Source of the DNA: Candidatus Moraniibacteriota bacterium
Lineage (GTDB): Bacteria > Patescibacteriota > Minisyncoccia > Moranbacterales > UBA1568
Length of the DNA stretch: 64,000 nt
NCBI GenBank assembly: GCA_030648835.1
Contig: JAUSGT010000002.1
Span: 200,081 to 264,080 of the forward strand
Direction of reading: 5' to 3'
Part shown: positions 1 through 64,000 of the stretch, in pieces
Layout: every line of letters begins with the position of its first letter
Position numbering within the stretch: the first letter of the stretch is position 1
Made by a program: the position numbers and the translations under genes
Notes under the pieces: generated by a model
Told to the model about the DNA's origin: nothing
Database searches by the model: none
What the model saw: only the letters and a program-made list of their open reading frames with translations

Positions 1-481
1 CGATGTTGCCGAAGCGGTAAAATTGCAGTATGGGAGCGCTCTTCCGGATGAGATCGGGAAAAAAGAGGAGGTTGATTTGAGCGTGTTTGATTCGCAGGAA
101 GACGCCGTGGTTTCGCGGCGCCATATCGCGGAAATTATTGAAGCGCGTTTTGAAGAAATTCTGAATTATGTCAATTCCGAACTGAAGAGCATTGGTCGCG
201 AAGAATTGCTGCCGGGTGGTGCGATACTTTCCGGGGGCGGGGCCCTTCTTCCGGGGGCTGTCGATTTGGCGAAGCGGGTACTCCGTCTTCCCGTGCAAAT
301 CGGGTATCCAAAACCGCTTGGAGGCATTTTGGATCAAGTGGATACTCCCCAGTTTGCGACGGTTGTCGGCCTTCTTCTTTTGGCGCAATCCAACCATGTG
401 GATAAGCATACATTTTCTCCGAGCATGATGCATGGTATGATGTTGAAAGTGAAACGTTGGGCAAAACAATTCCTCCCTTAA
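1..481 (+). CDS. ftsA: Cell division protein FtsA, C-terminal part (5' end lies outside the window)
   Basis: In-frame ORF running off the window start. Actin-like C-terminal motifs (AILSGGGALLPGAVDLAKRVLRLPVQIGYP) and position just upstream of ftsZ. Confidence 0.8.
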   Translation, partial: DVAEAVKLQYGSALPDEIGKKEEVDLSVFDSQEDAVVSRRHIAEIIEARFEEILNYVNSELKSIGREELLPGGAILSGGGALLPGAVDLAKRVLRLPVQIGYPKPLGGILDQVDTPQFATVVGLLLLAQSNHVDKHTFSPSMMHGMMLKVKRWAKQFLP

Positions 482-570
482 GAGTCCGTTTGGGGGAAGA
501 GAAAACAAAGAGAGAAATACAAGATGTTGTATGTCGGAAAACTCGTGTTTTCCTCTGTTTTTTCGCTACC

Positions 571-600
571 TTGACATATTTTCTTACGTTGTGATACAGT
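571..600 (+). promoter_or_regulatory. Candidate sigma70 promoter upstream of ftsZ (TTGACA-18-TACAGT)
   Basis: Perfect -35 hexamer with a plausible -10 at 18-nt spacing in the ftsA-ftsZ intergenic region. Confidence 0.35.
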
Positions 601-707
601 AACCTTTCGAGAAACCCGCTTTCACCCATGTGAACTTTCAGAGCGGGGAAAACAAACAGAATAGTAATAGGCCAATTACTTAACCAACCTTTTAAAAGGG
701 GATACAT

Positions 708-1943
708 ATGGCGGAAATCAAACCTGACATCGAGACTTTCGCGAAGATCAAGGTGGTCGGCGTAGGTGGTTCTGGCGGCAATGGTATTACGCGCATGATT
801 GATGCCAAAATCAAAGGCGTTGAATTTGTCGCTATCAATACGGATGCTCAGGCGTTGCACAATTCCAAGGCGCAAGAAAAGATTCACATTGGGAAAAATC
901 TGACCAAAGGATTGGGTGCCGGAATGAATCCGGAAATTGGCCGTCAAGCGGCTGAAGAAAACCGTGATGAAATCCAGGAAGTGTTGAAGGGCGCCGATAT
1001 GGTGTTCGTTACCTGCGGGCTGGGCGGAGGAACCGGTTCCGGTGCGGCGCCGATTGTAGCGGAAACTGCCAAGGAACTTGGAGCGCTTACCGTGGGTGTC
1101 GTGACCAAACCATTCGCATTTGAAGGTTCTCAGCGGCGCGCTATCGCCGACGAGGCCTTGGAAAATTTGAAAGATCGTGTCGATACGCTTATCACCATTC
1201 CCAACGACAAGCTCTTGACGATCATCGACAGAAAGACGACGTTGGTGAACGCTTTCCGCATCGTCGATGATGTGCTTCGTCAGGGAGTGCAGGGTATTTC
1301 CGATCTGATTACCAAGCCGGGCATCGTGAATGTCGACTTTGCCGACGTGCGGGCGATTATGGAAGACAGCGGCAGCGCTCTCATGGGTATTGGCATCGCT
1401 TCCGGGGACAACCGCGCTATAGAGGCTGCCAAGGCTGCCATCAATAGCCCTCTTCTGGAACTTTCTATCGATGGTGCCAAAGGTGTCTTGTTCAACATCT
1501 CCGGCTCGAGCGATCTGACGATGCTCGAAATCAACGAGGCAGCCAGTATCATTACCGAAAACATTGACCCGAATGCCAAGGTTATTTTTGGCGCCGTGAC
1601 CGATGATCAGATTCGCAAAGGGGAAATACAGATTACCGTGGTAGCTACCGGGTTCGACATTGCCCGAGTCAAAGAGCCTTCTGCCGGATTGATTACCAAT
1701 AGGGCGAACGCGACTCATCCCAAATCCCGTTTTGCTTCTTCCGCTGCGGAAGAGGCTGAGAGAGAAGAAGCTTTGTTGGAGGAGACGATGAGTTTCCCAA
1801 CTCGTAAACTGGAACAGCCGGTGATGATTATCGACGAGAAAATCCAGCCGCGCGGTATCGCTCCGCGGAGCGAATCCAAAGAGCTGGTGGAAGACGAGGA
1901 TCTCGAAATCCCGGCTTTCATCCGTCGCAAGATGAAGAAATAA
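708..1943 (+). CDS. ftsZ: Cell division GTPase FtsZ
   Basis: Tubulin signature GGGTGSG and N-terminal [21 protein letters not shown]-type RBS precedes the ATG. Confidence 0.95.
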
Positions 1944-2106
1944 ACGGATTTTTCTTCAGCATATTTTTTGTTTCAAGGAATGTAAGAGGTGAAAGGAGTT
2001 TTTGCTCCTTTTTCTTTTTTCTGTCAGTTTGCTATAGTGAAGGCATCTTTGAATTTCTTGGTTTTGCTGAAAAGCCAATGAAGCTAAAAGCTAAGAAGCT
2101 ACCCAT

Positions 2107-2553
2107 ATGCATTGCCCATTTTGCAATCATCCGGAAACCAAGGTTATCGATTCTCGCGATACGCAGGAAGGACGGGCGATTCGCCGGCGCCGCGAATGTG
2201 AGAAATGTCAGGCCCGCTTCAGCACTTATGAAGAAGTGGAAATTTTTCGTTTGCAAATCGTCAAAAAGGATGGGCGCAAGGAGGAGTATGACCGCACAAA
2301 AATTGAGCATGGTTTGGAGCGGGCTTTTGTAAAGCGCCCCGGAGCGGAAGACCATATCGAAAAAATCATGGGGGAGATAGAGTATGAGTTGCACGAAAAA
2401 AGGGCGGATGAAATTTCCAGTCGGGAAATCGGCACGCTGGTTATGCGAAAATTGAAAGAAACCGATGAAGTGGCCTATATCCGCTTCGCATCCGTGTACA
2501 AATCTTTCGGCAGCGCCAAAAGCTTTCTTCGGGCGCTGGAGACTCTCGAGTAG
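2107..2553 (+). CDS. nrdR: Transcriptional repressor NrdR (zinc ribbon + ATP-cone)
   Basis: MHCPFCNH...CEKCQARF zinc ribbon followed by an ATP-cone-like region, 148 aa. Confidence 0.9.
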   Translation: MHCPFCNHPETKVIDSRDTQEGRAIRRRRECEKCQARFSTYEEVEIFRLQIVKKDGRKEEYDRTKIEHGLERAFVKRPGAEDHIEKIMGEIEYELHEKRADEISSREIGTLVMRKLKETDEVAYIRFASVYKSFGSAKSFLRALETLE

Positions 2554-2580
2554 ATTTTTTTGGTGTTTTCTTGTGTAGTT

Positions 2581-2767
2581 CCTAAATATTGTTTTTTCTT
2601 TCCCTTTTTTGTCGCCGAACATTTCTGACTCACTCTGTCGAACAGGGAGCTGTCCTGTCGAGACCCTGCCTACCGGCAGGCAGGCATCCGTCACGCTCGA
2701 CTGTTACCGACTCGTTCGTCACAAATGTGACCGTCGCCAACCGGAGAAAGAAAAAACAATATTTAGG
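2581..2767. mobile_element. MITE-like repeat family A, copy 1
   Basis: Core of about 130 bp (cgaacatttctgactcactctgtcgaac...gtcacaaatgtgacc) bracketed by a perfect 23-bp inverted repeat (cctaaatattgttttttctttcc / ggaaagaaaaaacaatatttagg). Sits immediately 3' of nrdR. Confidence 0.6.
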
Positions 2768-2788
2768 AACTACTTTCGAATGTGACAT

Positions 2789-3010
2789 ATGCAAAAAATT
2801 TCCGTGACTATCGTTCCGCGGTCGGGGAAAAATAGTGTCGAAAAAACTGGAGAACATTCGTATCGCGTACACGTGACAGCCATTGCCGCTGAAAATCAGG
2901 CGAACCAGAAATTGATCAAAGTGTTGGCAAAGTATTTTTCCGTCGCGCCCAGCCTCCTGACGATTGTTTCCGGGGCGCGGAGCCGGAAAAAAATCATAGA
3001 GACTTTGTAG
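2789..3010 (+). CDS. DUF167 (YggU-like) small protein
   Basis: 73-aa ORF whose length and composition fit the UPF0235/YggU family. It lies between two MITE-A copies. Confidence 0.55.
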   Translation: MQKISVTIVPRSGKNSVEKTGEHSYRVHVTAIAAENQANQKLIKVLAKYFSVAPSLLTIVSGARSRKKIIETL

Positions 3011-3022
3011 ATTTTCTTAAAT

Positions 3023-3244
3023 AAGGTCTTTATTACTTCTTTTCTTCTCGTGGCAGCCATCGAACATTTCTGACTCACTCTGTCGAACGGGGAGCTGTCC
3101 TGTCGAGACCCTGTCTACCGGCAGGCAGGCATCCGCCCGCCTCGACGAGCGAGAGCGAGGCCGGGTCACGCTCGACCGTTACCGACTCGCTCATCACAAA
3201 TGTTACCGCTGCCTGCCAAAGAAGAAAATAAATACATAAAGACC
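3023..3244. mobile_element. MITE-like repeat family A, copy 2
   Basis: Same core as copy 1 with an extra internal GC-rich hairpin segment, bracketed by an imperfect ~35-bp inverted repeat. Sits between the DUF167 gene and comEC. Confidence 0.6.
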
Positions 3245-3260
3245 CAAAGGGAATGGTGTT

Positions 3261-4745
3261 ATGTTGATGAAGGACCAGGTTTTTCTTTTGGCGTGCCTGG
3301 GGTATATCGGGGGAGTCTTTGCGGGCTCTTTTTTTGTTGTTCCGGGGTGGATGCTTTTTCTCGGAGCTGCTCTGTGGGGCGCGCTTTTTGTAACGTTTCC
3401 GAGAAAGAATATTTTTCTCCTTTTCTTTCCTTTTGGGCTGTTCCTTTTTGGCACTTTTTCCGTTACACAATCCCTCGAACATTTTCACGAGGAGAATATG
3501 CGGATGGGCGAAGTGTCCGGCATAGTGCGCGTTGTTAGTGATCCGGAAGAGAAAAGTTTTTATAACCAAATCATCATCCGGATGGAAACATGTGAGAGTG
3601 AAGTGTGCCCATCGGAAAAAATCCTTTGGCAAGCGCCGAAAACCGTGGCCGTTGTTTCTGGCGCACGAATGGAATTTTCCTGTGCATTAGAACTGCCGGA
3701 AAACTTTGATCCGACGTTTGATTATCGGATGTTTCTGGCTAAGGATAATGTTGGGTATGTTTGTCGCAAGGCGTCATCGTGGGTCACTTTGCCAGAAGAC
3801 GATCGAACACGTTTCGCGAGAATCTTTTTTTGGCCGAAACACGCTTTTGAAGAAGCTCTTGGCAAAAGCTTGCCCCAGCCGGAAGCGGGACTGGCTCTCG
3901 GGCTCATCGTGGGGGGTGACAATCGTTTGCCTGAAACGCTGAAAACAGCTTTCGCCCGGGTAGGACTGACTCATATCGTTGCTATCTCAGGATACAACAT
4001 CGCGCTCATCGCTCAAGGGCTTTTGATTTTCGGTATTGGTATTGGATTGTGGCGGAAGCAAGCGATTTTTCTGGCGGCTCTGGGGGTTATATTTTTTGTT
4101 TTTCTTGTGGGTGCTCCGGCTTCGGCTGTTCGCGCTGGCGTTATGGGACTCTCTGTGTTCGCCGCTTTTTTTGTCGGTCGGCTGTCGCGTGGAGTGAATA
4201 TGCTTCTTTTGGCGGCGGTATCTATGCTCTTTTTTCAGCCACTCCTTCTGCGTTATGATGTCGGTTTTCAATTATCGTTTTTGGCGACACTTGGCATCAT
4301 CGTCATGGCGCCATTTATGGATCGATTTTTATCCAAAGAATTTTTTGGCAAAGGTTTTCTCGAGATATTTTTTCTTACTTTTGCCGTGGAGCTCTTTGTG
4401 ATGCCGGTACTCATGTATCAATTTCATATTTTTTCTCCCTGGGCGCTTCTGACCAATGTCCTCTTGCTTCCGCTGGTACCGTACGCTATGGCGCTCGGGT
4501 TCGTTTCGGCTGTCGCGTTTTTTATTTTGCCGGGACTCCATATGCTACCGGCCACTCTGACGTATTTTTTCTTATGGGTTATCACGTATGTTGTGGAGCG
4601 ATTTGGTGCGTTACCGAGCGCCACGATAGAGGTGTCTCTCGGCGGGGTGGCGCTTCTCGCGTGGTATGTTCTTCTGTTTTTTGGTATCGTGATAATGAAA
4701 AAACAGCTGCGACGGAAATATGTCCAAACGAAAGATCTTTCTTAG
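3261..4745 (+). CDS. comEC: ComEC/Rec2 competence membrane channel (DUF4131 + competence domain)
   Basis: Polytopic membrane protein with GLTHIVAISGYNIALIA-type competence-domain motifs. It overlaps the next ORF by 26 nt in a different frame. Confidence 0.8.
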   Translation: MLMKDQVFLLACLGYIGGVFAGSFFVVPGWMLFLGAALWGALFVTFPRKNIFLLFFPFGLFLFGTFSVTQSLEHFHEENMRMGEVSGIVRVVSDPEEKSFYNQIIIRMETCESEVCPSEKILWQAPKTVAVVSGARMEFSCALELPENFDPTFDYRMFLAKDNVGYVCRKASSWVTLPEDDRTRFARIFFWPKHAFEEALGKSLPQPEAGLALGLIVGGDNRLPETLKTAFARVGLTHIVAISGYNIALIAQGLLIFGIGIGLWRKQAIFLAALGVIFFVFLVGAPASAVRAGVMGLSVFAAFFVGRLSRGVNMLLLAAVSMLFFQPLLLRYDVGFQLSFLATLGIIVMAPFMDRFLSKEFFGKGFLEIFFLTFAVELFVMPVLMYQFHIFSPWALLTNVLLLPLVPYAMALGFVSAVAFFILPGLHMLPATLTYFFLWVITYVVERFGALPSATIEVSLGGVALLAWYVLLFFGIVIMKKQLRRKYVQTKDLS

Positions 4746-5568
4746 TTTCTTGGTGTTGCTTCTCCTTACGGTACTGCTTGCGGTATTTATTTTTTGGTTG
4801 GAGAAATATGAAAAAACAACTACGGTGACGTTTCTCGCTGTTGGAGAAGGGGACGCCATTCTCATTTCTCAGGGACAAAATCAGATACTTATTGACGGCG
4901 GCCGTTCCGGCAAAGAACTGCTTGCCCGTATGGGACGGCATATGCCGTTTTGGGATCGGAGGGTGGAGATCGTTATCGCGACTCATCCGGACGCGGATCA
5001 TATCGGCGGATTTGTTGGTCTGCTCGGGGCGTATCGCGTAGGGCAGTTTTTGTATACCGGGGCACAGAGTAAGACGGAAACTTTCACGCTCTTGCAAAAA
5101 GCGCTGACAGAGAGCAACCTCGAACCGCAGAAAATTTTCCGAGGAAGTAGTATCAAACTTCCGCGAGGAGGAGAATTGGCTATCGAATACCCGCTCTCGG
5201 CACTTCCCAAGGATGTGGCGGAAACCAACACGGGGAGTATCGTTTCGCGCCTCACCTATGGCGTGACACAGATACTCTTTACAGGAGATTTGCCGGATGA
5301 GGAAACGGTACTGCCGGAGATACAAACAGCCGACATCCTGAAGGTGGCGCATCATGGTTCTCGGTATTCAACGAGTAGCCCCTTTCTTGATTGGCTTCAA
5401 CCGAGCGAGGCGATCATTTCCGTGGGCAAGAATACGTATGGGCATCCGAGTCCGGATGTACTGCAACGCTTGAGAGAACACGATGCTGTTATTCGTCGGA
5501 CAGATACCGAAGGAGACATTAGCTATCGTTGTACCAAAGAGCTTTCCCGCTGCGTCTATGTGTATTAG
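4720..5568 (+). CDS. ComEC C-terminal metallo-beta-lactamase-fold domain, encoded as a separate ORF
   Basis: HxHxDH-type motif (ATHPDADHIGG), plus VAHHGS. This is the typical third domain of ComEC, here in a separate frame. Confidence 0.75.
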   Translation: MSKRKIFLSFLVLLLLTVLLAVFIFWLEKYEKTTTVTFLAVGEGDAILISQGQNQILIDGGRSGKELLARMGRHMPFWDRRVEIVIATHPDADHIGGFVGLLGAYRVGQFLYTGAQSKTETFTLLQKALTESNLEPQKIFRGSSIKLPRGGELAIEYPLSALPKDVAETNTGSIVSRLTYGVTQILFTGDLPDEETVLPEIQTADILKVAHHGSRYSTSSPFLDWLQPSEAIISVGKNTYGHPSPDVLQRLREHDAVIRRTDTEGDISYRCTKELSRCVYVY

Positions 5569-5652
5569 CTTATCTGTATTTTAGACTCTGCGTGCCCTTC
5601 GATTCCGGTTCAACAACCAAAAGTAATCTTTTGTCATTATTTCACCTCTCAG

Positions 5653-5728
5653 AAGCGCTCTCGGCTGGCGAAAAAAGCAAACACTAATCGACGGCGGGAA
5701 TATTCCTTTTTTCGAACCGAGAGCGCTC
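5653..5728. repeat. Palindromic repeat family Y, copy 1
   Basis: Long imperfect palindrome centred on aatcgacggcggga. A second copy lies at 46619-46696. Confidence 0.45.
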
Positions 5729-5857
5729 CTTCAGTCATTGTGAAACAAACGCCAAAAAATTCTTTTGGTTGCTGAGTTTATTATTACAAGTCTTGCCATT
5801 TCTGTTTTTTTATGTCATGCTTGTTTTCAGCAAAGTAATTGGTTGAGGAAAATACTT

Positions 5858-6469
5858 ATGACAGCGCATTTGAAAAAAGAACATTCACTGGTAATCATCA
5901 AGCCGGATGGCGTACAACGCGCTCTTATGGGGGAGATTATTCGCCGCTATGAACGGACCGGACTGAAACTTGTCGCTTTGAAAATGGTTATTCCTACTCC
6001 TGAAATGGCAACAGCGCACTACATGGTGGGCGGAGAGGAATGGTTGGAGACAGTAGGCAAGAAAGCGGCAGCTGCGTATGAGAAGAAGGGGCAGAAGTCG
6101 CCATTTGCCACGTTTCGTGAAAATGGAGTGGCTATTCTTGAAGCTAACACGAAATATCTTTCATCCGGACCGGTAGTGGCTATGATATGGGAAGGTCACC
6201 AAACTGTCGGTATCGTGAGAAAAATAACCGGCGGGACGGAGCCGCTTTCGAGTGATGTCGGAACTATCCGAGGAGATTTGACTGTTGATTCCTATCAATT
6301 GGCCGATTCTGATCAGCGTTCAATCCGCAATTTGATTCATGCATCCGGTACGCCGGAAGAAGCAGAAAAAGAAATTCCCATCTGGTTCACAGAGAAAGAA
6401 CTGTTGAAGTATCGTTTGATAGCGGAGCAGATTCTCTACGACGTGAACTTGGACGGTATTTTGGAGTAG
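5858..6469 (+). CDS. ndk: Nucleoside diphosphate kinase (long form)
   Basis: LVIIKPDGVQRALMGEIIRRYERTGLKLVALKM NDK signature. Start set at the ATG preceded by a gaggaa RBS rather than at the longer upstream frame. Confidence 0.85.
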   Translation: MTAHLKKEHSLVIIKPDGVQRALMGEIIRRYERTGLKLVALKMVIPTPEMATAHYMVGGEEWLETVGKKAAAAYEKKGQKSPFATFRENGVAILEANTKYLSSGPVVAMIWEGHQTVGIVRKITGGTEPLSSDVGTIRGDLTVDSYQLADSDQRSIRNLIHASGTPEEAEKEIPIWFTEKELLKYRLIAEQILYDVNLDGILE

Positions 6470-6539
6470 ACTTTTTTTAGAACTTCACTTGACAAGCAGC
6501 CCCTTGACAAGGGGGGTTGCTTTTTTTATTTATTTCTCA

Positions 6540-6568
6540 TTGACAATTACGTAAAAATATGATATAAT
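6540..6568 (+). promoter_or_regulatory. Consensus sigma70 promoter TTGACA-17-TATAAT
   Basis: Exact consensus hexamers at optimal spacing in an intergenic region, followed by a strong RBS and a small ORF. Confidence 0.7.
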
Positions 6569-6619
6569 AGGATATAGTTGTTATTCGTTTCTTGTGCTTT
6601 ACCAACCGAGGAGGGCGTC

Positions 6620-6808
6620 ATGTACAGCATTTTGAATTCGCAAGATGTAGCGTCATCCGTGAAAGTTATGGAAAGAGCCACCTTTGGGAGCCTCTTTCAC
6701 CGGAGTTGTGCCTTTTTTGGAATGTGCGGAGCTTTCGGCTGTCAGAAGAGGAGCTCCGTCACCAAGAAGGCAGTAGTGTGCATCTGCCCGCTCAATCGGC
6801 GCCGGTAG
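6620..6808 (+). CDS. Small Cys-rich protein (62 aa), hypothetical
   Basis: ATG 7 nt downstream of a gaggaggg RBS and about 45 nt from the predicted TSS of the consensus promoter. An intrinsic terminator follows. Core reads CAFFGMCGAFGC...VVCICP. Confidence 0.4.
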   Translation: MYSILNSQDVASSVKVMERATFGSLFHRSCAFFGMCGAFGCQKRSSVTKKAVVCICPLNRRR

Positions 6809-6850
6809 CACCCCAAACCGAATACAATATCCCCCACGAGGGAAGAGAAA

Positions 6851-6891
6851 AGCAGGACTTTAGAAACTAAAGGTCCTGCTCTTGCTTTTTT
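6851..6891 (+). terminator. Rho-independent terminator (agcaggac...gtcctgct stem + T-run)
   Basis: 8-bp GC-containing stem followed by cttgctttttt. Confidence 0.5.
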
Positions 6892-6910
6892 ACAGCTTTT
6901 GTAGTATAAT
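6882..6910 (+). promoter_or_regulatory. Sigma70-like promoter TTGCTT-17-TATAAT
   Basis: Perfect -10 with a good -35 at 17 nt. It overlaps the preceding terminator T-run. Confidence 0.5.
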
Positions 6911-7029
6911 GTCGCAATCAGGAGTTGCGAAGCTTCTGATGTAGTGGTTCTTTAGTGTCTCACAAAGAAAAAGTGGGGCGAACTTTGATTCTTAATGGGA
7001 GAACGGAGTTGTTTAATAAAAAAGGTTGT

Positions 7030-7227
7030 ATGCATAATCCGGCATGCCAGTGCTTTGCTGGTCTTGCAAAGTGCCGCGGGGCTGTCGGAAGTGGTGAATG
7101 CAAGCCACCGGCGAAAGTGAGAGTGGATTTGGGGTTGACTCTCGCGAACGTAGATGTGGGGGATTTCACCAAGCTTCTCGAAAAGCATGGTGGTTGTATC
7201 CCTGTCCGGGGTTTCTGTTCGAGGTAA
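7030..7227 (+). CDS. Second small Cys-rich protein (65 aa), hypothetical
   Basis: ATG in frame within ORF 6955-7227. Cys pattern CQCFAGLAKCRGAVGSGEC...GGCIPVRGFC resembles the upstream small protein. The RBS is weak. Confidence 0.3.
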   Translation: MHNPACQCFAGLAKCRGAVGSGECKPPAKVRVDLGLTLANVDVGDFTKLLEKHGGCIPVRGFCSR

Positions 7228-7311
7228 AACAACAAGGAGGAATCAGTGCTGTCAGCGAACGGCACACCGAAGGCGACCAAACAACAACTGGCCGCCTTTA
7301 AAATTTTCCAT

Positions 7312-7339
7312 TTGACAGATTTTGAGGAAACTCTATACT
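7312..7339 (+). promoter_or_regulatory. Sigma70-like promoter TTGACA-16-TATACT
   Basis: Consensus -35. The predicted TSS coincides with the ATG of a 19-codon ORF (MKNIAQVLSVKGLLLLKKG), and a 12-bp stem plus T-run follows at about 7405-7475. Confidence 0.4.
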
Positions 7340-7534
7340 AATGGTATGAAAAATATCGCCCAAGTTTTGAGTGTCAAGGGTCTCCTTCTTCTCAAGAAAG
7401 GATAACTTGATGCTGGGAAAATATTTTTTAGAAAGAGAACCCGGCATCAAGACCGGGATTTTTGTTTTTTAACAACAAAAAAGTCTGTCAAATTCCAATT
7501 TTCCATCGAGTGTTTCATGGTGAAGGAGAAAGCA

Positions 7535-7699
7535 ATGACTGAGCAACAAGAGAGGGATCTGGTTTTGGGGCTGCCACCGGAGCAATTGATGGCAAATTTG
7601 CGCCTTGTCCAGGAACGTTTGGATGGTGGCGATAGTGTCAACCCGAACTGTAGTGATACGCGGGTGGAGGATACGGAGGTTTTGAAAGAACAAAAATAA
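7535..7699 (+). CDS. Small acidic hypothetical protein (54 aa)
   Basis: ATG 7 nt downstream of an aaggag RBS. No recognisable domain. Confidence 0.35.
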   Translation: MTEQQERDLVLGLPPEQLMANLRLVQERLDGGDSVNPNCSDTRVEDTEVLKEQK

Positions 7700-7870
7700 T
7701 GTTGTGCTACGTCATGACAAAGAAAGGAGCGATCTGCGGACCGTTCCTTTTCAATTCGCTAGAATTCTGATACGCTCAAGGTTGTTTCGGGCTGTAGCCC
7801 TCCTTCGTCCTACGGATTGCGGGTCGCACGCCGCCAAAGGCTCTGGCCGACGGAGCGCGGGTAAATATAT

Positions 7871-7941
7871 CGGAGTGTAGTATAGTGGTAGTACGCAAGG
7901 CTGGGGGTCTTGTAGTCCGGGTTCGATTCCCGGCACTCCGA
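7871..7941 (+). tRNA. tRNA-Pro (anticodon GGG)
   Basis: Manual cloverleaf: acceptor cggagtg/cactccg, D-arm gtat/gtac, anticodon stem caagg/tcttg with loop ctGGGgg, T-arm ccggg-ttcgatt-cccgg, discriminator A. CCA is not encoded. Confidence 0.85.
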
Positions 7942-7965
7942 CATTTAAAGTAGCGGGCATGGGGG

Positions 7966-7990
7966 CAAAAAGTGAACTGCTTCACTTTTT
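7966..7990. terminator. Perfect 11-bp hairpin (caaaaagtgaa/ttcactttttg), bidirectional terminator-like
   Basis: Inverted repeat directly downstream of the tRNA-Pro. Confidence 0.45.
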
Positions 7991-8039
7991 GCGGGTGTTT
8001 CCGTAAGACATCTCGGCTTACGGATTAAAGACACACCGG

Positions 8040-8074
8040 AGCATGTAGGCCGGGTTCGATTCCCGGCAGCCCGA
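8040..8074 (+). other. Partial duplicate of the tRNA-Pro 3' half (variable loop, T-arm, 3' acceptor strand)
   Basis: 31/35 nt identical to tRNA-Pro positions 7907-7941, including an identical 17-nt T-arm. No matching 5' half lies within 85 nt upstream. Confidence 0.5.
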
Positions 8075-8098
8075 CAGTTTTTCGTAATAAAAAAATTT

Positions 8099-8296
8099 AT
8101 GAATCTGCAGACGTATAAAAAACTGAAGCAAGAAACTGAAGAAACAGTTGTGGCTTTCGGCGAGAACTCTCTTTCGGAGCTTGTGGCGTTGGAGCGTGAG
8201 GCTGAAACGGCGGAAGGAGAATTTGTGGCGGAGCTTGAAGCGATCAAAACAGAAGAGCTTCGAAAAAAACTCAAAGGTATTCCGGCTTCCGAATAA
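8099..8296 (+). CDS. Small acidic hypothetical protein (65 aa)
   Basis: ORF only. No RBS and no recognisable motif. Confidence 0.25.
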   Translation: MNLQTYKKLKQETEETVVAFGENSLSELVALEREAETAEGEFVAELEAIKTEELRKKLKGIPASE

Positions 8297-8300
8297 ATTT

Positions 8301-9371
8301 ATGCATGAGGAACACGAAAAAATTGTTTTGCCAAACGAAGCTGCGCCGTTAGCGGAAGCTTCTCCGGATTACCCGCTGGAAAGTCACGAAGGAGGTATGC
8401 AAGGAGTACTTACTCGGCTCCAGGAACAAGGGAAAGCTCTTTTGAAAAAGATAGATCTTGATGGGAATGTTCACCTTGAAAAGCTAGGGCTTGTCGATAA
8501 TCCAGAGGCACAAAAAGCAGCAGAGAGGTATGATGCTCACAGGCGAACGATGATGGATGGAGTTCGCGAGAAGATAGTTCTTGCAGCCACACTCATGATG
8601 CTGACAATGGGGGCTGGAAAAGTGTTGGGGGCAGAGCCTGGAGATTTGGAAGAAGGATTCCAATCTACTCATGCAGAGCAGAGTGTTGTGTTGGAAGATG
8701 AAGTTATGGATACACAGACTGCCCAGCCGCCACTGTCGGAAAGTATTGAAGAAACGGTACGCATGGGGGAAGCGGGTATAGAAAAGAATATGGCAGCAAG
8801 TGTGGTAATGGAAAAGGCCGATGGAACCTTACAAAAAACTGAAACTTTTGCGAAGGAAAAACCGTTGTCTACTGACGAAAAAGAATTTCGGAAAATGAGT
8901 CAAGCAGTCTCCGATATTATGAGTGCCTGTATGGGACTACAGAAAGATAGCTGTCTGGCGACGGTTACCGGCGCGGCTATGAAACATATAGTTTTGGACA
9001 GCCTTATTCCTTTCAAACGAGGGGTGACCAGTCTCAAAGAAGCGGCTGAAGGGGAAAAAATGGAAGCTGGTGAGCGCTTCGGGAAGGTCATCAGCGGTAT
9101 TTTTGATCTCTTGACGGATGCGGTAACTTTGCAGATGGGAGGAAAGGGGGTCATTAAATTGGCCCAGCTCTACCGGGCGTATCAAGGAGTAAATACCGCT
9201 ACAGCAGCCTATACGTTTTACGTAGAGAATAAGAAAGACGTTCATGCTGCCCTGCAAATTATTTTTGGTGGTGCTTCTCAAGAACGGCAGGCGGTAGAGA
9301 ATACACTCTTTACGCTCGAAAAGGTAGGTCAGATAAGTGGAGAGAAATCTGCGCCTGTTCAGATAAACTAA
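8301..9371 (+). CDS. Hypothetical protein (356 aa)
   Basis: Long ORF starting at the internal ATG of the 8148 frame. One hydrophobic segment (ATLMMLTMGAG) and no recognisable domain. Confidence 0.5.
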   Translation: MHEEHEKIVLPNEAAPLAEASPDYPLESHEGGMQGVLTRLQEQGKALLKKIDLDGNVHLEKLGLVDNPEAQKAAERYDAHRRTMMDGVREKIVLAATLMMLTMGAGKVLGAEPGDLEEGFQSTHAEQSVVLEDEVMDTQTAQPPLSESIEETVRMGEAGIEKNMAASVVMEKADGTLQKTETFAKEKPLSTDEKEFRKMSQAVSDIMSACMGLQKDSCLATVTGAAMKHIVLDSLIPFKRGVTSLKEAAEGEKMEAGERFGKVISGIFDLLTDAVTLQMGGKGVIKLAQLYRAYQGVNTATAAYTFYVENKKDVHAALQIIFGGASQERQAVENTLFTLEKVGQISGEKSAPVQIN

Positions 9372-9394
9372 TTTTTTGTTTCACAAGCAAAAAA

Positions 9395-9410
9395 CCTCCC
9401 TGAAGGGAGG
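9395..9410. terminator. Bidirectional terminator hairpin (cctccc-tgaa-gggagg) between convergent genes
   Basis: Perfect 6-bp GC stem flanked by A-run and T-run. Confidence 0.5.
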
Positions 9411-9430
9411 CTTTGTTGATTTCTGTATCT

Positions 9431-9607
9431 TTAGCGAGTGGCTTTGGCGAGAGTGCGGATAGCACGGGTAGAGAGATTCAATTTCATACCGCCCACGTGT
9501 TTGACCTGGAGATTGATCTTGAATTTGCGCCGACTGGCGATGTTGGAATGGCTGCGGGCATTGCCTGAGGCAGTTCCGCGTCCGGTCAATTGACATACAC
9601 GACTCAT
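9431..9607 (-). CDS. rpmB: Ribosomal protein L28
   Basis: Reverse-strand translation MSRVCQLTGRGTASGNARSHSNIASRRKFKINLQVKHVGGMKLNLSTRAIRTLAKATR matches the L28 N-terminal signature MSRVCQ.TGK. 58 aa, so below the ORF-track cutoff. Confidence 0.85.
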   Translation of the reverse strand: MSRVCQLTGRGTASGNARSHSNIASRRKFKINLQVKHVGGMKLNLSTRAIRTLAKATR

Positions 9608-9673
9608 AACGTTGGTTCTTGAGATATTACTCTGAGTACGGTATCATAGTTATATATTAATGTCAAAGCTCAC

Positions 9674-10396
9674 ATGACCAACGAAATAGTACTCATCGGA
9701 TTCTATATTCTGACGCTCGTCTACTCCGTGATGATTCACGAAGTGGCGCACGGCGTGGTGGCCTTGTGGCTTGGGGATATGACGGCCAAGTATGCCGATC
9801 GTTTGAATCTCAATCCAATGAAGCACATCGACCCTTTTGGCTCGATAATTTTGCCGATGCTTCTTTTTATCAGTACGGGATTCGCTTTCGGATGGGCCAA
9901 ACCGGTTCCTTATAACCCCTACAATCTGCGCAATCAGAAATGGGGGCCGACCTGGGTAGCGTTGGCCGGACCGGGATCGAACCTGATACTGGCTTTTGTG
10001 GCAGCGCTCATCGCCAAGGTTTTGCCGCTTACTCTTCTCACCAAAATAGATATTTTAGAACGCTTTATTGGTGTCGTTGGCGGGCGAGGGGCGTTTCTGG
10101 ATCGTTTTTCTCTTTTGGCAGAGGCTATTTCAGGGTCGCTCCCGAGTATTTTTTTCGGACTATTGCTTCTGGTGATTTTTTGGAATGTGGTTCTGGCGTG
10201 TTTCAATCTTCTGCCGGTGCCACCGCTTGATGGCTCGAAGCTTCTCTACGCTTTGGTACCGCTCTCCGAGCGGACGGTGTTTTTTCTCGAACAATATGGC
10301 TTGTTTGTCCTTATCTTCGCTATTTTCTTTCTCTCCGCTCCTATCAGTATCTTCATCAACTTTGTCTTGAGCCTTTTTCTCAGGTTTTCCCTGTGA
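9674..10396 (+). CDS. Site-2 protease family (M50) zinc metalloprotease
   Basis: HEVAHG (HExxH) motif inside a TM helix. Polytopic membrane protein, 240 aa. Confidence 0.8.
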   Translation: MTNEIVLIGFYILTLVYSVMIHEVAHGVVALWLGDMTAKYADRLNLNPMKHIDPFGSIILPMLLFISTGFAFGWAKPVPYNPYNLRNQKWGPTWVALAGPGSNLILAFVAALIAKVLPLTLLTKIDILERFIGVVGGRGAFLDRFSLLAEAISGSLPSIFFGLLLLVIFWNVVLACFNLLPVPPLDGSKLLYALVPLSERTVFFLEQYGLFVLIFAIFFLSAPISIFINFVLSLFLRFSL

Positions 10397-10480
10397 AATG
10401 TCGCGTAGCGACTGACGATTTGAATATCAAATCGTATTTCACGGGGTGAACTTTGTAGAGGGAATAGGAAGAAATTGAGC

Positions 10481-10509
10481 TTGACATTCTTCATCTTTTA
10501 GTGTATTAT
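10481..10509 (+). promoter_or_regulatory. Sigma70 promoter TTGACA-17-TATTAT
   Basis: Consensus -35 at optimal spacing, upstream of the secreted-protein gene. Confidence 0.5.
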
Positions 10510-10620
10510 ACGAGGTCCTTAATATTTATGGACTGTAGTGTTGAGCTTTGACACGATACCTTGTTTTTTAACAACGTTCACAAGTTTGGTCGCTTGTGGA
10601 TATTTCAAAAGGAGTCGACC

Positions 10621-11400
10621 ATGGAAAAGTTATATGCGATTTTTACCGCCATCATTATTGGCTTTTCTCCCTATGTTTCTTTCGCCGGCGGAGGGGGCAT
10701 GGACAGCTGTAATATTCAGCTGAACACTGGTTGGAATCTGGTGGGCTCCACCGCGGGGACAGCCTCTGTTGCGTCGCTCTTCAGTGACAAGACAAAAGTG
10801 AGTACGGTGTGGAAATGGCTCACGCCAAAAAACACCTGGGCGTTTTATACCCCGGCGAATACCGATGGTGGGGTGGCCTATGCGATGGGCAAAGGCTACG
10901 AATTTCTTACCAGTATTGCTGGCGGTGAAGGTTTTTGGGTGAATGCCCTTTTGCCGGGCACAATCAACATCTGTGCAGACTTGTCTGTGCCGCCAGTTGC
11001 CCCACCGGTTGCTACCTTGGAAACAGTTATCTCTATTTCCACCGCTACGGGAATGGTGGAAATAACCCCTGTCATGGCGGGTGGCAAAGTTACCAACTTG
11101 GCCGGCAGTATTCCGGTCGAGCAAGTACTGGATACCAACAATCAGGTAATTCCGGGCTACCGTATCGCCTGGAATGACAACGGCGATTGGTATCCGGCTG
11201 GTGGGAAAGTCACTGCCTTGCAATTGCCGAAAACCAGTATTGTCGGTGGCGCCAAACCTGTTGGTGTTGGCGCGGGCATGCCGTATCTGGTACGGCCGGA
11301 CGGAACATTTGTTCCGTTCAACACGGATTCTTTCCACACCATGTTCGCGGTGAACGGAGTTCCTATCCCAATCAATGCGGATGGGCAGGTGCATTATTGA
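10621..11400 (+). CDS. Secreted hypothetical protein (signal peptide)
   Basis: ATG after an aaggag RBS. N-terminal hydrophobic signal MEKLYAIFTAIIIGFSPYVSFAGGG. No known domain. Confidence 0.6.
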   Translation: MEKLYAIFTAIIIGFSPYVSFAGGGGMDSCNIQLNTGWNLVGSTAGTASVASLFSDKTKVSTVWKWLTPKNTWAFYTPANTDGGVAYAMGKGYEFLTSIAGGEGFWVNALLPGTINICADLSVPPVAPPVATLETVISISTATGMVEITPVMAGGKVTNLAGSIPVEQVLDTNNQVIPGYRIAWNDNGDWYPAGGKVTALQLPKTSIVGGAKPVGVGAGMPYLVRPDGTFVPFNTDSFHTMFAVNGVPIPINADGQVHY

Positions 11401-11488
11401 CCGGCTTTGCAGTATGTAACAGAGGGCGTCTTGAAACTTGAGACGCCTTTTAACTTTTTTATATAATTTTTTCTCTAAAGCCTCCCTT

Positions 11489-11617
11489 GCAAGCAACCTT
11501 CTCGGGAGTCATTTGTCCGTCCAGCGACGGACTTCACTTATGAACTTTTTTTGATCCGTCAAAGTGATGGCACCGTGCTCAAAAAAACTTCAACTCTCCC
11601 GAGAATGTTCTTGCGAC
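11489..11617. mobile_element. MITE-like repeat family X, copy 1
   Basis: About 128 bp with ~22-bp terminal inverted repeats (gcaagcaaccttctcgggag...ctcccgagaatgttcttgcgac). Second copy at 49505-49631. Outer flanks form a short inverted repeat. Confidence 0.55.
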
Positions 11618-11714
11618 TGGAGGCTTGTCCTGAACAGGTAGAAATTAGTGCGGGGTTGACCACCGTCGCTCGCTTGCCACGGTCGTTCGCGAAACGACGT
11701 GGTGAGGGACGCGG

Positions 11715-11743
11715 TTGACAAGAAATAAGACTTTCGGTAGTAT
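11715..11743 (+). promoter_or_regulatory. Sigma70 promoter TTGACA-17-TAGTAT for the str operon
   Basis: Consensus -35 and near-consensus -10 about 80 nt upstream of rpsL. Confidence 0.55.
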
Positions 11744-11821
11744 GGGTTATACGAAAAGCCAGAGGCTTTTTTGTTTATCTTTTGTCTAGATTCTAAATCC
11801 CATATTCTAAATTCCATTTTT

Positions 11822-12238
11822 GTGGCAACGATCAACCAGCTTATCAAGCGTCCCCGGAAGTCTACCGCTCGGAAATCGAAATCTCCGGCGATGACGTATT
11901 CCATCAACAGCGTCAAGAATCGCAATACGTTTCATGACAGTCCGTTCAAACGTGGGGTGTGTATCAAGGTGTCGACGACCACTCCCAAGAAACCGAACTC
12001 CGCTTTGCGTAAGATCGCCCGCGTGCGGCTGACCAATGGTATGGAAGTGACAGCTTACATCCCGGGAGAGGGACACAATTTGCAGGAACACTCGATCGTC
12101 ATGATTCGTGGCGGCCGGGTGAAGGATTTGCCGGGTGTGCGGTATCACATCGTGCGTGGCATTTTCGATGCGGCCGGTGTAGCGCGCAAGCAGAGTCGCT
12201 CCAAGTACGGCGCGAAGAAGGATAAGAAGAAATCCTAA
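11822..12238 (+). CDS. rpsL: Ribosomal protein S12
   Basis: [12 protein letters not shown]...[10 protein letters not shown] signature. A GTG start is inferred, because the ORF-track start lies upstream of the conserved N-terminus. Confidence 0.9.
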
Positions 12239-12283
12239 TTTTTTTGGTTATTGATTATTGGTGATTGGTTATTGTAAATATAT

Positions 12284-12751
12284 ATGCCACGAAGAAAGCG
12301 ACAATTTGTCAGAGAATGGAAACCGGATACCTTGTATGGCAATCCGCTGGTTGGTCATTTCGTGGGGATGATTATGTGGGAAGGCAAGAAAAGCATTGCC
12401 GAGAGGATTATTTATAATGCCTTTGATATTATTCACGAACGGACCAAAAAAGGCGGACTGAATACTTTTGAACAAGCTATCAAGAACGTATCTCCTTTGC
12501 TTCAGTTGAAGAGCCGCCGCGTGGGCGGTGCCAACTATCAGGTACCGGTGCCGGTCTCAGGGGAGCGTCGCCAGGTGCTCGCCATGCGCTGGATCCGTGA
12601 TGCTTGCCGCAAACGCAAAGGCAAAGGCATGGCTGAAAAGCTGGCCGATGAACTGCTCGATGCTTCAAATAAGACCGGGTCTGCCATGAAAAAGCGCGAC
12701 GAGACGCACCGCATGGCCGAAGCCAATAAAGCCTTTGCCCACTTCGCTTAA
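12284..12751 (+). CDS. rpsG: Ribosomal protein S7
   Basis: MPRRKR...GGANYQVPVPV S7 signature. Confidence 0.95.
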   Translation: MPRRKRQFVREWKPDTLYGNPLVGHFVGMIMWEGKKSIAERIIYNAFDIIHERTKKGGLNTFEQAIKNVSPLLQLKSRRVGGANYQVPVPVSGERRQVLAMRWIRDACRKRKGKGMAEKLADELLDASNKTGSAMKKRDETHRMAEANKAFAHFA

Positions 12752-12832
12752 GAAAAATTTTTGCGAATGATGCCACGAAATAGCACGAATGAATTCGTGT
12801 GAATTGGTGGAGTATTCGTGTATATTAGGAAT

Positions 12833-14935
12833 ATGAGAAAGACGCCAATTGAAAATTATAGAAATATCGGTATCATCGCGCACATCGACGCCGGCAAGAC
12901 GACGACGACCGAGCGTATTTTGTTTTACACCGGTATTACCCACAAGATCGGCGAAGTACACGAAGGGACAGCTACCATGGACTGGATGGAGCAAGAGCAA
13001 GAGCGGGGGATTACCATCACCTCTGCTGCTACCACTTGTTTTTGGAAGGGATATCATATCAATATCATCGACACGCCGGGGCATGTGGACTTTACTGTGG
13101 AAGTGGAACGCAGTTTGCGTGTTTTGGACGGTGGAGTGGTGGTATTCGATGGCAAGGAAGGTGTCGAACCGCAATCGGAAACCGTGTGGCGCCAGGCTGA
13201 AAAGTATGGCGTGCCTCGGATGTGTTTTATCAACAAAATTGACAAAGAGGGGGCAGTCTTCGAAGATGCTCTGGCTTCTATCTGGAATCGTTTGACTCCG
13301 CACGCCGTGGCTATCCAGTATCCGCTGGGATTGCGCGGTGATTTTTATGGATTGATCGACCTTATGTTGATGAAGGCCTTTACTTTCGAGGGAGAGATGG
13401 GAGAAAAAGTAATCGAAGGAGAAATCCCGGCCGAATATCTCGACCGTGCCAAGGAGTGGCGGGAAAAAATGGTGGAAAAAATATCCGAAACGGATGACGC
13501 GTTGACGGAGAAATACTTGAATGGCGAGGAAATTTCTGTGGCTGAATTGAAAGCGGCTTTGCGCCGCGCGGTCATCGGCGTGCGCCTCCATCCCGTATTT
13601 ACCGGTACCGCTCTCAGGAACAAGGGTGTGCAGCTGATGCTTGATGCTGTCGTGGATTATTTGCCATCGCCGATCGATATTCCTCCGGTGACAGGTATTG
13701 ACCCTGAGACAGACCAGGAGCTGGTGCGTGAAACGAGAGACGATGAGAAATTTTCTGCTTTGGCGTTCAAAATTGCTACTGATCCATTCGTTGGGCAGTT
13801 GACATTTTTCCGTGTGTATTCCGGTACGGTCAAGGCCGGTTCTTATGTACTGAACTCCACCAAGAATGAAAAGGAACGCATCGGACGAATCTTGCGTATG
13901 CATGCCAATCATCGCGAAGAAATCGAGGAACTGACGGCCGGGGACATCGGCGCTTTGGTCGGGATGAAATCAACCACGACCGGTGATACGCTGTGTGATT
14001 TGGAAAGCCCGGTCATTCTCGAGAACATCGTCTTTCCGGAACCGGTCATCGATATTTCCATCGAACCGAAAACCAAAGTCGATCAGGAAAAAATGGGAGT
14101 GGCTTTGAAAAAATTATTGGAAGAAGACCCGACTTTTCGCGTTCACACCGATGAAGAAACCGGCCAGACAATCATGTCCGGTATGGGAGAACTGCACCTT
14201 GATATTCTGGTGGACCGGATGAAGCGCGAATTTAAAGTGGAAGTGAATGTCGGCCGTCCGCAAGTGGCCTATCGTGAAACGATTCGGACAACAGCGGAAT
14301 CAGAAGGCAAATACATCCGTCAGTCGGGTGGTCGGGGACAGTACGGACATTGTTGGATCCGCGTAGAACCGCAACCCGAACCGGGGCTGGGTTATGAATT
14401 CTTGAACGAAGTCAAAGGTGGAGCCATTCCGCAAGAGTTCATCAAGCCGATCGATAAGGGTATTCAAGAGGCTATGCAGACGGGAGTATTGGCCGGCTAC
14501 CCAATGGTGGATATCAAAGCCACAGTTTTTGATGGTTCGTATCATGATGTTGACTCTTCCGAAGCCGCTTTCCGCATCGCCGGTTCCATGGCGTTCAAGG
14601 AAGCCTGTCGTAAAGCCAAACCAGTGCTTCTTGAACCGATTATGAAAGTAGTGGTGATTACGCCGGAGAATTTTATGGGTGATATTGTGGGGGACCTTTC
14701 TTCCAAGCGTGGGGTGATCAAGGAAATGAACGCGCGCGGCGAAGGGGCTTCCGCCGTGAAAGAAATTCATTCCGAAGTGCCGCTCTCGACCATGTTCGGT
14801 TATGCCACCCAGATGCGCTCCATGTCTCAGGGCCGCGCCAACTACTCCATGGAATTCGGCCACTATGCCGAAGTGCCAACCAATGTTGCAACGGAAATTA
14901 TTGGTAGTCGTCAGGCGCCAGGGGAAGGGAAGTAG
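12833..14935 (+). CDS. fusA: Elongation factor G
   Basis: [16 protein letters not shown]-domain and full EF-G domain order. Start at the ATG preceded by an aggaa RBS. Confidence 0.95.
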
Positions 14936-14946
14936 GTGACGTGGAG

Positions 14947-14975
14947 TTGACAAAAATGTGGGAGATTGATAGTAT
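14947..14975 (+). promoter_or_regulatory. Candidate promoter TTGACA-17-TAGTAT in the fusA-tuf spacer
   Basis: Consensus -35. Confidence 0.4.
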
Positions 14976-15078
14976 AGCGAGTGATGCTTTTGCCCAAGCT
15001 TTTTTCGTTTTTGGTGACAAAAATCGCCTGGGGAGAAGAGACGTTTTTAATAAATATAATTTGTTTTATAACAAGGTT

Positions 15079-16269
15079 ATGGCAGAGCAATTTGATCGCA
15101 GTAAGCCGCATGTGAACGTCGGCACGATCGGCCACGTCGACCACGGCAAAACCACTTTGACCGCGGCTATTCTTCATGTGCAAAGCATGAAAGGATTGGC
15201 CAACCCGAAGGGTGTCGATGAGATTGATAAGGCTCCGGAAGAGAAGGAGCGCGGTATCACTATTTCCACATCACACTGTGAATACTCCTCAGACAAGCGT
15301 CACTATGCACACGTTGACTGTCCTGGTCACGCTGACTATATCAAGAATATGATTACCGGTGCCGCTCAGATGGACGGCGCCATTCTCGTCGTTTCCGCGA
15401 CTGATGGTCCGATGCCACAGACTCGTGAACACATTTTGTTGGCGCGCCAAGTGGGTGTACCGGCGATTGTGGTGTTTTTGAACAAGGTGGATATGGTGGA
15501 TGATGCCGAGTTGATTGAGCTGGTTGAAGCCGAAGTACGCGAACTTCTGACAAAGTATGAATTTGATGGTGAACATGCCGCTATCATCCGTGGGAGTGCC
15601 ACCAAAGCTCTCGTCTCCAAGTCTGTCGATGACGCGGATGCCAAGCCGATTCTTGATTTGATCACTGCTCTTGATGAACAGATTCCACAACCGGTGCGTG
15701 ACACCGACAAACCATTCCTCATGCCGATCGAAGATATTTTCTCGATTGAAGGCCGTGGGACAGTGGTGACCGGTCGCATTGAGCGCGGTACGGTGAATAT
15801 CAACGAAGAAGTAGAAATTGTCGGTTTGCGTGATACCGCCAAGACCGTGGTCACCGGAATCGAAATGTTCAACAAGCAACTTGACAAAGGAATGGCTGGT
15901 GACAATGCCGGTCTCCTTATTCGTGGTATCAAGAAAGAGGATGTCGAACGTGGTCAGGTGTTGGCCAAGCCGGGATCTATCACTCCGCACACTGAATTTG
16001 AAGGTGAAGTCTACATTCTTTCCAAAGAAGAAGGTGGCCGCCACACTCCGTTTTTCAAGGGATACAAACCGCAATTCTATATCCGAACGACTGATGTGAC
16101 CGGCGAAGTGATTCTTCCGGAAGGGACCGAGATGGTGATGCCAGGGGACACGGTGAAACTCAATATCAAGCTTTTGGCTCCGGTAGCTATGGAAGAAGGT
16201 ATGCGTTTCGCTATTCGTGAGGGTGGCCGCACAGTTGGTGCCGGTGTCGCGACAAAAATTTCAAAATAG
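15079..16269 (+). CDS. tuf: Elongation factor Tu
   Basis: [18 protein letters not shown] and NKVD motifs. Start at the internal ATG ([19 protein letters not shown]). Confidence 0.95.
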
Positions 16270-16358
16270 GTCTTGTTGAGGTAACTGAGTCCCGAAAAAA
16301 GAACTTCGTTCTTCTCGGGACGATTGTTCTCTTAAGAAGATAGTTGTATAATGACGCA

Positions 16359-16685
16359 ATGAAAAAGACAGAAACAACGCAGAATCTGCGGGTCAGAATT
16401 AAAATCAAGGCGTACGATCATAAGGTGATTGACCAGTCTGCCCGGAAGATTGTCGAGACAGCCGAGCGTACCGGAGCAGAGATCACCGGTCCCGTTCCGT
16501 TGCCGACAGAAATCCACAAGATGACTGTCAATCGCTCCACATTTGTGCACAAGAATTCTCGTGACCAGTATGAGATGCGGGTGCACAAGCGTTTGATCGA
16601 TATTCTGAATCCGACATCCAAGACCATCGAAAATTTGACAAATCTAGACCTCCCCGCCGGTGTGGATGTAGAGATTAAGATGTGA
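16359..16685 (+). CDS. rpsJ: Ribosomal protein S10
   Basis: [19 protein letters not shown]10 signature. Confidence 0.9.
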
Positions 16686-16849
16686 TGTAGAAGAAAAATA
16701 GAATATTCGTTCAAGTCTGGCTTCATTTGGTAGATATCAGGTGAGAAGCGCGGATACTAAGCGATCGAGAGTTTCAAAATGAGACTGGCTCGCTTAATGA
16801 GGTCCAGTTTTTTGTTTATAAAAATGGTTATTCAAGAAAAAGTACGGCG

Positions 16850-17458
16850 ATGAAATTTATCCTTGGTAAAAAACTTGGTATGACGACACTTTTTGATGAA
16901 ACGAAAGGTGCTTTGAATGTGACTCTGATTGCCTGTGAGGAAAACAAAGTGAAATTGAATAGGACATTGGAGAAGGATGGCTACTTGGCTGTCCAGCTGG
17001 AAACAAAGAAGACTGTCAACAAGACTGTTCGCAAAGAATTCCGGATTGATAAAGCCATCGCTCTTGGTACTGATCGCACAGCGCTGACCAAAGAATTGGA
17101 AAAGTATCCGATAGACGGGGCAGTTGATGTGACGTTGTTTGAGGTTGGCGAGAAAGTAAATATCGCCGGCGTGACCAAGGCCAAAGGATTTCAGGGTACG
17201 GTGAAACGCTATGGGTTTTCCGGAGGCCGAAAATCTCATGGTGGCAAGCACGATTTGCGGAAGCCGGGTTCGATAGGCGCGACATTTCCGGAACACGTAG
17301 TGAAAGGTCGGCGTATGGCCGGGCGGATGGGTGGTGCCAATATGACCGCTCTCAACCTTTCTGTCGCGTATATCAACAAGGAAGAAGGCATCATTGCGGT
17401 ACGCGGAGCGGTGCCGGGAGTGAATGGCCGCATCGTCAAGATAATGAGCGTGAAATAA
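16850..17458 (+). CDS. rplC: Ribosomal protein L3
   Basis: MKFILGKKLGMTTLFDE L3 N-terminus. Confidence 0.9.
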   Translation: MKFILGKKLGMTTLFDETKGALNVTLIACEENKVKLNRTLEKDGYLAVQLETKKTVNKTVRKEFRIDKAIALGTDRTALTKELEKYPIDGAVDVTLFEVGEKVNIAGVTKAKGFQGTVKRYGFSGGRKSHGGKHDLRKPGSIGATFPEHVVKGRRMAGRMGGANMTALNLSVAYINKEEGIIAVRGAVPGVNGRIVKIMSVK

Positions 17459-17459
17459 T

Positions 17460-18113
17460 ATGGCCAAGGTGACTGTCAAAAATATAGCCGGCAAGGATGT
17501 AAAGGAAATCAAGCTCAAGGATTTCATTTTTGACGTGCCTTCCAATGATACCTTGATCCATCAGGTGTATGTGGCTCAGGCCGGTAACGCGAGGAAGCCG
17601 ATTGCTCACACGAAAGATCGCAGTGAACGGGCCGGTTCCGGTATCAAACCGTGGCGTCAGAAGGGGACGGGACGGGCGCGTGCCGGTTCTGTCAGAAGTC
17701 CTTTGTGGCGCAAGGGTGGTGTGACTTTTGGTCCGACTAAGGATCGTAATTTCAGTAAAGATACCAATCAGAAGATGCGTCAAAAAGCTGTCATGGTGGC
17801 GCTTTCCGAGAAACTGCGCTCGGAGAAATTGATTGTTATCGATACCCTCAATTATTCCGAAAAAAAGACAAAGTTATTTGCCGAAACACTGAAAGCTCTT
17901 GGCATTACCGGGAAGAGTCTCGTATTTTCCCTCACTGGCGATGAGCGCGCTTGTACAGTGATGAGTCGCAATATCCCCAAAGTGGAAAATACTCCTACGG
18001 AAAATCTCAACGTGACGCAGCTTCTCGATCGTGAGTACCTCATTTTGACAGAGGCCGGTATCAAGAGTTTGGAAGGGCGTTTTGCGGCGTGGGATAAGAA
18101 AGAGACAAAGTAA
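17460..18113 (+). CDS. rplD: Ribosomal protein L4
   Basis: Position in the S10 operon and L4-like composition. Confidence 0.85.
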   Translation: MAKVTVKNIAGKDVKEIKLKDFIFDVPSNDTLIHQVYVAQAGNARKPIAHTKDRSERAGSGIKPWRQKGTGRARAGSVRSPLWRKGGVTFGPTKDRNFSKDTNQKMRQKAVMVALSEKLRSEKLIVIDTLNYSEKKTKLFAETLKALGITGKSLVFSLTGDERACTVMSRNIPKVENTPTENLNVTQLLDREYLILTEAGIKSLEGRFAAWDKKETK

Positions 18114-18122
18114 AGAAATTTT

Positions 18123-18512
18123 ATGGCGTTATTCGGCAACACAACTGAAGAGAAAAAGCCCGCCCAAGGCGGGTCCGCCTCGGGTGGAGAAAAGCTTCTC
18201 AACAAGCTTCCTATAAAAGAAAGTCCATTAGCGACAAGAATTCTGTCTCGCCCGCGTATTACGGAAAAATCGTATGCTCTCAATGCCCTCAATCAGTACG
18301 TGTTTGTGGTATCGAAGACCGCTACCAAGAAATCAGTCAAGCGGGCGGTAGAGGAAGCATACGCCGTACAGGTGGAAAAAGTTCGTATAGTGCGATTGCC
18401 TGCCAAACGGCGTTTGTTTGGGAAGAGTATCGGTATGAAGAGTGCCATCAAAAAAGCTATCGTTAGCGTGGCCAAGGGGCAGTCCCTGGAACTTTTTAAG
18501 GGCGGAATGTAA
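18123..18512 (+). CDS. rplW: Ribosomal protein L23, with an N-terminal extension of about 40 aa
   Basis: Core ILSRPRITEKSYAL...YVFVV L23 signature preceded by a Gly/Ser/Lys-rich extension. Confidence 0.8.
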   Translation: MALFGNTTEEKKPAQGGSASGGEKLLNKLPIKESPLATRILSRPRITEKSYALNALNQYVFVVSKTATKKSVKRAVEEAYAVQVEKVRIVRLPAKRRLFGKSIGMKSAIKKAIVSVAKGQSLELFKGGM

Positions 18513-18522
18513 GGAAAAAATT

Positions 18523-19350
18523 ATGGCTATCAAGATCTACAAAAAGAATAACGCGGGGCGCCGCAATATGTCAGTCGTCAAGCCGGAAGGTGTGACCGAT
18601 CGGCCGCCGGAGAAGTCTCTCCTCGCTCCACTTGCGAAAAAGGCCGGCCGTTCAGGCGGGAAGATTTCCGTGCGTCACCAGGGTGGTGGCGCCAAGCGTC
18701 GTTATCGTATTGTTGATTTTCGTCAGGACAAATTGAATATTCCCGGGCGTATCGCCAGTATTGAAAAGGACCCGAACCGATCGGCTTTGATCGCGCTCAT
18801 CCATTATGCGGATGGCGAAAAGCGTTATATTCTTGCCACGAATGAAATGAGACAGGGACAGCAGATTATTTCCGGAGAGAATACTCCGATTGTGAATGGA
18901 AATCGTTTGCTCTTGAAGAATATTCCTGCCGGCACGACTATTTGCAACATTGAAATGAAAGTCGGCAAGGGAGGGCAGATTGTGAGAAGCGCTGGGACGG
19001 CGGCCGTGCTTATGGCGCTCGATGGCGCGATGGCGCAGATAAAACTTTCTTCCGGAGAAGTCCGTTTGATTAGCAGGGATTGCTATGCTACGCTCGGGCA
19101 AGTGAGTAACTTCGAACATGGAGCGGAGCGAATCGGTTCTGCCGGGCGGGCTCGCCATATGAACCATCGCCCGGGAGTGCGTGGTAGCGCTATGAACCCA
19201 CATGACCATCCACATGGTGGCGGTGAAGGTCGCCAGCCGATCGGTATGCATCCGAAGACTCCGTGGGGCAAACCGGCGCTTGGCAAGAAGACCCGCAAGA
19301 GAAAGCATCAGAGTAATAAGTACATTGTCAGTCGTCGCCAGAAGAAATAA
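18523..19350 (+). CDS. rplB: Ribosomal protein L2
   Basis: GRNxxGxITxRHxGGGxKRxYR-type motif. The start ATG corresponds to MAIKIYKK. Confidence 0.9.
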   Translation: MAIKIYKKNNAGRRNMSVVKPEGVTDRPPEKSLLAPLAKKAGRSGGKISVRHQGGGAKRRYRIVDFRQDKLNIPGRIASIEKDPNRSALIALIHYADGEKRYILATNEMRQGQQIISGENTPIVNGNRLLLKNIPAGTTICNIEMKVGKGGQIVRSAGTAAVLMALDGAMAQIKLSSGEVRLISRDCYATLGQVSNFEHGAERIGSAGRARHMNHRPGVRGSAMNPHDHPHGGGEGRQPIGMHPKTPWGKPALGKKTRKRKHQSNKYIVSRRQKK

Positions 19351-19387
19351 TTGAAACAGTTTCAAAGTTAATAAGCTGATTAAAGAT

Positions 19388-19738
19388 ATGTCACGAAGTC
19401 TCAAAAAAGGTCCATACGTTGATCCCAGAGTGCTGAAAAAGCTCGAAGGGAAAAAGCTTGGCGATCGCACCGTTATCAAGACGTGGTCGCGCGCTTGCAC
19501 CATTTCTCCGGAAATGACCGGTTTTACTTTTGGCGTGCACAACGGGAAGGATTTTATTTCTGTTTTTGTGACGGAAGAAATGGTAGGACACAAATTGGGT
19601 GAATTTTCTCCGACACGCAAATTCAGTCGTCACGGAGGGAAGATGCAGAAAGAATTGGAAATCGCCGCCAAGCAACGTGAGCTTGATGCCGCCAAAGCCG
19701 CCAAGGTCGCCGTGACCGCTCCAACCGATAAAAAGTAG
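19388..19738 (+). CDS. rpsS: Ribosomal protein S19, with a C-terminal extension
   Basis: [13 protein letters not shown]19 N-terminus plus an Ala/Lys-rich tail. Confidence 0.9.
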
Positions 19739-19746
19739 ATATCTAT

Positions 19747-20286
19747 ATGAAAGTCCACGCCACTCTCACAAATCTCCGTATTGCTCCACGTAAAGTGCGT
19801 CTCGTGACGCATACGCTTATTGGTGTTGATGCGCGTGAAGCGATGCTTCAGCTTTCGAAGATGGTCAAACGATCCACACAACCGATTTCTGATCTTTTGA
19901 AGAGTGCGATGGCGAATGCGACGAATAACAACGGACTAGATGAAGCGAACTTGTACATTCTGGAAATTCGAGTAGGAGACGGTTTGCGTTTGAAACGCTG
20001 GTTGCCACGGGCATTCGGAAGGGCGACCCCGCTTCTCCGCCGTGGGTCCAATGTGACGATTATCCTTGAGGAAAAGATTGAAGGCAAGAACCGTACAACG
20101 AAGAAAGCGGCGACTGAAACTGAAATTGAAAAAACAGAGGATCAGGAAACGACCGAAACGGAAAAAGACCACAAAGTTTCTCAAGTGGTGAAGCGTATAG
20201 AAAATAAAGAAGTAGCCAGAGGGGGAGCGGGCAAAAAAATCGCTCCCAAAGTGGTGAAAAAGGTGTTTCAACGAAAATCCGTCTAA
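19747..20286 (+). CDS. rplV: Ribosomal protein L22, with a long charged C-terminal extension
   Basis: L22-like core followed by an extension of about 70 aa rich in E, K and T. Confidence 0.85.
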   Translation: MKVHATLTNLRIAPRKVRLVTHTLIGVDAREAMLQLSKMVKRSTQPISDLLKSAMANATNNNGLDEANLYILEIRVGDGLRLKRWLPRAFGRATPLLRRGSNVTIILEEKIEGKNRTTKKAATETEIEKTEDQETTETEKDHKVSQVVKRIENKEVARGGAGKKIAPKVVKKVFQRKSV

Positions 20287-20307
20287 TAGAGGAAGCAAAT
20301 TATTGTT

Positions 20308-20967
20308 ATGGGAAATAAAGTCAATCCAACTGGTATCCGTCTCGGTATTACGACCAACTGGCTCTCGCGCTGGTTCGGGAGTAAGAAAACATATCGGCAG
20401 CAACTGCGCAAGGATATAGAGATCCGTGAGCTTATTGTGAACAAATGGAAAGCGGCCGCGATCGCTTCAGTACAGATTGAGCGGAATGGAAGCGCGGTAC
20501 GTCTTATCATTCACACAGCCCGTCCTGGCGTGCTTATTGGTCGTGGTGGTACCGGTATCGAGGATATGGCTCGGGTGATCAAAAAAAGATTCTTTGCCGG
20601 AAAAAAAGTGGATCTCAAAGTGGATATACAGGAAGTGAAGAACCCGGAAACGAATGCGATGTTGGTTGGTCAACAAGTGGCCGAACAATTGGAGAAGCGG
20701 CTGCCGTTTCGGCGCGTGCTGAAAACGATGCTGGATCAGGTGGAAGGGAACAAATCGGTGCAAGGAGTGAAAATAGAAATCTGTGGTCGCTTGGGCGGTG
20801 CTGAAATGTCGCGACGCGAATGGCTGTCTCGCGGAAAAATTCCTCTCCACACGCTGCGAGCCGATATCGATTTTGCCCTTGCGGAAGCGAGAACGACCTA
20901 TGGAGTGATTGGCGTGAAAACGTGGATTTACAAAGGTGAAAAGTTCGAAGAAGCGGAAAAAGAATAA
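20308..20967 (+). CDS. rpsC: Ribosomal protein S3
   Basis: [14 protein letters not shown]-terminus and KH-domain region. Confidence 0.9.
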
Positions 20968-20978
20968 CGGAAACATGT

Positions 20979-21389
20979 ATGTTGATGCCCAGAAAAGTAA
21001 AACATCGAAAAATCCATCGCGGAGGTTGGTCCGGAAGTAGCGCGACGCGTGGAGAGAAAGTCAGCTTTGGAAGCTATGGTCTGAAGGCTATGGAAGAAGG
21101 GTTGATTTCCGCTCGCCAGATCGAAGCCGCTCGTCGGGCTATGACGCGTTCCATCCAGCGCGGTGGCAAAGTGTGGATTCGTATATTCCCGGACAAGCCA
21201 ATGACCAAGAAAGGTGAACAGACGCCGATGGGTAAGGGGAAAGGGAGTGTCGATCATTTTGTCGCCAAGGTACGTGCCGGAAAAGTTCTTTTTGAACTGG
21301 ATGGCATCCCGAAGGCCGCCGCGGCTGAAGCGCTCCGTTTGGCTGCGCACAAACTGGCCGTAACGACAAAATTTGTAGTAAGACAATAG
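20979..21389 (+). CDS. rplP: Ribosomal protein L16
   Basis: [12 protein letters not shown]16 N-terminus. Confidence 0.9.
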
Positions 21390-21450
21390 GAAGAGTTTAT
21401 AAAGTAGAAAATTCATAAAGTTAAGAAGGTAAAAAGTTTGAAAAATTATA

Positions 21451-21666
21451 GTGATAGAAGATATGAAAGCAAGAGAATGGCGAGAAAAATCAAACGGTGA
21501 GCGCGAGAAAGCGCTTCTCGAACAGAGAGATAAGGCCCGCAAGCTGCGGTTTGATTTGGCGACGCGCGAGACCAAAACACATAGTGAATACAGAAAGACC
21601 AAGAAAGATATCGCTCGGCTGATGACACTCGAACAGGAGGCTTCCGTGACTATTGACGCAGTCTAA
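21451..21666 (+). CDS. rpmC: Ribosomal protein L29
   Basis: MKAREWREKS...L29-like helical protein. The true start is probably the ATG at 21463. Confidence 0.8.
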   Translation: MIEDMKAREWREKSNGEREKALLEQRDKARKLRFDLATRETKTHSEYRKTKKDIARLMTLEQEASVTIDAV

Positions 21667-21668
21667 AC

Positions 21669-21944
21669 ATGACATTAAGCAAGCATAGTATGAAAACGAC
21701 AACCGACAAAGTAAATAAAGCACCGAAGTGGAAGGGTGTGGTAGTCAGTAACAAGATGGCCAAAACCATTGTTGTGGCTGTGAGCACTCTGAAGACGCAT
21801 CCGAAATATCTGAAACAGTATCGTTCGACCAAGAGGTACAAGGTGCACGTCGAGGAAGGCACGTATGTTGTGGGTGATACCGTCACCTTTCAGGAGTGCC
21901 GTCCCATTAGTCGCGATAAACGGCACAAGATTGTCACCACATAA
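21669..21944 (+). CDS. rpsQ: Ribosomal protein S17
   Basis: KGVVVSNKMAKTIVVAV...RYKVHVEEG S17 motifs. Confidence 0.85.
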   Translation: MTLSKHSMKTTTDKVNKAPKWKGVVVSNKMAKTIVVAVSTLKTHPKYLKQYRSTKRYKVHVEEGTYVVGDTVTFQECRPISRDKRHKIVTT

Positions 21945-21959
21945 GAGAGAACAAGATTT

Positions 21960-22331
21960 ATGATCCAAGCAGAATCCATGCTCGTAGTAGCTGATAACAG
22001 TGGCGCAAAAACCATCAAGTGTTTCAAGGTGCTCGGTGGTACACGCCGCCGGTATGCCGGACTCGGGGATATAGTTGTCGCTTCCGTAAAGTCCGCTCTG
22101 CCACGGGGTATTGTCAAGAAAGGTGAGATAGTGAAAGTTGTGATTGTCCGTCAGCGCAAGGCGTATCGCCGCAAAGATAACTCCTACATTCGTTTTGACG
22201 AAAACGCTGCCGTGATTCTCGATGCCAATAATGTTGATCCCAAGGGTACGCGTATTTTTGGTCCGGTTGCGCGTGAACTGCGTGAAAGGGGATTTGCCAA
22301 AATTGTTTCGCTCGCTCCGGAAGTTTTGTAA
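21960..22331 (+). CDS. rplN: Ribosomal protein L14
   Basis: [18 protein letters not shown]14 signature. Confidence 0.95.
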
Positions 22332-22340
22332 AGTATACAT

Positions 22341-22646
22341 ATGAAAATTAAGAAAGGTGATCAGGTGGAAATCATTGCAGGCAAAGACTCCGGGAAACGC
22401 GGAGAAGTGTTACACGTTTTTCCAAGGTTGGAAAAAGTAGTGGTAAAAGGGGCCAACAGCATGAAGCGCCATGTTCGCCCCAAGCGGGATGGAGAAAAAG
22501 GACAACGGATTGAGAAAGAGGCTCCAATCCATGTTTCCAATGTTATGCTCGTTTGCCCTCATACGAATACAGTGACTCGGATCGGTTACAAGATTGAGGG
22601 CGGAGAAAAAGTACGGATAAGCAAGAAGAGCGGTAAAGTTATCTAA
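22341..22646 (+). CDS. rplX: Ribosomal protein L24
   Basis: [24 protein letters not shown] motif. Confidence 0.9.
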
Positions 22647-22649
22647 CCT

Positions 22650-23216
22650 ATGAAAATGTCATCGAAGAAACAAATCTATAGCGAGAAAGTCGTTCCGGCT
22701 CTCATGAAGGAACTTGGCATCAAAAATGTGCTGGCTATTCCGCGTGTCGGAAAAGTTGTCGTGAATGTTGGTACGGGCAAGATTTTGAAGGATACGAAGC
22801 GAGTAGACGATGTCATCGCATCTCTTGAGGCAATCACCGGGCAAAAAGTGCTTCAGACCAAGGCGCGCAAGGCGATTGCCGGTTTCAAAACACGAGAGGG
22901 TTTGGAGGTAGGTGCTCGCGTGACACTGCATGGTAAGCGGATGTGGGATTTTCTCGATCGTTTGTTCAATGTGGCGCTGCCTCGCGTACGTGATTTCCAA
23001 GGGATTCCAAAGAGTTCCATTGATCAGAGTGGCAATTGCAACATCGGCATCAAGGAGCACGTGGTTTTCCCGGAAATTGTTCCGGAGAGAGTGCAGAATA
23101 TTTTCAGTTTCCAGGTGAACATTGTCACGACCGCGAAGAACAAGAAGGAAGGTGAAGCGTTGTTCCGTCTCCTTGGTCTGCCCATTTCACAGGATGAATT
23201 TAAACAGGAAAAATAA
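22650..23216 (+). CDS. rplE: Ribosomal protein L5
   Basis: Operon position and L5-like motifs. Confidence 0.9.
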
Positions 23217-23233
23217 CCCATTCTCTTACCTAT

Positions 23234-23419
23234 ATGGCAAAAACATCAACTGCGGCGCGCGCACTCAAAACCCCGAAATTTTCGACCCGTATTGTCAGAC
23301 GGTGTTGGAAGTGCGGTCGGAAACGTGGGTATTTGCGTAGATTCGACCTCTGTCGTATCTGTTTCCGTGAACTTGCCAACAAGGGTGAGATTCCGGGAGT
23401 GAAAAAAGCCTCCTGGTAG
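23234..23419 (+). CDS. rpsN: Ribosomal protein S14, type Z (zinc-binding)
   Basis: [23 protein letters not shown] CxxC...CxxC motif, 61 aa. Confidence 0.9.
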
Positions 23420-23534
23420 TCGAAAAAAGCTCCATGAGCTTCTTCACTTCACTAGCTTGTTAGGAATAACGGCTGATGAGATGAGGAAATTAAGGAGACC
23501 GAAAGTTAACGAAGCTAAAAGCTAGATAAAGAAT

Positions 23535-23939
23535 ATGTTAGATCCAATTGCAGACATGTTGACCAGAATTCGCAACGCGCAGGCCGCTGGCCACACCACG
23601 GTGACTATGCACGCTTCGAAACTCAAATGTACTATTGCCGAGATTCTTCTTCGCGAAGGATTTGTCGCGCGTATGGAAAAACAGATTGATGGTATCCGTG
23701 AAACGTTGTGCATTTGGCTCAAATATACTGTTGTATCACAAACAGAAAGGGCTCCGGCTATTCAAGAGATGACGCGGATCAGCAAGCAGGGGTGTCGTGT
23801 TTATGTGAAAAAAAGTGAAATCAAGAAAGTGAAAAATGGGTACGGTATCGCGATTGTCTCCACCTCAGAGGGGGTGATGACCGGCAAGGAAGCCTATCGC
23901 CGAGGTTTGGGAGGAGAATATATCTGTCGCGTGTGGTAA
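23535..23939 (+). CDS. rpsH: Ribosomal protein S8
   Basis: MLDPIADMLTRIRNA S8 N-terminus. Confidence 0.95.
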   Translation: MLDPIADMLTRIRNAQAAGHTTVTMHASKLKCTIAEILLREGFVARMEKQIDGIRETLCIWLKYTVVSQTERAPAIQEMTRISKQGCRVYVKKSEIKKVKNGYGIAIVSTSEGVMTGKEAYRRGLGGEYICRVW

Positions 23940-23958
23940 AAAATGAACGTCAAGAATT

Positions 23959-24495
23959 ATGAGTAGAATCGGAAAAAAACCAGTCAGTATCCCAGCCGGA
24001 GTAGAAGTGAAACTCTCAGGGAGCGTGATCGCCGTCAAGGGTTCCAAGGGGACACTCCAGTTTTCGCATCGTCGTGAAGTGAAAGTAGCCGTGGAAGAAA
24101 ACACGGTTTTGGTGACGAAAGTGGGAGAGACCAAGAAAGCTCAGGCTATTTGGGGGACAACGACGAAGCTGATTGCCAATATGATCGCCGGAGTGACAAC
24201 TGGTTTTCAGAAACAATTGGAATTGAACGGCGTCGGTTTCCGAATGGCGGTTGCCGGAAAGAAACTGAATATGGCGCTCGGTTTTTCTCACCCGGTAGAA
24301 AAGGTCATTCCGGAGGAGTTGGAAGCAAAAGTGGAAAACAACATCTTGACTATTTCCGGTATTGACAAACAAAAAGTGGGGGAATTCGCCGCGGTTGTGA
24401 GAAAATTGAAACGGGTCGAACCGTACAAGGGGAAAGGGTTCCGCTATGTGGGCGAGATTGTGCGTCGCAAAGAGGGCAAGAAAGCCGCTGCCTAA
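23959..24495 (+). CDS. rplF: Ribosomal protein L6
   Basis: MSRIGKKPVSIPAGVEV L6 N-terminus. Confidence 0.95.
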   Translation: MSRIGKKPVSIPAGVEVKLSGSVIAVKGSKGTLQFSHRREVKVAVEENTVLVTKVGETKKAQAIWGTTTKLIANMIAGVTTGFQKQLELNGVGFRMAVAGKKLNMALGFSHPVEKVIPEELEAKVENNILTISGIDKQKVGEFAAVVRKLKRVEPYKGKGFRYVGEIVRRKEGKKAAA

Positions 24496-24507
24496 TAAAA
24501 TATTTTT

Positions 24508-24870
24508 TTGAGTATGTTAAAGCGAGAAATGAAAAAAGTGAAGCGGTTCGAGCGGAAGCGTCGGATTCGCGCCAAAATTATCGGTACGGCAACAGTCCCG
24601 CGTCTGGCAATATTTCGTAGTTTGAGAAATATTTCGGTGCAGGCTATTGATGATAAAGCAGGTAAAACATTGGCGCAAGCGAATTTAGCCGAACTTGGCA
24701 AGAAGGCAAAAAATACGGTTGTTGGGGCAGCTCTTGTGGGGACAACAATTGCCGAGCGTCTAGTGAAACTAAAAGTGGAGAAAGTAGTTTTTGATCGCGC
24801 TGGATATACATATCATGGCAAGGTAAAAGCGCTTGCCGAAGCGGTACGGCAGAGCGGTCTTCTTTCTTAA
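24508..24870 (+). CDS. rplR: Ribosomal protein L18
   Basis: Operon position. PRLAIFRSLRNI...and the L18 C-terminus. Confidence 0.85.
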   Translation: MSMLKREMKKVKRFERKRRIRAKIIGTATVPRLAIFRSLRNISVQAIDDKAGKTLAQANLAELGKKAKNTVVGAALVGTTIAERLVKLKVEKVVFDRAGYTYHGKVKALAEAVRQSGLLS

Positions 24871-24901
24871 GTTACGTTAATCAGCCAGTATTCAAGCATT
24901 T

Positions 24902-25426
24902 ATGGCAAAACCAGGAAAAAGAATGGGTAGACGGGAGAAACCGGAGTACGAACAGAAGCTTCTCAATTTGGCGCGTGTCACACGCGTGGTGAAGGGGGGC
25001 AGACGTTTTCGTTTTCGCGCCACTCTCGTGATCGGTAACCGCAAAGGCAAAGTGGGAGTAGGCGTTGCCAAGGGCTCCGATGTGTCTGACGCTATCCAGA
25101 AAGCTTTTAATGATGCCAAAAAAAATCTTGTCACCATCCAATTGGCCGGTTCGACTATTTCTCATGACATTTCAGCAAAGCTTGGCAGCGCGCGAGTTCT
25201 CCTCAAGCCGGCTTCGGAAGGGCGGGGGATTATTGCCGGCGGAGCGGTGCGCAGCGTGGTTCATCTCTTGGGAGTGAAAGATATTGTTTCCAAATCTTTG
25301 GGGGCTTCCAACCCGCTCAATGTCGCTCGGGTTACCGTGAAGGCGCTTCTCAAATTGAAGGCACCACGGGAAAAAATAACCAATAACCAAGAACCAATAA
25401 TCAAAGAAGAATCAAAAAAATCTTAA
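24902..25426 (+). CDS. rpsE: Ribosomal protein S5
   Basis: RVTRVVKGGRRFRFRATLVIGN S5 signature. Confidence 0.9.
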   Translation: MAKPGKRMGRREKPEYEQKLLNLARVTRVVKGGRRFRFRATLVIGNRKGKVGVGVAKGSDVSDAIQKAFNDAKKNLVTIQLAGSTISHDISAKLGSARVLLKPASEGRGIIAGGAVRSVVHLLGVKDIVSKSLGASNPLNVARVTVKALLKLKAPREKITNNQEPIIKEESKKS

Positions 25427-25452
25427 GTTATAGGTTATAAGTTACGTATATT

Positions 25453-25878
25453 ATGCAAATTCATCAACTCTCTGTCGCAAAAAAGAAAGAACGCAAGCGT
25501 ATCGGGCGCGGTGGCAAACGTGGCACAACGGCTGGTCGGGGTAGCAACGGCCAAAAATCCCGTTCCGGGGCTTCTGTAGACCCGCTTTTTGAAGGTGGAC
25601 GCTCGACATTTCTGGAACGTTTGAAAAAGGTGCGCGGGTTCAAATCCATTCACGCGAAAAAATGTCTCGTAAATCTGACCGAACTGGACGCGGCGTATAC
25701 AAGTGGCGAAACAATCACTGTCGCTTCACTTATTGAGAAAAAAATAGTCGCGAAAACAGCCCTGCGGCGCGGTATCAAGATTGTAGCGACCGGAGTGCTC
25801 AAGAAAAAGCTTATTTTGGGAGACGGTATTGACGCATCGGAGAAAGCCGGCATTCTCTTTCAGACAATCTCCAAATAA
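25453..25878 (+). CDS. rplO: Ribosomal protein L15 (no rpmD/L30 gene precedes it)
   Basis: KRIGRGGKRGTTAGRGSNGQKSRSG L15 glycine-rich N-terminus. Confidence 0.9.
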   Translation: MQIHQLSVAKKKERKRIGRGGKRGTTAGRGSNGQKSRSGASVDPLFEGGRSTFLERLKKVRGFKSIHAKKCLVNLTELDAAYTSGETITVASLIEKKIVAKTALRRGIKIVATGVLKKKLILGDGIDASEKAGILFQTISK

Positions 25879-25963
25879 GACTGGCTCTTTCTTTCGGCGG
25901 TTGCTTCTCGGGCGCGTAACAAGGTATACTAGTCCGTGTTAAGGAAACTGATTTTTTTCTGCT

Positions 25964-27235
25964 ATGCGCGAAACTTTTCTGAATATTTTCCGGATAACGG
26001 AGCTCCGTAATAAAATTCTTTTTATCCTGGGGCTGCTCGTTGTCTACCGTATTGCCGCCAATATTCCGCTTCCGGGAGTGGATGTTTTGGCTTTGAAGCG
26101 GCTTTTTGAGGATAACGCTTTTCTGGGGCTTCTCAACGTTTTTTCCGGCGGTGGGCTTTCCAATATTTCCATTGTTCTTCTCGGTGTTGCGCCGTATATT
26201 ACGGCTTCGATTATTATGCAACTTATGACGACAATCGTTCCGAGTTTGGAACGACTCTATAAGGAAGAAGGTGAAATTGGTCGGCAAAAATTCAATATGT
26301 GGACGCGTTGGATCACCGTGCCCCTCGCTGCTTTGCAGTCTTTTAGTATGCTTTCTCTCCTCCGTTCCCAACAGATCTTGGGTGATATTACACCGTTCAA
26401 TATGGCGGTGATCATCGTCAGCGCCACGGCCGGAACAGTATTTCTCATGTGGCTTGGCGAACTGATTACAGAGAAAGGCCTCGGTAATGGAGTCTCTATG
26501 ATCATTTTTGCCGGTATCGTATCGAGTTTGCCGACCGATGCCTCGCGTTTTGTAGCCACATGGGAACCATCTCAGGTTTTTACATATATTCTTTTTGCTT
26601 TGGTGGCTGCCGTGACTATCGCCGGAGTAATTTTTGTCAATGAAGGACAGCGGACAGTTCCGGTGGCTTATGCCAAACGCGTACGGGGGGCTCAGGTATA
26701 CGGTGGGTCGGCTACTCACTTGCCGCTTAGGGTCAATCAGGCAGGCGTCATCCCGATCATTTTTGCGGTGTCGCTTATTCTGATTCCGACCATGGTAGCC
26801 AACTTTCTTGCCCAAAGCAGTAATGCAAAAGTAGCGAGCATCGCTCTTTCCGCAAGCGCCTGGTTGCAGGATCAATGGGTATACGGGCTCCTCTATTTTG
26901 CTCTGGTGGTGGTGTTCACCTATTTCTACACAGCCGTTGTTTTCGACCCGGTCAAGATAGCAGAAAATCTTCAGAAGCAAGGAGGCTATATCCCCGGTAT
27001 TCGTCCGGGCAATACCACGGCGGAATATCTCTATCATATTATCAACCGTATCACGTTGGCGGGGGCGTTTTTCTTGGGAGGCATCGCCGTATTGCCGTTT
27101 GTTGTGCAAGGAGTGACCGGTATTCAGTCGTTTTCCATCGGAGGTATAAGCATTCTCATCGTCGTTTCCGTGGTGTTGGAGACGATCAAACATGTGCAGA
27201 GTCAGCTGACGATGCGCAGTTACGAAAGTTTTTAA
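25964..27235 (+). CDS. secY: Preprotein translocase SecY
   Basis: 10-TM protein in the canonical position after rplO, with SecY-like motifs. Confidence 0.95.
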   Translation: MRETFLNIFRITELRNKILFILGLLVVYRIAANIPLPGVDVLALKRLFEDNAFLGLLNVFSGGGLSNISIVLLGVAPYITASIIMQLMTTIVPSLERLYKEEGEIGRQKFNMWTRWITVPLAALQSFSMLSLLRSQQILGDITPFNMAVIIVSATAGTVFLMWLGELITEKGLGNGVSMIIFAGIVSSLPTDASRFVATWEPSQVFTYILFALVAAVTIAGVIFVNEGQRTVPVAYAKRVRGAQVYGGSATHLPLRVNQAGVIPIIFAVSLILIPTMVANFLAQSSNAKVASIALSASAWLQDQWVYGLLYFALVVVFTYFYTAVVFDPVKIAENLQKQGGYIPGIRPGNTTAEYLYHIINRITLAGAFFLGGIAVLPFVVQGVTGIQSFSIGGISILIVVSVVLETIKHVQSQLTMRSYESF

Positions 27236-27262
27236 CGCAAGCTAAAAAATAAAAACTTCAAC

Positions 27263-27928
27263 GTGATGATGACACCAAAGAATTATATTTTACTGGGACC
27301 TCCGGGCAGCGGCAAGAGTACTCAGGCAGAGCTTTTGAGAGAAGTGCTGAATCTCCGGCATATCGATATTGGTTCGGAACTTCGAGCGGTCGCGGAAGAG
27401 GATACGCCGTTTGGACGCGCGCTCAATGATATTATTCATCGTCAGCATATGTTGGCTTCGGATGATATTATGAAGACTGTTTTTGAGCAGGCCATTCGGC
27501 GCGTTCCTGAAACGCAGGGTATATTGCTTGATGGCGCGCCGCGGCGCAGTTCCCAAATCGATGAGGTCCTGCAGGTGTTTCAGTCGGTAAATCGCTCCGT
27601 CAGTAAGGTTATTTTTATTGATCTTCCCGAGGCAGAATCTATCAGTCGTATTTCCAAACGTTATCTGTGTTTTGGTTGTCGGCGGCCGTATATTCTTGGC
27701 AAGGATCTTTTGACTGCCGATGTCGCCTGTAGCGTCTGTGGAGGAAAAATCGGTCAGCGCAAAGATGATACGACCGAGGGGGTGCGCAAGCGTTTCCAGA
27801 TTTTTCAATCCGAAACGTTGCCGGTTATAGAATATTTTGAAAAAGAAGGTCTGCTGTTACGTATTGACGGTAAGCGGGAAGCTCCGGCAATCTTTCAAGA
27901 TATCCGAGAGAAAATCAATATGGCGTAA
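27263..27928 (+). CDS. adk: Adenylate kinase (zinc-lid type)
   Basis: GPPGSGKSTQ P-loop. Lid carries CFGC...CSVCGG cysteines. Confidence 0.9.
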   Translation: MMMTPKNYILLGPPGSGKSTQAELLREVLNLRHIDIGSELRAVAEEDTPFGRALNDIIHRQHMLASDDIMKTVFEQAIRRVPETQGILLDGAPRRSSQIDEVLQVFQSVNRSVSKVIFIDLPEAESISRISKRYLCFGCRRPYILGKDLLTADVACSVCGGKIGQRKDDTTEGVRKRFQIFQSETLPVIEYFEKEGLLLRIDGKREAPAIFQDIREKINMA

Positions 27929-27933
27929 GCTTT

Positions 27934-28707
27934 ATGATTGTGACTCTCACTAAAACAGAGGAGGAGATAGCGCGGCTCAAGGAGTCGGGGAAACGTTTGG
28001 CCCACGTGCTCGAAAAAGTGACGGCAATGGTTGCTCCGGGACTGTCAACCAAGGATATTGATGTTTTGAGTGAGCGGCTTATCCGCGAATCCGGCGGCAT
28101 CCCTATTTTCAAAGGGTATGGCGGCGGTTCAGGCCGGCCGTTTCCGGCGACACTCTGCACATCGCTCAATGAGGAAGTAGTGCACGGTATTCCCAACGCA
28201 GAAAGAAAAATACGGACCGGAGATTTGCTGAAATTGGATATTGGTATGCGGTTTGAAGGAATGGTGACCGATATGGCGCGGACCGTCCGAGTGGGGGAGG
28301 TAACTCCAGATGTGGAAAAACTCGCGGCTGTGACGGAAGAGAGTCTCAAACGCGGTATTGTGGAGCTTCGTCCGGGAGCGCGTATCTCGGCGTATGCCAG
28401 GGCTGTGCAGAGTTATGTTGAAGAAAACGGTTTTTCGGTCGTGCGTGATTTGGTCGGCCATGGTGTCGGCCACGAACTTCATGAAGAGCCTCAGATCCCC
28501 AATTACGTTTCTCGGGAAATGGATGACTTCGTCGTAAAGAAAGGGATGACACTGGCCCTCGAACCGATGGTTAATATGGGAACCTTTGCCGTAAAGATTG
28601 CCCGCGATGGCTGGACTTTTGTGACAGTCGATGGGAAGTGGAGCGCTCACTGCGAGGATACCGTCGTGATCACGGAAAACGGAGCGGAAGTCGTAACGCG
28701 TGTTTAG
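27934..28707 (+). CDS. map: Methionine aminopeptidase type I
   Basis: Pita-bread fold motifs (VHGIPN, DIGMRFEG, HGVGHELHE). Confidence 0.9.
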   Translation: MIVTLTKTEEEIARLKESGKRLAHVLEKVTAMVAPGLSTKDIDVLSERLIRESGGIPIFKGYGGGSGRPFPATLCTSLNEEVVHGIPNAERKIRTGDLLKLDIGMRFEGMVTDMARTVRVGEVTPDVEKLAAVTEESLKRGIVELRPGARISAYARAVQSYVEENGFSVVRDLVGHGVGHELHEEPQIPNYVSREMDDFVVKKGMTLALEPMVNMGTFAVKIARDGWTFVTVDGKWSAHCEDTVVITENGAEVVTRV

Positions 28708-28798
28708 TATCGGGTATCTGGTATTACGTATCATGTATAAAGCAGAATATGGATACGTGATACAAAATACATGATACATTATACGAAATCCGTCTAAG

Positions 28799-29245
28799 AT
28801 GGAAAAATTTTTCTGTAAAAAATCTATTATGGACGAAGATAAATCAAAAAATTTCCTAGGCATTGACTGGGGTTCGGTGAAAGTCGGGATAGCGCTCGGG
28901 CACGCTGAAACAAGGCTAGCGCTCGCTTATGCGACTTTGGAAAATAATAAAGAACTACTGCTTCGTCTGGGTGAAATAATTGCCGCGGAGCATATCGGTA
29001 CGGTGGTGATCGGTATTCCATCGTATATCAACCGTGAAGAAGTGGAATATGAAGGGGAGAAACTCGGGCGCCTGCTAGAGCAACGCTTTTTGGTCTCAGT
29101 GGAGTATCAAAACGAAATGTTTACGACGAAGATGGCTCAGGCCAATCTGATCGAGCGTGGGGAAAAAGGCGTATCTTCGCATGATGACGAAGAAGCCGCA
29201 CGGATTATTCTCCAGGAATGGCTGGAGAGGAAAGACATCCGATAG
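28799..29245 (+). CDS. ruvX: RuvX/YqgF-family Holliday junction resolvase-like nuclease
   Basis: GIDWGSVKVGIALG RNase H-like N-terminus, about 140 aa. Confidence 0.7.
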   Translation: MEKFFCKKSIMDEDKSKNFLGIDWGSVKVGIALGHAETRLALAYATLENNKELLLRLGEIIAAEHIGTVVIGIPSYINREEVEYEGEKLGRLLEQRFLVSVEYQNEMFTTKMAQANLIERGEKGVSSHDDEEAARIILQEWLERKDIR

Positions 29246-29352
29246 TGGAGGTGTTTTTTGTTGTCAAGCGACGCGGGCGGGGTGTGGAACTTCCTTTTTT
29301 GTGTTAGAATACAGGCATAATATATGAGGGTACTTTTGTCCCGATTTTTTCT

Positions 29353-30126
29353 ATGGAACAGCCTTTTTTATCGGTGGTTATCCCTGCGTATAAGGAAGGG
29401 GATCGTATTGGACGCAATTTACTGGAAATAGATCAGTATCTCAAGGGAAAGAATTATACGTATGAGATTGTCGTTGTTGTGGACGGCTCTCCGGACAATA
29501 CCGCAGAAGTGGCTCGCAATTATGCCCTGCAGGTTCCGCATGTGCGTGTCATCGACAATAAGGAAAATTATGGCAAGGGGTACGTCGTGCGCCAAGGACT
29601 GCTGGAGGCCAAAGGAAGATGGCGTCTGTTTCTTGATGCCGACGGGTCTACTTCCATCACGCATTTGGATTCGTTTTCCACTCAATTTGAAGCCGGATAC
29701 GACGTGATTATTGGTTCGCGTAAGATCGAGGGCGCTTTTATTCAGGTTCATCAGCCGAAGTATCGCGAAATTATGGGAGAGGGAGGGAACTGGCTCATTC
29801 GCATCGTTTTGGGATTATGGAGTTATCCGGACACACAATGCGGCTTCAAGATCCTTTCTGATACCGCTGCCAAAGAAATAGCCAGTCGCATGGTGGTAGA
29901 TCGCTTTGGTTTTGATTTTGAGCTTATTATTCTTGCCATCAAACTTGGTTTCAAGGTGAAACAGATGCCGGTGCGCTGGATGAATGAAGAAGGATCGACC
30001 GTGAAACTGACGGGATCGAACGGATTTATTCAAGTGCTTATCGATTTGTTCAAAACAAAGTGGCGCTTTTTTACCGGAGCGTACCATATTGGCGAATACA
30101 CGAAAAAGAAAGCCATCATCGTTTAA
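29353..30126 (+). CDS. Family 2 glycosyltransferase (DPM1-like)
   Basis: LSVVIPAYKE...VVVDGSPDNT...DADGS GT-A fold motifs. Confidence 0.8.
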   Translation: MEQPFLSVVIPAYKEGDRIGRNLLEIDQYLKGKNYTYEIVVVVDGSPDNTAEVARNYALQVPHVRVIDNKENYGKGYVVRQGLLEAKGRWRLFLDADGSTSITHLDSFSTQFEAGYDVIIGSRKIEGAFIQVHQPKYREIMGEGGNWLIRIVLGLWSYPDTQCGFKILSDTAAKEIASRMVVDRFGFDFELIILAIKLGFKVKQMPVRWMNEEGSTVKLTGSNGFIQVLIDLFKTKWRFFTGAYHIGEYTKKKAIIV

Positions 30127-30173
30127 AATAAAAGGCCGAAAGAAAAAGAGGACAAAAACAAATTTTAAAACAC

Positions 30174-31202
30174 ATGTCACAAAAAGAAGTCAAAAAAAGT
30201 AAATCGGCGCCGTATGAATCGGAACTGCGTCAGGATATCGTCACCGGCGACTGGGTGGTAATCGCGACCGGGCGAGCCAAACGTCCGCAGGAATTTGCTG
30301 AAGGCAAGCGCGTTATCACGGATGATGCCGTTGACCCTTTTGAGAATCCGGAGGAAAGTGGTCAAGAGAAAGACGTACTTATCTATAACCGCGAGGATGG
30401 GGAGTGGAGTTTGCGCGTGTTCCCCAATAAATACCCGGCATTTTCGCGTGGTCGGGCAGCCCGAGAACTTTCCGAGGGACCGTATTTTGCTATGACCGGT
30501 GTGGGGTATCATGAGATAGTGGTGACGCGCGATCCCAAACTCTCCCTTGCTCTTCTGGATGTTTGGCAAGGAGCCGAAGTGTTTGATGCGTATCAGGATC
30601 GATATCTTTCTCTGATGAACAAAAAAAGCGTCAATTATATCCAAATATTCCATAATCACGGCAAAGAAGCCGGTGCGTCCATCGCGCATCCGCACTCGCA
30701 GCTGATGGCGGTGCCGGTTGTTTCGCCGTATATCGCTCTCGAACTTAAAGGAGCGGAAGAATATTTCCTTAGCCACAAGCGCAAGGTTTATAGCGTGATG
30801 ACGGAATATGAAAGCCAAGCAAAAAAACGGGTCATTTTCGAAAACGAACATTTTATCGCTTTTTGTCCTTTTGCTTCGCGGGTGGCTTTTGAAATCTGGG
30901 TAGTCGGAAAACGGGAGAACCCTTACTTCGAACGTATTACCGATGATGAAAAATTTTCCTTGGCGGAAATAACGCAGAAGGCGCTCTATGCAATCTATCG
31001 GGGTCTCGGTGATCCACCCTATAATTTTTATATCCATACCTCTCCCTGCGATGGGAAAGATTATCCGCATTATCAGTGGCATATCGAGATTTTGCCACAT
31101 ACGGCGACTTGGGCCGGTTTTGAGCTTTCCACCGGTATAGAAATTTCAACCATTCAACCGGAAGTGGCGGGAGAGTACTTGCGCGAACAACTGAGTAAGT
31201 AA
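30174..31202 (+). CDS. galT: Galactose-1-phosphate uridylyltransferase (HIT superfamily)
   Basis: HNHGKEAGASIAHPHSQLMA HIT-like motif and length of about 340 aa. Confidence 0.75.
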   Translation: MSQKEVKKSKSAPYESELRQDIVTGDWVVIATGRAKRPQEFAEGKRVITDDAVDPFENPEESGQEKDVLIYNREDGEWSLRVFPNKYPAFSRGRAARELSEGPYFAMTGVGYHEIVVTRDPKLSLALLDVWQGAEVFDAYQDRYLSLMNKKSVNYIQIFHNHGKEAGASIAHPHSQLMAVPVVSPYIALELKGAEEYFLSHKRKVYSVMTEYESQAKKRVIFENEHFIAFCPFASRVAFEIWVVGKRENPYFERITDDEKFSLAEITQKALYAIYRGLGDPPYNFYIHTSPCDGKDYPHYQWHIEILPHTATWAGFELSTGIEISTIQPEVAGEYLREQLSK

Positions 31203-31220
31203 CCGGGAGCAATCAATTGT

Positions 31221-32000
31221 ATGCGGAAATTCTATGTTGTTGGAAATCTGAAGATGAATATACTTTCACGTGAGGAAGTGACGCAGTATCTTTCGGTGCT
31301 CAAACGTGAAGCAGAAAACAAACACTATCAGCATGTGACCTTGGTCGTGTGCCCGCCGTTTCTCTATCTTTCCCAATTTGATGACTTGCCTCAGGGCATA
31401 GCAAAAGGTGCTCAGAATCTTTTTTCGGAGAAAAGCGGCGCATACACGGGAGAAATTTCGCCTGTGATGCTCAAGAACGACAATGTGGAGTATGTTATTT
31501 TGGGCCACAGCGAGCGCCGGCGTTATGGAGGCGAGACAAATGAGATGATCCGCGGAAAAATTCTTGCGGCCATCAAACATCATATGACACCAATCGTCTG
31601 TATCGGAGAGACGGAGAAAGAACGTCGCGCGGAAGAAACGGACAGGGCACTCGAGTTGCAGATAAAGACGCTTTTTTCCGGTTTTTCGAAATCGCAGGCA
31701 GAGCGGGTTATTGTCGCTTATGAACCACTCTGGGCTGTCGGAACCGATGTTGTGCCGACTACGGGCGAAATTCTCCAGGTGCGGGTGCTTCTCAGAAAAT
31801 TATTTACCGAAATGTTTGACGCGGAGACAGCAGGGCGGATAGTTATTCTCTACGGTGGTTCGGTCAAGAGTTCTTTCTTGGGAGCGGTTTCTTGGGAGGC
31901 CGAGATGGATGGAGTGTTGGTCGGACGGGAAAGTCTTTTCCCTTATGAACTGGTGAAGATGATGGGTCTTTTTGAAGAAGCAGCGGGAAAAGAATTATAG
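31221..32000 (+). CDS. tpiA: Triosephosphate isomerase
   Basis: GNLKMN, ILGHSERR, AYEPLWAVGT, YGGSV motifs. Confidence 0.9.
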   Translation: MRKFYVVGNLKMNILSREEVTQYLSVLKREAENKHYQHVTLVVCPPFLYLSQFDDLPQGIAKGAQNLFSEKSGAYTGEISPVMLKNDNVEYVILGHSERRRYGGETNEMIRGKILAAIKHHMTPIVCIGETEKERRAEETDRALELQIKTLFSGFSKSQAERVIVAYEPLWAVGTDVVPTTGEILQVRVLLRKLFTEMFDAETAGRIVILYGGSVKSSFLGAVSWEAEMDGVLVGRESLFPYELVKMMGLFEEAAGKEL

Positions 32001-32097
32001 TCCGTAGTATGTATTGGGTATTACGTAGTATGAAAAAGAAAAATCCAATACGTAACAAATTTAATACTCAATATCAAATACTTAATACCTCCTCACT

Positions 32098-32955
32098 ATG
32101 CTCGTAGATGTCAAAACGATGTTGGAAAAAGCGCGGCTGGGCAAATATGCCGTGGGTGCTTTCAACACCGTCAATTTGGAAACGACGCGAGCGATTATTG
32201 AGGCAGCCAAAGAACTGGCTGCGCCGGTTATTGTCCAAGTGACGGAGAAGACTCTTGATTATGCCGGCGGTCGGGCAATTTTTAATCTGATCAAGAATAT
32301 CGCGGAATTTTACGCGGCGGATATCCCGGTCGGGATTCATCTCGATCATGGTAAGAGCTTTGAGGCGGTGGAACGGGCGGTGGATATCGGTTTTACATCG
32401 GTTATGTATGACGGATCGCGCAAAGAATACGTCGACAATATAATGACAACCAAGAAAATTGTCGACATCGCTCACGCTCGCGGCATCGTAGTACAGGCGG
32501 AACTCGGTAATGTTCCTTACCTCGGCGAGATGCAGATGGAGAATATCCAGTGGGAAAAGTATATGACTGATCCGGATCAGGCACTGCAGTTTGTCAAAGA
32601 GACGGGGGCGGACACTCTGGCGGTGGCTATCGGGAATGCTCATGGTTTTTTCCAGGAACGCAGCGAGCCGGACTATGAGCGGTTGGAGATGATCGCAAAG
32701 CGTGTGGCTATTCCCTTGGTATTGCATGGGGCTTCTGATTGGAACAATGGTCGGGTACAAGAGGTCATCGCGCGTGGCATCAGTTGTTTCAATATTGATA
32801 CGGCGCTCAGATTGGCGTTTATCGGTGGTCTTCGTGAAGCTCTGCACGCCGAAGAGGAAACAGATTTGCGCAAGGTGCTGACCAAGGCCAAGGAGTATAC
32901 CAAAGGGGCAATCAAAGAAAAGATTATCTCTTTCGGGAGTGCGGGGAAAGCATAG
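32098..32955 (+). CDS. fba: Class II fructose-bisphosphate aldolase
   Basis: YAVGAFN...HLDHG class II aldolase motifs. Confidence 0.85.
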   Translation: MLVDVKTMLEKARLGKYAVGAFNTVNLETTRAIIEAAKELAAPVIVQVTEKTLDYAGGRAIFNLIKNIAEFYAADIPVGIHLDHGKSFEAVERAVDIGFTSVMYDGSRKEYVDNIMTTKKIVDIAHARGIVVQAELGNVPYLGEMQMENIQWEKYMTDPDQALQFVKETGADTLAVAIGNAHGFFQERSEPDYERLEMIAKRVAIPLVLHGASDWNNGRVQEVIARGISCFNIDTALRLAFIGGLREALHAEEETDLRKVLTKAKEYTKGAIKEKIISFGSAGKA

Positions 32956-32992
32956 GGGGAGAATCAAGAATTATGAATTAAGCATAAAAAAT

Positions 32993-33997
32993 ATGTCAAA
33001 AAAACGAGTAGCCATTAATGGCTTTGGGCGTATCGGTCGGGCGGCATTCAAGATTGCTCTTGAAAAAAAAGATATTGAAGTGGTTGCCATCAATGATTTG
33101 ACGAGTGTCGGCACGCTTGCTCACCTTTTGAAGTACGATAGCGCGTATGGACATTATCGGAAATCGGTAACCGCGAGTGGTGGAAAACTGACGGTTGAAG
33201 GAAAGGCGTTTCCTGTGTATGCCGAGCCGGATCCGCGAAAACTCCCCTGGAAAGAACTCAGAGTAGATGTCGTGCTCGAGTGTACGGGCCGTTTTACCGG
33301 GAAGGATGGCGCGTATGGGCATATTGAAGCCGGAGCGAAAAAGGTGATTCTTTCGGCGCCGGTGAAAGAGGATGATGATTCGGTGCCGACTTTTCTTATA
33401 GGTGTCAACGAAGGGGAGTACAAAGATGAGGAGATTATTTCCAATGCGTCCTGCACGACCAATTCGTTGGCGCCGGTTGCTCAGGTACTCGACGATGTTT
33501 TCGGTATACAGAAGGCGCTTATGACGACGATTCACTCCTATACCGGGGACCAGAATATTCAGGATGGCCCGCACAAGGATTTGAGACGCGCTCGGGCAGC
33601 CGCGCAAAATATCGTGCCGACGACGACGGGAGCCGCTTTGGCGGTGACCGAAGTGATCCCGAAACTTACGGGACTCTTCGATGGTATTGCTGTCCGTGTC
33701 CCGACGATTGTCGTATCGCTCTCGGATTGCACCTTCCTTCTGAAACGCAAAACGACAAAAGAAGAAATCAATCAGGCTTTGAAAAATGCTGCTCTCGATG
33801 TGCGCTATGCGTCGGTGCTTTCCGTTACGGAAGAGCCGCTCGTGTCGTCGGATTTTATCGGCAATCCCTACTCGAGTATCGTCGATCTCTCTCTGACAAA
33901 AGTAGTGGACGGCGATCTCGTTAAGGTGGTTGCATGGTATGACAATGAGTGGGGATATTCGAATCGTTTGGTAGAAATGGTAGAGTTGGTTGGATAA
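32993..33997 (+). CDS. gap: Glyceraldehyde-3-phosphate dehydrogenase
   Basis: INGFGRIGR NAD-binding motif and SCTTN catalytic Cys region. Start at the internal ATG (MSKKRVAING). Confidence 0.95.
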   Translation: MSKKRVAINGFGRIGRAAFKIALEKKDIEVVAINDLTSVGTLAHLLKYDSAYGHYRKSVTASGGKLTVEGKAFPVYAEPDPRKLPWKELRVDVVLECTGRFTGKDGAYGHIEAGAKKVILSAPVKEDDDSVPTFLIGVNEGEYKDEEIISNASCTTNSLAPVAQVLDDVFGIQKALMTTIHSYTGDQNIQDGPHKDLRRARAAAQNIVPTTTGAALAVTEVIPKLTGLFDGIAVRVPTIVVSLSDCTFLLKRKTTKEEINQALKNAALDVRYASVLSVTEEPLVSSDFIGNPYSSIVDLSLTKVVDGDLVKVVAWYDNEWGYSNRLVEMVELVG

Positions 33998-34014
33998 AAA
34001 TGTGAAAGAGAAAT

Positions 34015-35112
34015 ATGGCAAAAACCGTACAGGGACAAAATACTTCGGGAGAAAACAAAAGGCGGTTGCAAGAAATCGCTGAGACGCGATTTGGCGTGCT
34101 TTCAGACGATGAAATTCTTCGTTTTTTGGCTCAGCGCAAGCAACTTTCCGATCTGGAGCGGGAATACGAAAAAGTGCAAAAAGAAGAGGAATTTCGTTTG
34201 GAGCAGGAAAGAAGAAAAGAGGAAAGTTTGAAGGCGACGGAAAAAAAGAAAATTGCTATTCTCGAAAAAATTAAGGAACTCAATAAATCTATTTCCGGAG
34301 AAGTGTCGGATGATGACCTTCTCATTCTCGTTTCACACCGAAGAGAATTGGAAAAAGAATTGGAAGAATTGGGAGGTGGGGCTACTCCGCAAAAAGAAAA
34401 AGTCTCACCAAGACCTGTTTCTCCTTCGCGCGTGGGAGAAAATACTCTCCCCGAAAAGGAATCCCCGAAGACAGCGGTGCCAAACGCCCGGAAAGAAGCC
34501 GCCCCAGGAGACGGAGAGAAAAGAGCTTCAACCGAAGGCTCTTTGCAGAAACTTGCGGGCCACGTCGAAGAAGGATACGGGAGTGAAAAGATACTGAGCA
34601 ATGGGACCCAAGAGGACAGCCAGTTTCATCGTTACCTCGATCAGTTGAAAAACAACGTCGGATCTTTGGGGACACTTCTTCAGGATATGCCACTCGACGC
34701 CAAAAAAAATAAAGCATTTATGTTGAAGGTGGCGGAAATAGATCCTGCTTACGCTATGCACTTCGCGGACAAGGATGCACTCAAAAAGGACGAGAGTTTC
34801 AATATTCAGGTGGTTTCTTTGAAAAACCAACGCAATTCCGGAAACGCCTTGGCTGAGATGCTCCCGGAAGCAAGAACGTCAAAGGTTCTTCTGGCGGCCG
34901 TGAAACAGGACTATCGCAATGTCAGATTTATTCAGCCGAATATGGCGGATTATGAGGAAATGATAAACATAGCGAAGACAGGAGCATTGGAGAAAGTGAG
35001 GAGTCTCAAAGAGGCCGTGGATATGAGGCTGCTTATTCCGAAACTGCTGGGACAGGATAAGCAGTTTATGCTTCAGGTAAAAGAAATGACGGATCCAAAG
35101 AAAGAAGAATAG
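34015..35112 (+). CDS. Hypothetical charged coiled-coil protein (365 aa)
   Basis: E/K-rich. No recognisable catalytic motif. Confidence 0.5.
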   Translation: MAKTVQGQNTSGENKRRLQEIAETRFGVLSDDEILRFLAQRKQLSDLEREYEKVQKEEEFRLEQERRKEESLKATEKKKIAILEKIKELNKSISGEVSDDDLLILVSHRRELEKELEELGGGATPQKEKVSPRPVSPSRVGENTLPEKESPKTAVPNARKEAAPGDGEKRASTEGSLQKLAGHVEEGYGSEKILSNGTQEDSQFHRYLDQLKNNVGSLGTLLQDMPLDAKKNKAFMLKVAEIDPAYAMHFADKDALKKDESFNIQVVSLKNQRNSGNALAEMLPEARTSKVLLAAVKQDYRNVRFIQPNMADYEEMINIAKTGALEKVRSLKEAVDMRLLIPKLLGQDKQFMLQVKEMTDPKKEE

Positions 35113-35138
35113 ATTTTCAAACAAATTATGAGGAAGGT

Positions 35139-36734
35139 ATGTATGATATTTTGATAAAAAATGGGACTATCATCGATGGCAGCGGCCGGCCGATGTACCG
35201 TGCGGATATCGCGATCAGAGGGGATTCGATCGTCACAATAGATGATTTGACCGAAGCCAAGGCGGAGCGCGTGATTGACGCGACGGGACAGTATGTTGCT
35301 CCGGGTTTTATTGATGTCAACAACCATTCCGATACGTATTGGCAACTGCTTGCTCACCCGGAACTGGAGAGTCTTCTCTATCAGGGGGTGACGACAATTA
35401 TCGGCGGTAATTCGGGATCATCCTTGGCGCCGCTCTCTGACGCGAAGATCATTCGTTCCATCCAAAAATGGACGGATGTGGAAAAAATCAATTTTAATTG
35501 GCTTTCCATGAAGGACTTTTTGCGGGAGATCGATCGTCGTCGCCCCGCCGTCAATTTTGCCACTTTCGTTGGTCATGGGACGATTCGGCGTGGCGCGATG
35601 AAGGATAAAACACGCGTCATCACACCGGAGGAAATTCAAGTCATGCAAAGAATGTTGGAAACCGCTCTGGGAGAAGGCGCTATTGGGTTGTCTACCGGGC
35701 TTTTGTATACGCACGCGCGTGGTGCTGGGGCAAGAGAACTTTTAGCGCTTGTCAGAACTGCTGTTTCTCAGGGGGGGATATATGCCACGTATGTGCGTGA
35801 TGAAGGACAGGGTCTCGTGAAATCGGTTGAAGAAGCGATTACCGTCGCTCGTGATGCCGGGGCGTCGCTTCATATTTCACACCTCAAGGCGGTGGGGGAG
35901 AATAACTGGCATCTTATGGATGAGGCCTTCAATCTTATCGAAACAGCGGCGCTTTCCGGTCTTGATGTGAGTTTTGATGTCTACCCGTACACGACGACGG
36001 GGTCGGTACTCTATACACTGCTTCCGGAATGGGTGACACAAGAAGGGCGCAAGATGATGCTCGCGCGTTTGAAGGATCCGAGTGTCCGGAGCACTATAGA
36101 AAGAGATATGCGTCAGAAAGAGATTGATTATTCACAAATTCTTGTCTCTTCGTCGGCTTTAAGCAAGATGTTGTCACGCCGCAAGATTTCCGAAATCGCG
36201 GCTTCACAAGGGAAATCCCCGGAAGAAACCATACTTGATTTTCTTATAGCCAGCAATGGTCAGGCAATTGTTTCTTTGGAAGCTCTTTCGGAAAAGAATG
36301 TTTTGAAAGCCATTCAACATCCGTTTTCCATTATTTCGAGCAACGGTGCCGGGTACGATGTCGCGCATGCGAAAACCGGAGAATTGGTGCACCCTCGCAA
36401 TTTTGGAACATTCCCCAAGGTGTTTTCCGAATATGTGCGCAAACAAAAAGCGCTTTCCTGGGAAGAGGCGGTGCATAAGATGAGTGGCAAACCGGCCGTA
36501 AAGTTTCAACTTGAAAAAAGAGGTTTCTTGCAGGAGGAGTATTTCGCTGATATAGTGGTGTTTCAGCCGGAAACCATCACTGATCGGGCTACCATGGAGG
36601 ACCCGTATCAGTACGCGACGGGGATATCCTCCGTTATCATCAATGGTTTTCTGGTGATGGAAGAGGGGAAACTCCTCCCTGGGAAACGACATGGGGTAGT
36701 TCTTCAGAGGAAGAGAGGTTGGTTTGGACGGTAG
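35139..36734 (+). CDS. N-acyl-D-amino-acid deacylase-like amidohydrolase
   Basis: APGFIDVNNHSD metal-binding motif in an amidohydrolase fold, 531 aa. Confidence 0.75.
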   Translation: MYDILIKNGTIIDGSGRPMYRADIAIRGDSIVTIDDLTEAKAERVIDATGQYVAPGFIDVNNHSDTYWQLLAHPELESLLYQGVTTIIGGNSGSSLAPLSDAKIIRSIQKWTDVEKINFNWLSMKDFLREIDRRRPAVNFATFVGHGTIRRGAMKDKTRVITPEEIQVMQRMLETALGEGAIGLSTGLLYTHARGAGARELLALVRTAVSQGGIYATYVRDEGQGLVKSVEEAITVARDAGASLHISHLKAVGENNWHLMDEAFNLIETAALSGLDVSFDVYPYTTTGSVLYTLLPEWVTQEGRKMMLARLKDPSVRSTIERDMRQKEIDYSQILVSSSALSKMLSRRKISEIAASQGKSPEETILDFLIASNGQAIVSLEALSEKNVLKAIQHPFSIISSNGAGYDVAHAKTGELVHPRNFGTFPKVFSEYVRKQKALSWEEAVHKMSGKPAVKFQLEKRGFLQEEYFADIVVFQPETITDRATMEDPYQYATGISSVIINGFLVMEEGKLLPGKRHGVVLQRKRGWFGR

Positions 36735-36828
36735 TGTTTGGAAACTTCAAAATACAAATTTCAAATTTTAAAATTAGAGACTGAATAAAAACAGTCTGTT
36801 TATGTATCCATCATAAATTTTTTCTGGT

Positions 36829-38232
36829 ATGCTGCAAGAATCATTTTTCAAAGATAAGCGGATTACCGTGTTTGGCCTTGGCCTCAATACGGGGGGTGTG
36901 GGGACGGTCAAATTTCTTGTGGAGCGAGGTGTCCGCGAGGTTATCGTGACTGATATCAAGTCGCGCGAAGAGCTTGAGCCGTCGCTTCAAAAACTGGCGA
37001 AATACAAGAACGTGACGTACGTGCTTGGTCAACATCGGCCGGAGAATTTCACGCACGTTGATATGGTAATCAAAAATCCCGTCATCCCTTGGACGAATGA
37101 ATATGTGAAGTTGGCAGAAAAGCATGGCGTACCGGTAGAGATGGATTCAAGTATCTTTTTTGCGTTGTGTCGGGTACCGATAATCGGTGTGACAGGAGCC
37201 AAAGGGAAGACGACGACGGCGACTTTGATTGCGCATATATTGGAAAAAGCCGGCAAATCCGTTACCCGCGTCGGCATTGGACAGGCAGGCGTTCTCGGAA
37301 CGTTGGGGGATATTACACCGGAAAGCGTTGTCGTGTTCGAGCTTTCTTCATGGCGGCTTTCGGCGCTTGGTCGTCTCAAAAAAAGTCCGCACGTAGCTGT
37401 TTTGACAAATATCTATCCGGACCACCTCAATTATTACAAGACAATGGCCGCGTACATTGCCGACAAAAAAAATATCTTTTTGTTTCAGAAACAGAAAGAT
37501 ATTTTGGTAGCCAGTTTCGATGATGTGGAAATACGCACCATGGCGCAAGATGCCAAAGGAATACTGCTCTGGTTTTCCAAAGGACTGGAGGTCGATGGCG
37601 ATGGCGCATGGGTGAAAGACGAAAAAATATATATACGCAGACAAGGGAGCGTACAGGAGTTGCTTCCGCTCGAACACGTCCCTTTCAAGGGTGAACACAA
37701 TATGGGGAATATTGTGGCGGCGGTTGTTGCAACTCTGGCTTACGGAATATCTCCGAAACAAATTGCCAGCGGGATAAGGAGTTTTGTCGGATTACCGCAT
37801 CGTTTGGAGTATATAGGAGAGAAAAAGGGTGTTGGGTATTACAACGATACGGCGGCGACAATACCGGAAGCAACCATTGCCGCCCTGCGTTCTTTTACGG
37901 AGCCGGTTATTCTTATTGCCGGAGGGAGCGATAAACGCCTGGATTTCGGCACGTTGGCCAAAGAAATTCTTAAACGTTCCAAGGGGCTGATTCTTTTCAA
38001 GGGTGATGCGACGGAAAAACTTTTGCAAGCGCTGAAAGAAGCGCTGCCCGCAGGGGAAAAGGAACGTTCTTTTGAGGTAGTGGAAAGCATGGCTAAGGCA
38101 GTGGAATTGGCAACTCGCGGTGCGGAACCGGGCGATATCGTTCTTCTTTCCCCCGGCGCGACAAGCTTTGGAATTTTTAAAAATGAATTTGATCGTGGAG
38201 AACAATTTCGCAAAAGCGTCAGTGAACTATAA
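36829..38232 (+). CDS. murD: UDP-N-acetylmuramoylalanine--D-glutamate ligase
   Basis: ITVFGLGLNTGG Rossmann N-terminus and GVTGAKGKTTT Mur-ligase P-loop. Confidence 0.9.
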   Translation: MLQESFFKDKRITVFGLGLNTGGVGTVKFLVERGVREVIVTDIKSREELEPSLQKLAKYKNVTYVLGQHRPENFTHVDMVIKNPVIPWTNEYVKLAEKHGVPVEMDSSIFFALCRVPIIGVTGAKGKTTTATLIAHILEKAGKSVTRVGIGQAGVLGTLGDITPESVVVFELSSWRLSALGRLKKSPHVAVLTNIYPDHLNYYKTMAAYIADKKNIFLFQKQKDILVASFDDVEIRTMAQDAKGILLWFSKGLEVDGDGAWVKDEKIYIRRQGSVQELLPLEHVPFKGEHNMGNIVAAVVATLAYGISPKQIASGIRSFVGLPHRLEYIGEKKGVGYYNDTAATIPEATIAALRSFTEPVILIAGGSDKRLDFGTLAKEILKRSKGLILFKGDATEKLLQALKEALPAGEKERSFEVVESMAKAVELATRGAEPGDIVLLSPGATSFGIFKNEFDRGEQFRKSVSEL

Positions 38233-38349
38233 CTTGTAGTTGTTACTTTTTCCTTTGTTTCAAACGAATCTTAGCTCCCGGTAATATATTGGTTATTGAT
38301 ACGTCCTTTCAGTAGGGGTTTTGAAGAATCTTTTTAAAATGCAATAGTT

Positions 38350-39585
38350 ATGAACAATCCTCTCGAATCTGCTCGTCAGCAGCTGGCCAATATACAAACC
38401 ATACTAAAAATTGATCCGAATATCTTCGAACGTCTGCTGTACCCCGATCGGATGATCGAGGTGGCGGTACCGGTCAAGATGGATGACGGTACGACAAAAA
38501 TATTTATTGGGTACCGCTGCCAGCATAATAACGCGCGTGGACCGTACAAGGGCGGGATCCGTTTCCATCCTGGCGTGACGCGCGAAGAAGTCATGGCTCT
38601 TTCGATGTGGATGACGTGGAAAACAGCTGTCGTGGATATTCCCCTTGGTGGCGGCAAGGGTGGCGTGATAGTGGATGTCAAACAACTTTCACAGAGAGAA
38701 TTGGAAGCCCTTTCTCGCAGTTACATGCAGGCAATTTTTCCTCTCGTGGGGAAAAATCAAGACGTGCCGGCGCCGGATGTTTCGACGGATGCCCGCATCA
38801 TGGGCTACATGCTTGATGAATATGAGAGTCTTTTGGGTGAGCGTGCTCCCGGGGTGATTACCGGAAAACCGTTGTCCATCGGTGGGTCGCTCGGTCGTGG
38901 CTACGCGACAGCGCAAGGAGCCTTCTATATATTGGAGCGGGCGGCCGAAAAACTGCATCTCGGTAAAGAAGCGAGCGTGTTGATTCAAGGGTTCGGCAAC
39001 GGCGGCGGACATTTGGCACGGATGCTTCATAAAGCCGGCTATAAGGTTGTCGCCATAGCTGATTCGAAAACGACAGTATATCGGAGCGAGGGACTCGATG
39101 TGGTAGAAGTGGATGAACACAAGCGCATGACCGGTGACTTGAAAACTTGTGAAGGATGTGAGAAGCTGCCAATCGATGCGGTACTCTCTCTTCCGGCGGA
39201 CATCCTTGTGCCTGCGGCGCTCGAGAATGCGATTCACGCGGGGAATGCGGATACCGTACAGGCGAAACTCATTGTGGAAATTGCCAACGGACCTACGACA
39301 CCGGAAGCGGAAGAGATGCTTCTCAAGAAGGGGATTACGGTGGTACCGGATATTTTGGCCAATGCCGGGGGAGTAGCTGTTTCGTATTTTGAGCAGGTGC
39401 AGAACGCGATGAACTACTCCTGGACGGAAGCGGAGGTCAATGTCAAACTGAAAGAGAAGATGGAAACGGCCTTTGAGGCAGTATGGGGTGAAAAAGAGCG
39501 TTATACTACATCTGTGCGTATGGGCGCGTACGCGCTCGCTGTGAGACGGGTGGCGCAGGCGATGCAGGATCGCGGGAGGATGTAA
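38350..39585 (+). CDS. gdhA: Glutamate dehydrogenase
   Basis: GGGKGG and GFGNGG(G)H nucleotide-binding motifs. Confidence 0.9.
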   Translation: MNNPLESARQQLANIQTILKIDPNIFERLLYPDRMIEVAVPVKMDDGTTKIFIGYRCQHNNARGPYKGGIRFHPGVTREEVMALSMWMTWKTAVVDIPLGGGKGGVIVDVKQLSQRELEALSRSYMQAIFPLVGKNQDVPAPDVSTDARIMGYMLDEYESLLGERAPGVITGKPLSIGGSLGRGYATAQGAFYILERAAEKLHLGKEASVLIQGFGNGGGHLARMLHKAGYKVVAIADSKTTVYRSEGLDVVEVDEHKRMTGDLKTCEGCEKLPIDAVLSLPADILVPAALENAIHAGNADTVQAKLIVEIANGPTTPEAEEMLLKKGITVVPDILANAGGVAVSYFEQVQNAMNYSWTEAEVNVKLKEKMETAFEAVWGEKERYTTSVRMGAYALAVRRVAQAMQDRGRM

Positions 39586-39591
39586 TTTTCA

Positions 39592-39762
39592 TTTACAAAA
39601 CTTTCTTTTTTCATTCATCGTATTTCCCGAACACTTCTGACTCACTCTGTCGAACAGGGAGCTGTCCTGTCGAGACCATCCGTCACGCTCGACTGTTACC
39701 GACTCGCTCGTCACAAATGTTACCGATAAATACGAGGTGAAGAAAAAAGGAGTCTTTGTAAA
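39592..39762. mobile_element. MITE-like repeat family A, copy 3 (lacks the central hairpin segment)
   Basis: Core cgaacacttctgactcactctgtcgaacagggagctgtcctgtcgagacc...gtcacaaatgttaccg bracketed by an imperfect ~38-bp inverted repeat. Sits immediately 3' of gdhA. Confidence 0.6.
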
Positions 39763-39790
39763 AAGAGGTAACTGTTTTAATTTCAAAATT

Positions 39791-40705
39791 ATGTACGATG
39801 TGATAATTATTGGTGGAGGACCGGGAGGAGTGGCAGCCGGAGTGTACGTAGCGCGCAAGCAATTGAAAACGCTGTTTATCACGGAGCATTTTCAAAGTCA
39901 ATCGGCGGTGTCGGCGAGTATTGAGAACTGGATCGGCACTCTCTCGATCACAGGGTGGGAGTTTGCGGGGATGCTCGAAAAGCATTTGCGGGCGCAGGAG
40001 GGGATTGAAATTGTTACGGAAGTGCGGGCGACCGCTGTTTTGGGAAAAGATGGTCATTACGTAGTGAAGACAACTGACAACAAAGAATACGAGACAAAAA
40101 CGATCATTATCGCGGCTGGTGGCCGACATCGTCATCTCGATATCCCCGGCGAAGAGAAGTTCAAGGGCAAGGGAGTTGTCTATTGTTCGACGTGTGATGC
40201 GCCGTTCTTTCGCGGTAAGTCAGTGGCTGTGGTGGGTGGCGGCAATGCGGGGTTGGAAGCTGTGGAGGACTTGTTACCGTACGCATCCGCAATCACGCTT
40301 TTGGTGCGCTCTGGTGTTCTCAAGGGTGATCCGGTGACGCAAGAAAAAGTTTTGGCGTCGGAAAAAGTAAAAGTGATGTACAATGTTTTGCCACAAGCGG
40401 TGTTGGGTGAGACAAATGTGGTCGGGCTGACATATAAAGACGCAAAGACCGGTGAAGAAAAAACATTACCGCTCGACGGTGTGTTTGTGGAAATTGGGAT
40501 GGTACCCAACACTGAATTCGTGAAAGATTTGCTCGACCTCAATCCGCGCGGAGAAATTATTCTTGACCATCGGACCAAGGCAACGTCCAAGCCGGGAATT
40601 TTCGCGACCGGTGACGCCACCGACGCCCCATATAAACAGAACAATATTTCCGCTGGTGATGGAGTAGTCGCCGCCTTGTCCGTGTATGATTACTTGCGCA
40701 GATAG
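39791..40705 (+). CDS. trxB: Thioredoxin reductase
   Basis: YDVIIIGGGPGG FAD motif and CSTCDAPFF redox CxxC. Start at the internal ATG. Confidence 0.9.
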   Translation: MYDVIIIGGGPGGVAAGVYVARKQLKTLFITEHFQSQSAVSASIENWIGTLSITGWEFAGMLEKHLRAQEGIEIVTEVRATAVLGKDGHYVVKTTDNKEYETKTIIIAAGGRHRHLDIPGEEKFKGKGVVYCSTCDAPFFRGKSVAVVGGGNAGLEAVEDLLPYASAITLLVRSGVLKGDPVTQEKVLASEKVKVMYNVLPQAVLGETNVVGLTYKDAKTGEEKTLPLDGVFVEIGMVPNTEFVKDLLDLNPRGEIILDHRTKATSKPGIFATGDATDAPYKQNNISAGDGVVAALSVYDYLRR

Positions 40706-40757
40706 AAGAGCTAACGCAATTAGCCGGATAGATTATAGAAGAGGCTGTTTTCTGAAA

Positions 40758-40782
40758 AAATGCTTTGTTTGAAGCATTTTTT
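40758..40782 (+). terminator. Rho-independent terminator after trxB (aaatgctt...aagcattt + T-run)
   Basis: 8-bp stem followed by ttttt. Confidence 0.5.
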
Positions 40783-40793
40783 ATGATTTGCTC

Positions 40794-40822
40794 TGGACAA
40801 AATTAACAAAAAGGTGTATACT
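40794..40822 (+). promoter_or_regulatory. Sigma70 promoter TGGACA-17-TATACT upstream of the DGR target gene
   Basis: Good hexamers at 17-nt spacing. A 5' UTR of about 150 nt follows, with a perfect 15-bp inverted repeat (ttttgccatagcgaa/ttcgctatggcaaaa). Confidence 0.5.
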
Positions 40823-40979
40823 AAGCGGTTCATTAAAAATTCATACTTTTGCCATAGCGAAGAGACTTTTCACATTTTTGGAAGCAAGGCTTCCAAAAAG
40901 AGGTGTTGTGGAAATTTTTTCGCTATGGCAAACTCGAAGACTCGAGAGCCCGCTGGCGTGTATCTGAAAGGAACAGACC

Positions 40980-41798
40980 ATGAATACTCATGGAACAGAC
41001 CGCTCGGTACCGACTATGCAACAGGTGAAGCAGCTGGGGATTTTACTTGGATTCATCCTGGAAATTGTGACCAGGATCGTTACACGCTATTTCTTCGCCT
41101 TGAACTCTGACGAAGCGAAGGCTACGCTCCAGAACAAAGGAGCCCTTTCCAAGAAAATCAAGGTTGCGCTTGCGCCGGTGTTTATGATGGCAGTCGATGA
41201 ATATGCTGCCCAACGAACGTATTGGGAAGGCATCTATCTCACTCACTACGGCATGGCTGCGGATTTCGGCGAAGTAACGGTGCCGGAGAAACCGACAGTC
41301 GGCAAGTGGCGCCTCATTTTCATTCTGAAGGGATTGACGATGAATCACGCGGCGGCCATGTACCGAAAAATTCTTGCGGCCATCGATCCACCGTGGCAAC
41401 TGGTACAGTATATCGATGATTTGGACGCGCAGATTCCTTACAACATTCGTACTTCGGCAGAATCCTATGCTCTTTGGGTACGGGATGGGCAAGAGGCTGA
41501 CGAGGAATTTCGTGCTCAAACGACCAGCCAAGCCGATCCGAATCAATTGATTGGTGTCACGCCGCTCGAGCGTCTCGTTCATGGAGCAGCCCATTTTGTT
41601 GAAACCAAACAACACCTCGACGAGAAAGGGATTACTATCTGTTCAGGTTCGCGCAATGCGGATGGCTGCGTGCCTTGCGTGTGCTCGTATCCGGACAGTC
41701 GCGAGGTGTGCGTGTTTTGGTACAATCTGGGCTATTCGTTTTCCGCTGGCGGTGTCCGTCGAACAGTAGCGCTGCCGCAGGCGGCGCAGACAGCTTAA
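40980..41798 (+). CDS. DGR target protein (variable C-terminal ligand-binding region)
   Basis: 272-aa ORF whose last ~40 codons are the VR (SRNADGCVPCVCSYPDSREVCVFWYNLGYSFSAGGVRR). N-terminal hydrophobic segment. Confidence 0.75.
   Translation: MNTHGTDRSVPTMQQVKQLGILLGFILEIVTRIVTRYFFALNSDEAKATLQNKGALSKKIKVALAPVFMMAVDEYAAQRTYWEGIYLTHYGMAADFGEVTVPEKPTVGKWRLIFILKGLTMNHAAAMYRKILAAIDPPWQLVQYIDDLDAQIPYNIRTSAESYALWVRDGQEADEEFRAQTTSQADPNQLIGVTPLERLVHGAAHFVETKQHLDEKGITICSGSRNADGCVPCVCSYPDSREVCVFWYNLGYSFSAGGVRRTVALPQAAQTA
41645..41766 (+). repeat. DGR variable repeat (VR)
   Basis: 122 bp that differs from the TR at 16 positions, all where the TR has A and the VR has T or G. Confidence 0.8.
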
Positions 41799-42106
41799 CC
41801 TCGATTCTCAACTCTTTTTCTCTTTTTTCCCCGCTGTGCGCGTGCGCGCAGCGGGCTTTTGTTTTTGTCTTTTTCCATCCTTTTCTCGAAAGCTTTGAGA
41901 AGTTGTTGTATACTACAGAAGGTTGTTAAGCCAGTCTTGCTTGGGCAAGATGATGGTTTGCCAAGAACTGAAACTGCCTGTGAGTATTTACGCATAGATT
42001 TTTCATGGTAGGAAATGATGCGACACAGCGCTCGTGACCACGAGGAACACAGATGCTCTGGCGACAGAGGTTCGGTGATAGGGATGGATACTCACAGTAA
42101 AGATGG

Positions 42107-42228
42107 AGGTTCGCGCAATGCGGATGGCAACGTGCCTTACGTGAACTCGAATCCGGACAATCGCAAGGTGAACGTGAATTGGTACAATCTGGACAATTCG
42201 AATTCCGCTGGCGGTGTCCGTCGAGAAG
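42107..42228 (+). repeat. DGR template repeat (TR)
   Basis: Non-coding cognate of the VR with A at all 16 variable positions, rich in AAC/AAT codon-equivalents. The overlapping ORF 42015-42281 is probably not a gene. Confidence 0.8.
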
Positions 42229-42249
42229 TTTCAACACAAGAACATCCCG

Positions 42250-42624
42250 CTAGAGTGCGGGATTTTGTGTCAGGTATTTGATCCAACCATTCGTCATTTT
42301 GGAAGTTTCAACGAGGAGAGCAGCTACCTCGATGTATGATTTTTCAGGGATGACCTTTTGTTCATATTCTATGCGCACCAGGTGTTTCAGGATTTCCAGA
42401 GAGACGCGTACATGCTCGAGTATTTCTCGTTTCTGATATTTCTGCGTGAGCGAGGCGCGAAGGATACCGCTCATGGTTTCTAGCGTGAGATGCTCAATAA
42501 CCTGGTGGATACCGAGTTTATCTCGTTTGGGAATCTTGTGTCCAATTTGGTACAGAGTGGCATATACTTGTTTGATACTATGAACAATCGAAATATCATT
42601 ACTCCGAAGGGGGGGGGGTAACAC
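42250..42624 (-). CDS. avd: Avd-like accessory variability determinant (four-helix-bundle family)
   Basis: 124-aa helical protein between the TR and the RT. Size and placement are typical of DGR Avd, though it is divergently oriented. The N-terminal PPP is encoded by a C10 tract. Confidence 0.55.
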   Translation of the reverse strand: MLPPPLRSNDISIVHSIKQVYATLYQIGHKIPKRDKLGIHQVIEHLTLETMSGILRASLTQKYQKREILEHVRVSLEILKHLVRIEYEQKVIPEKSYIEVAALLVETSKMTNGWIKYLTQNPAL

Positions 42625-42715
42625 TAGAGGAAATTTTTTTCATGATATTATCAGTGTAGCAAATCTTCTCGCCGCTTGGAAAGAGTTTCGGAAGGGAAAA
42701 AGGAAAAAAGGTGAT

Positions 42716-43672
42716 GTGGCTTTGTTTGAATTTCAACTGGAAGACAACTTACTGCAACTGCATCAAGAGCTGGCTTCCCAGACCTACAGGCACGGTCCCT
42801 ACGAAGGTTTTTATGTTTCTGATCCCAAGTTGAGGCACATTCACAAAGCTAGTGTGCGCGATCGAATTCTGCATCAAGCGATTTTCCGTGTGCTATATCC
42901 GATTTTTGACGCGCATTTTATTTATGATTCGTATTCATCGCGCGTTTCCAAGGGTACCCACTTTGGCGTGAAGCGCCTCTTGCAAGCCTGTCGCAAAGTA
43001 AGCGAGAATTGGAAAGCTCCGGCGTACGCGCTGAAATGTGATATACGCAGGTTTTTTGATTCGATAGATCATGCAATTTTGCGCAAGCTCGTCGTAAAGA
43101 AAATTACCGACCATAAGACGCTATGGTTGATCGATATCATTTTTGCAAGCTTTGAGAAAGAAAAAGGGAAAGGACTGCCGCTCGGAAATGTCACCAGCCA
43201 GCTTTTTGCCAATATCTATCTCAATGAGCTGGATCAATTCGCGAAACATACATTGAAGGCGAGGCATTACTTCCGTTATTGCGATGATTTTATTATTGTT
43301 CACCGCAATCGGATTTTTCTTGAAGAAGCATTGGTAAAAATAAGAGCCTTTGTTTCTGAAACATTGTTTTTGGAACTGCATCCTTATAAAGTGGAAATCC
43401 GCAAAGTCAGTCAGGGAATCGATTTTCTGGGCTATGTCATTTTGCCACACCGGACAGTCGTGCGGATGGCTACCAAGAGCCGTCTACTACGAAAGTTAAA
43501 CGATGCCCGAAAAAACTTTCGGACCGGGAAGATAACAGGAGAGACGTTTGGAAGTATTATACATTCTTACCTCGGCGTACTTTTACACTCACGGAACCGG
43601 AGAATAAGAAGATGGGTATGGAAGTTACGCGAGTTGACACAAAGCGGAGATAAAAATGTAAAGTGGCGGTGA
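42716..43672 (+). CDS. DGR reverse transcriptase
   Basis: RT motifs DIRRFFDSIDH (A), LPLGNVTSQLFANIYLNELD (DGR-type motif 4/B) and RYCDDFII (YxDD). Conserved N-terminal residues continue in frame upstream to about 42647 without a canonical start codon. Confidence 0.85.
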   Translation: MALFEFQLEDNLLQLHQELASQTYRHGPYEGFYVSDPKLRHIHKASVRDRILHQAIFRVLYPIFDAHFIYDSYSSRVSKGTHFGVKRLLQACRKVSENWKAPAYALKCDIRRFFDSIDHAILRKLVVKKITDHKTLWLIDIIFASFEKEKGKGLPLGNVTSQLFANIYLNELDQFAKHTLKARHYFRYCDDFIIVHRNRIFLEEALVKIRAFVSETLFLELHPYKVEIRKVSQGIDFLGYVILPHRTVVRMATKSRLLRKLNDARKNFRTGKITGETFGSIIHSYLGVLLHSRNRRIRRWVWKLRELTQSGDKNVKWR

Positions 43673-43682
43673 TTGACGAGAT

Positions 43683-43711
43683 GGTAAAAACGTGCTACAA
43701 TGGGTGTACAA
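43683..43711 (+). promoter_or_regulatory. Sigma70 promoter TTGACG-17-TACAAT
   Basis: Near-consensus hexamers immediately after the RT stop. Confidence 0.5.
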
Positions 43712-43717
43712 GTTTGA

Positions 43718-43971
43718 GGCGGGCCGCCACGACTGGGTCGGGCGAGCCTCGCCAAAACGGCGGGAGTTTCATGGGTGAAACGTCCGTTTTTCTTTTTCTA
43801 GGAAGGTCGGCAATGAAAATTGTTACTCTCCCTAGGGGAAATGTTCATTAAAAACAAAAACCAAAACAAAAAACAAAAACCTTTGTTTTCACCAAAAACA
43901 AGGCAAGTTCTCTTGCCTTGGCCTCTCGAAAAAGAGGCCAGATAGGCCGCTAACTCTTTAGCGGTCTTTTT
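43718..43971 (+). ncRNA. Candidate non-coding or leader transcript (GC-rich structured 5' part, CA-rich tract, terminator)
   Basis: Bounded by a promoter and a terminator hairpin (ccgctaa...tagcgg + T-run). Contains an (AAAAC)n-like tract. Only very short ORFs. Confidence 0.3.
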
Positions 43972-44011
43972 ATTGATTTAAAGCCTGTTCTCGGCTATAC
44001 TGGGCAATAAG

Positions 44012-44141
44012 CCCGGTAGTAGAACTTCGAAAGTTTTGGTATAGTAACGATATCTTCGGTATTCCTGCAATATGGGCTTTGTTGAAGCAAAAAATATAAT
44101 TCTTTTTTAAAACTTCGTTTGTTCGAAGTTTCACTACCGGG
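44012..44141. repeat. Inverted 20-mer pair R1/R2 (cccggtagtagaacttcgaa ... ttcgaagtttcactaccggg) abutting the murA start codon
   Basis: 18/20 complementary arms about 90 bp apart. The right arm ends 1 nt before the murA ATG. Confidence 0.55.
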
Positions 44142-44142
44142 T

Positions 44143-45405
44143 ATGGAAGTTTTTGAAATCGAGGGCGGAAAACGGCTCAAAGGACGGATTGCTGTTTCGG
44201 GACTGAAGAATGCCGCAACGCCCATTATTGCCGCGACGCTTCTCTCCAAAGAACCATGCGTCTTGAAAAATATCCCTCGTATCGAGGATGTTTTTCGCAT
44301 GCTGGAAATCTTAGAGAGCATGGGAGCGACAGCCAGGTGGCAGGGGCGGTCAACGGTGATGATCGATACGCGCGCGGTTGATCCAAAAAAAATAGACCAG
44401 GACAAAGTCAAGCGCTTACGTTCGTCGATTTTTCTTCTGGGAGCTTTAGCCGGTCGTTTTGAAAAATTTCATTTGCGGCAACCCGGCGGGTGTGTCATCG
44501 GCGCGCGTCCGGTAGAAACGCACATTGATGCTTTGACAAAACTGGGAGTGAAGATTGTCTCGGATGAAAAAGGGTATGCCGTCGATGCCGGAGGGAGGCA
44601 GAGTGCCAACATAGTGCTCAAAGAGTTTTCCGTGACAGCGACGGAGAATGCGATGCTTTTGGCCGCGACGCTTCCCGGAGTTACACAGATAAAAATTGCC
44701 GCTTGTGAACCGCACGTCGAAGATCTTGGACATTTTCTCGAAAAGATGGGCGCGCGGATCGAAGGACTGGGAACCCATACGCTTCGGATAACGGGCAAGA
44801 AACGACTCATCGGTGTGACACATACGATCGTTCCCGATCACAACGAGGCCGCGACATTTCTCATTCTTGGCGCGGCTACCGGAAGCGAAATCGCTGTCGT
44901 CAACGCTCGGAAAGAACACTTGGATATTGTTCTTGAGAAATTGGAGGAGTTTGGGGTTCGTTTCACGGTAAAGAAAAATGAGATTACGGTGCATCCCGCC
45001 AAAAAATTACGAGCTGTTTCAAAAGTCGACACCCGCACGTATCCCGGAGTTCCTACCGAGACGCAAGCGCTCTTCGGTATGCTCGCGACGCAGGCGGAGG
45101 GGGAGACACTCATTTTTGAAACTTTGTATGAAGGGCGTTTCAACTACATTCCCGAACTGGTGAAGATGGGAGCCAGAGCGACTATTCTCAATCCGCATCA
45201 GGTTATTGTTTCAGGGAAGACGCCACTCAAAGGGACAGTCATAAAGAGTTTTGATTTGCGCGCGGGGGCGACGCTTATTATCGCCGCGCTGGTCGCTCGG
45301 GGGAAGACGATTATCGAAGATATTTATCAGGTGGATCGCGGCTATGAACGTATCGAAGAGCGTCTGCAGAAAATTGGCGCGCGGATACGCCGGGTAGATT
45401 TGTAG
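44143..45405 (+). CDS. murA: UDP-N-acetylglucosamine 1-carboxyvinyltransferase
   Basis: MEVFEIEGGKRLKGRIAVSGLKNAATPIIAA EPSP-synthase-fold N-terminus. Start at the internal ATG. Confidence 0.9.
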   Translation: MEVFEIEGGKRLKGRIAVSGLKNAATPIIAATLLSKEPCVLKNIPRIEDVFRMLEILESMGATARWQGRSTVMIDTRAVDPKKIDQDKVKRLRSSIFLLGALAGRFEKFHLRQPGGCVIGARPVETHIDALTKLGVKIVSDEKGYAVDAGGRQSANIVLKEFSVTATENAMLLAATLPGVTQIKIAACEPHVEDLGHFLEKMGARIEGLGTHTLRITGKKRLIGVTHTIVPDHNEAATFLILGAATGSEIAVVNARKEHLDIVLEKLEEFGVRFTVKKNEITVHPAKKLRAVSKVDTRTYPGVPTETQALFGMLATQAEGETLIFETLYEGRFNYIPELVKMGARATILNPHQVIVSGKTPLKGTVIKSFDLRAGATLIIAALVARGKTIIEDIYQVDRGYERIEERLQKIGARIRRVDL

Positions 45406-45417
45406 AAAAAAGATATG

Positions 45418-45540
45418 CCCGGTAGTAGAATTTCGACCAGGCAATTTCAGGAGTGTATACACTAAGTTTAAACCAGAGGATTAAGAAGTGGCATAAGTTT
45501 CTTTGATGTATTAAATACATTGTCGAAATTTCACTACCGG
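45418..45540. repeat. Inverted 19-mer pair R3/R4 (cccggtagtagaatttcga ... tcgaaatttcactaccggg) abutting the mreB start codon
   Basis: Same architecture as R1/R2, with compensatory C:G to T:A changes in both arms. Confidence 0.55.
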
Positions 45541-45542
45541 GT

Positions 45543-46559
45543 ATGAAATCGATGTTTGTACGAAAAATCGGTATTGATCTCGGGACGACGAATACCCTGG
45601 TATTCGTGCCCGGCAAAGGAGTCGTCGTCAATGAACCTTCGGTGGTGGCGATTTCTTTGCTTGAGAACAAAGTGTTGGCTGTCGGGAACGAGGCCAAAGA
45701 AATGCTGGGGCGCACGCCGGATACGATCATCGCCAGCCAGCCACTGAGAGATGGAGCCATCGCCGATTACCGCGTGACGGAGGCGATGCTCAAATATTTC
45801 TTGAATCGCGTGAGCGGTCGGATTCGTTTTTTTCGTCCGGAAGTGGTCCTCTCTATTCCGGCCGGTGTCACTTCAACGGAGCGACGTGCTGTCATTGACG
45901 CGGCGCTCAAGGCCGGTGCCAAAGCGGCGTACGTGGTGAAGGAGCCGATTTTGGCGGCCATAGGCGCGGGTATCCCGATTCACGCGGCGCAGGGGAATAT
46001 GATCATCAATGTCGGTGGTGGCACATCGGAGATTGCTATCATTTCTCTTGGTGGTATCGTGGCGGCGCACAGCGCCCGCGTTGGCGGTAACCGGATTGAT
46101 CAGGCCATTTCCGATTACATCAAGCGCAAATACAGTTTGGCTATCGGTGATCGGACAGCAGAGGAAATCAAAATAAAAATCGGATCAGCCATCGCTCAGG
46201 TGAAGGAGGACCACGTAGAAGTGCGCGGTCGCGATCTGATGGGGGGATTGCCGAAAACCGTCCTCATTTCTTCCAACGAAGTGACGGAAGCTATTCAGGA
46301 TGAGTTACGGGAAATCATCAATGTTATCAAGACTGTCCTTCAAGAAACACCGCCGGAATTGGCGGCGGATATTATGGACAAGGGGATGGTACTTTCGGGA
46401 GGGACAGCTCGGCTCAAGCATTTGGATCAGCTTATTTCCAAAACTATCAACGTGCCGTGTTATGTGGCGGATGACCCAGCATTGTGCGTGGTGAAAGGCA
46501 CCGGCATCGTACTGGAGAATCTGGAAGTGTATAAAAGGAGCATTATGCTTGCAAAATAG
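45543..46559 (+). CDS. mreB: Rod shape-determining protein MreB
   Basis: IGIDLGTTNTLVFV actin-fold phosphate-1 motif. Confidence 0.9.
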   Translation: MKSMFVRKIGIDLGTTNTLVFVPGKGVVVNEPSVVAISLLENKVLAVGNEAKEMLGRTPDTIIASQPLRDGAIADYRVTEAMLKYFLNRVSGRIRFFRPEVVLSIPAGVTSTERRAVIDAALKAGAKAAYVVKEPILAAIGAGIPIHAAQGNMIINVGGGTSEIAIISLGGIVAAHSARVGGNRIDQAISDYIKRKYSLAIGDRTAEEIKIKIGSAIAQVKEDHVEVRGRDLMGGLPKTVLISSNEVTEAIQDELREIINVIKTVLQETPPELAADIMDKGMVLSGGTARLKHLDQLISKTINVPCYVADDPALCVVKGTGIVLENLEVYKRSIMLAK

Positions 46560-46618
46560 CTTCTTAGTTTTGAGACGGTCTATAATTTCAAAGATTTTTT
46601 GTTTCTGCTCCAGACTTG

Positions 46619-46696
46619 CCAAGGCTTTTGGTTAGCGAAAAAAATCGCCTCCAATCGACGGCGGGACACAGCTCTTTTTTCGAACCAAGAGCCTTG
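46619..46696. repeat. Palindromic repeat family Y, copy 2
   Basis: Imperfect palindrome sharing the core agcgaaaaaa...aatcgacggcggga...cttttttcgaacc with the copy at 5653-5728. Confidence 0.45.
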
Positions 46697-46796
46697 CCTC
46701 AGACAAGTGGAGCAACCAAAAAAAATCTTTGAAATTACAAGACATGGGGGTTTCTCTGATTTCCAGCCTGATTCATGATTCTTAATTCCCGATTCT

Positions 46797-47960
46797 ATGT
46801 TAATAGGTATCGATGCATCGAGAGCATTTCTCAGACGGCGGACGGGGATCGAGGAATACGCTTACCAGACCATCAAATACTTGTGCAGTGTCATTTCTGG
46901 AAAAGACACTGTTGTTTTGTATATTCGTAAAAAATTGGAAGTCGAAAATTGGAAATTGAAAATTCGCACGCCCGAAATAGACTTTGAAGTACCGAAAAAT
47001 TGGGAAGTAAGAGGCATATGGGCGCCACGCTTTTGGACACAGATTGGTCTATCGCTTGAGATGTTGTGGCGAGCGCCTGACGTGCTTTTTATTCCGGCCC
47101 ATACCGTACCTTTGGTACATCCCAAAAAAACTATCGTGACGATCCATGGTTTGGAATACGAATTTTGCAAAAAGGGGTATGCGTGGTGGGAGCGGCTCTA
47201 TATGCATTTCTCTATTCGTTACTCATGTCGGGTCGCCTCTACGGTGGTTTGTGTTTCGGAAAATACCAAACGGGATGTGATGAAACTCTATGGCGTAGCG
47301 GAAGAGAAGATCAAGGTTATTTATGAAGGGTATTCGACTTGTCATTCCGAACGAAGTGAGGAACCCCGTAACATTCAGGAAAGCGATACAAAGGACGGGA
47401 TCCCTCGGCAAGCTCGGGATGACGTCAAAAAACCATATCTTCTTTTTACTGGGAGATTGGAAACGAGAAAAAACATTGTGCGGATTATCGAGGCTTTTGA
47501 GATATTGAAAGAAAAATATTGCATTCCACATCAGTTAGTGCTCGTTGGCAAACCAGGATATGGGTATGAGCGTATCAAGTATCAAGTATCAAGTATCAAG
47601 TATAAGAGTGATGTTATCGAACTCGGCTATGTGAGCGAAGGAGAGAAATGGGAGTTGTTGAAAAACGCCGATGTATTTTTGTTTCCGACATTGTATGAAG
47701 GGTTTGGGCTGCCGGTTCTGGAGGCACAGAGTGTCGGGGTGCCGGTCGTGGTTTCCAGCATTTCATCTTTGCCAGAGGTGGCGGGTAGTGGCGCGGTATT
47801 GGTGGATCCATTGAGTGTGGAAAGCATCGCAGAGGGCATAGAGAAGGTGCTTTCGGACAAGGGGCTGCGAGATGATATAATAGAAAAAGGATTGAAGAAC
47901 GTGGGACGTTTCAGTTGGCAGAAATGCGCGGAGGAAATTGTGGAATTACTCCAGAAATGA
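46797..47960 (+). CDS. GT4-family glycosyltransferase containing a 7-bp tandem repeat
   Basis: C-terminal GT-B motifs (FLFPTLYEGFGLPVLEAQSVGVPVV). Carries (gtatcaa)x4 at 47572-47599. Confidence 0.8.
   Translation: MLIGIDASRAFLRRRTGIEEYAYQTIKYLCSVISGKDTVVLYIRKKLEVENWKLKIRTPEIDFEVPKNWEVRGIWAPRFWTQIGLSLEMLWRAPDVLFIPAHTVPLVHPKKTIVTIHGLEYEFCKKGYAWWERLYMHFSIRYSCRVASTVVCVSENTKRDVMKLYGVAEEKIKVIYEGYSTCHSERSEEPRNIQESDTKDGIPRQARDDVKKPYLLFTGRLETRKNIVRIIEAFEILKEKYCIPHQLVLVGKPGYGYERIKYQVSSIKYKSDVIELGYVSEGEKWELLKNADVFLFPTLYEGFGLPVLEAQSVGVPVVVSSISSLPEVAGSGAVLVDPLSVESIAEGIEKVLSDKGLRDDIIEKGLKNVGRFSWQKCAEEIVELLQK
47572..47606 (+). repeat. Heptanucleotide tandem repeat (gtatcaa x4 + gtataag) within the GT4 coding sequence
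   Basis: Direct reading. The unit is not a multiple of 3. Currently in frame, encoding IKYQVSSIKYK. Confidence 0.8.
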
Positions 47961-48023
47961 AGGAAACCGCAGACGTTAGTCGGCGGCTTCGAGGTTGGGC
48001 GCAGCGCGCCGGGAATGGTTGGC

Positions 48024-48224
48024 CTACGGACGGGGAGGTAACCTGTCCAGAACCTCAAAGAGGAGGAGTACTCCTGTTACGAGGCATAGAACGACGAGGG
48101 AGGTGAAGATTCCAGCGGCCATTCCGAGGTCTGCATTGCCGGTGGCCTGCCGAATGTAATCGTAAATTTGGTAACTCGATCCCAAGCTTGCTAACACGCT
48201 TACCAGTAAACGCCAAGGTTTCAT
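48024..48224 (-). CDS. Small membrane protein (66 aa), hypothetical
   Basis: ATG 5 nt downstream of a ggagg RBS on the minus strand. Two hydrophobic helices. Confidence 0.5.
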   Translation of the reverse strand: MKPWRLLVSVLASLGSSYQIYDYIRQATGNADLGMAAGIFTSLVVLCLVTGVLLLFEVLDRLPPRP

Positions 48225-48301
48225 GATTTCCTCCGTTGAGGTTGCAAAATAACCAAACAATAAACCAAATTTAGTTTACCGTCCAGTATAGCATATATTC
48301 T

Positions 48302-49480
48302 ATGAAAAGTCAAGAGACAGAAGTGAACAAAAAAAGACCTCAAAAAGTGGCTTTAGTTCACGATTTTTTGGTGGCGTACGGAGGTGCGGAGCGGGTACTT
48401 CAGGCAATGGCTGAGATGTTCCCGGAAGCACCGATTTATACGCTCCTGTATGATAAAGAGCAAATGGGCGATCATTTTCATGGTCGGGATATCCGAGTAT
48501 CGTGGCTTTCCAAGCTGCCGCAGTTTTTGAAAAAACGCTATCGTTTTTTTCTGCCGTTTTTCCCGGTGGCGGTGGAGTCGTTCGATCTTCGGGACTTCGA
48601 TCTGGTGATTTCTTCTTCGGGAGCATGGAGCAAGGGTATTGTGACGCGCCTCAATACGAAACACATCGCGTATCTGCACTCCCCGATGCGTTATGCCTGG
48701 GATTACCATGAAACATATTTGGGGGAATTGGGCGCTCGTGGAAAGTTACGTATTTTCACCCGGATGCTTATGAGTTATCTTCGGGTGTGGGATCGGCAGG
48801 CGGCGGAGCGGCCGGATGCCCTTATCTCCAACTCCCGGTTTACAGCGGCGCGGGTGAAGAAATACTATCGGCGAGAGAGTGAGGTGGTATACCCACCGGC
48901 AATGGATTTATTTAATAAGACACAGAATACCCGTTCGATAGAGGCAGAGATCCCTCGACAAGCTCGGGATGACAGTGGAAGTCGCCGTCACTTTTTGGTC
49001 GTATCGCGTCTGACTCGTTCCAAAAAAATTGACAGAGTTATTGAAGCATTCAACAAGCTGGAACTTCCGCTTCTGATTGTCGGTGATGGACCGGAGCGTG
49101 CCCGCCTCCAAGCCCAGGCAGAAAAAAATATCCGCTTCGTAGGATTCACCAGTGATGAAGAGTTGGCGAAATTGTATGTTTCCGCTCGGGCCGTTATCTT
49201 TCCTTCGGAAGAAGATTTTGGTATGGTGGCGGCGGAGGCGCTTTCTTTCGGTACGCCGGTGATCGCGTATGAATATGGCGGCATTCGGGAAATCGTGAAA
49301 CTTGGGGAAACTGGGGAATTGTTTCATGCGGAGACGCCGGAAATTATCGCTGAGGGGGTGCGGCGGTTTCTCCAGCATGAGGGGCAGTACGATGAAGTGG
49401 CGATGAAGCAATCGGTGGCGCATCTGACGAAAGAAAATTTTCAGAATGGTATAAGAAAGTTTTTGGAAATGAATGTGTAA
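48302..49480 (+). CDS. GT4-family glycosyltransferase
   Basis: GT-B C-terminal domain motifs (EDFGMVAAEALSFGTPVIA). Confidence 0.8.
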   Translation: MKSQETEVNKKRPQKVALVHDFLVAYGGAERVLQAMAEMFPEAPIYTLLYDKEQMGDHFHGRDIRVSWLSKLPQFLKKRYRFFLPFFPVAVESFDLRDFDLVISSSGAWSKGIVTRLNTKHIAYLHSPMRYAWDYHETYLGELGARGKLRIFTRMLMSYLRVWDRQAAERPDALISNSRFTAARVKKYYRRESEVVYPPAMDLFNKTQNTRSIEAEIPRQARDDSGSRRHFLVVSRLTRSKKIDRVIEAFNKLELPLLIVGDGPERARLQAQAEKNIRFVGFTSDEELAKLYVSARAVIFPSEEDFGMVAAEALSFGTPVIAYEYGGIREIVKLGETGELFHAETPEIIAEGVRRFLQHEGQYDEVAMKQSVAHLTKENFQNGIRKFLEMNV

Positions 49481-49504
49481 AAGTTATTTTTTATAGTATT
49501 GATC

Positions 49505-49631
49505 GTAAGCAACCTTTCCGGGAGCCTTTCGTTCGTCCAGCGACGAACTCTCTGTGTGAACTTTTTTCGATCCGCCGAATCGGCGGCACCATGCTCGAAA
49601 AAACTTCAACCCTCCCAGAAAGATTCTTACG
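49505..49631. mobile_element. MITE-like repeat family X, copy 2
   Basis: High similarity to 11489-11617. TIRs gtaagcaacctttccgggag / ctcccagaaagattcttacgac. Flanked by tagtatt/aatacta. Confidence 0.55.
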
Positions 49632-49669
49632 ACAATACTACCTACACTTTAGTTTTTATAATTTCTATT

Positions 49670-50569
49670 ATGCATATCATCGGTCATCATATAATCAGAG
49701 AGAGACTGGGAAAATTTGTGCGGGGGAACAAGATTTCTCAAGGCTATCTTTTTTCCGGACCGCAAAGCGTGGGGAAAAGTCTTTGCGCTTTGGAATTCGC
49801 CTCTGTATTGGTGGACGAACCGGATTTTGAACCGAGTGAAGCCAAACCGCATCCTTTTGACGTGCTCATTATTCGGCCGGAAGAAGTTACGAAGCATGGT
49901 GTCACGAAAGCGAAAAGCATCGGGGCAGAGGCGATGCGTGAGGCGTTGCAGTTTTTGGGGCGCTTTCCAGCGGAGGGGCGCTTCCGGGTTGTCATTATTG
50001 AGGATGCCCATAAGCTTACCCAAACCGCCCAGAACAGTATCCTCAAAAGTCTTGAGGAGCCGAAGTCCACTGCCGTGATAATTCTCGTGACGCATGAAGG
50101 AGGGGCTATCCTATCGACGGTCCTCTCGCGTGTCGAACGTGTTCGTTTTGATTATGTTCCTTCCGAAGAAATAAGGAGGGATATTTTGCCTGTGAAAAGT
50201 GGAGAACGCGCGCTGGCGCCATTTTTCTTTTCTTTGGGGCGACCAGGAATAATCCTTCGGGCAGAGCGTGATCCGCAAAGCTTTGAAGAAGAGCGAGGGA
50301 AACTGGAGAGGCTCTTTCGTCTTTCGGCACTCACCCTTGGAGAACGGCTTGGGTTGGCGGAAGAACTGGCAAAAAATGTTTCTGAAACACTGCGGTTGCT
50401 CGAGTGGTGGTTGCCGGGACTTCATACACAGGCTCTCAAGGGTACCGATACACGCCATACGACACGTTTCTTCTGGCTTTTGGAAGCGGTGGAAGAAACA
50501 CTGGCTCTCCTCAAGGCGACCCAGAGTAACGCGCGGTTACTCTTAGAAAAACTTTTCCTCTCAGTATAG
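49670..50569 (+). CDS. holB: DNA polymerase III delta-prime-like clamp-loader subunit
   Basis: AAA+ Walker A GPQSVGKS and arginine-finger region. Start at the internal ATG. Confidence 0.7.
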   Translation: MHIIGHHIIRERLGKFVRGNKISQGYLFSGPQSVGKSLCALEFASVLVDEPDFEPSEAKPHPFDVLIIRPEEVTKHGVTKAKSIGAEAMREALQFLGRFPAEGRFRVVIIEDAHKLTQTAQNSILKSLEEPKSTAVIILVTHEGGAILSTVLSRVERVRFDYVPSEEIRRDILPVKSGERALAPFFFSLGRPGIILRAERDPQSFEEERGKLERLFRLSALTLGERLGLAEELAKNVSETLRLLEWWLPGLHTQALKGTDTRHTTRFFWLLEAVEETLALLKATQSNARLLLEKLFLSV

Positions 50570-50633
50570 TGTTGTCAGTCGCCCGCCTTGATGAGTCGGC
50601 GAGGCAGGTAAGTGGTTAGTTGTCAGTTATTCT

Positions 50634-51605
50634 ATGTGGTTTACATCAAAACAGACGAAACAAAAACACCAGGAAAATACAGCGACGCAGTTCTTGCGTA
50701 AGGGAATGCCTGTGCAGCACAAGCACCGCACGGTGGCAAAGAAGAACTACCGCATCATCGGGGCGGGTACGTTTTTTCTTTGGATATTTTTCTTTGGAAC
50801 GCTTTTCTACACGGCCTTTTTTTCCATATTTTTTTTCATCACCCCACCACGGATTACCGGGATGAGTGAAGTTTCTGAAGAAAGACTGCGTGGATTTATC
50901 GATGGTCAGCTGTCAAAAAAATATTTTCGGATTTTTCCCCGGAATAATTTTTTCTTGGTACAGCCACGGGACTTAGAAGAGCGGCTACGCTTGGAATATC
51001 CGCTTCTGGCTTCTGTCTCCGTCACACGTATTTTTCCGAATAGCCTTTCTGTCGAGGTGGTGGAGCGCGAAAAAATAATTCTTTGGAATTCCTTGGGCGG
51101 ATCTTACCTTATCGACGAAGAAGGAGTGGCACACGATAGTGCGCAGGCGCTTCTTCCGGAGAATGCGCCGTACGTGTTTTCCATCACCGATATGAGCAAC
51201 AAGAAAGTGACTCCGGGAGAAAAAGTTTTTGATACGAGCTATGGAGTCTTTGCTATTCGGGTAAATGAGCTTTTCTTGCAGCAGTTGGGGTTGACGCTTG
51301 AGTCGCACTATACAACGGCTTCTCGTTTCGCCGATGAACTTCGTGCCAAGACGAGTGAGGGATGGGAAGTGTATTTTGGAACCACTCTTCCGATCGAATC
51401 ATCGCTCAGTGTGCTCAAGCTTCTTTTTGAGAAAGAACTCCCACAGGAGCGGCGGGCGCATTTGGCCTATATCGACTTGCGCGCGGAAAACCGAGCGTAT
51501 TATGCGTTTCGCGAAGGAGAGAATATAGAAAGTCCAAGCACTGTTTCTCTTCCAACGCCGACAGAGGAAAAGAAAATCAGCGCTCCCTCGAAGAAAAAGA
51601 AGTAA
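50634..51605 (+). CDS. FtsQ/DivIB-like membrane protein (POTRA-like)
   Basis: Single TM followed by a POTRA-like pattern (VSVTRIFPNSLSVEVVEREKIILWNSLGGSYLIDEEG). Confidence 0.5.
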   Translation: MWFTSKQTKQKHQENTATQFLRKGMPVQHKHRTVAKKNYRIIGAGTFFLWIFFFGTLFYTAFFSIFFFITPPRITGMSEVSEERLRGFIDGQLSKKYFRIFPRNNFFLVQPRDLEERLRLEYPLLASVSVTRIFPNSLSVEVVEREKIILWNSLGGSYLIDEEGVAHDSAQALLPENAPYVFSITDMSNKKVTPGEKVFDTSYGVFAIRVNELFLQQLGLTLESHYTTASRFADELRAKTSEGWEVYFGTTLPIESSLSVLKLLFEKELPQERRAHLAYIDLRAENRAYYAFREGENIESPSTVSLPTPTEEKKISAPSKKKK

Positions 51606-51717
51606 TAAGGGAAATGTATTGACATGATGGTTAAAACGGTGAATAATGAACGGATACCTTAACAATCCAGTTTTTCGATAAATATTGGAAGTCGCATAAA
51701 TCACAAGGAGGCTTATC

Positions 51718-52173
51718 TTGAATACAATGATTCGCGTTGACCGTTCTAAGGACCCCGTTTACCCGGACTTCATAAAAGGGGCAATACACCCCGAGATGGC
51801 GAAAAGTGGTCCGGAAGAATATGATTTTTCCAAGCTTCCTGGCGTTCTCTGGTTTCATGAAGACCAGATGATTAAAGGTTTCAGTCACCCGTCAGCGATT
51901 TACCAATTTCTCAAGGAACAGCAGATGTTTGAAGACTGTTTGGCGCTTAGCGATGGCATGGAAATTGCGAAGAAAGATGCCCGCATCTTCCGCTTATTGT
52001 TTCCTGGGGAAAAGCTTTTTCTCTGGAGATCCGTTGCACAGGACAAGCATAATGACTTGTGCGTTCCATATCTCATGGAACGCAAAGGTCTTATCTATGG
52101 GGATTGGCACTGGTTTGATTTCAGCATAGACAATAACTCTCCAGCGGCGCGTTTTCCTCAGGTTAGCCTCTGA
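51718..52173 (+). CDS. Hypothetical protein (151 aa)
   Basis: aaggagg RBS upstream. No recognisable motif. Confidence 0.5.
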   Translation: MNTMIRVDRSKDPVYPDFIKGAIHPEMAKSGPEEYDFSKLPGVLWFHEDQMIKGFSHPSAIYQFLKEQQMFEDCLALSDGMEIAKKDARIFRLLFPGEKLFLWRSVAQDKHNDLCVPYLMERKGLIYGDWHWFDFSIDNNSPAARFPQVSL

Positions 52174-52427
52174 CCCAGATTTTTTCGAAAACATCAAATT
52201 GATATCCCTGTGCTCTTTTCGCCCCCGTCTTTACCCAGCGTCTGGTAAAGCGGGTTTTTTATTACCAAACGAAGTGAGTGTAGTGAAAGTAGACTTTCAC
52301 TACCGAGCGCAGTGCCGGTAAAATCGGGTTGAATACCCCGCGGCTTGCCGCGGATATGAAACGAGCTTGAGCTCGTTTCAGGGTCCAGGGTAAGCCCATG
52401 GGGTAAATACCTGTTATTTTATATTCT

Positions 52428-54314
52428 TTATGGTTTTTGGATGTAGTAGACGAAGATGGAGTCGCCGGCACGAGTCACTGGAGTTATATCTTTGAGCCAG
52501 GCATAATTGCGTTCGCCGGGCTGTTTTGTTTTATAGAGGCTCTGCTGATAGAAGAAAGACGAAATGGCATACCAGCCAGCTTCCGGTTCGCGAGTGTCCC
52601 ACCAGCCGATATATTTGTCTTTGAGATAATAAGCTGGACTGGCTCCGCCGAAATAATCGATGCGGATTTTGTCGATGCGCGGGAAATTTGCGCCAAGAGG
52701 ACAGTCTGTATAGATGCTTGTTTCTTTCTCGTCTTTGCAATTGTTTTGATGTTCGACAAAATTTTGCAGGTGTTTCAGGTCCTGACCCCAGTCGTAGTTG
52801 GAGTCGGTGACATACTTATAACCATTGAGATGCCCACCGGCAGCGGCGTTGAAATAAGAAAGATAATTCGGGTAGGCGAGGATAGGAATAGCTATAATTG
52901 ACAACGTCAATCCGCCAAGAATAATTGAAAGAACCTTTTTGGTTGTTTTGTTGTTTTCGTGGCGTCTGAAGAGATCAAAAGCAGTTTTTGCTATGAGCAT
53001 ATACAGAAACGGAAGAATTGGGAAAAGATGGCGGAAGCCGATATTGAGATTCCCAGTGATACTGATATAACTATAAAAAAGAATAAAAAATACAGCGAGA
53101 TACTCAGTGATGTTATTTTGGAAAGAACGAGAAAGGAAAGAAACCCCATCGGTTGATTTTTCGCGAATAACAACTCTTCCCATGCGGTAGAGAGCGTAGA
53201 GAGAAGTAAAAGCGAGAAGAAAAAGAAAGGGCAGCGTTTCTTTGAGGAGGAAAACAACAGGGAAATACCATGGTGAGGCAAGGTTGGTTACGGTACCGAG
53301 AAAGTAATGGTCATTGCCGCTGGCGACGCGAGCAAAGACCATGAAGACACCGAGGAAATATTCACTGAGTGGCTTAAGGAAATTGCTCTCGCTTGTCTTG
53401 ATCACGAATGCGTGCGCGAACTGTGCAAGTTGGTTTTTTTGTCCGAGCGAGAAGTTGGCGGCATCGACAAGTTTTTCTGCCGGCATATTGATTGTGTTCC
53501 ACGCGTACAGCAACCAAATAAGCGCGAAACAGATGAGGACACTCCCGGCAAATTTAAGGCCGTATTTAAGGATTGTTTGAAGTGTAAAAGAAAGAGAGCT
53601 TCGTTTATCATCGGCAGTTTTTTGTTTTGTGATGGCATAGAGGATAACAAAAAGTCCAAAAACAGGAAATAGCAGGACTGCGGAAAATTTGGAGAGCTCC
53701 GCTAGCCCCAGAAAGATTCCTGCTATAAAGACGTTTTTGAAACTTGGCTTTTTCAAGAAACGGATGAAAAAATAAAACGCGAAGAAAATGAAAGCGGCGA
53801 TGCCGATGTCGGTCGTCACATAGTGGTTGTGAGCGATGATATTGGGGTCGAAAGCATACAAGGTAACCGCGAAAAGTCCTGCCAGTGTCCCCGCCAGTTC
53901 TCTGGTCCAGATGAAGATAACGAAACCGAGTATGACAGCAACCAGAGTAACAGGGATGCGTGACCAGAAAAGGATGGTATCAGCGTCATTGCAAATGACA
54001 TCCGGTCGCGTGCAATTGACGAACATATCGCCGATAGCCCACTGTTCGTTAATACCGGATTGCCACTGAGGCGTGTCGATGGGAAAAGATGGCTGCAAGA
54101 AAAGAAGTGGAAGTCCCGCGAGATCTTTGAGGAGGGGCGGGTGTTCGGGATTGAGACGCATATCACCGTAACGAACATAGCTATAAGCAGCCGGAATGTG
54201 AGCCTTTTCGTCAAAAATCATGGATTCTTGTTTGGATACCGAAAGAGACAGAACAAAATGGAAGGCAAGAATCCCGGTGACAATGAGAAACGCGTGTTTT
54301 TTTAAGAAGTTCAT
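52428..54314 (-). CDS. GT39/ArnT-like polytopic membrane glycosyltransferase
   Basis: Multi-TM N-terminal region with PMT/ArnT-like loop motifs. Confidence 0.65.
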   Translation of the reverse strand: MNFLKKHAFLIVTGILAFHFVLSLSVSKQESMIFDEKAHIPAAYSYVRYGDMRLNPEHPPLLKDLAGLPLLFLQPSFPIDTPQWQSGINEQWAIGDMFVNCTRPDVICNDADTILFWSRIPVTLVAVILGFVIFIWTRELAGTLAGLFAVTLYAFDPNIIAHNHYVTTDIGIAAFIFFAFYFFIRFLKKPSFKNVFIAGIFLGLAELSKFSAVLLFPVFGLFVILYAITKQKTADDKRSSLSFTLQTILKYGLKFAGSVLICFALIWLLYAWNTINMPAEKLVDAANFSLGQKNQLAQFAHAFVIKTSESNFLKPLSEYFLGVFMVFARVASGNDHYFLGTVTNLASPWYFPVVFLLKETLPFLFLLAFTSLYALYRMGRVVIREKSTDGVSFLSRSFQNNITEYLAVFFILFYSYISITGNLNIGFRHLFPILPFLYMLIAKTAFDLFRRHENNKTTKKVLSIILGGLTLSIIAIPILAYPNYLSYFNAAAGGHLNGYKYVTDSNYDWGQDLKHLQNFVEHQNNCKDEKETSIYTDCPLGANFPRIDKIRIDYFGGASPAYYLKDKYIGWWDTREPEAGWYAISSFFYQQSLYKTKQPGERNYAWLKDITPVTRAGDSIFVYYIQKP

Positions 54315-54322
54315 AGAGAGAA

Positions 54323-55966
54323 TTATTCTGGGAGAAGAAAATTATCTTTTAGTTTGGGGAGAACCACAACGTTGAAATCTCCTCCGGTGCGCTCCGGCCC
54401 GTTCATATCGATGTGTTCAACATACGCCTCCGGATACAGTTTCTGAATCTGCCCGGTGAGGACATCATTGTAATTGAGCATAAGAAATATTCCGGGTCGG
54501 TGAAGAACCGTATCTTTTTGCACGATTTCGAGGCGGTCAACCTTATGATAGGTGAGAAAATAGACCGGGTGAGCGAAAACAGGTAAGGTGGAGAGGTTGT
54601 TGTTGCCTTTCTCGTCAATGAGCACATACTTATATGTTTCTTTCGGTAAAGAAATGAGGTAGCGGGCCATATTGGTGTAGTTTTCGTTAAAAGAAGCGGC
54701 GGCAGATTCATTGTGAGTGAAGAAAACAAAATATTTTGTGAGATTGAAAACAGCGCTCCCCAAGAGAGCGACGATAAGGAGCGAAAAGAGGGCAACGCGG
54801 GCTCCGGTTTGCGCACGAAGGGCCTTGCGGATTATCCAAAAAGCCGGGAGAGCGGCCATGAGAAAAACCGGCGCCTGTGTGCCGATGGAGCGGAGCGCGT
54901 GTGGCAAACTCTCATTGGTGAGGAATTCGGGCATGAGCATAACAAAAAACGATCCGAGGAGAAAAAAATCCGTGATGAGACGCGTATCTCGGTCACCTCT
55001 CCGGATACGCCGACCGAGGAGGATAATCGTTTGCGATATGACAAAGAGAAAGCCAGCGAGGAAAAATGTTCCGACAAAAGGATCGAGAATCGGATAGGGA
55101 GGATAATTGTGGCGGAAATTCTGGTCACCGAAGAAGTTGTACTTTATGAGTGATAGGGAAAATGTTTTTGCCAGTGTTCCGAAGGGGTCCCCGTGATTGG
55201 CTTCCGCCGAAAAGACAGAAATATGGGATGAACGCGAAGCAAAGTCTTCCGGATGCAAAACGAAAAAATGATAGAGCATGGGCATTGCCGCGATGAGCGC
55301 TGCCAGAAAAAAGAGCGCCGCGTGTTTCCAAAAACGGCGGAGAAAATTTTCGTATGAGAGGATCAGGGCGGGAAGAAGAATGATGAGGATGAGGGGGGCG
55401 ACGCGAAAGGCGATATACGTGTGTAATCCCAACCCAAAGAGAAGTCCGGAAAAGATGAAATCGTGGAATTTTCTCGTGCGGAGCCCGCGAAAGAAAAAGT
55501 AGAACGAAAAAGAGAGGAGGAAGGTCGTCATGATGGCTCGAAAACCGATGCGGGAGAAATTGATCGCCCAATAGGAAGTGGCGAGCATAAACGCGGCAAG
55601 GATGCCCACGATACGGCGGTGGAAGAGTTCTTTTCCCAAAAGATAGATGCCAAGGACGGAAAAAGTTCCGAAAAGAATAGACCAGAGTTTCAGTCCGGTG
55701 ACAGTGTTGCCGAAGATGGCGATCGAGAATGCCTGCAGATTGATAAAGAGTCCTTCACGTCCGAAATTGGCGGGGTAGAAAAGTTTGAAGTCTTTGCTCT
55801 CGAGAGCGTGAAGGGCGTCAACACCATTGGCGGCCTCGTCGGGGTAGAGTCCGGCGGGGGCGGTTTCGATGTGGTAGATCCTGACGGTGAAGGCGAGAAT
55901 GAGGATGACAGCGAGAGCAACCCACGTCGCGATGTGGTGAGGAAGATGAGTGGAACGCTGACTCAT
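54323..55966 (-). CDS. GT39/ArnT-like polytopic membrane glycosyltransferase (second paralog)
   Basis: RIYHIETAPAGLYPDEAANG...FGREGLFINLQ ArnT/PMT signature. Start at the internal ATG (MSQRSTHL). Confidence 0.7.
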   Translation of the reverse strand: MSQRSTHLPHHIATWVALAVILILAFTVRIYHIETAPAGLYPDEAANGVDALHALESKDFKLFYPANFGREGLFINLQAFSIAIFGNTVTGLKLWSILFGTFSVLGIYLLGKELFHRRIVGILAAFMLATSYWAINFSRIGFRAIMTTFLLSFSFYFFFRGLRTRKFHDFIFSGLLFGLGLHTYIAFRVAPLILIILLPALILSYENFLRRFWKHAALFFLAALIAAMPMLYHFFVLHPEDFASRSSHISVFSAEANHGDPFGTLAKTFSLSLIKYNFFGDQNFRHNYPPYPILDPFVGTFFLAGFLFVISQTIILLGRRIRRGDRDTRLITDFFLLGSFFVMLMPEFLTNESLPHALRSIGTQAPVFLMAALPAFWIIRKALRAQTGARVALFSLLIVALLGSAVFNLTKYFVFFTHNESAAASFNENYTNMARYLISLPKETYKYVLIDEKGNNNLSTLPVFAHPVYFLTYHKVDRLEIVQKDTVLHRPGIFLMLNYNDVLTGQIQKLYPEAYVEHIDMNGPERTGGDFNVVVLPKLKDNFLLPE

Positions 55967-56063
55967 AAACAGTATTATCTTTTTGTTTTTTATGGTAGAA
56001 TTATAGCAGAAATAACGGATATTTACTACTCCAGAGTGGAAGCAAACTTCCACTATACTTGCT

Positions 56064-58160
56064 TTGTTTGGTAATAAGCAAAAAAGAAAAACTAAAATGG
56101 GTGGTTTCATGGAGTTTAGCCGCAAGTTGATGGGGAGAGCCGGAGATGAAAAATCTTCCGGTGGTTTGGCGTTGTCTGGATTGAATCCTCAGCCCGGAGA
56201 AATAATTTTTACCGATCGACACGTGACAATGCCAAAAAAAGAAGTGATTGCTGAAACTGCCGTAGCCAAGGCTGCTTTGGATTTGGTCAAGAGAGTGAAT
56301 GGAAAAAACCATACTGTAGCCCCAGCTTTCCGTTTGGGGACCGGAGAAGTTTTTGCTTCTTCGCAGGGGGAGGATGGTGTACGGAAAAATATTGCTTCGC
56401 CACCGGTTCAGCCGGCAGTGGAGAAAGTAGCGGTTTCAAAAATGGATGTCAGCGTAAAGGAAGACGCTGGCTTACAGCAGGCTACCCCGAGTGACACAGG
56501 AGAAAATATTGGTAGGGTTAAGGAAGTATCGGAAGACCTAGGGAGTCAAGGCGCTACTATGAGAGTACACACGGAAACTGGAAGTATAAGGGGTAGTAAA
56601 AAAATAACGATGGAGCATCCGTTTCAAGCGGTTGAGAAAAGCCATTTACGTAGGAGCGCCAAGCATTTGAGAGAAGGAGATTTATCTGATCAGGTGAGAG
56701 AAGGGTATCTGAAACAACTTACGAAAGTTCAGGCGAGAAAACGGACGGCTACCAAAGAGGATGTTACAAAAGCGAGATCCTTACGAAAGGGTATTTTAGG
56801 AAGTATTGAGCAAAAAAAGATCGATACCGCAGATCAGGCTCAAAGAGAAGAGGAAGAACACCGAGTAGAGCAGGAAAAACTTGCTCGCCTTGAAGCTTTT
56901 AAGAATGAGAATCCGGACTATTATCAAAAGTACGAAGGGGAGATAGCAAAACTCGAGCCGGCCTTCGCTCAAGAGTTTGAAGCCAGCAGGGAGGCTTACA
57001 AGACGTGGGAGCTTTCTTTGAAAAGAAGTGATGGTAAGCTGTTGAAATCTCAAGAGGAAAGCCCGGAGAAAGCAGAAGCGCAGGCTCGTATGGCTGCAAT
57101 GGATGTGCGTTTTCACAAAATGGCAGATCTTGTAGAGGAATTCAATAACCTTGATACGCGCCTTCCGGAAGATGGTCTCAAAGGGCTACTGCTTCTTACG
57201 GAGATGCGCGCGTTGGAAAAAGAAATGCCCAAGAATGCCCAGGAGAAAAAGAAAAAGGTTCTTGACAAACAAAAAGAGATGTATGGGAGCGAGGAACCGA
57301 ATGTGGAACTTATTGAAAAAGGGCATATTCAGGTACTTATCAAGAGAGAGTTGGAAGTGTTGAAAAGAAATTGCGAAAAAGTTCGCGAAAGAGAGCTATT
57401 CATGACAAATAATTTCCCTAACATCGGACAACTGGAAGACCACATACAGTCATTGGCAGATTTGGCTGATTCTTTCGATGATGAGACACCGATGGCGGAG
57501 GTGGAAAAAGCGCTAGAAGAGTTGAGAACACTCGAAAACATGGCTTTTAGTGAAACGCCTCCCGAAAGAGGTAAACCTTTTGGAAAAAAAGCCGGAATAA
57601 AAAGATTGCGGGATGACAAAGAAGTTGCTGGGGGTGCTAAGGGGGAGAGAAAATTTGTGAGAAATCGCGGGGATAAACGAGATCTGGCGTTGGATGAAAC
57701 AGGCGAAGGCGCGAGTCAAGAACCGATTCCGGACAAGCAAAAGAGCGATATGTTACCACAAGGAAATACAGGTGATACGGCTGATGCGGCATCTGATATT
57801 GAGACGTTCCCTATGGATGAACTACCGTCATTCGAAACGGTCGTCTCGGAGAGTGAACGGCAGGGGATTGTTGGAGAGTTACAAGGATTTATAGATGGAG
57901 GATTAGTTGATATTGTCGATTATTTGAAAGAGACAGGAAACAAAGAACTGGGAGCATTGTTAAATAGTAAAAGCCCAGAAGACATAAAGGTGATGGACGA
58001 AGTAGTTCAACCTCTTCTGGACACGATTAGCACGAGTATGCTGAATGTTGCAATCGCATGTGGGGAGAGAATAAAATCTGCAACGCCGGATATTGTAGTT
58101 TCTGCTATTCATAAAAAAGGAACCGATTTGTTAATCGAGGCACAGATGCGATACCTATGA
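56064..58160 (+). CDS. Large charged coiled-coil hypothetical protein (about 690 aa)
   Basis: Long ORF, E/K-rich, no recognisable domain. Start is uncertain (56064, 56097 or 56109). Confidence 0.55.
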   Translation: MFGNKQKRKTKMGGFMEFSRKLMGRAGDEKSSGGLALSGLNPQPGEIIFTDRHVTMPKKEVIAETAVAKAALDLVKRVNGKNHTVAPAFRLGTGEVFASSQGEDGVRKNIASPPVQPAVEKVAVSKMDVSVKEDAGLQQATPSDTGENIGRVKEVSEDLGSQGATMRVHTETGSIRGSKKITMEHPFQAVEKSHLRRSAKHLREGDLSDQVREGYLKQLTKVQARKRTATKEDVTKARSLRKGILGSIEQKKIDTADQAQREEEEHRVEQEKLARLEAFKNENPDYYQKYEGEIAKLEPAFAQEFEASREAYKTWELSLKRSDGKLLKSQEESPEKAEAQARMAAMDVRFHKMADLVEEFNNLDTRLPEDGLKGLLLLTEMRALEKEMPKNAQEKKKKVLDKQKEMYGSEEPNVELIEKGHIQVLIKRELEVLKRNCEKVRERELFMTNNFPNIGQLEDHIQSLADLADSFDDETPMAEVEKALEELRTLENMAFSETPPERGKPFGKKAGIKRLRDDKEVAGGAKGERKFVRNRGDKRDLALDETGEGASQEPIPDKQKSDMLPQGNTGDTADAASDIETFPMDELPSFETVVSESERQGIVGELQGFIDGGLVDIVDYLKETGNKELGALLNSKSPEDIKVMDEVVQPLLDTISTSMLNVAIACGERIKSATPDIVVSAIHKKGTDLLIEAQMRYL

Positions 58161-58224
58161 TAGAAAAAATATAAGGTGTATTATAGGAGAATAAAAGTAG
58201 ATACAAACTTATTTACGAACTCAT

Positions 58225-60624
58225 ATGTTGATTGAAGACGCAAAGAATCAGATCATAGCACGCTCGCTCGCGGCTGCAGAAAATGCCAGAAAATCTCGGG
58301 CGAGTGGGGCAGGAACACCGGGTTTGCCAGAACTCACACCAAACGGACAGGGAGATGTTGTAGTTGATGTCGTAAAAGTTGCAGATGGAGAGAAACCAGA
58401 TGTTGATGTGGAAAAGAATACGAGGGTACGGGAACCCAGAGCTAAAAAGCCAACGGCGGGTGCTCCAGCTCGGCCAGATTTACACAAAGAAGTGGGAGAA
58501 GTTCCGGATGCCAGGAAAGAGGCATTTCTGACGGTTTTTACGAAAAAATTTGAAGAGTTGAAAGAAAAAATATCGACAGCAGATGGCAGGACGTTGAGAG
58601 GTGTGAAACGCGGCAAAGAAGGCGACGTTTACAGGTTTTTTAATCTTGATGACTTTGCCGATTATTTCAATAACTTGAATGGGAAGAGGGAAGAAGCGGA
58701 ACGTGTGGAAGGAATTGAAAAGATAGTTGTGGCGGAAAGAGAACTGGGAGAATTATATAGGGCCCGGTGGGAGGCGCTAAAAGGAAAAGGAGCAACATCG
58801 GTAGATAGACAAGGGCGAGAAAAGAGACCTTCGATTCAAGAATCAGTGAGTGATGGTGACAAGTGGTTACAGGAGACGAAAACGTTGATACCGGAGTTGG
58901 GCAATCTGGATGCTTTGAAGAAGCTGACAGTTTTTATAGGTGAGGGCGCAAGAAGAACAAGAAGTTTTGATTTTCCCGCTGGGTTTACATATCTTTTAGG
59001 AAAAAATGTTCCAGAAAATATTCGGGAACGATTCAGAACTGAGAAGAGTGACCTTATGAAGCTCTGGCAGGTGCAGGTGGTGAAGGTTCTCTTCGATCAG
59101 CCGGGTGTCGAATCAGGCTTCGCAAACTTTTTGCAAGGCTCATTTCAAGAACTGAAAGATAAAAAATTGAGGAAAACAGATTTTATTGAAAGGTGTGTTC
59201 AGAGACTGGGCCTCAAAGAAAAGGAGCTGGAGGATTTAGCAGAGCCAAGACCCTGTAAAGCTTTACAGGATGAGCTTCACGAACTTTATAATAAAAACTT
59301 CGCGGCTATTGAAGCGGCACAGCAGGCAAAAGGGAGTGGCGGAAAACCAGAGGATAAAAAACTTACCAATGAGGAGTTGTTTGCAGAACTGGCCAACAAA
59401 TTGAAAGTGGACGGAGTCTTTAAGAAGGGCGAGGAACCGTTACTGATCATAAGAACTCTTCCTTTGGAAAATGCCCCTCCAGAGATAGGTATAGAGTATA
59501 GAGATGACAGTGGGACTTGGAAGAAAGGAAAAGTTACGCCAAAACTCGTGCAGGGATTTTTGAAACAATTGAAGACAAACTTCGGCTGGACTTTGGAGAA
59601 AATGATCGTGGTACAGCCAGCGGCGAAGAAAAAACGTTCGGGTGTTTCTAAAGGTTTGCCGATTACCCCGGATGAAGCTGCCAGGAGAGCTCTAGCTTCT
59701 AAAAAAGCTTGGGATGAACAATATGAAAGAAATATGGCAGCTCAGAAAGCAGAGGCTGAGGAAAAAAGAAAAGCAGGAGCTGTAAAGCCAGAGCTGAAGT
59801 CACCAGTGGATGAGCAAGAGAGCGTACGGGGAATGAATGAAAATAGAGAAATCAAGGAAGCGATATTGAAAGCAGGAAATTTTAGTGAATTATTTGAGAC
59901 TTTAAACGGTGTAGAAGGGATTCAAGGGGAAGAGCGATTTTTCGAGTCGGTGTATCTCATCGCCACTATCAATTCAGTCAGGGAGGGGACTCTTGAAGTT
60001 AACTCTGTAACGAGAGGGGCTAGCCTGCGCGACAAGGTAGGAGAGCTCTTGAAAATAGAGAGGAAGGCACAAGCGGCACTGAAGATATTGGGGGGTATTA
60101 TCGAGAAAAAGAAAACATGGGCGGAGAGATATTTTAAAAAAAATCCTGATACAATAACACAGGGACAATACAATCAACTGGTTTCCTTCCTTGACAGATT
60201 ATTGGATTCCACCACGAGCGCTCTTACAAAAGATCCTAAGAACAGAAAAGTAATTTACGCTCTCAAGGAGGCTCGCGAGGTCAGATTTATGCCGGAAGAA
60301 CCAGTAAAAGGGCAGCCTGTCGTTGTGCCTGAACAGTTAAAACCGCAAGAACGGACGTATGAAGAACTGGAGGCGCAATTGCAGGAAGACGGCACCGATC
60401 TTCTGATAATGGGTTCTTTGGGCAAGGCTTTCCATGCCATGAAGACAACGTCGGCTGAACTTGCCAAGAATAAAGAACAGTATTGGGAGGTTATCAAGAC
60501 TGAAATGTTGAAAAACTTCGGAAAATCCCTGAAGGGAATTCAGAAGAGGTTTGGCTGGATTGATGCGGAATTGAATGACTTTTCCGAGAAAATCATCCGC
60601 AAAGCATTTGAGAAGTATCTCTAG
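58225..60624 (+). CDS. Large charged hypothetical protein (799 aa)
   Basis: Long ORF, no recognisable domain. Confidence 0.55.
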   Translation: MLIEDAKNQIIARSLAAAENARKSRASGAGTPGLPELTPNGQGDVVVDVVKVADGEKPDVDVEKNTRVREPRAKKPTAGAPARPDLHKEVGEVPDARKEAFLTVFTKKFEELKEKISTADGRTLRGVKRGKEGDVYRFFNLDDFADYFNNLNGKREEAERVEGIEKIVVAERELGELYRARWEALKGKGATSVDRQGREKRPSIQESVSDGDKWLQETKTLIPELGNLDALKKLTVFIGEGARRTRSFDFPAGFTYLLGKNVPENIRERFRTEKSDLMKLWQVQVVKVLFDQPGVESGFANFLQGSFQELKDKKLRKTDFIERCVQRLGLKEKELEDLAEPRPCKALQDELHELYNKNFAAIEAAQQAKGSGGKPEDKKLTNEELFAELANKLKVDGVFKKGEEPLLIIRTLPLENAPPEIGIEYRDDSGTWKKGKVTPKLVQGFLKQLKTNFGWTLEKMIVVQPAAKKKRSGVSKGLPITPDEAARRALASKKAWDEQYERNMAAQKAEAEEKRKAGAVKPELKSPVDEQESVRGMNENREIKEAILKAGNFSELFETLNGVEGIQGEERFFESVYLIATINSVREGTLEVNSVTRGASLRDKVGELLKIERKAQAALKILGGIIEKKKTWAERYFKKNPDTITQGQYNQLVSFLDRLLDSTTSALTKDPKNRKVIYALKEAREVRFMPEEPVKGQPVVVPEQLKPQERTYEELEAQLQEDGTDLLIMGSLGKAFHAMKTTSAELAKNKEQYWEVIKTEMLKNFGKSLKGIQKRFGWIDAELNDFSEKIIRKAFEKYL

Positions 60625-60632
60625 TTTACCGT

Positions 60633-63600
60633 ATGGCATCCAAAGAATTCGATATACTAAAAGCGATTCAAGCAGGGGCGAAGACCGGGAGCGAAGAGCT
60701 CGAGGGCCAGCTTGGCATTGGTGGAAAAGACAAGAAAAAATATTCACCAAAATCCCGTAAGTCCGCTAGAGCCGCTGTAACGTCTGAAATTGCTCCGGGC
60801 ATTCCCGTTACCCCGGTTGTTGTGGAACCGATGTCGGCATCGGCAGATGTCATTGTACCCAAAAAACTGAGAGGGCGGCGGAGACAAGGTGGAGGAGATA
60901 AAGGAAAAAAATCAGAAAGTATAACTATTTCTTCGGCGATGCAAGCTCCGGCCTTGCCCAATGTTGTTGTGGCGCCTGATTCAGAAGCAGCAAAATTGAA
61001 CCGCGTTTCTCCCATTGATCTTTCGGAAGTGAAGAACGGAAAAGACTTTCAATTTGCTGACAAAGATGGAAGCGACTTCATTGTGAGAGCGGATAATGAA
61101 ACACCGGGCCATTACCTTCTTCTTTCCGGAGATGGAAAACGAGTTTTAGGTTCTTTTGGCGAAGGCCATATAAGGGGAATAATAGAAGATGAAAGAGTGG
61201 AAGCGGTTGTTGAGCCAGTAGCATCAGCTTCAATGGAACCAGTAGCAATGGCAGAACCAGAACTGACAGTTGAACCTGCAATGGCTACTATCCCGAAAGC
61301 AGTTATCCCGGACGCCATCACCAAGCCTTTCATATCTACTCCAGAAGTGGAAGCGTCTCTCAATGCGGGTCTAAACGCTTTGGAGAGAGGCGAAACATTG
61401 CGTTTTGTCGGGAAAACCGGAGATATTTATAGGGTGAGCAAACGAGATAGTGTTCATTATAATTTGACACAGCCTGATGGGAGGATTGATGCGGTTAATG
61501 AGATATATTTACGGGAACAAATGGAGGGGAACTGGACGCGTTTGGAAAACGAAGAACCGGAACTGCCCAAGGGAACCACTCCGGAAAATCCTTCCGTTTC
61601 TCCTACTGAGAGAGAAAAGCTTGAACAGAAAATTGCCGCCTTGAAAAAAGAGGTGGAAGATCTACGCAAAGAATATGTAAAAGCAGATTACGAAGAGACG
61701 AATGCGTGGGCGAGGGTGAGGAAGTTTTTCGGAAAAAATTTGAAAGGTCTCGGTGAGAGAGACTGGCAGGAAAAACAATATAATAAGAAAGATGGTAATT
61801 CAGATGGTGTGTACATGCAGGCATTGTATCAGAACAAACTGGTTGATTTGAAGAATGCAGAGCTGTCTTTGATCAAGGAGCGCGCAGCCGCAGGCGATGG
61901 ATGGAAAAAAGAAATGGGCGATATGATCAAATACTTCGGTGTGGATGAAGTGACGAAGTTGATAGACGCCCGCACACAGTATCGGGCGGAGAATCAGAAT
62001 TTTCCGACGAAAATACTCGACGCATTTGGGGCTTTGGGAAGAGAGTATAACAAGCTTTCCATGAAACAAAAATTGGCTATTACTGCTGTCTGTGCAGCTG
62101 GGACGATTGGGCTTACTTTATCCGGTGGCACGGCGGCCGGTGCGATGGCTGGTTTGATCATGGGCGGAAAAAGATTTTTTGCGACTGCCGGACTGACGGT
62201 CGGTACGGAGGCCCTGCTTGATAGTTCCCGGACAAGGATGCGTAGCAAAGAAATGGAAGAAGAAATGAAGACGCTCGAAAAAGAGATGTCCGAAAAAGGA
62301 TTTGCCCACCTCGAAGCTGTTATCAAGAATAAAGCGCTCTCGATCGATGATGAGCTCCAGAAGGCGAAACTGACGAAGTTGCTCCACAAGGCCGGTGCAT
62401 TGACTGTTGGTTTGGCTGTCGGTTCCGGTTGGCTGACGCAGGTAGTGATGGATCATTTTGGCGGGCATGAAGCCGTCGATTGGGTGAAAGAGCACGCTAA
62501 AAATCTTATGGGAGATTATACTGTGATCCATCCCAAAGCAGAATTTGCCGCAAAAATGCCGATAGATCTTGATTTAGATTCAGACGCGCGGGACAGCGCT
62601 ATGGCCGCGGCCAGCCAAGCTCCAGTGATGTCTGGAGGTGTTCCTGACCCAGGTCTTGAACTGGATTCAGACGCGCGGGACAGCGCTTACTTGGCAGCGG
62701 ATAAAGGATCAGCGTCGCCTGGTAGTGCTTTTATCACAGGGAACGAATCAGAGTTGGACATGCGGGACAGCGCCCAAATAGCAGCAGGCCAAGCAGAGAC
62801 AGTTCCTGGGAATCTTTCCGGTACAGGCGATGGATCAGAGTTGGACATGCGGGACAGCGCTCAAGCAGTAGTAGAACAAGCGAAGGAATCACCTAGCAGT
62901 GCTTTTATCACAGGGAACGAATCAGAATTGGATATGCGGGCTGACAATCCACTAGCAAGTGAAACGGGCAATGGATCAGAGTTGGATATGCGAGATAGCG
63001 TTCAGATTGCGGCTGCCACAGCCGCTGAAGCGAGGCCTAGCATCATCAATGAGTTTATCAATCAAGACATCACCGTGAAGAAAGGCGATTCAGTATGGAA
63101 AATTGCCGGCAGGTTGGCGAAAGAACTTGGGATAGACGAAAAAAGTCCTCAAGGCACGCGTTTCATCAATGCCTTGAAAAATCAGTATGGGGATGTCTTA
63201 CTGAAAGAGGGATCTGTCATCAATCTTGCAGATAGCGGTATAGACAAGGAATTTGTCGAAAATGCATATGCAGATGCCACTACCTTGTCACCGGAAAAGA
63301 TGGCGAGTATCGCGGCCAACGATGTGAAGCTTCGGGAATTTGCGGCGGCTCATCCGGATGTCACGCTGACGGACGGCAAAGTGGATGATATTTTACATGG
63401 GAATGGAGCGGATCCGGCGGGGAAAACAAATCTTGGGTGGGAACATGGAGATGATGAAACCATAAACTATAATGATCATACGGTGAGAGAAACACCATCG
63501 GAAGAGAATATGGACGATCTTGTTTCTGATTCATCATCTGATACTCAGGCGGAATCCAGTGGAGCAGCCGCGTCGGAAAACGAAACGGTAATTGTAACTC

Positions 63601-63992
63601 GCGATGAGGGATCGGTAAAAAGTGCTGACATAGAATATGAGCGGGATATTCGTTTGGGGAAAGCGTACGATATCAATGTATATAAGGAGTATTTTGTGCA
63701 AAATCCGGAAGCATTCGGAGCATATAAAAAACTGGGAGAAGGCTATCTGGGGTTCATTTCGCAGGGCGATGCGAGCGCGATGAGATCTTTGGGAGGCAAG
63801 ACATTCCGCGAGTTAGGGAATATTGTGAGCGATCCTTTGGGGAGATTTGTGGCGTTGGCCAGGGAAGTCTATGGGAGTAAACTCGGTCTGCCCGGTCCGA
63901 AAGAAAAAGTGTATGAATATGTGGCGCGCATGGCGATGATCGGTATGGAACATCCGGAAGGCAAACTCATTCGGATTCCGCAGTCGATATGA
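60633..63992 (+). CDS. Giant membrane-anchored hypothetical protein (1119 aa) with acidic tandem repeats and a LysM-like segment
   Basis: Central TM helices (AITAVCAAGTIGLTLSGGTAAGAMAGLIMGG), repeats of (G)SELDMRDSAQ / LDSDARDSA, and a LysM-like ITVKKGDSVWKIAGRLAKELGID. Confidence 0.6.
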   Translation: MASKEFDILKAIQAGAKTGSEELEGQLGIGGKDKKKYSPKSRKSARAAVTSEIAPGIPVTPVVVEPMSASADVIVPKKLRGRRRQGGGDKGKKSESITISSAMQAPALPNVVVAPDSEAAKLNRVSPIDLSEVKNGKDFQFADKDGSDFIVRADNETPGHYLLLSGDGKRVLGSFGEGHIRGIIEDERVEAVVEPVASASMEPVAMAEPELTVEPAMATIPKAVIPDAITKPFISTPEVEASLNAGLNALERGETLRFVGKTGDIYRVSKRDSVHYNLTQPDGRIDAVNEIYLREQMEGNWTRLENEEPELPKGTTPENPSVSPTEREKLEQKIAALKKEVEDLRKEYVKADYEETNAWARVRKFFGKNLKGLGERDWQEKQYNKKDGNSDGVYMQALYQNKLVDLKNAELSLIKERAAAGDGWKKEMGDMIKYFGVDEVTKLIDARTQYRAENQNFPTKILDAFGALGREYNKLSMKQKLAITAVCAAGTIGLTLSGGTAAGAMAGLIMGGKRFFATAGLTVGTEALLDSSRTRMRSKEMEEEMKTLEKEMSEKGFAHLEAVIKNKALSIDDELQKAKLTKLLHKAGALTVGLAVGSGWLTQVVMDHFGGHEAVDWVKEHAKNLMGDYTVIHPKAEFAAKMPIDLDLDSDARDSAMAAASQAPVMSGGVPDPGLELDSDARDSAYLAADKGSASPGSAFITGNESELDMRDSAQIAAGQAETVPGNLSGTGDGSELDMRDSAQAVVEQAKESPSSAFITGNESELDMRADNPLASETGNGSELDMRDSVQIAAATAAEARPSIINEFINQDITVKKGDSVWKIAGRLAKELGIDEKSPQGTRFINALKNQYGDVLLKEGSVINLADSGIDKEFVENAYADATTLSPEKMASIAANDVKLREFAAAHPDVTLTDGKVDDILHGNGADPAGKTNLGWEHGDDETINYNDHTVRETPSEENMDDLVSDSSSDTQAESSGAAASENETVIVTRDEGSVKSADIEYERDIRLGKAYDINVYKEYFVQNPEAFGAYKKLGEGYLGFISQGDASAMRSLGGKTFRELGNIVSDPLGRFVALAREVYGSKLGLPGPKEKVYEYVARMAMIGMEHPEGKLIRIPQSI

Positions 63993-64000
63993 AGCTCAAA

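Follow-up and report, generated by a model that had tools for sequence, protein, structure and literature searches.

The locus described here is almost certainly a diversity-generating retroelement (DGR), a system in which a reverse transcriptase alters the tip of a binding protein, in its variable repeat (VR), at adenines of a template repeat (TR). Its features are, with considerable confidence, best explained by a chromosomal DGR of B3 layout in Candidatus Moranbacteria whose RNA would use permuted strands. The DGR itself is ordinary for its known class, whereas the order of elements in its helper RNA appears to be rearranged in a way that is, as far as we could find, undescribed. All positions (Table 1) are those of the window, the whole 64,000-nt stretch of DNA that was analysed.

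Table 1. Features of the DGR locus in order along the window.
Feature	Position	Strand	Details
Target gene with VR at its 3' end	40980..41798	+	272 aa
VR	41645..41762	+	118 nt; diversified positions 41667-41740; 16 mismatches to TR
VR 3' flank box	41763..41770	+	ACAGTAGC, IMH-like; usual family form GCAGTTTC
GC-rich inverted repeat after VR	41769..41787	+	GCGCTGCC / GCA / GGCGGCGC; 8 bp, one G.T
Intrinsic-terminator-like hairpin ending the target transcript	41830..41855	+	11-bp stem, 9 GC pairs, T-run
Promoter-like site for the TR RNA	41886..41914	+	TCGAAA-17-TATACT
Structured DGR RNA leader	41921..42106	+	~190 nt; 5' end placed from the promoter-like site
Leader hairpin P1	41935-41950	+	
Leader box	41970..41977	+	GAAACUGC; putative primer/guide strand
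Long-range helix, 5' strand	41978..41990	+	CUGUGAGUAUUUA; pairs with 42085-42097
Leader hairpin P2	~41991-42022	+	
Leader hairpin P3	42031-42044	+	
Leader element AACACAGA	42046-42053	+	
Leader hairpin P4	42052..42073	+	GAUGCUCUG / GCGA / CAGAGGUUC
Leader element GGTGAT	42074-42079	+	
Long-range helix, 3' strand	42085..42097	+	UGGAUACUCACAG; ends 9 nt before TR
TR	42107..42224	+	118 nt, 29 adenines; non-coding
TR 3' flank box	42225..42232	+	GAAGUUUC, IMH*-like; putative template strand of the priming duplex
Hairpin and U-run after TR	42237..42272	+	core 42244-42263
avd (accessory variability determinant)	42250..42624	-	124 aa
DGR reverse transcriptase (RT)	42716..43672	+	318 aa; LGNVTSQ and YCDD motifs

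Adenine-specific differences between the two repeats

The VR and the TR are near-repeats, and their ungapped alignment (offset 462) gave 16 mismatches in a 118-nt core. The TR holds A at all 16, opposite T (nine sites) or G (seven sites) in the VR, and the non-A sites of the core are identical in the two copies (89/89). The probability that 16 random mismatches would all fall on the 29 adenines of the TR is 2.9e-12. An initial annotation of this DNA had counted 16 mismatches, all at template adenines, between 41645-41766 and 42107-42228; both statements hold for the core, but that longer range contains 18 mismatches, 17 of which are at template adenines (P = 1.6e-11). It had also reported A in the downstream copy, mostly in AAC or AAT triplets, against T or G in the in-gene copy, in agreement with our tabulation (13 of the 16 core changes lie in AAC/AAT codons). 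The codon changes from TR to VR were Asn to Cys (three), Tyr to Cys, Asn to Tyr (two), Asn to Ser, Lys to Glu, Asn to Phe (two) and Asp to Gly, so Glu must be added to the Cys, Tyr, Gly, Ser and Phe listed earlier as replacing Asn-like codons.

The core mismatches were confined to codon positions 1 or 2 (16/16), where 27 of the 29 TR adenines are placed; by position, 8/11 adenines were changed at position 1, 8/16 at position 2 and 0/2 at position 3. When the window was searched with a TR-derived pattern carrying N at each A, only 41646-41761 and 42108-42223 matched (0 matches expected), and no further VR was found within the 64,000 nt. We considered the absence of A-to-C changes as a special trait and rejected it: 0/16 is unremarkable because, across the family, fewer changes lead to C than to any other base (~18% in the pooled first set). 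The VR allele, with three AAC>TGC changes and one TAC>TGC change, is the most Cys-rich among ~70 loci of a family in which Cys is under-represented (4% observed vs 9% expected); as a significant trait, this was rejected because it fails after multiple testing.

The downstream copy does not code for protein and has its parent gene nearby, as would also be the case for an ordinary duplicated gene fragment, that is, a decaying pseudogene copy with differences due to drift and an RT nearby by coincidence. However, drift would not put all 16 changes on one base of one copy, at the probability given above, nor would it produce the restriction to codon positions 1 and 2, or limit the bases opposite A to T and G while leaving C and G free of transitions. 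Furthermore, when 115 related loci (phylogenetically non-independent) and the corresponding region of the window were examined, 78 of these 116 sequences had A-specific VR/TR pairs with the same geometry and AAY-rich TRs, alongside homologous RT and Avd genes. The A-only mismatches and this recurrence in the family refute the duplication reading, to which we assign virtually no probability. The earlier proposal that the signature fixes the downstream copy as the TR of a DGR is thus upheld by the A-only pattern, the codon positions and the adjoining avd and RT genes.

Target protein, Avd, reverse transcriptase and gene order

Only 36 nt separate the end of the VR from the stop codon of the ORF at 40980-41798, so the VR occupies the 3' end of the target gene. 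The C-terminal domain of the target models as a C-type-lectin fold, which is, besides the Ig fold, a scaffold on which DGRs display variable residues, and across the family the last ~40 aa vary strongly within a constant framework. The N-terminal four-helix region is particular to this Patescibacteria family. Sequence identity to the C-type-lectin-fold DGR proteins TvpA (2y3c), Mtd (1yu0) and TaqVP (5vf4) is 6-13%, neither Pfam FGE-sulfatase nor DUF1566 matched the target protein, and sequence searches of the PDB with Avd and with the target family returned nothing. The exact target protein forms a singleton cluster.

Avd, which is present in most but not all DGRs, was identified by Pfam bAvd (E = 9.8e-11, 42.5 bits vs a cutoff of 40); the NCBIfam model DivGenRetAVD also matched (E = 2.1e-14) at 53.7 bits, below its cutoff of 80. 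The RT matched Pfam RVT_1 (E = 1.4e-21), and its best PDB relative was 8ub7_A, which we take to be the RT of the Bordetella-phage DGR, with E = 1.2e-41 vs 1.4e-20 for group II intron RTs, a difference of 20 orders of magnitude. The group II, retron and DRT models of NCBIfam all scored far below their cutoffs on this protein. Taken together, Pfam, the PDB search and the [I/L/V]GxxxSQ and YxDD motifs in the translation point to a DGR-clade RT next to the repeats.

The order of target gene with VR, TR, reverse-strand avd and RT is the CPR-type architecture B3, TR-(avd)-RT. The identical order, with avd likewise reversed, was found in ten relatives (L001, L002, L004, L007, L011-L015 and L021), and the distance from the end of the TR to the RT gene is ~490 nt in RT-anchored loci. 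At least 556 genomic relatives of the RT were counted, and most of the best 80 carry labels of Patescibacteria/CPR groups. The closest relatives found have a target protein 72-76% identical and an RT 83% identical to those of the present locus; in the genome collection, with its one genome per species, the closest RT is 65% identical. No locus of the same species was found in the metagenome and genome scans.

Sequences at the 3' edges of the repeats

The two mismatches beyond the core, 41763/42225 (VR A, TR G) and 41764/42226 (VR C, TR A), both lie in an 8-nt flank box that reads ACAGTAGC after the VR and GAAGTTTC after the TR, with 4/8 positions different. Non-A sites differ at 3/6 positions in the flank box vs 0/89 in the core (Fisher 1.4e-4); the two extra mismatches therefore lie past the boundary of the apparently copied stretch, and the box does not seem to take part in TR-to-VR transfer. 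The initial annotation had named substitutions at non-A template positions as evidence against its reading. Re-alignment over the range it had given showed none in the core and one in the boundary box (the first of the pairs above), which does not refute the DGR reading because it falls in an IMH/IMH*-like box outside the apparently copied stretch.

GAAGTTTC or a near variant was found at the TR flank in 31/33 loci, despite the non-coding nature of the region. The VR and TR copies also have in common an A-free GC-rich stretch (41741-41761 in the VR). A GC-rich inverted repeat follows the VR only (RNAfold -15.8 kcal/mol) and is, by analogy, the counterpart of the stem-loop that the literature places downstream of the IMH in BPP-1. 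From this IMH/IMH*-type edge, we infer that the flank boxes are functionally equivalent to IMH and IMH*.

Structured leader RNA upstream of the TR

A -10 box (TATAAT at at least 5/6 positions) was found 47-72 nt upstream of the leader box in 29/33 related loci, and the leader is conserved across very divergent loci. A covariance model of the leader (R1) had a single match in the window, at 41964-42102 (95 bits), and one match per locus in 46 of 80 RT-anchored genomes, with 97.9% pairing. No Rfam family reached its gathering threshold around the TR, and a scan of 41780-42760 with Rfam 15 at E up to 10 gave only two weak, unrelated matches (HAR1A and the Mn2+ riboswitch). Hairpin P4 showed compensatory changes at 9/9 pairs.

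The leader is tied to the sequence just before the TR by a 13-bp long-range helix. The median complementary run between the two strands was 12 bp for cognate vs 6 bp for non-cognate pairs (P = 1.3e-12), RNAalifold predicted the helix independently, and double compensatory changes were found at 11/13 pairs with 92-98% of cells paired (some of these pair counts were taken from a model-fitted alignment). In a control, 83% of cells were paired vs 35-51% when the partners were slid, and 0/500 shuffles reached the observed value. Furthermore, among 42 more distant loci, 31 had the same two-helix layout with other box sequences. A BPP-1-like partner for the pre-TR strand on the 3' side of the TR was rejected: cognate and non-cognate pairs were alike, and the 30 nt before the TR had no cognate-specific complementarity to the 150 nt after it (P = 0.53). 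The partner of the pre-TR strand was thus not found where a BPP-1-type RNA would have it, downstream of the TR along with the primer strand. We are highly confident that the leader belongs to the DGR RNA, and it probably supplies both the primer and the stop strands.

Downstream of the TR, a stable hairpin was present in 81% of related loci (median MFE z -3.4), including loci without avd between TR and RT. It is likely the 3' end of the TR RNA; it is possibly an Avd-binding stem-loop, and it may act as the avd terminator on the opposite strand.

Pairing of the leader box with the two flanks

The leader box pairs at 7/8 positions with the TR flank, with G41976 mismatched opposite A42226, and at 5/8 positions with the VR flank of the window, where G41976 pairs with C41764; the VR flank core CAGT (41764-41767) is complementary to ACUG of the box. 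Across 33 loci, 7/8 positions of the box are invariant and position 7 alone varies (G or A). The box:TR-flank duplex is almost invariant in the main family, so the case for this predicted duplex is one of conservation and complementarity, not covariation. When the two flanks were compared, complementarity to the box was higher for the VR flank in 30 loci and lower in 5, and the base of the box at the discriminating position can pair with the VR alone in 28 loci, with either flank in 8 and with the TR alone in 1. The box-VR pairs at that position were G-C, U-A, A-U, C-G and G.U, and the box covaries with the VR flank across subfamilies. The locus in the window is an exception to the rule of better VR pairing, except at the discriminating position, because its VR flank pairs at 5/8 positions vs 7/8 for the TR flank.

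The preference of the box for the VR flank supports a choice of the VR guided by an RNA primer, and we see an even chance that this pairing directs homing. We also considered whether the complementarity reflects RNA-RNA pairing in a read-through transcript, or only the common descent of the VR and TR flanks, both of which seem quite improbable. The VR flank is coding (usually Ala-Val-Ser) and may be conserved for that reason, and with the TR flank as its paralogue some complementarity to both is expected. Common descent, however, predicts complementarity to the TR at least equal to that to the VR, the opposite of the 30 vs 5 loci observed, and it sits poorly with four Watson-Crick pair types plus G.U at one position. 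Read-through, for its part, would have to pass the strong terminator between the target gene and the leader. The same asymmetry of the box is seen in BPP-1, where the IMH sets the directionality of homing (literature). Overwriting of the VR flank by the RNA box at every homing event was examined separately and is unlikely for the present locus, because 3 positions of the flank depart from the complement of the box, whereas the VR equals the TR at 89/89 non-A sites. In relatives, the VR and TR flanks may differ by a 1-nt indel; the VR flank is therefore apparently not overwritten by homing.

The leader could be real and yet have another role, as a docking scaffold for RT and Avd, a stability or processing element or a regulator of the TR RNA, with BPP-1-like priming from sequence downstream of the TR, antisense to avd. 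The box:TR-flank duplex, without covariation in the main family, leaves room for such a role, as does the likeness of the post-TR hairpin to the Avd-binding stem-loops that Handa et al. report just downstream of the TR. Nevertheless, we consider it unlikely. The covarying partner of the pre-TR strand (12-13 bp) is in the leader, and the 150 nt after the TR offer no other; the box lies directly 5' of the helix, in the order of primer then stop and with a spacing similar to that in BPP-1; the box, like the BPP-1 primer strand, fits the VR flank over the TR flank and covaries with it; and a terminator-like hairpin stands at most ~20 nt after the TR even in loci without avd.

Signs of recent activity

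The repeat pair, Avd, the full-length RT with YCDD, the leader and the open target ORF are all intact, and on sequence grounds the element is somewhat more probably active now than not. A relic, in which past retrohoming is recorded but diversification of the target has ceased, is a less probable but substantial alternative. The VR flank of the window has drifted from the family consensus, down to 5/8 pairing with the leader box, and related populations that were sampled twice (L011/L012 and L013/L090) had identical VRs along with their identical TRs. On the other hand, a relic would not be expected to keep every component intact, nor the 4-bp core and the discriminating C41764 of the VR flank. 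The non-A VR/TR sites are identical at all 89 positions right beside a flank with 3/6 non-A sites changed; this argues for a last homing that was recent relative to local drift. In addition, for the closest relative sampled in this way (L001/L002), two independent assemblies were 99.84% identical and differed only by six N's in L002, all of them within the VR and exactly at TR-A sites.

Discussion

The locus has much in common with the BPP-1 DGR (mtd-avd-TR-brt). Both show adenine-specific transfer from TR to VR and a C-type-lectin-fold protein whose C-terminus is encoded by the VR, and both have Avd together with an RT (8ub7 being the closest solved relative, E=1e-41), a GC-rich stem-loop after the VR and an IMH/IMH*-type difference at the 3' edge. 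Both also have a primer strand (putative in the present locus) directly followed by a stop strand that pairs just upstream of the TR, and the stop helix is of similar size and place (11 bp, ending 8 nt before the TR, in BPP-1; 13 bp and 9 nt here). The primer strand fits the VR edge better than the TR edge in BPP-1 as in the present clade: Sp47-56 of BPP-1 pairs at 7/10 positions with the TR IMH* and at 10/10 with the VR IMH, an asymmetry already noted by Naorem et al. (PMC5703328). The preprint by Handa et al. gives the order of strands in the BPP-1 RNA and places the template:primer duplex next to a 'stop' duplex.

The differences lie in setting and in RNA order. The present locus is chromosomal, whereas BPP-1 is phage-borne; its avd runs in reverse, in the interval between TR and RT; its TR RNA apparently has its own promoter and terminator; and its target family shares nothing with Mtd except the fold. 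The putative primer and stop strands are found ~130 nt upstream of the TR, whereas those of BPP-1 are 47-70 nt downstream. With p for primer, s for stop, a for the strand before the TR and t for the flank after it, the order is p-s-[hairpins]-a-TR-t here and a-TR-t-[hairpins]-p-s in BPP-1; with both strands 5' instead of 3', the RNA core would therefore be circularly permuted with respect to BPP-1. No similarity to the BPP-1 RNA was found by sequence or by covariance model R1, which has no match in BPP-1. Since the pre-TR partner lies in the leader and no relevant Rfam or R1/BPP-1 match exists, the RNA would work like that of BPP-1 but is not a member of its family. The RT-10 motif of Rfam/Weinberg, a structured RNA between TR and brt of BPP-1-like DGRs that was proposed for priming (PMC5737381), lies downstream of the TR, whereas the present leader lies upstream.

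Among CPR elements the locus is in familiar company, as architecture B3 makes up 90% of a CPR DGR set (Wu et al. 2018, PMC5758913). It has the gene order, orientation, host group (Patescibacteria) and targets without recognisable domains of the CPR/DPANN B3 DGRs; it is a further CPR B3 member with nothing categorical to set it apart. Work from 2017 by Paul et al. is said to deal with CPR/DPANN DGRs. We found no description of a CPR B3 leader RNA in the published literature outside that work and the supplement of Handa et al. Their preprint states that, in CPR DGRs, BPP-1-like elements arise by pairing of sequences on the two sides of the TR, and this statement counts against an RNA model with both strands upstream.

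The present locus resembles retrons in the position of the putative primer 5' of the template, and in that order only. In the retron msr-msd RNA, whose RTs belong to a different clade, the 3' end is paired to a 5' strand and the priming nucleotide adjoins this duplex; hairpins and then the template follow, and the cDNA stays linked to the RNA. We know of no retron with a VR/TR pair, adenine mutagenesis, Avd or a target gene, nor of one with a second 'stop' helix just upstream of its template. The sole NCBIfam retron RT model to match (St85 family) scored 58.9 bits vs a cutoff of 235 and the locus has a VR/TR pair and Avd, which argues against a retron.

On this basis we propose the following mechanism, in which analogy alone has served to place the priming nucleotide and both ends of the RNA. 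An RNA of ~350 nt would be made from its own promoter, from ~41921 to ~42272, and RT-Avd would bind the TR RNA. The leader box GAAACUGC (41970-41977) and the TR flank GAAGUUUC (42225-42232) would form the priming duplex. The cDNA would start at ~42224-42226 and proceed 5'-ward through the TR with misincorporation opposite adenines, and synthesis would be halted at the 13-bp helix 41978-41990 / 42085-42097, 9 nt before the TR. The RNA-linked cDNA would then replace the VR. The VR rather than the TR would be the recipient because, at the discriminating position, the box (through the core CAGU and C41764) is a better match for the VR flank than for the TR flank. That CPR B3 DGRs as a group use such a circularly permuted RNA, with primer and stop strands 5' of the template and the box as a short guide matched to the VR and mismatched to the TR, is a proposal that we consider evenly balanced.

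A DGR at this locus was to be expected, as DGRs are enriched in CPR bacteria and TR-(avd)-RT is their standard layout; the locus contributes one more hypervariable C-type-lectin-fold protein, from a member of the Moranbacteria. Of wider value is the RNA. To our knowledge, a single phage element, whose helper RNA lies downstream of the template, has supplied all that is known of the mechanism by which DGRs prime and terminate synthesis and choose their target. The present clade would keep the two adjacent duplexes with their strands shifted upstream of the template. If this is true, the pair of duplexes, and not position along the RNA, would be the conserved core, and surveys that fold a short upstream stretch (40 nt in one survey) and the downstream region would miss an element ~130 nt upstream. 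The choice of VR over TR by the cDNA would become addressable through the way in which an 8-nt RNA box and the target flank covary in nature; a guide for homing direction has so far been proposed only from the single BPP-1 sequence, and the covariation of box and VR flank across dozens of genomes would be the first comparative evidence on this question. The box, stop helix and flank would then also offer simple design rules for compact, retargetable mutagenesis systems.

The two repeats differ only at adenines of the template core

The variable repeat (VR, 41645-41762), which lies within the target-gene ORF (40980-41798, plus strand), was aligned without gaps to the non-coding template repeat (TR, 42107-42224) at an offset of 462, and 16 mismatches were found over this 118-nt core. 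The TR base was A in all 16 cases, and the VR base was T in nine and G in seven. With 29 A's in the TR, the probability that all 16 random mismatches fall on A is 2.9e-12, and the 89 non-A sites of the core were identical in the two copies (89/89). A TR-derived pattern with N at each A matched only 41646-41761 and 42108-42223 in the window (0 expected by chance); the window contains exactly one such VR/TR pair. In the frame of the ORF, the changed sites fell on first (8) and second (8) codon positions but never on third positions, and 13 of the 16 were in AAC or AAT codons, confirming the predominance of these triplets that had been noted earlier. The outcomes from TR to VR were N>C (three), Y>C, N>Y (two), N>S, K>E, N>F (two) and D>G.

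The initial annotation had reported 16 mismatches, all at template adenines, between 41645-41766 and 42107-42228. This range is four bases longer than the core and contains 18 mismatches, 17 of them at A (P=1.6e-11); both statements hold for the core. The two extra mismatches, 41763/42225 (VR A, TR G) and 41764/42226 (VR C, TR A), both fall in a boundary box. Substitution at a non-A template base had been named as counter-evidence; the single case, 41763/42225, lies within this box, which is apparently not copied from TR to VR. The observation is therefore correct in substance with a count off by two, and the reading of the A-specific pattern as the signature of a diversity-generating retroelement (DGR), with the downstream copy as TR, is supported.

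In every family locus the 3' box of the TR is GAAGTTTC or a close variant, and its counterpart in the VR is GCAGTTTC or a variant. Since a 1-nt indel separates the TR and VR boxes in several loci (e.g. CAG-AAGTTTC in the TR and CAGGCAGTTTC in the VR), the box appears to lie outside the copied segment. By its behaviour, the box is analogous to the IMH/IMH* pair of BPP-1.

The VR allele at 41667-41740 is unusually rich in Cys and aromatic residues, with four new Cys from three AAC>TGC changes and one TAC>TGC. First-position changes were A>T in 7/8 and second-position changes A>G in 6/8, and A>C did not occur. This VR is the most Cys-rich of ~70 loci (not significant after multiple testing); family-wide, Cys at AAY codons is under-represented (4% vs 9% expected).

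The locus is a chromosomal DGR of B3 architecture

Features of the DGR locus, in window positions
Feature	Position	Strand	Sequence or size	Remarks
GC-rich inverted repeat	41769-41787		8 bp	After VR only
Strong terminator	41830-41855			Target gene end
Promoter-like site	41886-41914
Long-range helix, 5' strand	41978-41990		CUGUGAGUAUUUA (13 nt)	Directly 3' of GAAACTGC
Long-range helix, 3' strand	42085-42097		UGGAUACUCACAG	Complementary to 41978-41990; end 9 nt before TR
bAvd-like protein	42250-42624	minus	124 aa	Directly after TR; Pfam 42.5 bits (cutoff 40)
Reverse transcriptase (RT)	42716-43672	plus	318 aa	RVT_1 E=1.4e-21

The translated RT carries the motifs LGNVTSQ and YCDD, the former fitting [I/L/V]GxxxSQ, a hallmark of DGR RTs. 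Its best solved relative was 8ub7_A (E=1.2e-41), presumably the Bordetella phage DGR RT, while group II intron RTs reached only 1.4e-20. The bAvd-like protein (avd, accessory variability determinant) matched NCBIfam DGR-Avd at E=2e-14, with a score under the family cutoff. The target protein had no Pfam or NCBIfam match, and its AlphaFold model is confident (pLDDT 89.5); the exact protein occurs as a hypothetical protein on a 636-kb contig of a Candidatus Moranbacteria MAG. Its family comprises 88 clusters, none with informative annotation and the few labelled ones from Patescibacteria MAGs, and combines a conserved scaffold with ~40 hypervariable C-terminal residues on the framework DG.VP.V...P..R.V.V.W...GVRR. 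The neighbouring genes are housekeeping genes (glutamate dehydrogenase, a thioredoxin-reductase-like protein, a MurA/EPSP-type transferase and MreB), and thus the DGR is chromosomal.

We compared 35 metagenomic loci obtained via the target family and 80 genomic loci obtained via the RT alignment; the RT-alignment scan gave at least 556 relatives, the best 80 of which are mostly labelled as Patescibacteria/CPR groups. With a self-BLAST detector, 78 of 116 sequences (the 115 loci and the window's own region) proved to carry adenine-specific VR/TR pairs. The TR is typically found 360-590 nt downstream of the VR and finishes ~490 nt ahead of the RT, and tblastn placed a reversed avd between TR and RT in most relatives. 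Architecture B3, TR-(avd)-RT, makes up 90% of CPR DGRs (Wu et al., PMC5758913). The window locus is a CPR DGR of this architecture; the DGR and the B3 layout are already known and, because B3 has been reported for CPR DGRs, so is the reversed avd. Two relatives, L053 (VRs 1203-1333 and 2329-2459) and L075 (VRs 1292-1416 and 2356-2479), carry two adenine-diversified VRs for a single TR, meaning two target genes in each cassette. In three others (L016, L029 and L034) just ~180 nt separate the TR and the RT, with no avd detectable between them, and the leader and post-TR hairpin are kept; avd may be elsewhere or absent.

One relative is represented by two independent assemblies, L001 and L002, which were 99.84% identical over 3.8 kb and had identical TRs. 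Their sole differences were six N's in L002 (VR 1237-1362, contig C687J35174_10056232), all at TR-A sites of the VR (chance ~3e-4), which are suggestive of VR heterogeneity in the population appearing as assembler ambiguity. In two further sister pairs the VRs were identical. At the window locus, non-A differences numbered 0/89 in the core and 3/6 in the adjacent flank (Fisher 1.4e-4), a contrast that indicates a last homing event recent relative to local drift; the element may still be active.

The window also holds other repeats. Three copies of a ~130-nt element that folds into a long imperfect palindrome (2616-2756, 3061-3231 and 39628-39748) stand directly upstream of YggU/DUF167, ComEC and the TrxB-like gene adjoining the DGR target; the element has no Rfam match and may represent a MITE-like repeat or a common leader. 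From tRNA-Pro(GGG) (7871-7942), 133 nt on, a 36-nt near-copy (89%) of the T-arm and 3' acceptor end (8044-8079) is not called as a tRNA by ARAGORN or Rfam; it could represent a fragment of a tRNA, an atypical tRNA or a scar left by integration. At 62562-63022, an 87-nt (29-codon) unit is repeated five to six times in tandem within a 1119-aa ORF (60633-63992); a rough translation of part of the ORF region had no Pfam match.

A conserved leader RNA precedes the template

The ~190 nt from the promoter-like site to the TR can be aligned even between loci with protein identities of only 30-40%. In this leader (predicted span 41921-42106), invariant boxes (GAAACTGC, AAC.CAGA and GGTGAT) are separated by hairpins with changing sequence and kept pairing. 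The uninterrupted run of the long-range helix had a median of 12 bp in cognate and 6 bp in non-cognate combinations (P=1.3e-12; 38 non-redundant candidate loci with a GAAAC box), and RNAalifold recovered the helix unprompted. In a 33-sequence alignment, double compensatory changes were found in 11 of 13 pairs. In general, counts across these loci overstate independent events owing to phylogenetic kinship. Here 83% of helix cells were paired, compared to 35-51% with partners slid by 1-3 columns, and none of 500 shuffles gave covariation as high as observed. On the covariance-model alignment the helix was 97.9% paired; this alignment is model-fitted and therefore biased towards the structure.

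The covariance model of the leader had one match in the 64-kb window and one in each of 46 of the 80 RT-anchored genomes (~26 of the 46 loci being outside the model-building set), each directly upstream of the RT, where the TR starts. It had no match in BPP-1, and Rfam gave nothing relevant over the leader/TR region. A box-agnostic search found the two-helix layout, with other box sequences, in 31 of 42 more distant loci. In 29/33 loci a -10-like box precedes the leader box by 47-72 nt, and 81% of loci have a stable hairpin 3' of the TR; the pre-TR strand showed no cognate-specific pairing with the 150 nt after the TR (P=0.53). CUGUG at the helix start (41978-41982; other strand 42093-42097) has an alternative, nearer partner, CACAG at 42024-42028, closing hairpin P2, and this pairing could permit two RNA conformations.

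The leader resembles a permuted BPP-1 RNA

According to the Handa et al. preprint, the BPP-1 active site contains a duplex of TR117-129 with Sp47-56, priming from Sp A56, and an adjoining 'cPRT stop' duplex of Sp59-70 with the last avd codons just upstream of the TR. The preprint also ascribes BPP-1-like elements to CPR DGRs; its RNA folding took in no more than 40 nt on the 5' side and 100 nt on the 3' side of the TR. The window RNA likewise has two adjacent duplexes, with a putative primer strand (p) followed by a putative stop strand (s), and the distance from stop helix to TR is 9 nt, compared to 8 nt in BPP-1. However, its p-s module is 5' of the template: with a as the strand just upstream of the TR and t as the TR 3' flank, the order is a-TR-t-[hairpins]-p-s in BPP-1 and p-s-[hairpins]-a-TR-t, then a terminal hairpin, in the window. 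By this analogy, the core of the window RNA is a circular permutation of the BPP-1 core. Retron RNAs have the order seen in the window. In the literature searched, we found no description of an upstream or permuted DGR RNA.

The duplex of the leader box (41970-41977) with the TR flank is 84% paired and almost invariant, and thus its support is conservation, not covariation. Of 54 loci, 30 have an 8-nt box that complements the VR flank better than the TR flank and 5 show the reverse, and cognate flanks differed from non-cognate flanks of loci with a different box (P=1.5e-16 for VR, 5e-7 for TR). At the position beside the universal ACU/AGU core, 28 loci have a box that pairs with VR alone, 8 have one that pairs with both flanks and 1 has one that pairs with TR alone; the pairs formed with VR there were G-C, U-A, A-U, C-G and G.U. 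In BPP-1, Sp47-56 (UAGGUGGUCA) forms 6 Watson-Crick pairs, 1 GU pair and 3 mismatches with TR118-127, compared to 9 Watson-Crick pairs and 1 GU pair with VR118-127. The window VR flank is atypical: it forms 5/8 pairs with the box, and the TR flank forms 7/8. Its 4-bp core is retained, as is the discriminating C41764, opposite G41976.

Naorem et al. (PMC5703328) had already noted the primer-VR match in BPP-1 and proposed that primer-IMH pairing sets directionality, so that idea is known; what appears new here is that comparative data support it and that the upstream box is identified as the putative primer strand. From these comparisons we infer where the RNA begins and ends, which nucleotide primes and what part the RNA may play in target choice. 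Overall, we give an even chance to a permuted DGR RNA of retron-like order, in which the primer box would guide homing to the VR.

Follow-up and report, generated by a model that had tools for sequence, protein, structure and literature searches.

The window analyzed here, i.e., the whole 64-kb stretch of Candidatus Moraniibacteriota DNA, carries a DGR whose avd and reverse transcriptase (RT) genes diverge from a run of ten guanines. This arrangement raises the question of whether changes in the length of the run could turn the DGR on and off and, if so, which of its genes would be affected. The parts of the element on the target side of avd and RT are as follows.

40980..41798, + strand: DGR target gene, 272 aa, with the variable region (VR) at its 3' end (from the open reading frame [ORF] list and the VR repeat)
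41645..41767, + strand: VR, a 123-nt direct repeat with the template region (TR), 85% identical
41830..41855, unstranded: GC-rich hairpin of 11 bp (9 GC) followed by a T run, directly past the target gene (terminator-like match)
42107..42229, + strand: TR (from the VR/TR repeat comparison)
42244..42263, unstranded: 7-bp hairpin 3' of the TR, overlapping the stop codon of avd (resembles a terminator on either strand)

The element combines the features that define a DGR, namely, a DGR-type RT, an adenine-biased TR/VR pair, a VR at the 3' end of a target ORF, and Avd. Of the 18 mismatches between VR and TR, 17 fall at TR adenines, including all 16 within the core, and this adenine-directed pattern indicates that the DGR has been active in the past. 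A Pfam search with the product of the target gene (40980..41798) returned no family. The hairpin directly past this gene agrees in position with the GC-rich inverted repeat known 3' of DGR VRs, as described in a survey of DGRs (Wu et al. 2018, PMC5758913). The RT matches Pfam RVT_1 (E 2e-21), and its closest solved relative is the Bordetella phage RT, bRT (8ub7; E 2e-45, residues 16-308), in an alignment that takes in the LGNVTSQLFAN motif. On the minus strand, an ORF of 124 aa at 42250-42624, with a GTG start and the N terminus V/M-LPPPL, matches Pfam bAvd (PF22296; E 1e-10), which bears out the Avd-like identity proposed for this gene in the initial annotation. The exact Avd sequence is present at NCBI as a MAG protein named "four helix bundle protein" of Candidatus Moranbacteria bacterium. 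A comparison of window positions 41600-42900 with Rfam gave no credible RNA family. The Logan annotation lists as a gene an 88-aa ORF across the TR (42015-42281, + strand); this ORF is most likely a TR copy of the target C-terminal reading frame and no real gene.

The junction between avd and the RT gene is made up of the following features.

42250..42643, - strand: avd, from a conserved ATG at 42643-42641; a 9-nt tract is needed for the in-frame product of 130 aa
42580..42643, unstranded: antisense overlap of the avd and RT leaders, 64 nt, with the tract in the middle (read from the sequence; geometry and conservation)
42580..43672, + strand: DGR reverse transcriptase gene, from a conserved ATG at 42580; the RT frame proper starts past the tract
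42609..42618, unstranded: G10/C10 homopolymer tract, the frame-setting element (run count and conservation in 108/111 loci)

Read directly from the + strand, positions 42609-42618 are exactly ten consecutive G's. The ten-base run originally reported is thus real, and its end, first placed at 42619, lies one base farther upstream. A count of runs across the whole window found no other G or C run of at least 8 nt, and the expectation for G runs of at least 10 nt in 64 kb under an iid model is 0.12. The tract is therefore a simple repeat that lies inside a reading frame far above chance, as in SSR phase-variable loci. The window population is represented by two assemblies of a single run (SRR13727527) that were made with two different assemblers, and both have G10; the Logan assembly is collinear with window positions 39677-45541 and has the identical tract length.

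The initial annotation placed the tract in a 90-bp spacer between divergent avd and RT genes, at the first codons of an avd gene starting with GTG. This spacer does not exist: the two genes overlap at their 5' ends, and homology to other DGR RTs begins directly past the tract (DIISVANLLAAWKEF...), where the conserved RT N terminus is encoded (..RGNFFHDIISVANLLAAWKEF..). The RT frame has a stop at 42581-42583 and is open from 42584, and positions 42584-42715 contain no ATG, GTG, or TTG in that frame before the GTG at 42716. Without a canonical start before it, GTG 42716 is not the true RT start, and there is no 90-bp spacer. The automatic RT call from this GTG (318 aa) is mis-started, with ~45 N-terminal residues that are homologous to other DGR RTs lying upstream. 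The start codons of the two genes are instead interlocked, each ATG lying antisense to an in-frame CAT codon, for His, in the partner gene. ATG 42580 of the RT gene corresponds to a conserved His codon of avd (..SIVH..), and ATG 42643 of avd corresponds to a conserved His codon of the RT gene (..FFHD..). The tract does lie inside what appears to be a translated avd leader, as first claimed, and its position is the middle of the overlap, so that its length sets the frame of the RT as well as that of Avd.

As assembled, neither gene can be read from its ATG across the tract. Translation from the avd ATG at 42643-42641 (- strand) gives MKKISSSVTPPPSE followed by a stop, and translation from the RT ATG at 42580 gives MNNRNIITPKGGG, ending at the stop TAA (42619-42621) directly after the tract; both ATG-initiated ORFs thus stop after 13 to 14 codons at G10. 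Deleting one G in silico produces a 363-aa RT and a 130-aa Avd, each joined to its ATG. At G10, the sole element that keeps the Avd ORF open is GTG 42624, and the RT is left without a start. The gene that is clearly out of frame in the window is therefore the RT gene and not avd, the gene that had been singled out as affected. GTG 42624 is lineage specific, its position being occupied by ACG, ACT, or AGA in relatives. An avd start downstream of the tract, a finding that had been named as one that would overturn the slippage idea, was sought and rejected: the window contains no in-frame ATG, GTG, or TTG 3' of the tract (just ATT at 42594 and 42588), and the closest relatives also lack one. ATG 42642 was rejected as an RT start, since it is out of frame (MILSV*) and unconserved, with relatives having CAT-AAT at this site. 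In the alignment with bRT, the repaired RT is matched from its residue 16 onward, and the Pfam Avd model starts past the leader; because the leaders are short, N terminal, and outside both conserved cores, Pro or Gly runs of variable length should be tolerated in them.

Shine-Dalgarno sequences are absent before both conserved ATGs. Sequences resembling -10 hexamers lie 9 to 11 nt before both of them, namely, TGnTAnACT for avd (- strand, ~42653-42666) and TATACT for the RT gene (+ strand, 42562-42567), and would fit leaderless mRNAs or mRNAs with very short leaders. However, both sequences lie antisense to conserved protein motifs, so that promoter and coding signals are confounded. Promoter mapping was rejected as evidence, since consensus matches barely exceeded the shuffled expectation (8 versus 4.8).

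Relatives of the locus were fetched by Avd alignment, which yielded 80 loci in GTDB species genomes and a further 42 in metagenomes, each on a contig of the CPR/Patescibacteria type. A phage origin was rejected, as a search of IMG/VR found no relatives. Of these loci, 111 were scorable (Avd 30 to 84% identical), 108 were tract bearing, and 99 were nonredundant; related loci share phylogeny, and counts made on them are not independent of one another. The RT gene is divergent from avd in all 111 scorable loci, with the two homologies starting only tens of nucleotides apart. The initial annotation described an avd gene on the strand opposite to TR and RT as less common. The window locus, with the TR upstream, avd on the reverse strand, and the RT gene downstream, has architecture B3 (TR-(avd)-RT), which accounts for 90% of CPR DGRs according to Wu et al. 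(2018, PMC5758913); a reverse-strand avd is thus the ordinary arrangement in these DGRs.

The tract is conserved at this junction throughout the group. A C run of 6 to 14 nt on the avd strand (mode, 9 to 10) is present in 108 of the 111 loci, and the remaining 494 kb of the related loci contains one other G/C run of at least 8 nt. Two loci (L015 and L073) have no repeat at the junction, and both are in exact register. In another locus (L014), ~11 copies of the 5-nt repeat CCGGT replace the homopolymer (~2950-3010), and the array is one unit out of frame. The occurrence of a pentamer at the same spot indicates that the kept feature is a mutable repeat and not poly(C) as such. In another relative (L003; ~2950-3000), a (TC)n array adjoins a C9 run. 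We considered whether the run merely encodes a conserved protein motif. The alignment does contain a conserved PPP, but the DNA run is all C in ~100 loci; an all-C run of 6 to 14 nt, in differing frames, reflects a codon choice that the protein does not explain.

To compare frame states, we defined the offset of a locus as the departure, modulo 3, of its avd and RT frames from exact antisense register. Offsets of 0, 1, and 2 extra nucleotides were found in 18, 59, and 31 of the 108 tract-bearing loci, respectively, and in 18, 54, and 27 of the 99 nonredundant loci, 81 of which are thus out of frame. The offset grows with tract length, and in 88/108 loci, subtracting it from the length leaves 8 or 9. 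When the surplus C's were removed in silico, a full-length avd was obtained in 88/88 out-of-frame loci; of the 76 loci in which the RT gene is complete, 70 gave an RT of at least 300 aa. Since trimming the tract repairs both ORFs, the tract is essentially the only lesion. The frame thus tracks tract length in relatives, as expected if a slip-prone tract switches avd; the part of the original proposal that requires revision is its restriction to avd, because the same tract sets the frame of the RT gene.

Several lines of evidence point to translation of both leaders. An avd ATG in register, with its frame open to the tract, is found in 108/108 loci, and the corresponding RT ATG is found in 106/108. 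In all 18 loci that are in register, avd and RT can each be read as a full ORF from an ATG. Among the 90 out-of-register loci, an in-frame canonical start is available for avd in 20 and for the RT gene in 42. The codons TTA, CTA, and TCA, the complements of which are stops, occur at none of the 941 avd codons and none of the 328 RT codons in the overlap, a count that is partly conditioned on an open ATG, a condition that holds in 106 to 108 of the 108 loci. Outside the overlap, they make up 5.6% of avd codons and 4.2% of RT codons. In the rest of avd, TTA is used for Leu 20% of the time and TCA for Ser 26% of the time; both are at zero in the overlap. Tract length also depends on the length required by the flank class (Fisher p 2e-4), which indicates that the reading frame matters. 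In some relatives (among L010, L013, L096, L097, and L139-L142), the RT leader is ATGAATGATGG, with ATGs in two frames, and L010 and L013, together with their duplicates L096 and L097, have, on the avd strand, a GTG or ATG immediately 5' of the tract. To judge from these codons, both genes may be translatable at two of the three tract-length classes in such loci.

Changes in tract length have also occurred in nature. Four populations contain tracts that differ in length only, with matching flanks (in P0048, a matching RT side), as in SSR phase-variable loci. In one, L104 and L107 have a tract of 10 and L106 has a tract of 9, and in another, L112 has 9 and L114 has 10; in both cases, 400 nt of flanking sequence on each side is identical. 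In population P0078, C9 is found in five assemblies and C10 in one, with zero mismatches in 816 + 1,262 nt; C10 is the in-frame form, in which the RT is called at 350 aa. In population P0048, C9 is found in five assemblies and C8 in two; C9 is the in-frame form, in which the RT is called from the register ATG, and the C9 and C8 forms match without mismatch over 540 to 690 nt on the RT side, with 4 and 10 mismatches on the avd side. P0048 and P0078 thus each pair an in-frame with an out-of-frame form, so that the toggling of intact and truncated ORFs by tract length that was obtained in silico has natural ON and OFF counterparts in these two populations. A further pair (L058 and L062) was considered as a possible compensating indel that keeps the state with one extra nucleotide, but the two loci differ by three substitutions at the tract end and by no indel. 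Within clusters of 90% identity, called Avd lengths range from 74 to 236 aa, and this spread is a by-product of tract variation.

We interpret the tract as a phase switch that works by slipped-strand changes and controls Avd and RT jointly, and through them the activity of a CPR-type DGR, a reading to which we assign a probability of roughly 0.6. In the anatomy that underlies this mechanism, avd and RT lie head to head with their first ~21 codons overlapping on opposite strands and the homopolymer in the middle. Because both ORFs cross the tract and the start codons stand in antisense register, one length class puts both genes in frame. A tract of 9 (or 9 +/- 3) places Avd and RT in frame at the window locus, and the other classes cut both at ~13 to 14 codons. 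Replication slippage by +/-1 nt would then produce heritable and reversible ON/OFF switching of mutagenic retrohoming in a fraction of cells. The window copy (G10) would represent an RT-off state in which the lineage-specific GTG alone leaves the Avd ORF open. We infer that both register ATGs are the starts in use, that the switch flips often and in both directions, and that the frame governs how much protein is made. With slightly less assurance, and only somewhat above even odds, we further propose that the usual CPR/Patescibacteria DGR has a built-in stochastic master switch by which targeted protein mutagenesis itself is phase variable, i.e., a second-order contingency, with most populations OFF and one slip from ON.

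Two features qualify this switch. First, a simple unbiased switch does not predict that 81/99 loci are out of frame or that the state with one extra nucleotide is in excess; under the switch model, this excess needs selection against ON together with an insertion bias, or else an RNA-level mechanism. Second, alternative in-frame GTG, TTG, or ATG codons near the tract at some OFF loci imply that OFF may be leaky or gene specific, and avd in the window, with GTG 42624, is an example of an OFF-state gene with an alternative start. The lack of a Shine-Dalgarno sequence at both ATGs also weighs against the switch, and homopolymer assembly errors are possible for individual contigs.

The first of these features is also what favors programmed recoding, i.e., RNA polymerase slippage or a ribosomal +1 shift on CCC-C or GGG-G that would yield low levels of full-length Avd and RT while the DNA length drifts. 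The state with one extra nucleotide dominates the nonredundant loci (54/99; chi-square p 2e-5), and it follows the flank class, with flanks requiring 9 having a modal tract of 10 and flanks requiring 8 having a modal tract of 9. In the frame with one extra G, a stop lies within 12 nt past the tract in the RT sense in 82/108 loci and in the avd sense in just 28/108. The window itself has GGG-TAA directly at the tract end in the RT sense, resembling shifty-stop +1 sites such as that of prfB, and a joint throttling of both genes would be apt for a costly mutator. However, programmed frameshifting should leave a conserved offset across all members, and here offsets 0, 1, and 2 all occur: 18 loci are in register, 27 would have to be corrected in the other direction, and L015 and L073, which lack the repeat, are in frame. 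Two populations contain ON and OFF forms side by side, and the 5-nt repeat of L014 would not slip likewise for a ribosome or polymerase. The sites of transcriptional slippage known from bacteria consist of A/T runs whose length is fixed. Taken together, the occurrence of three different offsets, the polymorphism between ON and OFF, the in-frame loci that lack a repeat, and the pentamer argue against a fixed recoding signal, and we consider recoding unlikely as the main control. The excess of the +1 state and the close RT-sense stop fit a programmed +1 event and selection against ON with a G/C-tract insertion bias equally well, and whether expression is controlled by slippage in the DNA or by slippage of transcript or ribosome is the main uncertainty of our interpretation.

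The remaining explanations are contradicted by the data. The tract might be untranslated, lying in a shared 5' untranslated region or promoter where its length tunes transcription or mRNA structure, with noncanonical starts downstream. Frames appear scrambled in 83% of the loci, as if frame were irrelevant; a promoter-like TTGATA-16-TATCAT at 42572-42599 would start an RT transcript approximately at the tract; and GGAG stands 7 nt before the in-frame ATT 42594 on the avd strand. This model is nevertheless very improbable, since in most loci the stretch from the tract to the conserved core, in avd as in the RT gene, lacks a canonical start in frame, and the near-cognate codons are unconserved. 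It also fails to account for the absence of antisense-stop codons from the 941 + 328 overlap codons, the register ATGs in 106 to 108 of 108 loci, the link between tract length and flank frame class, and the exact register of the repeat-free loci. We give still less credence to a switch of avd alone from GTG 42624, with the RT as a separate gene starting at GTG 42716 past a 90-bp spacer. This GTG is in frame at G10 and is the annotated start in the NCBI record, and the ORF listing puts the RT start at 42716, but homology of the RT, including that to bRT, starts directly past the tract, ~25 codons upstream of 42716. The GTG is unconserved, an in-frame canonical avd start is present in just 20 of 90 out-of-frame loci, and stops are kept out of the antisense frames to either side of the tract. 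Least plausible of all is that the frameshifts are pseudogenizing lesions in dying DGRs or homopolymer sequencing or assembly errors, for although homopolymers are error prone, some assemblies derive from long reads, and five RT genes are still truncated after tract repair, the tract is the single lesion in nearly all loci, is kept at one position clade-wide and is virtually absent elsewhere, is agreed upon by two different assemblers for the window, and is C9 in five independent assemblies in each of two populations, and 83% frameshifts are beyond the reach of error rates.

Among known systems, the proposed switch resembles the contingency loci with G/C tracts in Campylobacter jejuni, Neisseria, and Haemophilus (e.g., PMC6321876 and PMC5084427), which share with it a run of ~8 to 11 nt in the 5' coding part, length differences between near-identical genomes, a majority of copies out of frame within a given genome, and ON/OFF switching by +/-1 nt. 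It differs from them in three respects: (i) one tract in an antisense overlap frames two divergent genes; (ii) the function controlled is a targeted hypermutation machine, in place of a surface structure or a restriction-modification enzyme; and (iii) the hosts are uncultivated CPR/Patescibacteria. Phasevarions (PMC5149525) are similar in that a repeat in an enzyme gene acts as a population switch with system-wide effect; they switch the expression of a regulon via DNA methyltransferases, whereas here the consequence would be that diversification of a target protein is either ongoing or absent. The DGR of Bordetella phage BPP-1 (mtd-avd-TR-brt) is alike in its 3' VR target, adenine-specific TR, bAvd-family Avd, and RT, but its avd, TR, and brt are co-oriented and it has no repeat tract, whereas avd is reversed and a tract is present here. 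In Haemophilus influenzae, a TA repeat between the divergent promoters of hifA and hifB switches both fimbrial genes through the -35/-10 spacing. That locus likewise has one repeat controlling two divergent genes; here the repeat lies inside both frames and would act through the frame.

Within the literature on CPR DGRs, the gene order and reverse-strand avd of B3 elements are exactly as here, and the survey that defined B3 (Wu et al. 2018, PMC5758913) makes no mention of a homopolymer or of overlapping avd and RT genes. Our full-text literature search, the scope of which excluded the CPR survey of Paul et al. 2017, found no DGR paper with a homopolymer, a phase-variable avd or RT gene, or an avd/RT overlap. 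What appears to be new is the combination, in which a tract conserved across a clade lies where the two genes of a targeted mutator overlap antisense at their 5' ends and gates the pair; G/C-tract phase variation and DGRs are individually well known. One repeat serving two genes in an antisense 5' overlap is an unusual gene architecture by itself. A recent preprint on a large study (10.1101/2024.11.15.621889) states that the signals and regulation of mutagenic retrohoming "await discovery" and expects bursts of mutagenesis between periods of quiescence. If the switch is true, it would provide a concrete and sequence-readable mechanism for such burst/quiescence behavior in CPR, where DGRs are most abundant, and it speaks to the question of how cells restrain DGRs. 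There are also practical consequences: gene callers systematically mis-start or truncate avd and RT at such loci, and surveys that demand intact RT ORFs would undercount or misscore these DGRs.

A variant arrangement was observed in one population (P0031; L125-L131), in which an Avd homologue follows an S1-domain gene and both an upstream RT and the C tract are missing. Approximately 80 nt upstream of avd, this population has a (TC) repeat that differs by one unit between assemblies, and four independent assemblies end at one and the same point, 98 nt upstream of avd.

Follow-up and report, generated by a model that had tools for sequence, protein, structure and literature searches.

The window, a 64-kb stretch of DNA, carries two pairs of 20-bp arms, each lying one base from an ATG. 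One pair (W1) precedes murA, which encodes a 420-amino-acid protein of the EPSP_synthase family, and the other (W2) precedes mreB, the product of which has an MreB_Mbl match. An initial annotation of this DNA had placed two arm pairs directly against the starts of these genes, and both are present in the sequence. A 19-mer of the arm, with three or fewer mismatches allowed, occurs four times in the window, where 0.03 occurrences are expected. W1 and W2 are 124–130 bp in size and, as that annotation also held, their interiors are unrelated to each other in sequence. A public contig of the same organism terminates exactly at position 45541, the end of the W2 right arm, and an exact-sequence look-up of the MreB protein returned no record.

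All features described here lie on the forward strand. In W1, the left terminal inverted repeat (A-type; CCCGGTAGTAGAACTTCGAA, listed as GTAGTAGAA) spans positions 44012–44031, the non-coding interior spans 44032–44121 and the right terminal inverted repeat (B-type; TTCGAAGTTTCACTACCGGG, reverse complement GTAGTGAAA) spans 44122–44141. The distal copy of a target-site duplication, at 44008–44011, is decayed to TAAG and reads TATG in the relatives L119 and L121; the proximal copy, TATG at 44142–44145, contributes its ATG (44143–44145) as the murA start codon. A TATAAT oriented toward murA is found within the interior at 44095–44100.

W2 begins with a distal duplication copy, TATG at 45414–45417, located 8 nt past the murA stop codon (45403–45405). 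This is followed by an A-type left repeat (45418–45437, CCCGGTAGTAGAATTTCGAC), a non-coding interior (45438–45521) carrying a small hairpin (ATGTATTAAATACAT) that adjoins the B arm, a B-type right repeat (45522–45541, GTCGAAATTTCACTACCGGG) and a proximal TATG at 45542–45545, the ATG of which (45543–45545) is the mreB start codon. Insertion of W2 made a short upstream ORF (45415–45465) that runs from the duplicated ATG into the left arm and encodes MPGSRISTRQFQECIH followed by a stop codon. Equivalent upstream ORFs, reading MPGS(R/E) at their start, exist in most copies of the family described below and vary in length; W1 has lost its upstream ATG.

Arm pairing and the native murA–mreB context

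The arms are 90% complementary in W1 and in W2. In both, positions 10–11 are non-complementary, with AG opposite TC giving A·C plus G·T/G·U. The compensatory change pointed out in the initial annotation is real: C or T at arm position 14 is matched by G or A in the partner arm. Among 68 distinct copies of the family, 91.8% of cells in the arms are paired, position 14 shows all four Watson–Crick pairs with 67 of the 68 copies paired, and positions 4, 19 and 20 covary too. Predicted RNA folds of W1 and W2 reach −41.2 and −42.9 kcal/mol (z of −4.5 and −5.5 relative to shuffled sequences), and single-strand DNA folds reach −23.9 and −21.3 kcal/mol (z of −5.4 and −5.2).

The conserved tandem mismatch, together with the strong arm covariation, suggests that a hairpin or cruciform serves as a substrate. 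The earlier proposal of selection for pairing stands in the broader form that either selection or a copying process keeps the arms complementary. As to the type of helix, it is reasonable to think of a hairpin or cruciform in DNA, but a strand-specific 5′-UTR element is not borne out: copies occur in either orientation, and a test for RNA-level selection found no excess of G·U over A·C on the mRNA strand (7 versus 7).

Upstream of W1 and outside the element, a terminator-like hairpin with a T-run (43944–43967), conserved in L119 and L121, closes the preceding transcription unit. The native murA promoter, TTGATT-17-TATACT (43973–44001), comes next and is conserved in L119, L121, L122, L123 and L124. 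This promoter sits upstream of the W1 left arm, so both arms would be transcribed, and it gives no support to a main promoter between the arms, where the initial annotation had noted plausible −35/−10 hexamers.

The element is absent from relatives whose MurA proteins are 73–85% identical to that of the window. The empty murA site of L122 reads TTGATT-17-TATACT-gtccagt-ATG, with TATACT 7 nt before the ATG, which is, as judged from its sequence, a leaderless arrangement (TATACT-N7-ATG). At the empty mreB site of L124, which reads TAA-a-TATG-aaaccc-ATG, mreB lies 11 nt past murA and a TATG marks the insertion point. The mreB site is empty in L123 as well, where murA and mreB overlap. The arms of W1 are intact, whereas inserts at the same site in relatives are decayed. 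A different repeat-flanked segment in the murA–mreB spacer is inverted between L121 and L122.

Gene-less copies and full-length elements in Patescibacteria

The same arms bracket segments of 66–142 bp in many genomes of Patescibacteria (CPR), and the genomes JACRFI, CAYHAF and JBBTUK each contain several of them. Whereas the initial annotation had named occurrence of the motif nowhere else as grounds for refutation, the motif is found in hundreds of places. Of 74 copies, 47 have the same four bases on both sides, compared with 0–5 of 74 in shifted registers (p about 1e-65). The duplicated target is mostly TATG, and its ATG is the host gene start codon; thus, in a reading that the initial annotation did not offer, the arms abut the ATG because the target-site duplication contains it.

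Insertion at start codons is strongly favoured, with 36 of 38 TATG-type insertions of gene-less copies located at true gene starts (p = 2e-14) against a backdrop of 426 other intergenic TATG/CATA sites versus 236 free TATG starts. Nearly all targets are NATG or ATGN sequences at a host start codon, and no extended consensus was found beyond YATG. A leaderless-type −10 box is moderately enriched (31/92 versus 131/746), and because this enrichment is just 2.4-fold, start-site targeting cannot be the whole story.

Interiors are generally unrelated among copies, the shortest being 22–35 bp, and gene-less copies occur in either orientation relative to the downstream gene. W1 itself is 80% identical to a copy in another Moranbacteria genome (L078:5207–5341) that has an unrelated gene downstream. 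Near-identical interiors at unrelated loci are also seen among several copies inside single genomes. Between W1 and the L078 copy, the A/B asymmetry of the arms runs the opposite way with respect to the interior, and the interior keeps the same orientation to the gene despite the swapped arms. The family members precede 91 host genes spread over 104 Pfam families, including tRNA synthetases, ribosomal proteins, transporters and pilus genes, and murA and mreB are hosts only in this window. This distribution removes the link to cell-wall genes that had been drawn from the two window copies. No conserved length or stop position was found for the upstream ORFs among copies, and Rfam gave no match at the elements under gathering or permissive thresholds.

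Scanning of metagenomes revealed 111 elements of 289–331 bp with the same arms, in 96 of which an intact GIY-YIG ORF is the only ORF and fills the space between the arms. The predicted nuclease is a single-domain protein of 82–102 amino acids, with the Pfam GIY-YIG domain spanning residues 1–71. Its ORF is co-oriented with the host gene, starts either 19–28 nt inside the element or at the duplicated ATG, and stops 15–20 nt short of the element end. Among the 96 full elements, target-site duplications are identical in 70, an ATG lies in the 3′ flank of 92, a host ORF follows in 87, and 33 have the A and B arms exchanged with respect to the interior. A further example, L019:3027–3331, is 305 bp long, has the same arms and a CATA duplication, and encodes an 85-amino-acid GIY-YIG protein at 3050–3304 (Pfam E 2.7e-14).

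The search for longer same-arm elements in the 115 genome loci yielded chance pairs and decayed partners only; an apparent 1.7-kb arm pair in L036 was rejected, as it lies within ordinary genes. Scans of viral contigs returned three single-arm matches and no long elements, and no GIY-YIG gene was matched anywhere in the 64-kb window. One gene-less copy (L056) keeps a C-terminal coding remnant of the GIY-YIG protein. The best solved-structure relatives of the CPR nuclease are UPF0213 proteins and SLX1, and an NCBIfam model for group I intron endonucleases scores far under its cut-off. Small GIY-YIG genes are widespread in CPR, and sources label them only ‘GIY-YIG nuclease family protein’.

W1 and W2 are thus very probably MITEs of tiny CPR transposons that target start codons, the full form of which measures about 294–322 bp, typically some 310 bp, and consists of the arms plus a GIY-YIG nuclease gene. 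The family displays terminal inverted repeats, a duplication of fixed 4-bp length, presence or absence at orthologous sites, ends shared with a coding element and related copies at unrelated loci, all of which are features that define MITEs. The nuclease gene is present in long elements bounded by these arms and missing from the window copies, so W1 and W2 would be non-autonomous derivatives. An integron attC site had also been considered and was dropped, as it would require an R′/R′′ core, which is absent, and the neighbours are housekeeping genes.

Proposed mobilization and alternative readings

We infer that the GIY-YIG nuclease is the putative transposase, because it is the only gene between the arms. 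The enzyme would recognize the hairpin or cruciform that the arms form on folding, the conserved mismatch at positions 10–11 included, and its cuts would mobilize full elements and gene-less copies alike. Insertion duplicates 4 bp of target, so that the element lands between the initiation signals of the gene with one copy of its ATG, on one side, and the gene with its own ATG on the other. Full elements are too tightly packed to hold a promoter or ribosome-binding site, and the captured start codon and host promoter would express the nuclease; the host gene may then be translated by re-initiation 16–21 nt past the nuclease stop codon. GIY-YIG enzymes act on DNA by hydrolysis, and no strand-joining activity is known for them; repair or ligation by the host would therefore be required to complete integration.

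We put forward tentatively, at slightly less than an even chance, the complete model in which an Ssn-like GIY-YIG nuclease is the transposase of a roughly 300-bp element that captures start codons and leaves the host gene translationally coupled. That full elements lie at start codons and share the orientation of the host gene could be due in part to the persistence of those copies that are expressed, and not to the choice of insertion site.

At the window locus, we likewise infer an RNA hairpin role for the gene-less copies. Transcription of murA would still start where it did in the leaderless arrangement, which would place the entire W1 hairpin in the 5′ leader of the transcript, and mreB, once about 10 nt behind murA, would now be parted from it by the W2 hairpin and the 16-codon upstream ORF. 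A related and compatible reading, not exclusive of the transposon explanation, is that the copies are mobile in origin but today are retained by the host, as RNA elements that set murA and mreB mRNA stability or translation, possibly through protection of the 5′ end, occlusion of the start until the upstream ORF is translated, or an RNase III site. The conserved upstream promoter is predicted to drive transcription through both arms, the predicted RNA stems are very stable, and in most copies an upstream ORF runs from the duplicated ATG into the stem. Retention by the host would also fit the intact arms of W1 at a site where the inserts of relatives are decayed, and the constant orientation of the W1 interior to the gene in the window and L078 despite swapped arms. 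Nevertheless, this reading is rather unlikely, given that copies lie in either orientation with unrelated interiors, that upstream ORF lengths and stops are not conserved and W1 has lost its upstream ATG, that G·U is no more frequent than A·C on the mRNA strand, and that inserts in relatives decay freely. A cis-regulatory RNA leader as such was rejected, as the family lacks a fixed orientation, a conserved core and related host genes.

Less probable still is that the GIY-YIG gene is a passenger and that a conventional transposase encoded elsewhere moves both long and short forms. The candidate mover would be a DDE enzyme that makes 4-bp duplications, such as those of IS1380/piggyBac, IS5 or IS701; the 4-bp duplication and the CCC...GGG ends are typical of DDE chemistry, and strand joining is, as noted above, an activity we do not know for GIY-YIG enzymes. 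However, no arm pair surrounds any other gene in the 115 genome loci or the 111 metagenome loci, and the nuclease gene, alone in 96 of 111 long forms, fits exactly between the arms. Homologous Ssn nucleases, moreover, recognize the hairpin repeats found on either side of the genes that encode them (PMC11893778). A DDE origin for the family (IS1380/piggyBac, IS5 or IS701) was dropped once the only ORF proved to be GIY-YIG.

It is highly improbable that the arms are recombination sites of an inverton acting as a promoter switch for murA and mreB. Inverted repeats do bracket a segment of about 90 bp upstream of each gene, the interior is inverted relative to the arm asymmetry between W1 and L078, and the other spacer segment mentioned above is flipped between L121 and L122. 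Yet target-site duplications and empty sites point to insertion rather than a resident switch, the murA promoter is not enclosed by the arms, long forms contain a nuclease gene in place of a promoter, and interiors are unrelated and as short as 22–35 bp. Even less credible is a dedicated RNA leader or paired operator coordinating cell-wall genes, which the two copies within 1.5 kb at murA and mreB had suggested and which is refuted by the host-gene distribution (91 genes, 104 Pfam families) and the empty orthologous sites of relatives with 73–85% identical MurA, along with the lack of an Rfam match and of fixed orientation.

If the transposase model is correct, the elements would form a class of their own in mechanism, distinct from those that rely on DDE, DEDD, HUH, serine, tyrosine or Cas1 enzymes, and would add a new nuclease family to the few enzymes that move DNA. 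An autonomous element of about 300 bp would be smaller than any autonomous transposon known to us, an extremely compact selfish element made up of a single 85-codon gene and its two 20-bp ends. Having neither promoter nor ribosome-binding site, it would live off host initiation signals and leave the host gene intact. The model would also provide the first evidence that Ssn-type modules of nuclease and hairpin repeat are real transposons, would make biological sense of the small GIY-YIG genes that are widespread in CPR, and would trace Ssn/NTS modules back to a transposon. In practical terms, the elements sit before essential genes, break assemblies and lead gene callers to extend ORFs, and the nuclease may serve as a structure-specific DNA tool.

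Comparison with known systems

In the literature searched, we found no description of bacterial MITEs that target start codons or of a GIY-YIG element bounded by terminal inverted repeats. Several known systems share individual features with the CPR elements. Transposons of the piggyBac/IS1380 type, which use DDE enzymes, have CCC...GGG ends and a 4-bp target-site duplication, as do the CPR elements, but no DDE gene lies between the CPR arms and the target is not TTAA. Free-standing GIY-YIG homing genes (phage seg/mob and I-TevI relatives) are likewise selfish, reside between host genes and, as for the CPR nuclease gene, depend on host expression signals. Homing endonucleases, however, have DNA-binding domains, copy themselves into one cognate site via repair and lack terminal inverted repeats and target-site duplications, whereas CPR elements are found at more than 100 different genes.

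REP/REPIN sequences with their RAYT enzymes resemble the CPR family in their hairpin-forming repeats, their small structure-recognizing single-strand nuclease and their inverted doublet as the mobile unit. Transposition of the IS200/IS605 type makes no target-site duplication and uses HUH/tyrosine chemistry. The clear 4-bp duplication and the GIY-YIG enzyme rule out membership in this IS200/IS605–REP/RAYT group. Furthermore, RAYTs are single-copy host genes, but the CPR nuclease genes lie inside the mobile unit.

Correia elements of Neisseria, ERIC, RUP, BOX and Nezha measure about 70–150 bp and have terminal inverted repeats and a target-site duplication. Such MITEs adjoin genes, are co-transcribed with them and have stems that can form RNA hairpins. 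They derive from DDE insertion sequences, have other targets (TA for Correia) and, to our knowledge, are not tied to start codons. Bacterial MITE families such as Correia have been reviewed (PMC3184786). The CPR copies match this type in being short, gene-adjacent and hairpin-capable, with terminal inverted repeats and a duplication, but their autonomous partner is a 300-bp GIY-YIG element and their duplication holds the host ATG.

The closest known system is the Ssn/NTS pair of nuclease and repeat. Ssn is a single-domain GIY-YIG enzyme, defined by site-specific cleavage of single-stranded DNA only, and its gene is bracketed by NTS/SRM hairpin repeats (Chenal et al., Nat Commun 2025, PMC11893778). 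The same study likened this repeat–gene–repeat layout to an insertion sequence without showing transposition, proposed a domesticated role in transformation, and describes neither target-site duplications nor empty sites nor insertion at start codons (PMC11893778). Each NTS/SRM repeat folds on itself, whereas the CPR arms pair across the element. The SRM consensus pattern has no match in the 74 MITEs, 112 long elements or the window, using a script that finds SRM beside the Rhizobium and Photobacterium genes. The shared features are a GIY-YIG gene for about 90 amino acids between inverted repeats and many gene-less repeat copies in the genome. The CPR protein, a candidate member of the Ssn clade cd10448, also aligns with SRM-flanked homologues from Rhizobium and Photobacterium plasmids, with 36% identity to a Rhizobium Ssn homologue (E 1e-12). 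Finally, Ssn cuts single-stranded DNA next to its hairpin (PMC11893778), which fits a hairpin-recognizing role for the CPR nuclease.

Paired arms before murA and mreB and the family they belong to

The initial annotation described paired 20-mers adjoining the starts of two cell-wall genes, and both pairs are confirmed. The 20-bp arms of W1 (44012-44031 and 44122-44141) precede murA, which starts at 44143 and encodes a 420-aa protein of the EPSP_synthase family, and those of W2 (45418-45437 and 45522-45541) precede mreB (start at 45543, MreB_Mbl match), with a single T between right arm and ATG in both cases. The compensatory change that it reported is also present, as C/T at arm position 14 is answered by G/A in the partner arm. 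When up to three mismatches are allowed, an arm 19-mer matches only these four sites in the window (0.03 expected). Direct 4-base repeats lie at the element edges (W1, TAAG...TATG; W2, TATG...TATG). Compared with shuffled sequences, the two regions have much more stable folds as RNA (z = -4.5 and -5.5) and also as DNA (z = -5.4 and -5.2). Arm positions 10-11 are unpaired in both copies (AG facing TC). An Rfam search at W1 and W2 gave no match.

Searching one genome per species for the arm CCCGGTAGTRRAANTTCG returned at least 114 stretches. Among the matches listed, many plus/minus arm pairs spaced 35-100 nt apart occur in Patescibacteria MAGs, including Moran-, Portnoy-, Nealson-, Lipton-, Kaiser- and Paceibacteria and other lineages. 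Dropping nested pairs from these matches left 74 elements, W1 and W2 included, a sample in which decayed copies are under-represented because the search patterns needed well-kept arms. Of the 74, 47 have identical 4-bp flanks, versus 0-5 in shifted registers, and this restriction to the true register indicates a target-site duplication (TSD). Element lengths are bimodal (roughly 66-79 bp and 117-142 bp), and the interiors of subfamilies are unrelated. In several genomes the same interior recurs at different sites, and an element upstream of an unrelated gene in another Moranbacteria genome (L078) matches W1 at 80% identity over 137 nt.

Tandem arrays of roughly 70-bp gene-less copies (MITEs) of the family, with TATG between units, occur at two loci in other genomes (L183:911-1199 and L223:9435-9723). 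They read as a repeating 'MPGSENSTVRLWRTKDENVEFLLPG' frame and record successive insertions, each into the TATG that an earlier copy had duplicated. In the window, a mini-palindrome at 52277-52309, GTAGTGAAAGTAGACTTTCACTACCGAG, lies between convergent genes, away from any start codon; it resembles two fused cores of the B-type arm, one of the two arm kinds, and may be what is left of a family member after extensive deletion.

Selection for pairing, proposed from W1 and W2, or a copying process with the same effect gains support from covariation across 68 distinct copies. The first 20 arm positions are paired in 91.8% of cells, position 14 is occupied by CG (23), UA (22), AU (19) and GC (3) pairs, and positions 4, 19 and 20 covary as well. 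None of 500 shuffles reached the observed values, and slid registers collapse. Positions 10-11 carry A.C plus G.T in 63-64 of the 68 copies, one arm always reading GTAGTAGAA and the other GTAGTGAAA. That a mismatch persists while the positions around it stay complementary points to a substrate that is folded and bears a particular feature. G.U and A.C are equally frequent on the mRNA strand (7 versus 7), and thus nothing favours RNA over DNA as the paired form.

Insertion sites and their unoccupied counterparts

TATG-type MITE insertions adjoin a long ORF in 36 of 38 cases, and the remaining two run off their locus. The same loci hold 426 other intergenic TATG/CATA sites versus 236 unoccupied TATG gene starts, which gives the start-codon preference a binomial p of 2e-14. 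About ten MITEs form a second class, positioned at the 5′ boundary of a -35 hexamer in good TTGACA-N16-17-TATAAT promoters, with TTGA or CTTG as TSD. The two classes share a WTG core, and a search for a wider consensus around the insertion site found nothing further. A TAnnnT box of the leaderless type lies 5-8 nt upstream of the ATG at 31 of 92 targets versus 131 of 746 control starts (odds ratio 2.4, p = 6e-4), for which the opening ATG of each long ORF served as a crude prediction. This enrichment is suggestive, but it extends to only a third of the sites. Host genes are diverse (104 Pfam families across 91 genes). The start-codon bias may owe something to a preference of the enzyme, to the accessibility of promoter DNA and to the survival of those copies that are expressed.

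Crudely predicted Patescibacteria gene starts (66 loci plus metagenome loci) have T at -1 in 52-62%, a Shine-Dalgarno-like motif in just 9-13% and a TAnnnT box 5-8 nt upstream in about 18%, a pattern suggesting that initiation in these genomes is often leaderless or independent of a Shine-Dalgarno motif.

MurA homologues place the window organism in Moranbacteria, and seven orthologous murA/mreB loci were compared. In one relative (L122, MurA 85% identical), the arrangement TTGATT-17-TATACT-gtccagt-ATG leads into murA without an insert; this is the W1 empty site, in a leaderless arrangement. The window and two close relatives (L119 and L121) share the murA promoter, followed by 4-6 nt, TATG (TAAG in the window), the insert and TATG-murA. 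The murA-site inserts of L119, L121, L123 and L124 have decayed arms and differ in length, which indicates that the site has long been occupied, or has been occupied repeatedly. L124 shows the mreB empty site, murA-TAA-a-TATG-aaaccc-ATG, in which 11 nt separate the genes and TATG marks the point of insertion; murA and mreB overlap in L123.

Because the left arm of W1 lies downstream of the murA promoter, both arms should be transcribed. The murA mRNA would start at the former leaderless site with the W1 hairpin at its beginning; the distal ATG of W1 is mutated to AAG. A TATAAT at 44095-44100 inside W1, conserved in L078, could supply a second murA transcription start. Presumably once coupled to murA, mreB is now preceded by W2, together with an upstream ORF of 16 codons that runs into the left arm of W2; translation of this ORF would open the W2 stem.

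The murA-mreB spacers of L121 (5264-5409) and L122 (5300-5435) hold a different AT-rich insert flanked by repeats, its interior inverted between the two and its outer flanks in the same orientation; repeat-flanked intergenic segments of this lineage thus do invert over evolutionary time. Directly upstream of murA lies a diversity-generating retroelement (40980-43672) comprising a candidate target gene (40980-41798, 272 aa), a bAvd gene (42250-42624, minus strand) and a reverse transcriptase gene (42716-43672). A 118-nt repeat pair (41645-41762 versus 42107-42224, 86% identity) fits its variable and template repeats, and the retroelement genes are absent at the corresponding position in L119 and L121.

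Another structured repeat has two copies between genes (11478-11626 and 49500-49640), which share the core ...GCAAGCAACCTTCTCGGGAG...TGAACTTTTTTYGATCCG...TCRAAAAAACTTCAAC...CTCCCGAGAA..., with compensatory inner-stem changes (T/A versus C/G). A third intergenic family (5610-5775 and 46583-46737, the latter right behind mreB) has the conserved core GGCT.GCGAAAAAA...AATCGACGGCGGGA...TTTTTTCGAACC.AGAGC within 30-36-nt inverted repeats that differ in each copy. Neither family has an Rfam match. A fourth repeat, GAACATTTCTGACTCACTCTGTCGAAC.GGGAGCTGTCCTGTCGAGACCCTG.CTACCGGCAGGCAGGCATCCG..., occurs at 2575-2773, 3055-3215 and 39677-39725; one copy is bounded by a perfect 28-nt inverted repeat, and a public contig (L001) begins within the 39677-39725 copy, so this repeat too breaks assemblies.

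Long elements carrying a GIY-YIG nuclease gene

Upstream ORFs reading from the duplicated ATG led to a 305-bp family member in another genome (L019:3027-3331) with the same arms and the TSD CATA, whose ORF encodes a GIY-YIG nuclease (Pfam E = 2.7e-14). A 127-bp element (L056) retains the final 32 codons of a GIY-YIG-type gene. A metagenome scan for both arms spaced 241-301 nt apart, which likewise under-represents decayed copies, gave 111 loci, 96 of them with an intact ORF of 82-102 aa. The 64 distinct proteins are strongly conserved, with the consensus ..FYxYVLES..N..LYIGYT.DL.KRLKEHNQGLN.STK...PWKLIYYEACLNE.DAKRRE.YLKT.QG.RLLKRRLKEY, and their closest solved relatives are UPF0213 proteins and the structure-specific nuclease SLX1.

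These ORFs start 19-28 nt inside the element, right behind the 5′ arm, except for 13 that begin at the duplicated ATG, in frame across the arm; they stop 15-20 nt short of the element end, at times within the arm. The ORF thus fills the space between the arms, where a promoter or ribosome-binding site cannot fit. In ORF orientation, the 3′ flank carries an ATG in 92 of 96 elements, a host ORF follows in 87, and TSDs are identical in 70 (TATG 57, ATGA 9). The asymmetry between A-type and B-type arms is independent of ORF direction (63 A-first, 33 B-first) and of the host gene. The 64-kb window contains no GIY-YIG gene, and W1 and W2 are thus non-autonomous copies.

Relation to known mobile systems

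On sequence grounds, we conclude that the W1/W2 family is a MITE whose partner is a small nuclease-plus-repeat module. A stronger reading, that the GIY-YIG nuclease is itself the transposase, with start-codon capture, is tentative. The literature search found no description of the family, its coverage being thin for subscription journals, so that a prior description is possible.

Correia-type MITEs, REP/RAYT systems and homing endonuclease genes share some features with the family, but each fails a defining one. The closest comparison is Ssn, a single-domain GIY-YIG protein of about 94 aa that cuts single-stranded DNA beside NTS/SRM hairpin repeats; these repeats bracket the ssn gene and occur in hundreds of scattered copies, a layout that its authors liken to an insertion sequence, transposition not being demonstrated there (PMC11893778). 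Homologues of the Patescibacteria nuclease on Rhizobium and Photobacterium plasmids (36% identity, E = 1e-12) have perfect SRM motifs on their flanks. On the Rhizobium plasmid pRheCIAT894e (L237:567-1098), an Ssn-type GIY-YIG gene is bracketed by inverted repeats that run for over 100 nt to either side and whose 33-nt perfect core holds the SRM motif, with three more SRM copies within 600 nt downstream, beside an IS4 transposase gene. None of the W1/W2-family elements examined matches the published SRM pattern. Each Ssn repeat folds on itself, whereas the two arms of the Patescibacteria element pair together, and these elements display duplications, empty sites and start-codon insertion, none of which the Ssn paper reports.

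Follow-up and report, generated by a model that had tools for sequence, protein, structure and literature searches.

A heptanucleotide repeat in a Moranbacteria glycosyltransferase gene as a candidate phase-variation switch

Described heptanucleotide switches and the Moranbacteria tract

Phase variation through simple sequence repeats (SSRs) is textbook biology in the host-adapted pathogens Neisseria, Haemophilus and Campylobacter, and phase-variable switching classically occurs above ~1e-5 per generation. The pglE gene of Neisseria meningitidis and Neisseria gonorrhoeae, encoding a galactosyltransferase of protein glycosylation, is phase-varied by an intragenic heptanucleotide repeat (PMC7157529). 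The O-acetyltransferase gene neuO, carried by the CUS-3 prophage of E. coli K1, has 3-53 copies of 5'-AAGACTC-3' at its 5' end, which encode a 7-aa peptide repeat in three frames; the enzyme modifies a surface polysaccharide, is ON only at repeat lengths that keep the frame, and was OFF in 65.6% of 64 genomes (PMC13001214). Haemophilus influenzae has heptanucleotide SSRs of 13-38 copies in the promoters of hmw1A and hmw2A, where they modulate transcription, and an AACAACC tract of 1-13 copies in a gene for a TonB-dependent receptor (PMC2651432).

The tract described here consists of 4.6 copies of GTATCAA and lies in a GT4 glycosyltransferase gene within a 64,000-nucleotide (64-kb) stretch of DNA, hereafter the window. 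It resembles pglE in being a 7-nt SSR in a glycosyltransferase ORF, where a change in unit number frameshifts the enzyme (and, for pglE, alters a surface glycan), and resembles neuO in being a heptanucleotide coding repeat read in three frames; both likenesses are mechanistic only. As in H. influenzae, 7-nt units occur inside and upstream of genes, a few GT4 orthologs having an array just before the start codon. The H. influenzae tracts are long and highly polymorphic between strains, whereas the GT4 tracts are short; more generally, the tract length and widely variable copy number of hmw, neuO and mod are not matched by the GT4 arrays, which have ~4.4 copies each within a narrow range and, unlike that of neuO, are internal to the gene and ON in nearly all consensus alleles. 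In contrast to pglE, a GT4 gene has as many as four arrays, whose positions are conserved across a candidate phylum-level lineage and of which one falls within a structured helix of the catalytic domain, and the host is an uncultivated member of the Patescibacteria, not a host-adapted pathogen. The mechanism is most likely that of the known heptanucleotide switches, with very short, multi-site, conserved tracts in a lineage of the Candidate Phyla Radiation (CPR). In the literature searched, nothing relevant linked CPR or Patescibacteria to phase variation or simple sequence repeats.

The tract, its gene and the predicted frameshift products

The features of the window that are needed below are all on the plus strand:

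44119-46559, plus strand: conserved upstream neighbours, a murA-like gene (Pfam EPSP_synthase family) and mreB
46797-47960, plus strand: GT4 (GT-B fold) glycosyltransferase gene, 387 aa, intact and read as the ON allele (from the ORF and Pfam)
46931-46964, plus strand: decayed period-7/14 array at site 1, KLEVENWKLKIRT (Tandem Repeats Finder: 70% matches at period 7, 90% at period 14)
47345-47423, plus strand: interdomain linker, site 2 of the orthologs, with hairpin-like inserts and not a heptanucleotide array
47572-47603, plus strand: GTATCAA array (x4.6), site 3 of the gene family, a perfect heptanucleotide array
47600-47606, plus strand: degenerate fifth unit GTATAAG, 5/7 bases matching GTATCAA
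47632-47634, plus strand: TGA stop of the frame entered by the -1-unit (and +2-unit) alleles made in silico
47694-47708, plus strand: YEGFG motif, aa 300-304, in the C-terminal catalytic domain, invariant in a 34-sequence alignment
48302-49480, plus strand: paralogous GT4 gene, GT4-B (Pfam), a control almost without heptanucleotide arrays across the lineage

A first reading of this DNA from sequence only had assigned the ORF to the GT4 glycosyltransferases, and the assignment holds: Glycos_transf_1 (PF00534; 1.2e-37, 129.6 bits, cut-off 26.4) and Glyco_transf_4 (PF13439; 5.8e-13, 49.7 bits, cut-off 28.5) both score above their gathering thresholds, and the AlphaFold model (pLDDT 88.5, pTM 0.84) has two Rossmann domains. 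No NCBIfam model or equivalog attains its cut-off for the protein, and its sole sequence match in the PDB is a distant MshA-type enzyme. The motif YEGFG and the following E309 are invariant in the alignment (EX7E-type motif region, C-terminal). An NCBI protein from a Candidatus Moranbacteria MAG is 100% identical, on one contig only (635,596 bp), and the GTATCAA tract is known from one assembly, in the ON state.

The neighbours of the gene are the murA-like gene, mreB (ORF 45543-46559, identified by the MreB_Mbl annotation that its syntenic counterparts carry), the GT4 paralog, holB and an FtsQ-like gene, with PMT_2 glycosyltransferases nearby; the order murA-mreB-GT4-GT4-holB is kept in the orthologous loci. 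This conserved setting suggests an envelope glycan as the probable substrate of the enzyme.

The claim that four perfect 7-bp units and a degenerate fifth lie in the coding region was reproduced at 47572-47606, in frame. Four perfect GTATCAA units (47572-47599) are extended by GTAT to a perfect period-7 run of 32 nt, or 4.6 copies (47572-47603), in which none of the 25 lag-7 positions differs, not even at wobble sites, and which encodes ERIKYQVSSIKYKSD (aa 258-272) within the ORF. In Tandem Repeats Finder the run has a period of 7 and 4.6 copies at 100% matches, and its score of 64 is the highest of any short-period array in the 64 kb, and a separate scan found it to be the sole perfect repeat there with at least 3 copies and a period of at least 5. 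The identity of all wobble positions between units indicates that the repeat process acts on DNA, and selection for a heptad at the protein level was rejected on the same ground.

A three-unit probe of 21 nt had 0 matches in 100 dinucleotide-preserving shuffles of the sequence. Chance occurrence or an artefact of sequencing or assembly is barely credible in view of this zero expectation, of the same architecture in more than 100 independent assemblies, of an array size (~31 nt) far below the assembler k-mers (contigs named k141), and of the recurrence of OFF alleles in separate samples.

Alleles differing in unit number were made by editing the sequence in silico. Loss of one unit gives a product of 276 aa ending in SSIRVMLSNSAM, gain of one unit gives a product of 271 aa ending in IKYQV, the latter stopped by a TAA (47603-47605) within the degenerate fifth unit, and changes of three units in either direction keep the reading frame. 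The prediction that a one-unit change would frameshift the C-terminal catalytic domain is thus borne out by the simulated alleles, both of which lack YEGFG, and because both truncate ahead of this motif, the present 4.6-copy allele is read as ON. Site 3 is confidently modelled by AlphaFold as helix 257-266 and the loop preceding strand 273-277, which explains its fixed length. Site 1 corresponds to a beta-hairpin (38-57), occupied by perfect arrays in some orthologs (e.g. L037 and L003), and site 2 to the disordered interdomain linker (residues 184-202 at pLDDT <50), where the window gene has the inserts HSERSEEPRN...IPRQARDD.

Period-7 arrays in the orthologous genes

The orthologs comprise 80 species-representative loci, all from Moranbacteria-type MAGs, which with the window gene make 81; their identity to the window gene is 53-76%, and all 80 have a single uninterrupted full-length reading frame. 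The sequence-only reading had proposed checking whether homologous GT4 genes lack the repeat; what the orthologs carry at the same codons is heptanucleotide arrays of other units. Across the repeat-encoded segment 34 close homologs (61-76% identity) have no indel, and in many of them these codons encode translations of other 7-nt repeats, giving site-3 peptides such as IKNQESRIRN, FKIQNSKFKI, YKLQATSYKL and ILNSQFSIH. Near-perfect site-3 arrays of 4.1-4.7 copies occur in ~13 orthologs and decayed versions in ~15 more, with units that include AAAAGGC, ATATCAA, ATTCAAA, GCTACAA, AAATTCG, CGCCATT and AAGATGC among others. A site-3 segment of 31 aa is shared by 76/81 orthologs, and in-frame variants longer or shorter by three units are essentially absent.

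Arrays are present in 35/81 orthologs, up to a maximum of four per gene, and cluster at query aa 44-57, 180-197, 204-215 and 258-274. For those scoring at least 20 the median length is 31 nt (~4.4 copies) and the range 27-37 nt, apart from a single composite of 59 nt. The 90 kb of orthologous genes at the 81 loci contain 62 period-7 arrays, as against 10 in 429 kb of flanking DNA (intergenic DNA included), a density ~30-fold greater in the gene; 6/10 of the flank arrays lie within ~110 nt upstream of a start codon. The paralog GT4-B has the same fold and a linker that is likewise insert-tolerant, and its 64 genes (71 kb) yielded 1 array. Within the 81 orthologs no arrays of periods 1-6, 8-13 or 15 were found, the frame-neutral periods 3, 6 and 9 thus being absent, and two have period 14, a multiple of 7. 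The strong period-7 signal is gene-specific, not genome-wide.

These distributions bear on the main rival to a switch, a non-adaptive mutational by-product, in which a slippage bias of the lineage makes and homogenises 7-nt arrays wherever they are tolerated, OFF alleles being mildly deleterious and purged. We consider it rather unlikely. The copy number is low and narrow and the in-frame length is conserved, as such a by-product would have it; the arrays fall on what the model shows as disordered linker or surface elements; degenerate arrays occur beside or in rpsL/rpsG and rpsE; and the tandem periods seen most often outside the gene are again 7 and its multiple 14, albeit in small counts. 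Mere tolerance, however, predicts periods 3, 6 and 9, of which none was seen, and both GT4-B and the 429 kb of flanks are ~30-fold poorer in arrays.

Comparison of the units suggests that the arrays undergo concerted evolution, since units at one site differ at the identical base in all copies: AATTTCC, AATTTCG and AATTTCA at the same site differ by one base in every copy, as do GTATCAA of the window and ATATCAA of two orthologs (L043 and L038). Homogenising a four-copy array would require fixation through frameshifted intermediates, which is hard to reconcile with a by-product if OFF alleles are strongly deleterious.

Arrays also change by exchange. Between genes that are ~90% identical, sites 2 and 3 have been swapped for unrelated arrays, within divergent blocks of ~200 nt around site 3 (L004 vs L011) and ~90 nt at site 2 (L006 vs L008). 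Because the divergent blocks exceed the arrays, ordinary mosaic recombination accounts for the swaps; in-situ rewriting of arrays between close relatives was rejected, the L004/L011 divergence reaching ~200 nt past the array. Site-3 sequences that move between ~90%-identical genes as recombination blocks of ~200 nt would also suit a stable coding sequence, that is, an inherited repeat, possibly acquired through mosaic recombination, whose 4.6 copies slip no more than ordinary DNA and encode a surface helix. The constant site-3 length, the confidently modelled helix and the representation of the window genome by a single assembly without a variant agree with this. We nevertheless judge a stable sequence improbable, as neutral decay at the divergence of the orthologs would have eroded the 25 identical lag-7 positions, and as ortholog arrays of similar size (4.1-5.1 copies) show one-unit alleles, at site 3 among others.

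The uniform size of ~31 nt at every site, found also upstream of start codons and in intergenic DNA, and the restricted, AT-rich pool of units could point to a cis-acting DNA or RNA element (a binding array, for example, or a structured RNA) for which size and period would matter apart from frameshifting. This is very improbable, given that units vary between orthologs at one site. Two related ideas were rejected: a genome-specific factor recognising the unit, because sharing of units between sites within a genome is not enriched over that between genomes (permutation p = 0.23), and RNA structure, because the fold is no better than those of shuffles (z = +0.69).

Natural one-unit alleles and the proposed switch

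Clusters of at least 90% identity have truncated proteins on long contigs among their members, and a further search that used just the N-terminal domain brought up more of them. Four one-unit deletion alleles, all splitting the gene, were found in three related species at sites 2, 2a and 3. The loci concerned are as follows:

P0002 species, site 2 (linker): ON, (AATTCCA)x4.4, in 8 assemblies (L083-L089 and L180); OFF, x3.4, in L081 and L082
L047 species, site 2a: ON, (CAGGAAT)x5.1, in MAG L047; OFF, x4.1, in L212-L214, from three samples
L210/L211 species, site 2: (CAGTCAA)x4 in L210; OFF, (CAGTCAA)x3, in L211
L210/L211 species, site 3: 51 nt between anchors in intact orthologs with TCAATTC; OFF, (TCAATTC)x3.3, 44 nt, in L210

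The protein of the P0002 species is 75% identical to that of the window. Its ON and OFF alleles are at least 99.7% identical over the remainder of the gene, which in the two OFF contigs is split into ORFs of 229 or 215 aa and 159 aa, and each of these contigs has its own SNP haplotype, for which there is a matching ON haplotype. ON and OFF alleles of the L047 species are otherwise 100% identical over the 1.1-kb gene. The third species has an OFF allele at each of two sites, L210 and L211 being identical across the first 630 nt. Spacing at site 3 was taken from the conserved GY to the conserved ELGYV; L210 continues downstream with SIHIQELGYVTAEEKW in another frame and its gene is called as ORFs of 259 and 110 aa, so that L210 is, as read from its contig, a one-unit OFF allele at the very site of the window tract. 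Site 3 of L211, RIMYYVSCIKHQ, reads GTATCAT GTATTAT GTATCAT GTATCAA GCATCAA and is a decayed relative of the GTATCAA array.

OFF alleles therefore stand at consensus level in at least seven assemblies of three species, recurrently on two haplotypes, which counts against a non-adaptive by-product. They were found solely through the search aimed at truncated proteins: 10 further clusters yielded no truncated members, and site 3 was out of frame in 0/80 species-representative genomes and in 0/33 orthologs, among the matches listed, from an underpowered anchor-gap-anchor scan of metagenome contigs over site 3 (at least 120 loci, 33 of them orthologs). The resulting 113 orthologs in frame at site 3 (33 among the matches listed) make consensus alleles overwhelmingly ON, as a by-product would predict, and the minority status of OFF alleles likewise weighs against a switch. 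The sequence-only reading had held that an invariant copy number in deep read data, with the repeat conserved in frame across homologs, would speak against phase variation; conservation of the in-frame site-3 length stood up in part, in the 76/81 orthologs given above, and the one-unit OFF alleles are those of three related species.

Other length differences are of different kinds. The L209 frameshift, near aa 111-126, is not repeat-associated, and the 7-aa difference between P0036 and P0191 lies at the C-terminus, not at an array. The genes of L215 (195+177 aa) and L216 (209+170 aa) are also split, by frameshifts that fall in linker arrays or in a run of A8.

The GTATCAA tract is probably a hotspot of slipped-strand mispairing by which the GT4 glycosyltransferase is switched ON and OFF at the level of translation. 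The 4.6-unit allele would be ON; loss or gain of one unit would bring the stop at 276 or 271 aa, with most of the C-terminal catalytic domain lost, and the opposite slip would restore the frame, in line with how SSRs are known to slip. The tract would be part of a Moranbacteria-wide system of up to four ~31-nt arrays at fixed positions in one gene (one in the beta-hairpin, two in the interdomain linker and one in helix 257-266), with one more upstream of the start codon in some orthologs. Arrays would stay internally homogeneous as the unit sequence shifts between species, homogenisation would consist of repeated loss and gain of units via out-of-frame intermediates, and arrays would pass between lineages through mosaic recombination. 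OFF states would have to be survivable, because homogenising a four-copy array passes through frameshifted intermediates.

A switch is favoured because the sole period present breaks the frame, though frame-neutral periods would be better tolerated; because enrichment is confined to the GT4 gene and its leader, unlike the paralog and the flanks; and because whole-unit OFF alleles recur at consensus frequency in nature. The original suggestion of a contingency locus is likewise consistent with the arrays at the same site in orthologs, the gene-specific period-7 excess and the natural one-unit alleles that split the gene. Against a switch, 4.6 copies are far under those of characterised switches (13-38 in hmw1A/hmw2A; 3-53 in neuO), the rate of slippage may be low at this copy number, and copy number across the family is narrow (arrays of 27-37 nt). 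A gene kept next to mreB and murA could also be important, and OFF alleles would then be harmful and not useful. For the window genome we infer, from its sequence and those of its relatives, that its own tract slips, and likewise the frequency, reversibility and benefit of its slipping.

The wider reading, that Moranbacteria hold a lineage-wide contingency system, is put forward tentatively, as possible: one conserved envelope GT4 gene with up to four ~4.4-copy tracts and a 5' leader tract would be toggled by single units, its arrays being homogenised by slippage and exchanged as mosaics. If true, CPR bacteria would have their first documented phase-variable locus, uncultivated, ultra-small bacteria with very small genomes would be shown to use contingency loci too, and one conserved glycosyltransferase would stand out as the variable surface determinant. 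Ultra-small, probably host-attached cells would then alter a surface glycan stochastically, for example against phage or for host attachment, by means of an unusual design in which multiple very short 7-nt tracts, each at a fixed position and one within a folded helix, persist and evolve in concert across a deep lineage. The tracts could also mark strain-level population dynamics in groundwater and wastewater communities.

A diversity-generating retroelement adjoins the locus (reverse transcriptase at 42716-43672), and a link between it and the array was rejected: its TR/VR pair targets the ORF at 40980-41798, not the GT4 gene, and array-bearing orthologous loci have no reverse transcriptase between murA and holB. 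Across the window as a whole the period-7 excess is modest, with 3 arrays at a score of at least 10 against 0.1 expected, and 4 for period 6. Weaker period-7 arrays of ~31 nt lie at 12244 and 25375, beside rpsL/rpsG and in rpsE, so that the period-7 mutational process is not limited to the GT4 gene, which counts against a switch.

Small, apparently palindromic insertions in the GT4 genes

The two paralogous GT4 glycosyltransferase genes have in common a 24-nt element, ATCCCTCG[G/A]CAAGCTCGGGATGAC, which lies in frame within the interdomain linker of each, and which in the first gene adjoins a second hairpin-like piece.

47345-47370, hairpin-like piece encoding HSERSEEPRN, first GT4 gene
47400-47423, 24-nt element encoding IPRQARDD, first GT4 gene
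48950-48973, 24-nt element encoding IPRQARDD, second GT4 gene

Similar inserts (VIPAQAGIQ...IPGQARDDK) are found in the orthologous protein P0102 at site 1, the beta-hairpin of the family. The linker and site 1 inserts look like small palindromic elements that have been inserted in frame into tolerant loops. Two GT4 orthologs that are 98% identical, at loci L103 and L054, are separated at site 2, the interdomain linker, by a 21-nt palindromic insertion, CCCGCCTGCCGGACGGGCAGG, which is in frame and is located mid-way through a (GAATATC)n heptanucleotide array.

Heptanucleotide arrays at the 5' ends of orthologs and elsewhere in the window

Six GT4 orthologs (L016, L032, L053, L056, L072 and L030) have heptanucleotide arrays in the leader or in an N-terminal extension, the leader arrays being located 0-110 nt upstream of the start codon; that of L056 is (AGCTAAA)x4.9, and the array of L072, (TGCTCCA)x4.3, overlaps the start codon itself. 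These arrays are possible promoter or 5'-end switches.

The window contains four other period-7 arrays, all degenerate.

11785-11817, unit TCTAAAT, 5' end of the rpsL open reading frame
12244-12274, unit TTGGTTA, rpsL-rpsG interval
25375-25404, unit AATAACC, 3' end of rpsE
36742-36772, unit AAATTTC, upstream of the gene for a MurD-like ligase

At approximately 31 nt they match the GT4 arrays in size class, yet they are decayed and lie beside housekeeping genes.

Genomic neighbourhood and labels of orthologous contigs

Downstream of the two GT4 genes, at a distance of a few kb, lie two neighbouring genes of PMT_2-family (ArnT/PMT-like) membrane glycosyltransferases (52428-56125, minus strand), which suggests a wider envelope-glycan neighbourhood. 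Many of the orthologous MAG contigs (L002 and L004-L006, among others) have the record title "uncultured Bdellovibrionales bacterium"; these contigs possess the Moranbacteria-type GT4 gene at 60-70% identity, with the same synteny around it in those of which the neighbours were checked, and their names are probably taxonomic mislabels.

The window also contains a complete diversity-generating retroelement (40980-43672), in which every core mismatch between the template and variable repeats is a template A altered in the variable copy, and a large open reading frame with an internal tandem repeat.

40980-41798, retroelement target, 272 aa, no Pfam match
41645-41767, variable repeat, within the target
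42107-42229, template repeat, 85% identical to the variable repeat
42716-43672, reverse transcriptase (RVT_1), 318 aa
60633-63992, large open reading frame, 1119 aa, no Pfam match
62724-62940, tandem repeat within it, 87-nt unit, 2.5 copies, 69% matches
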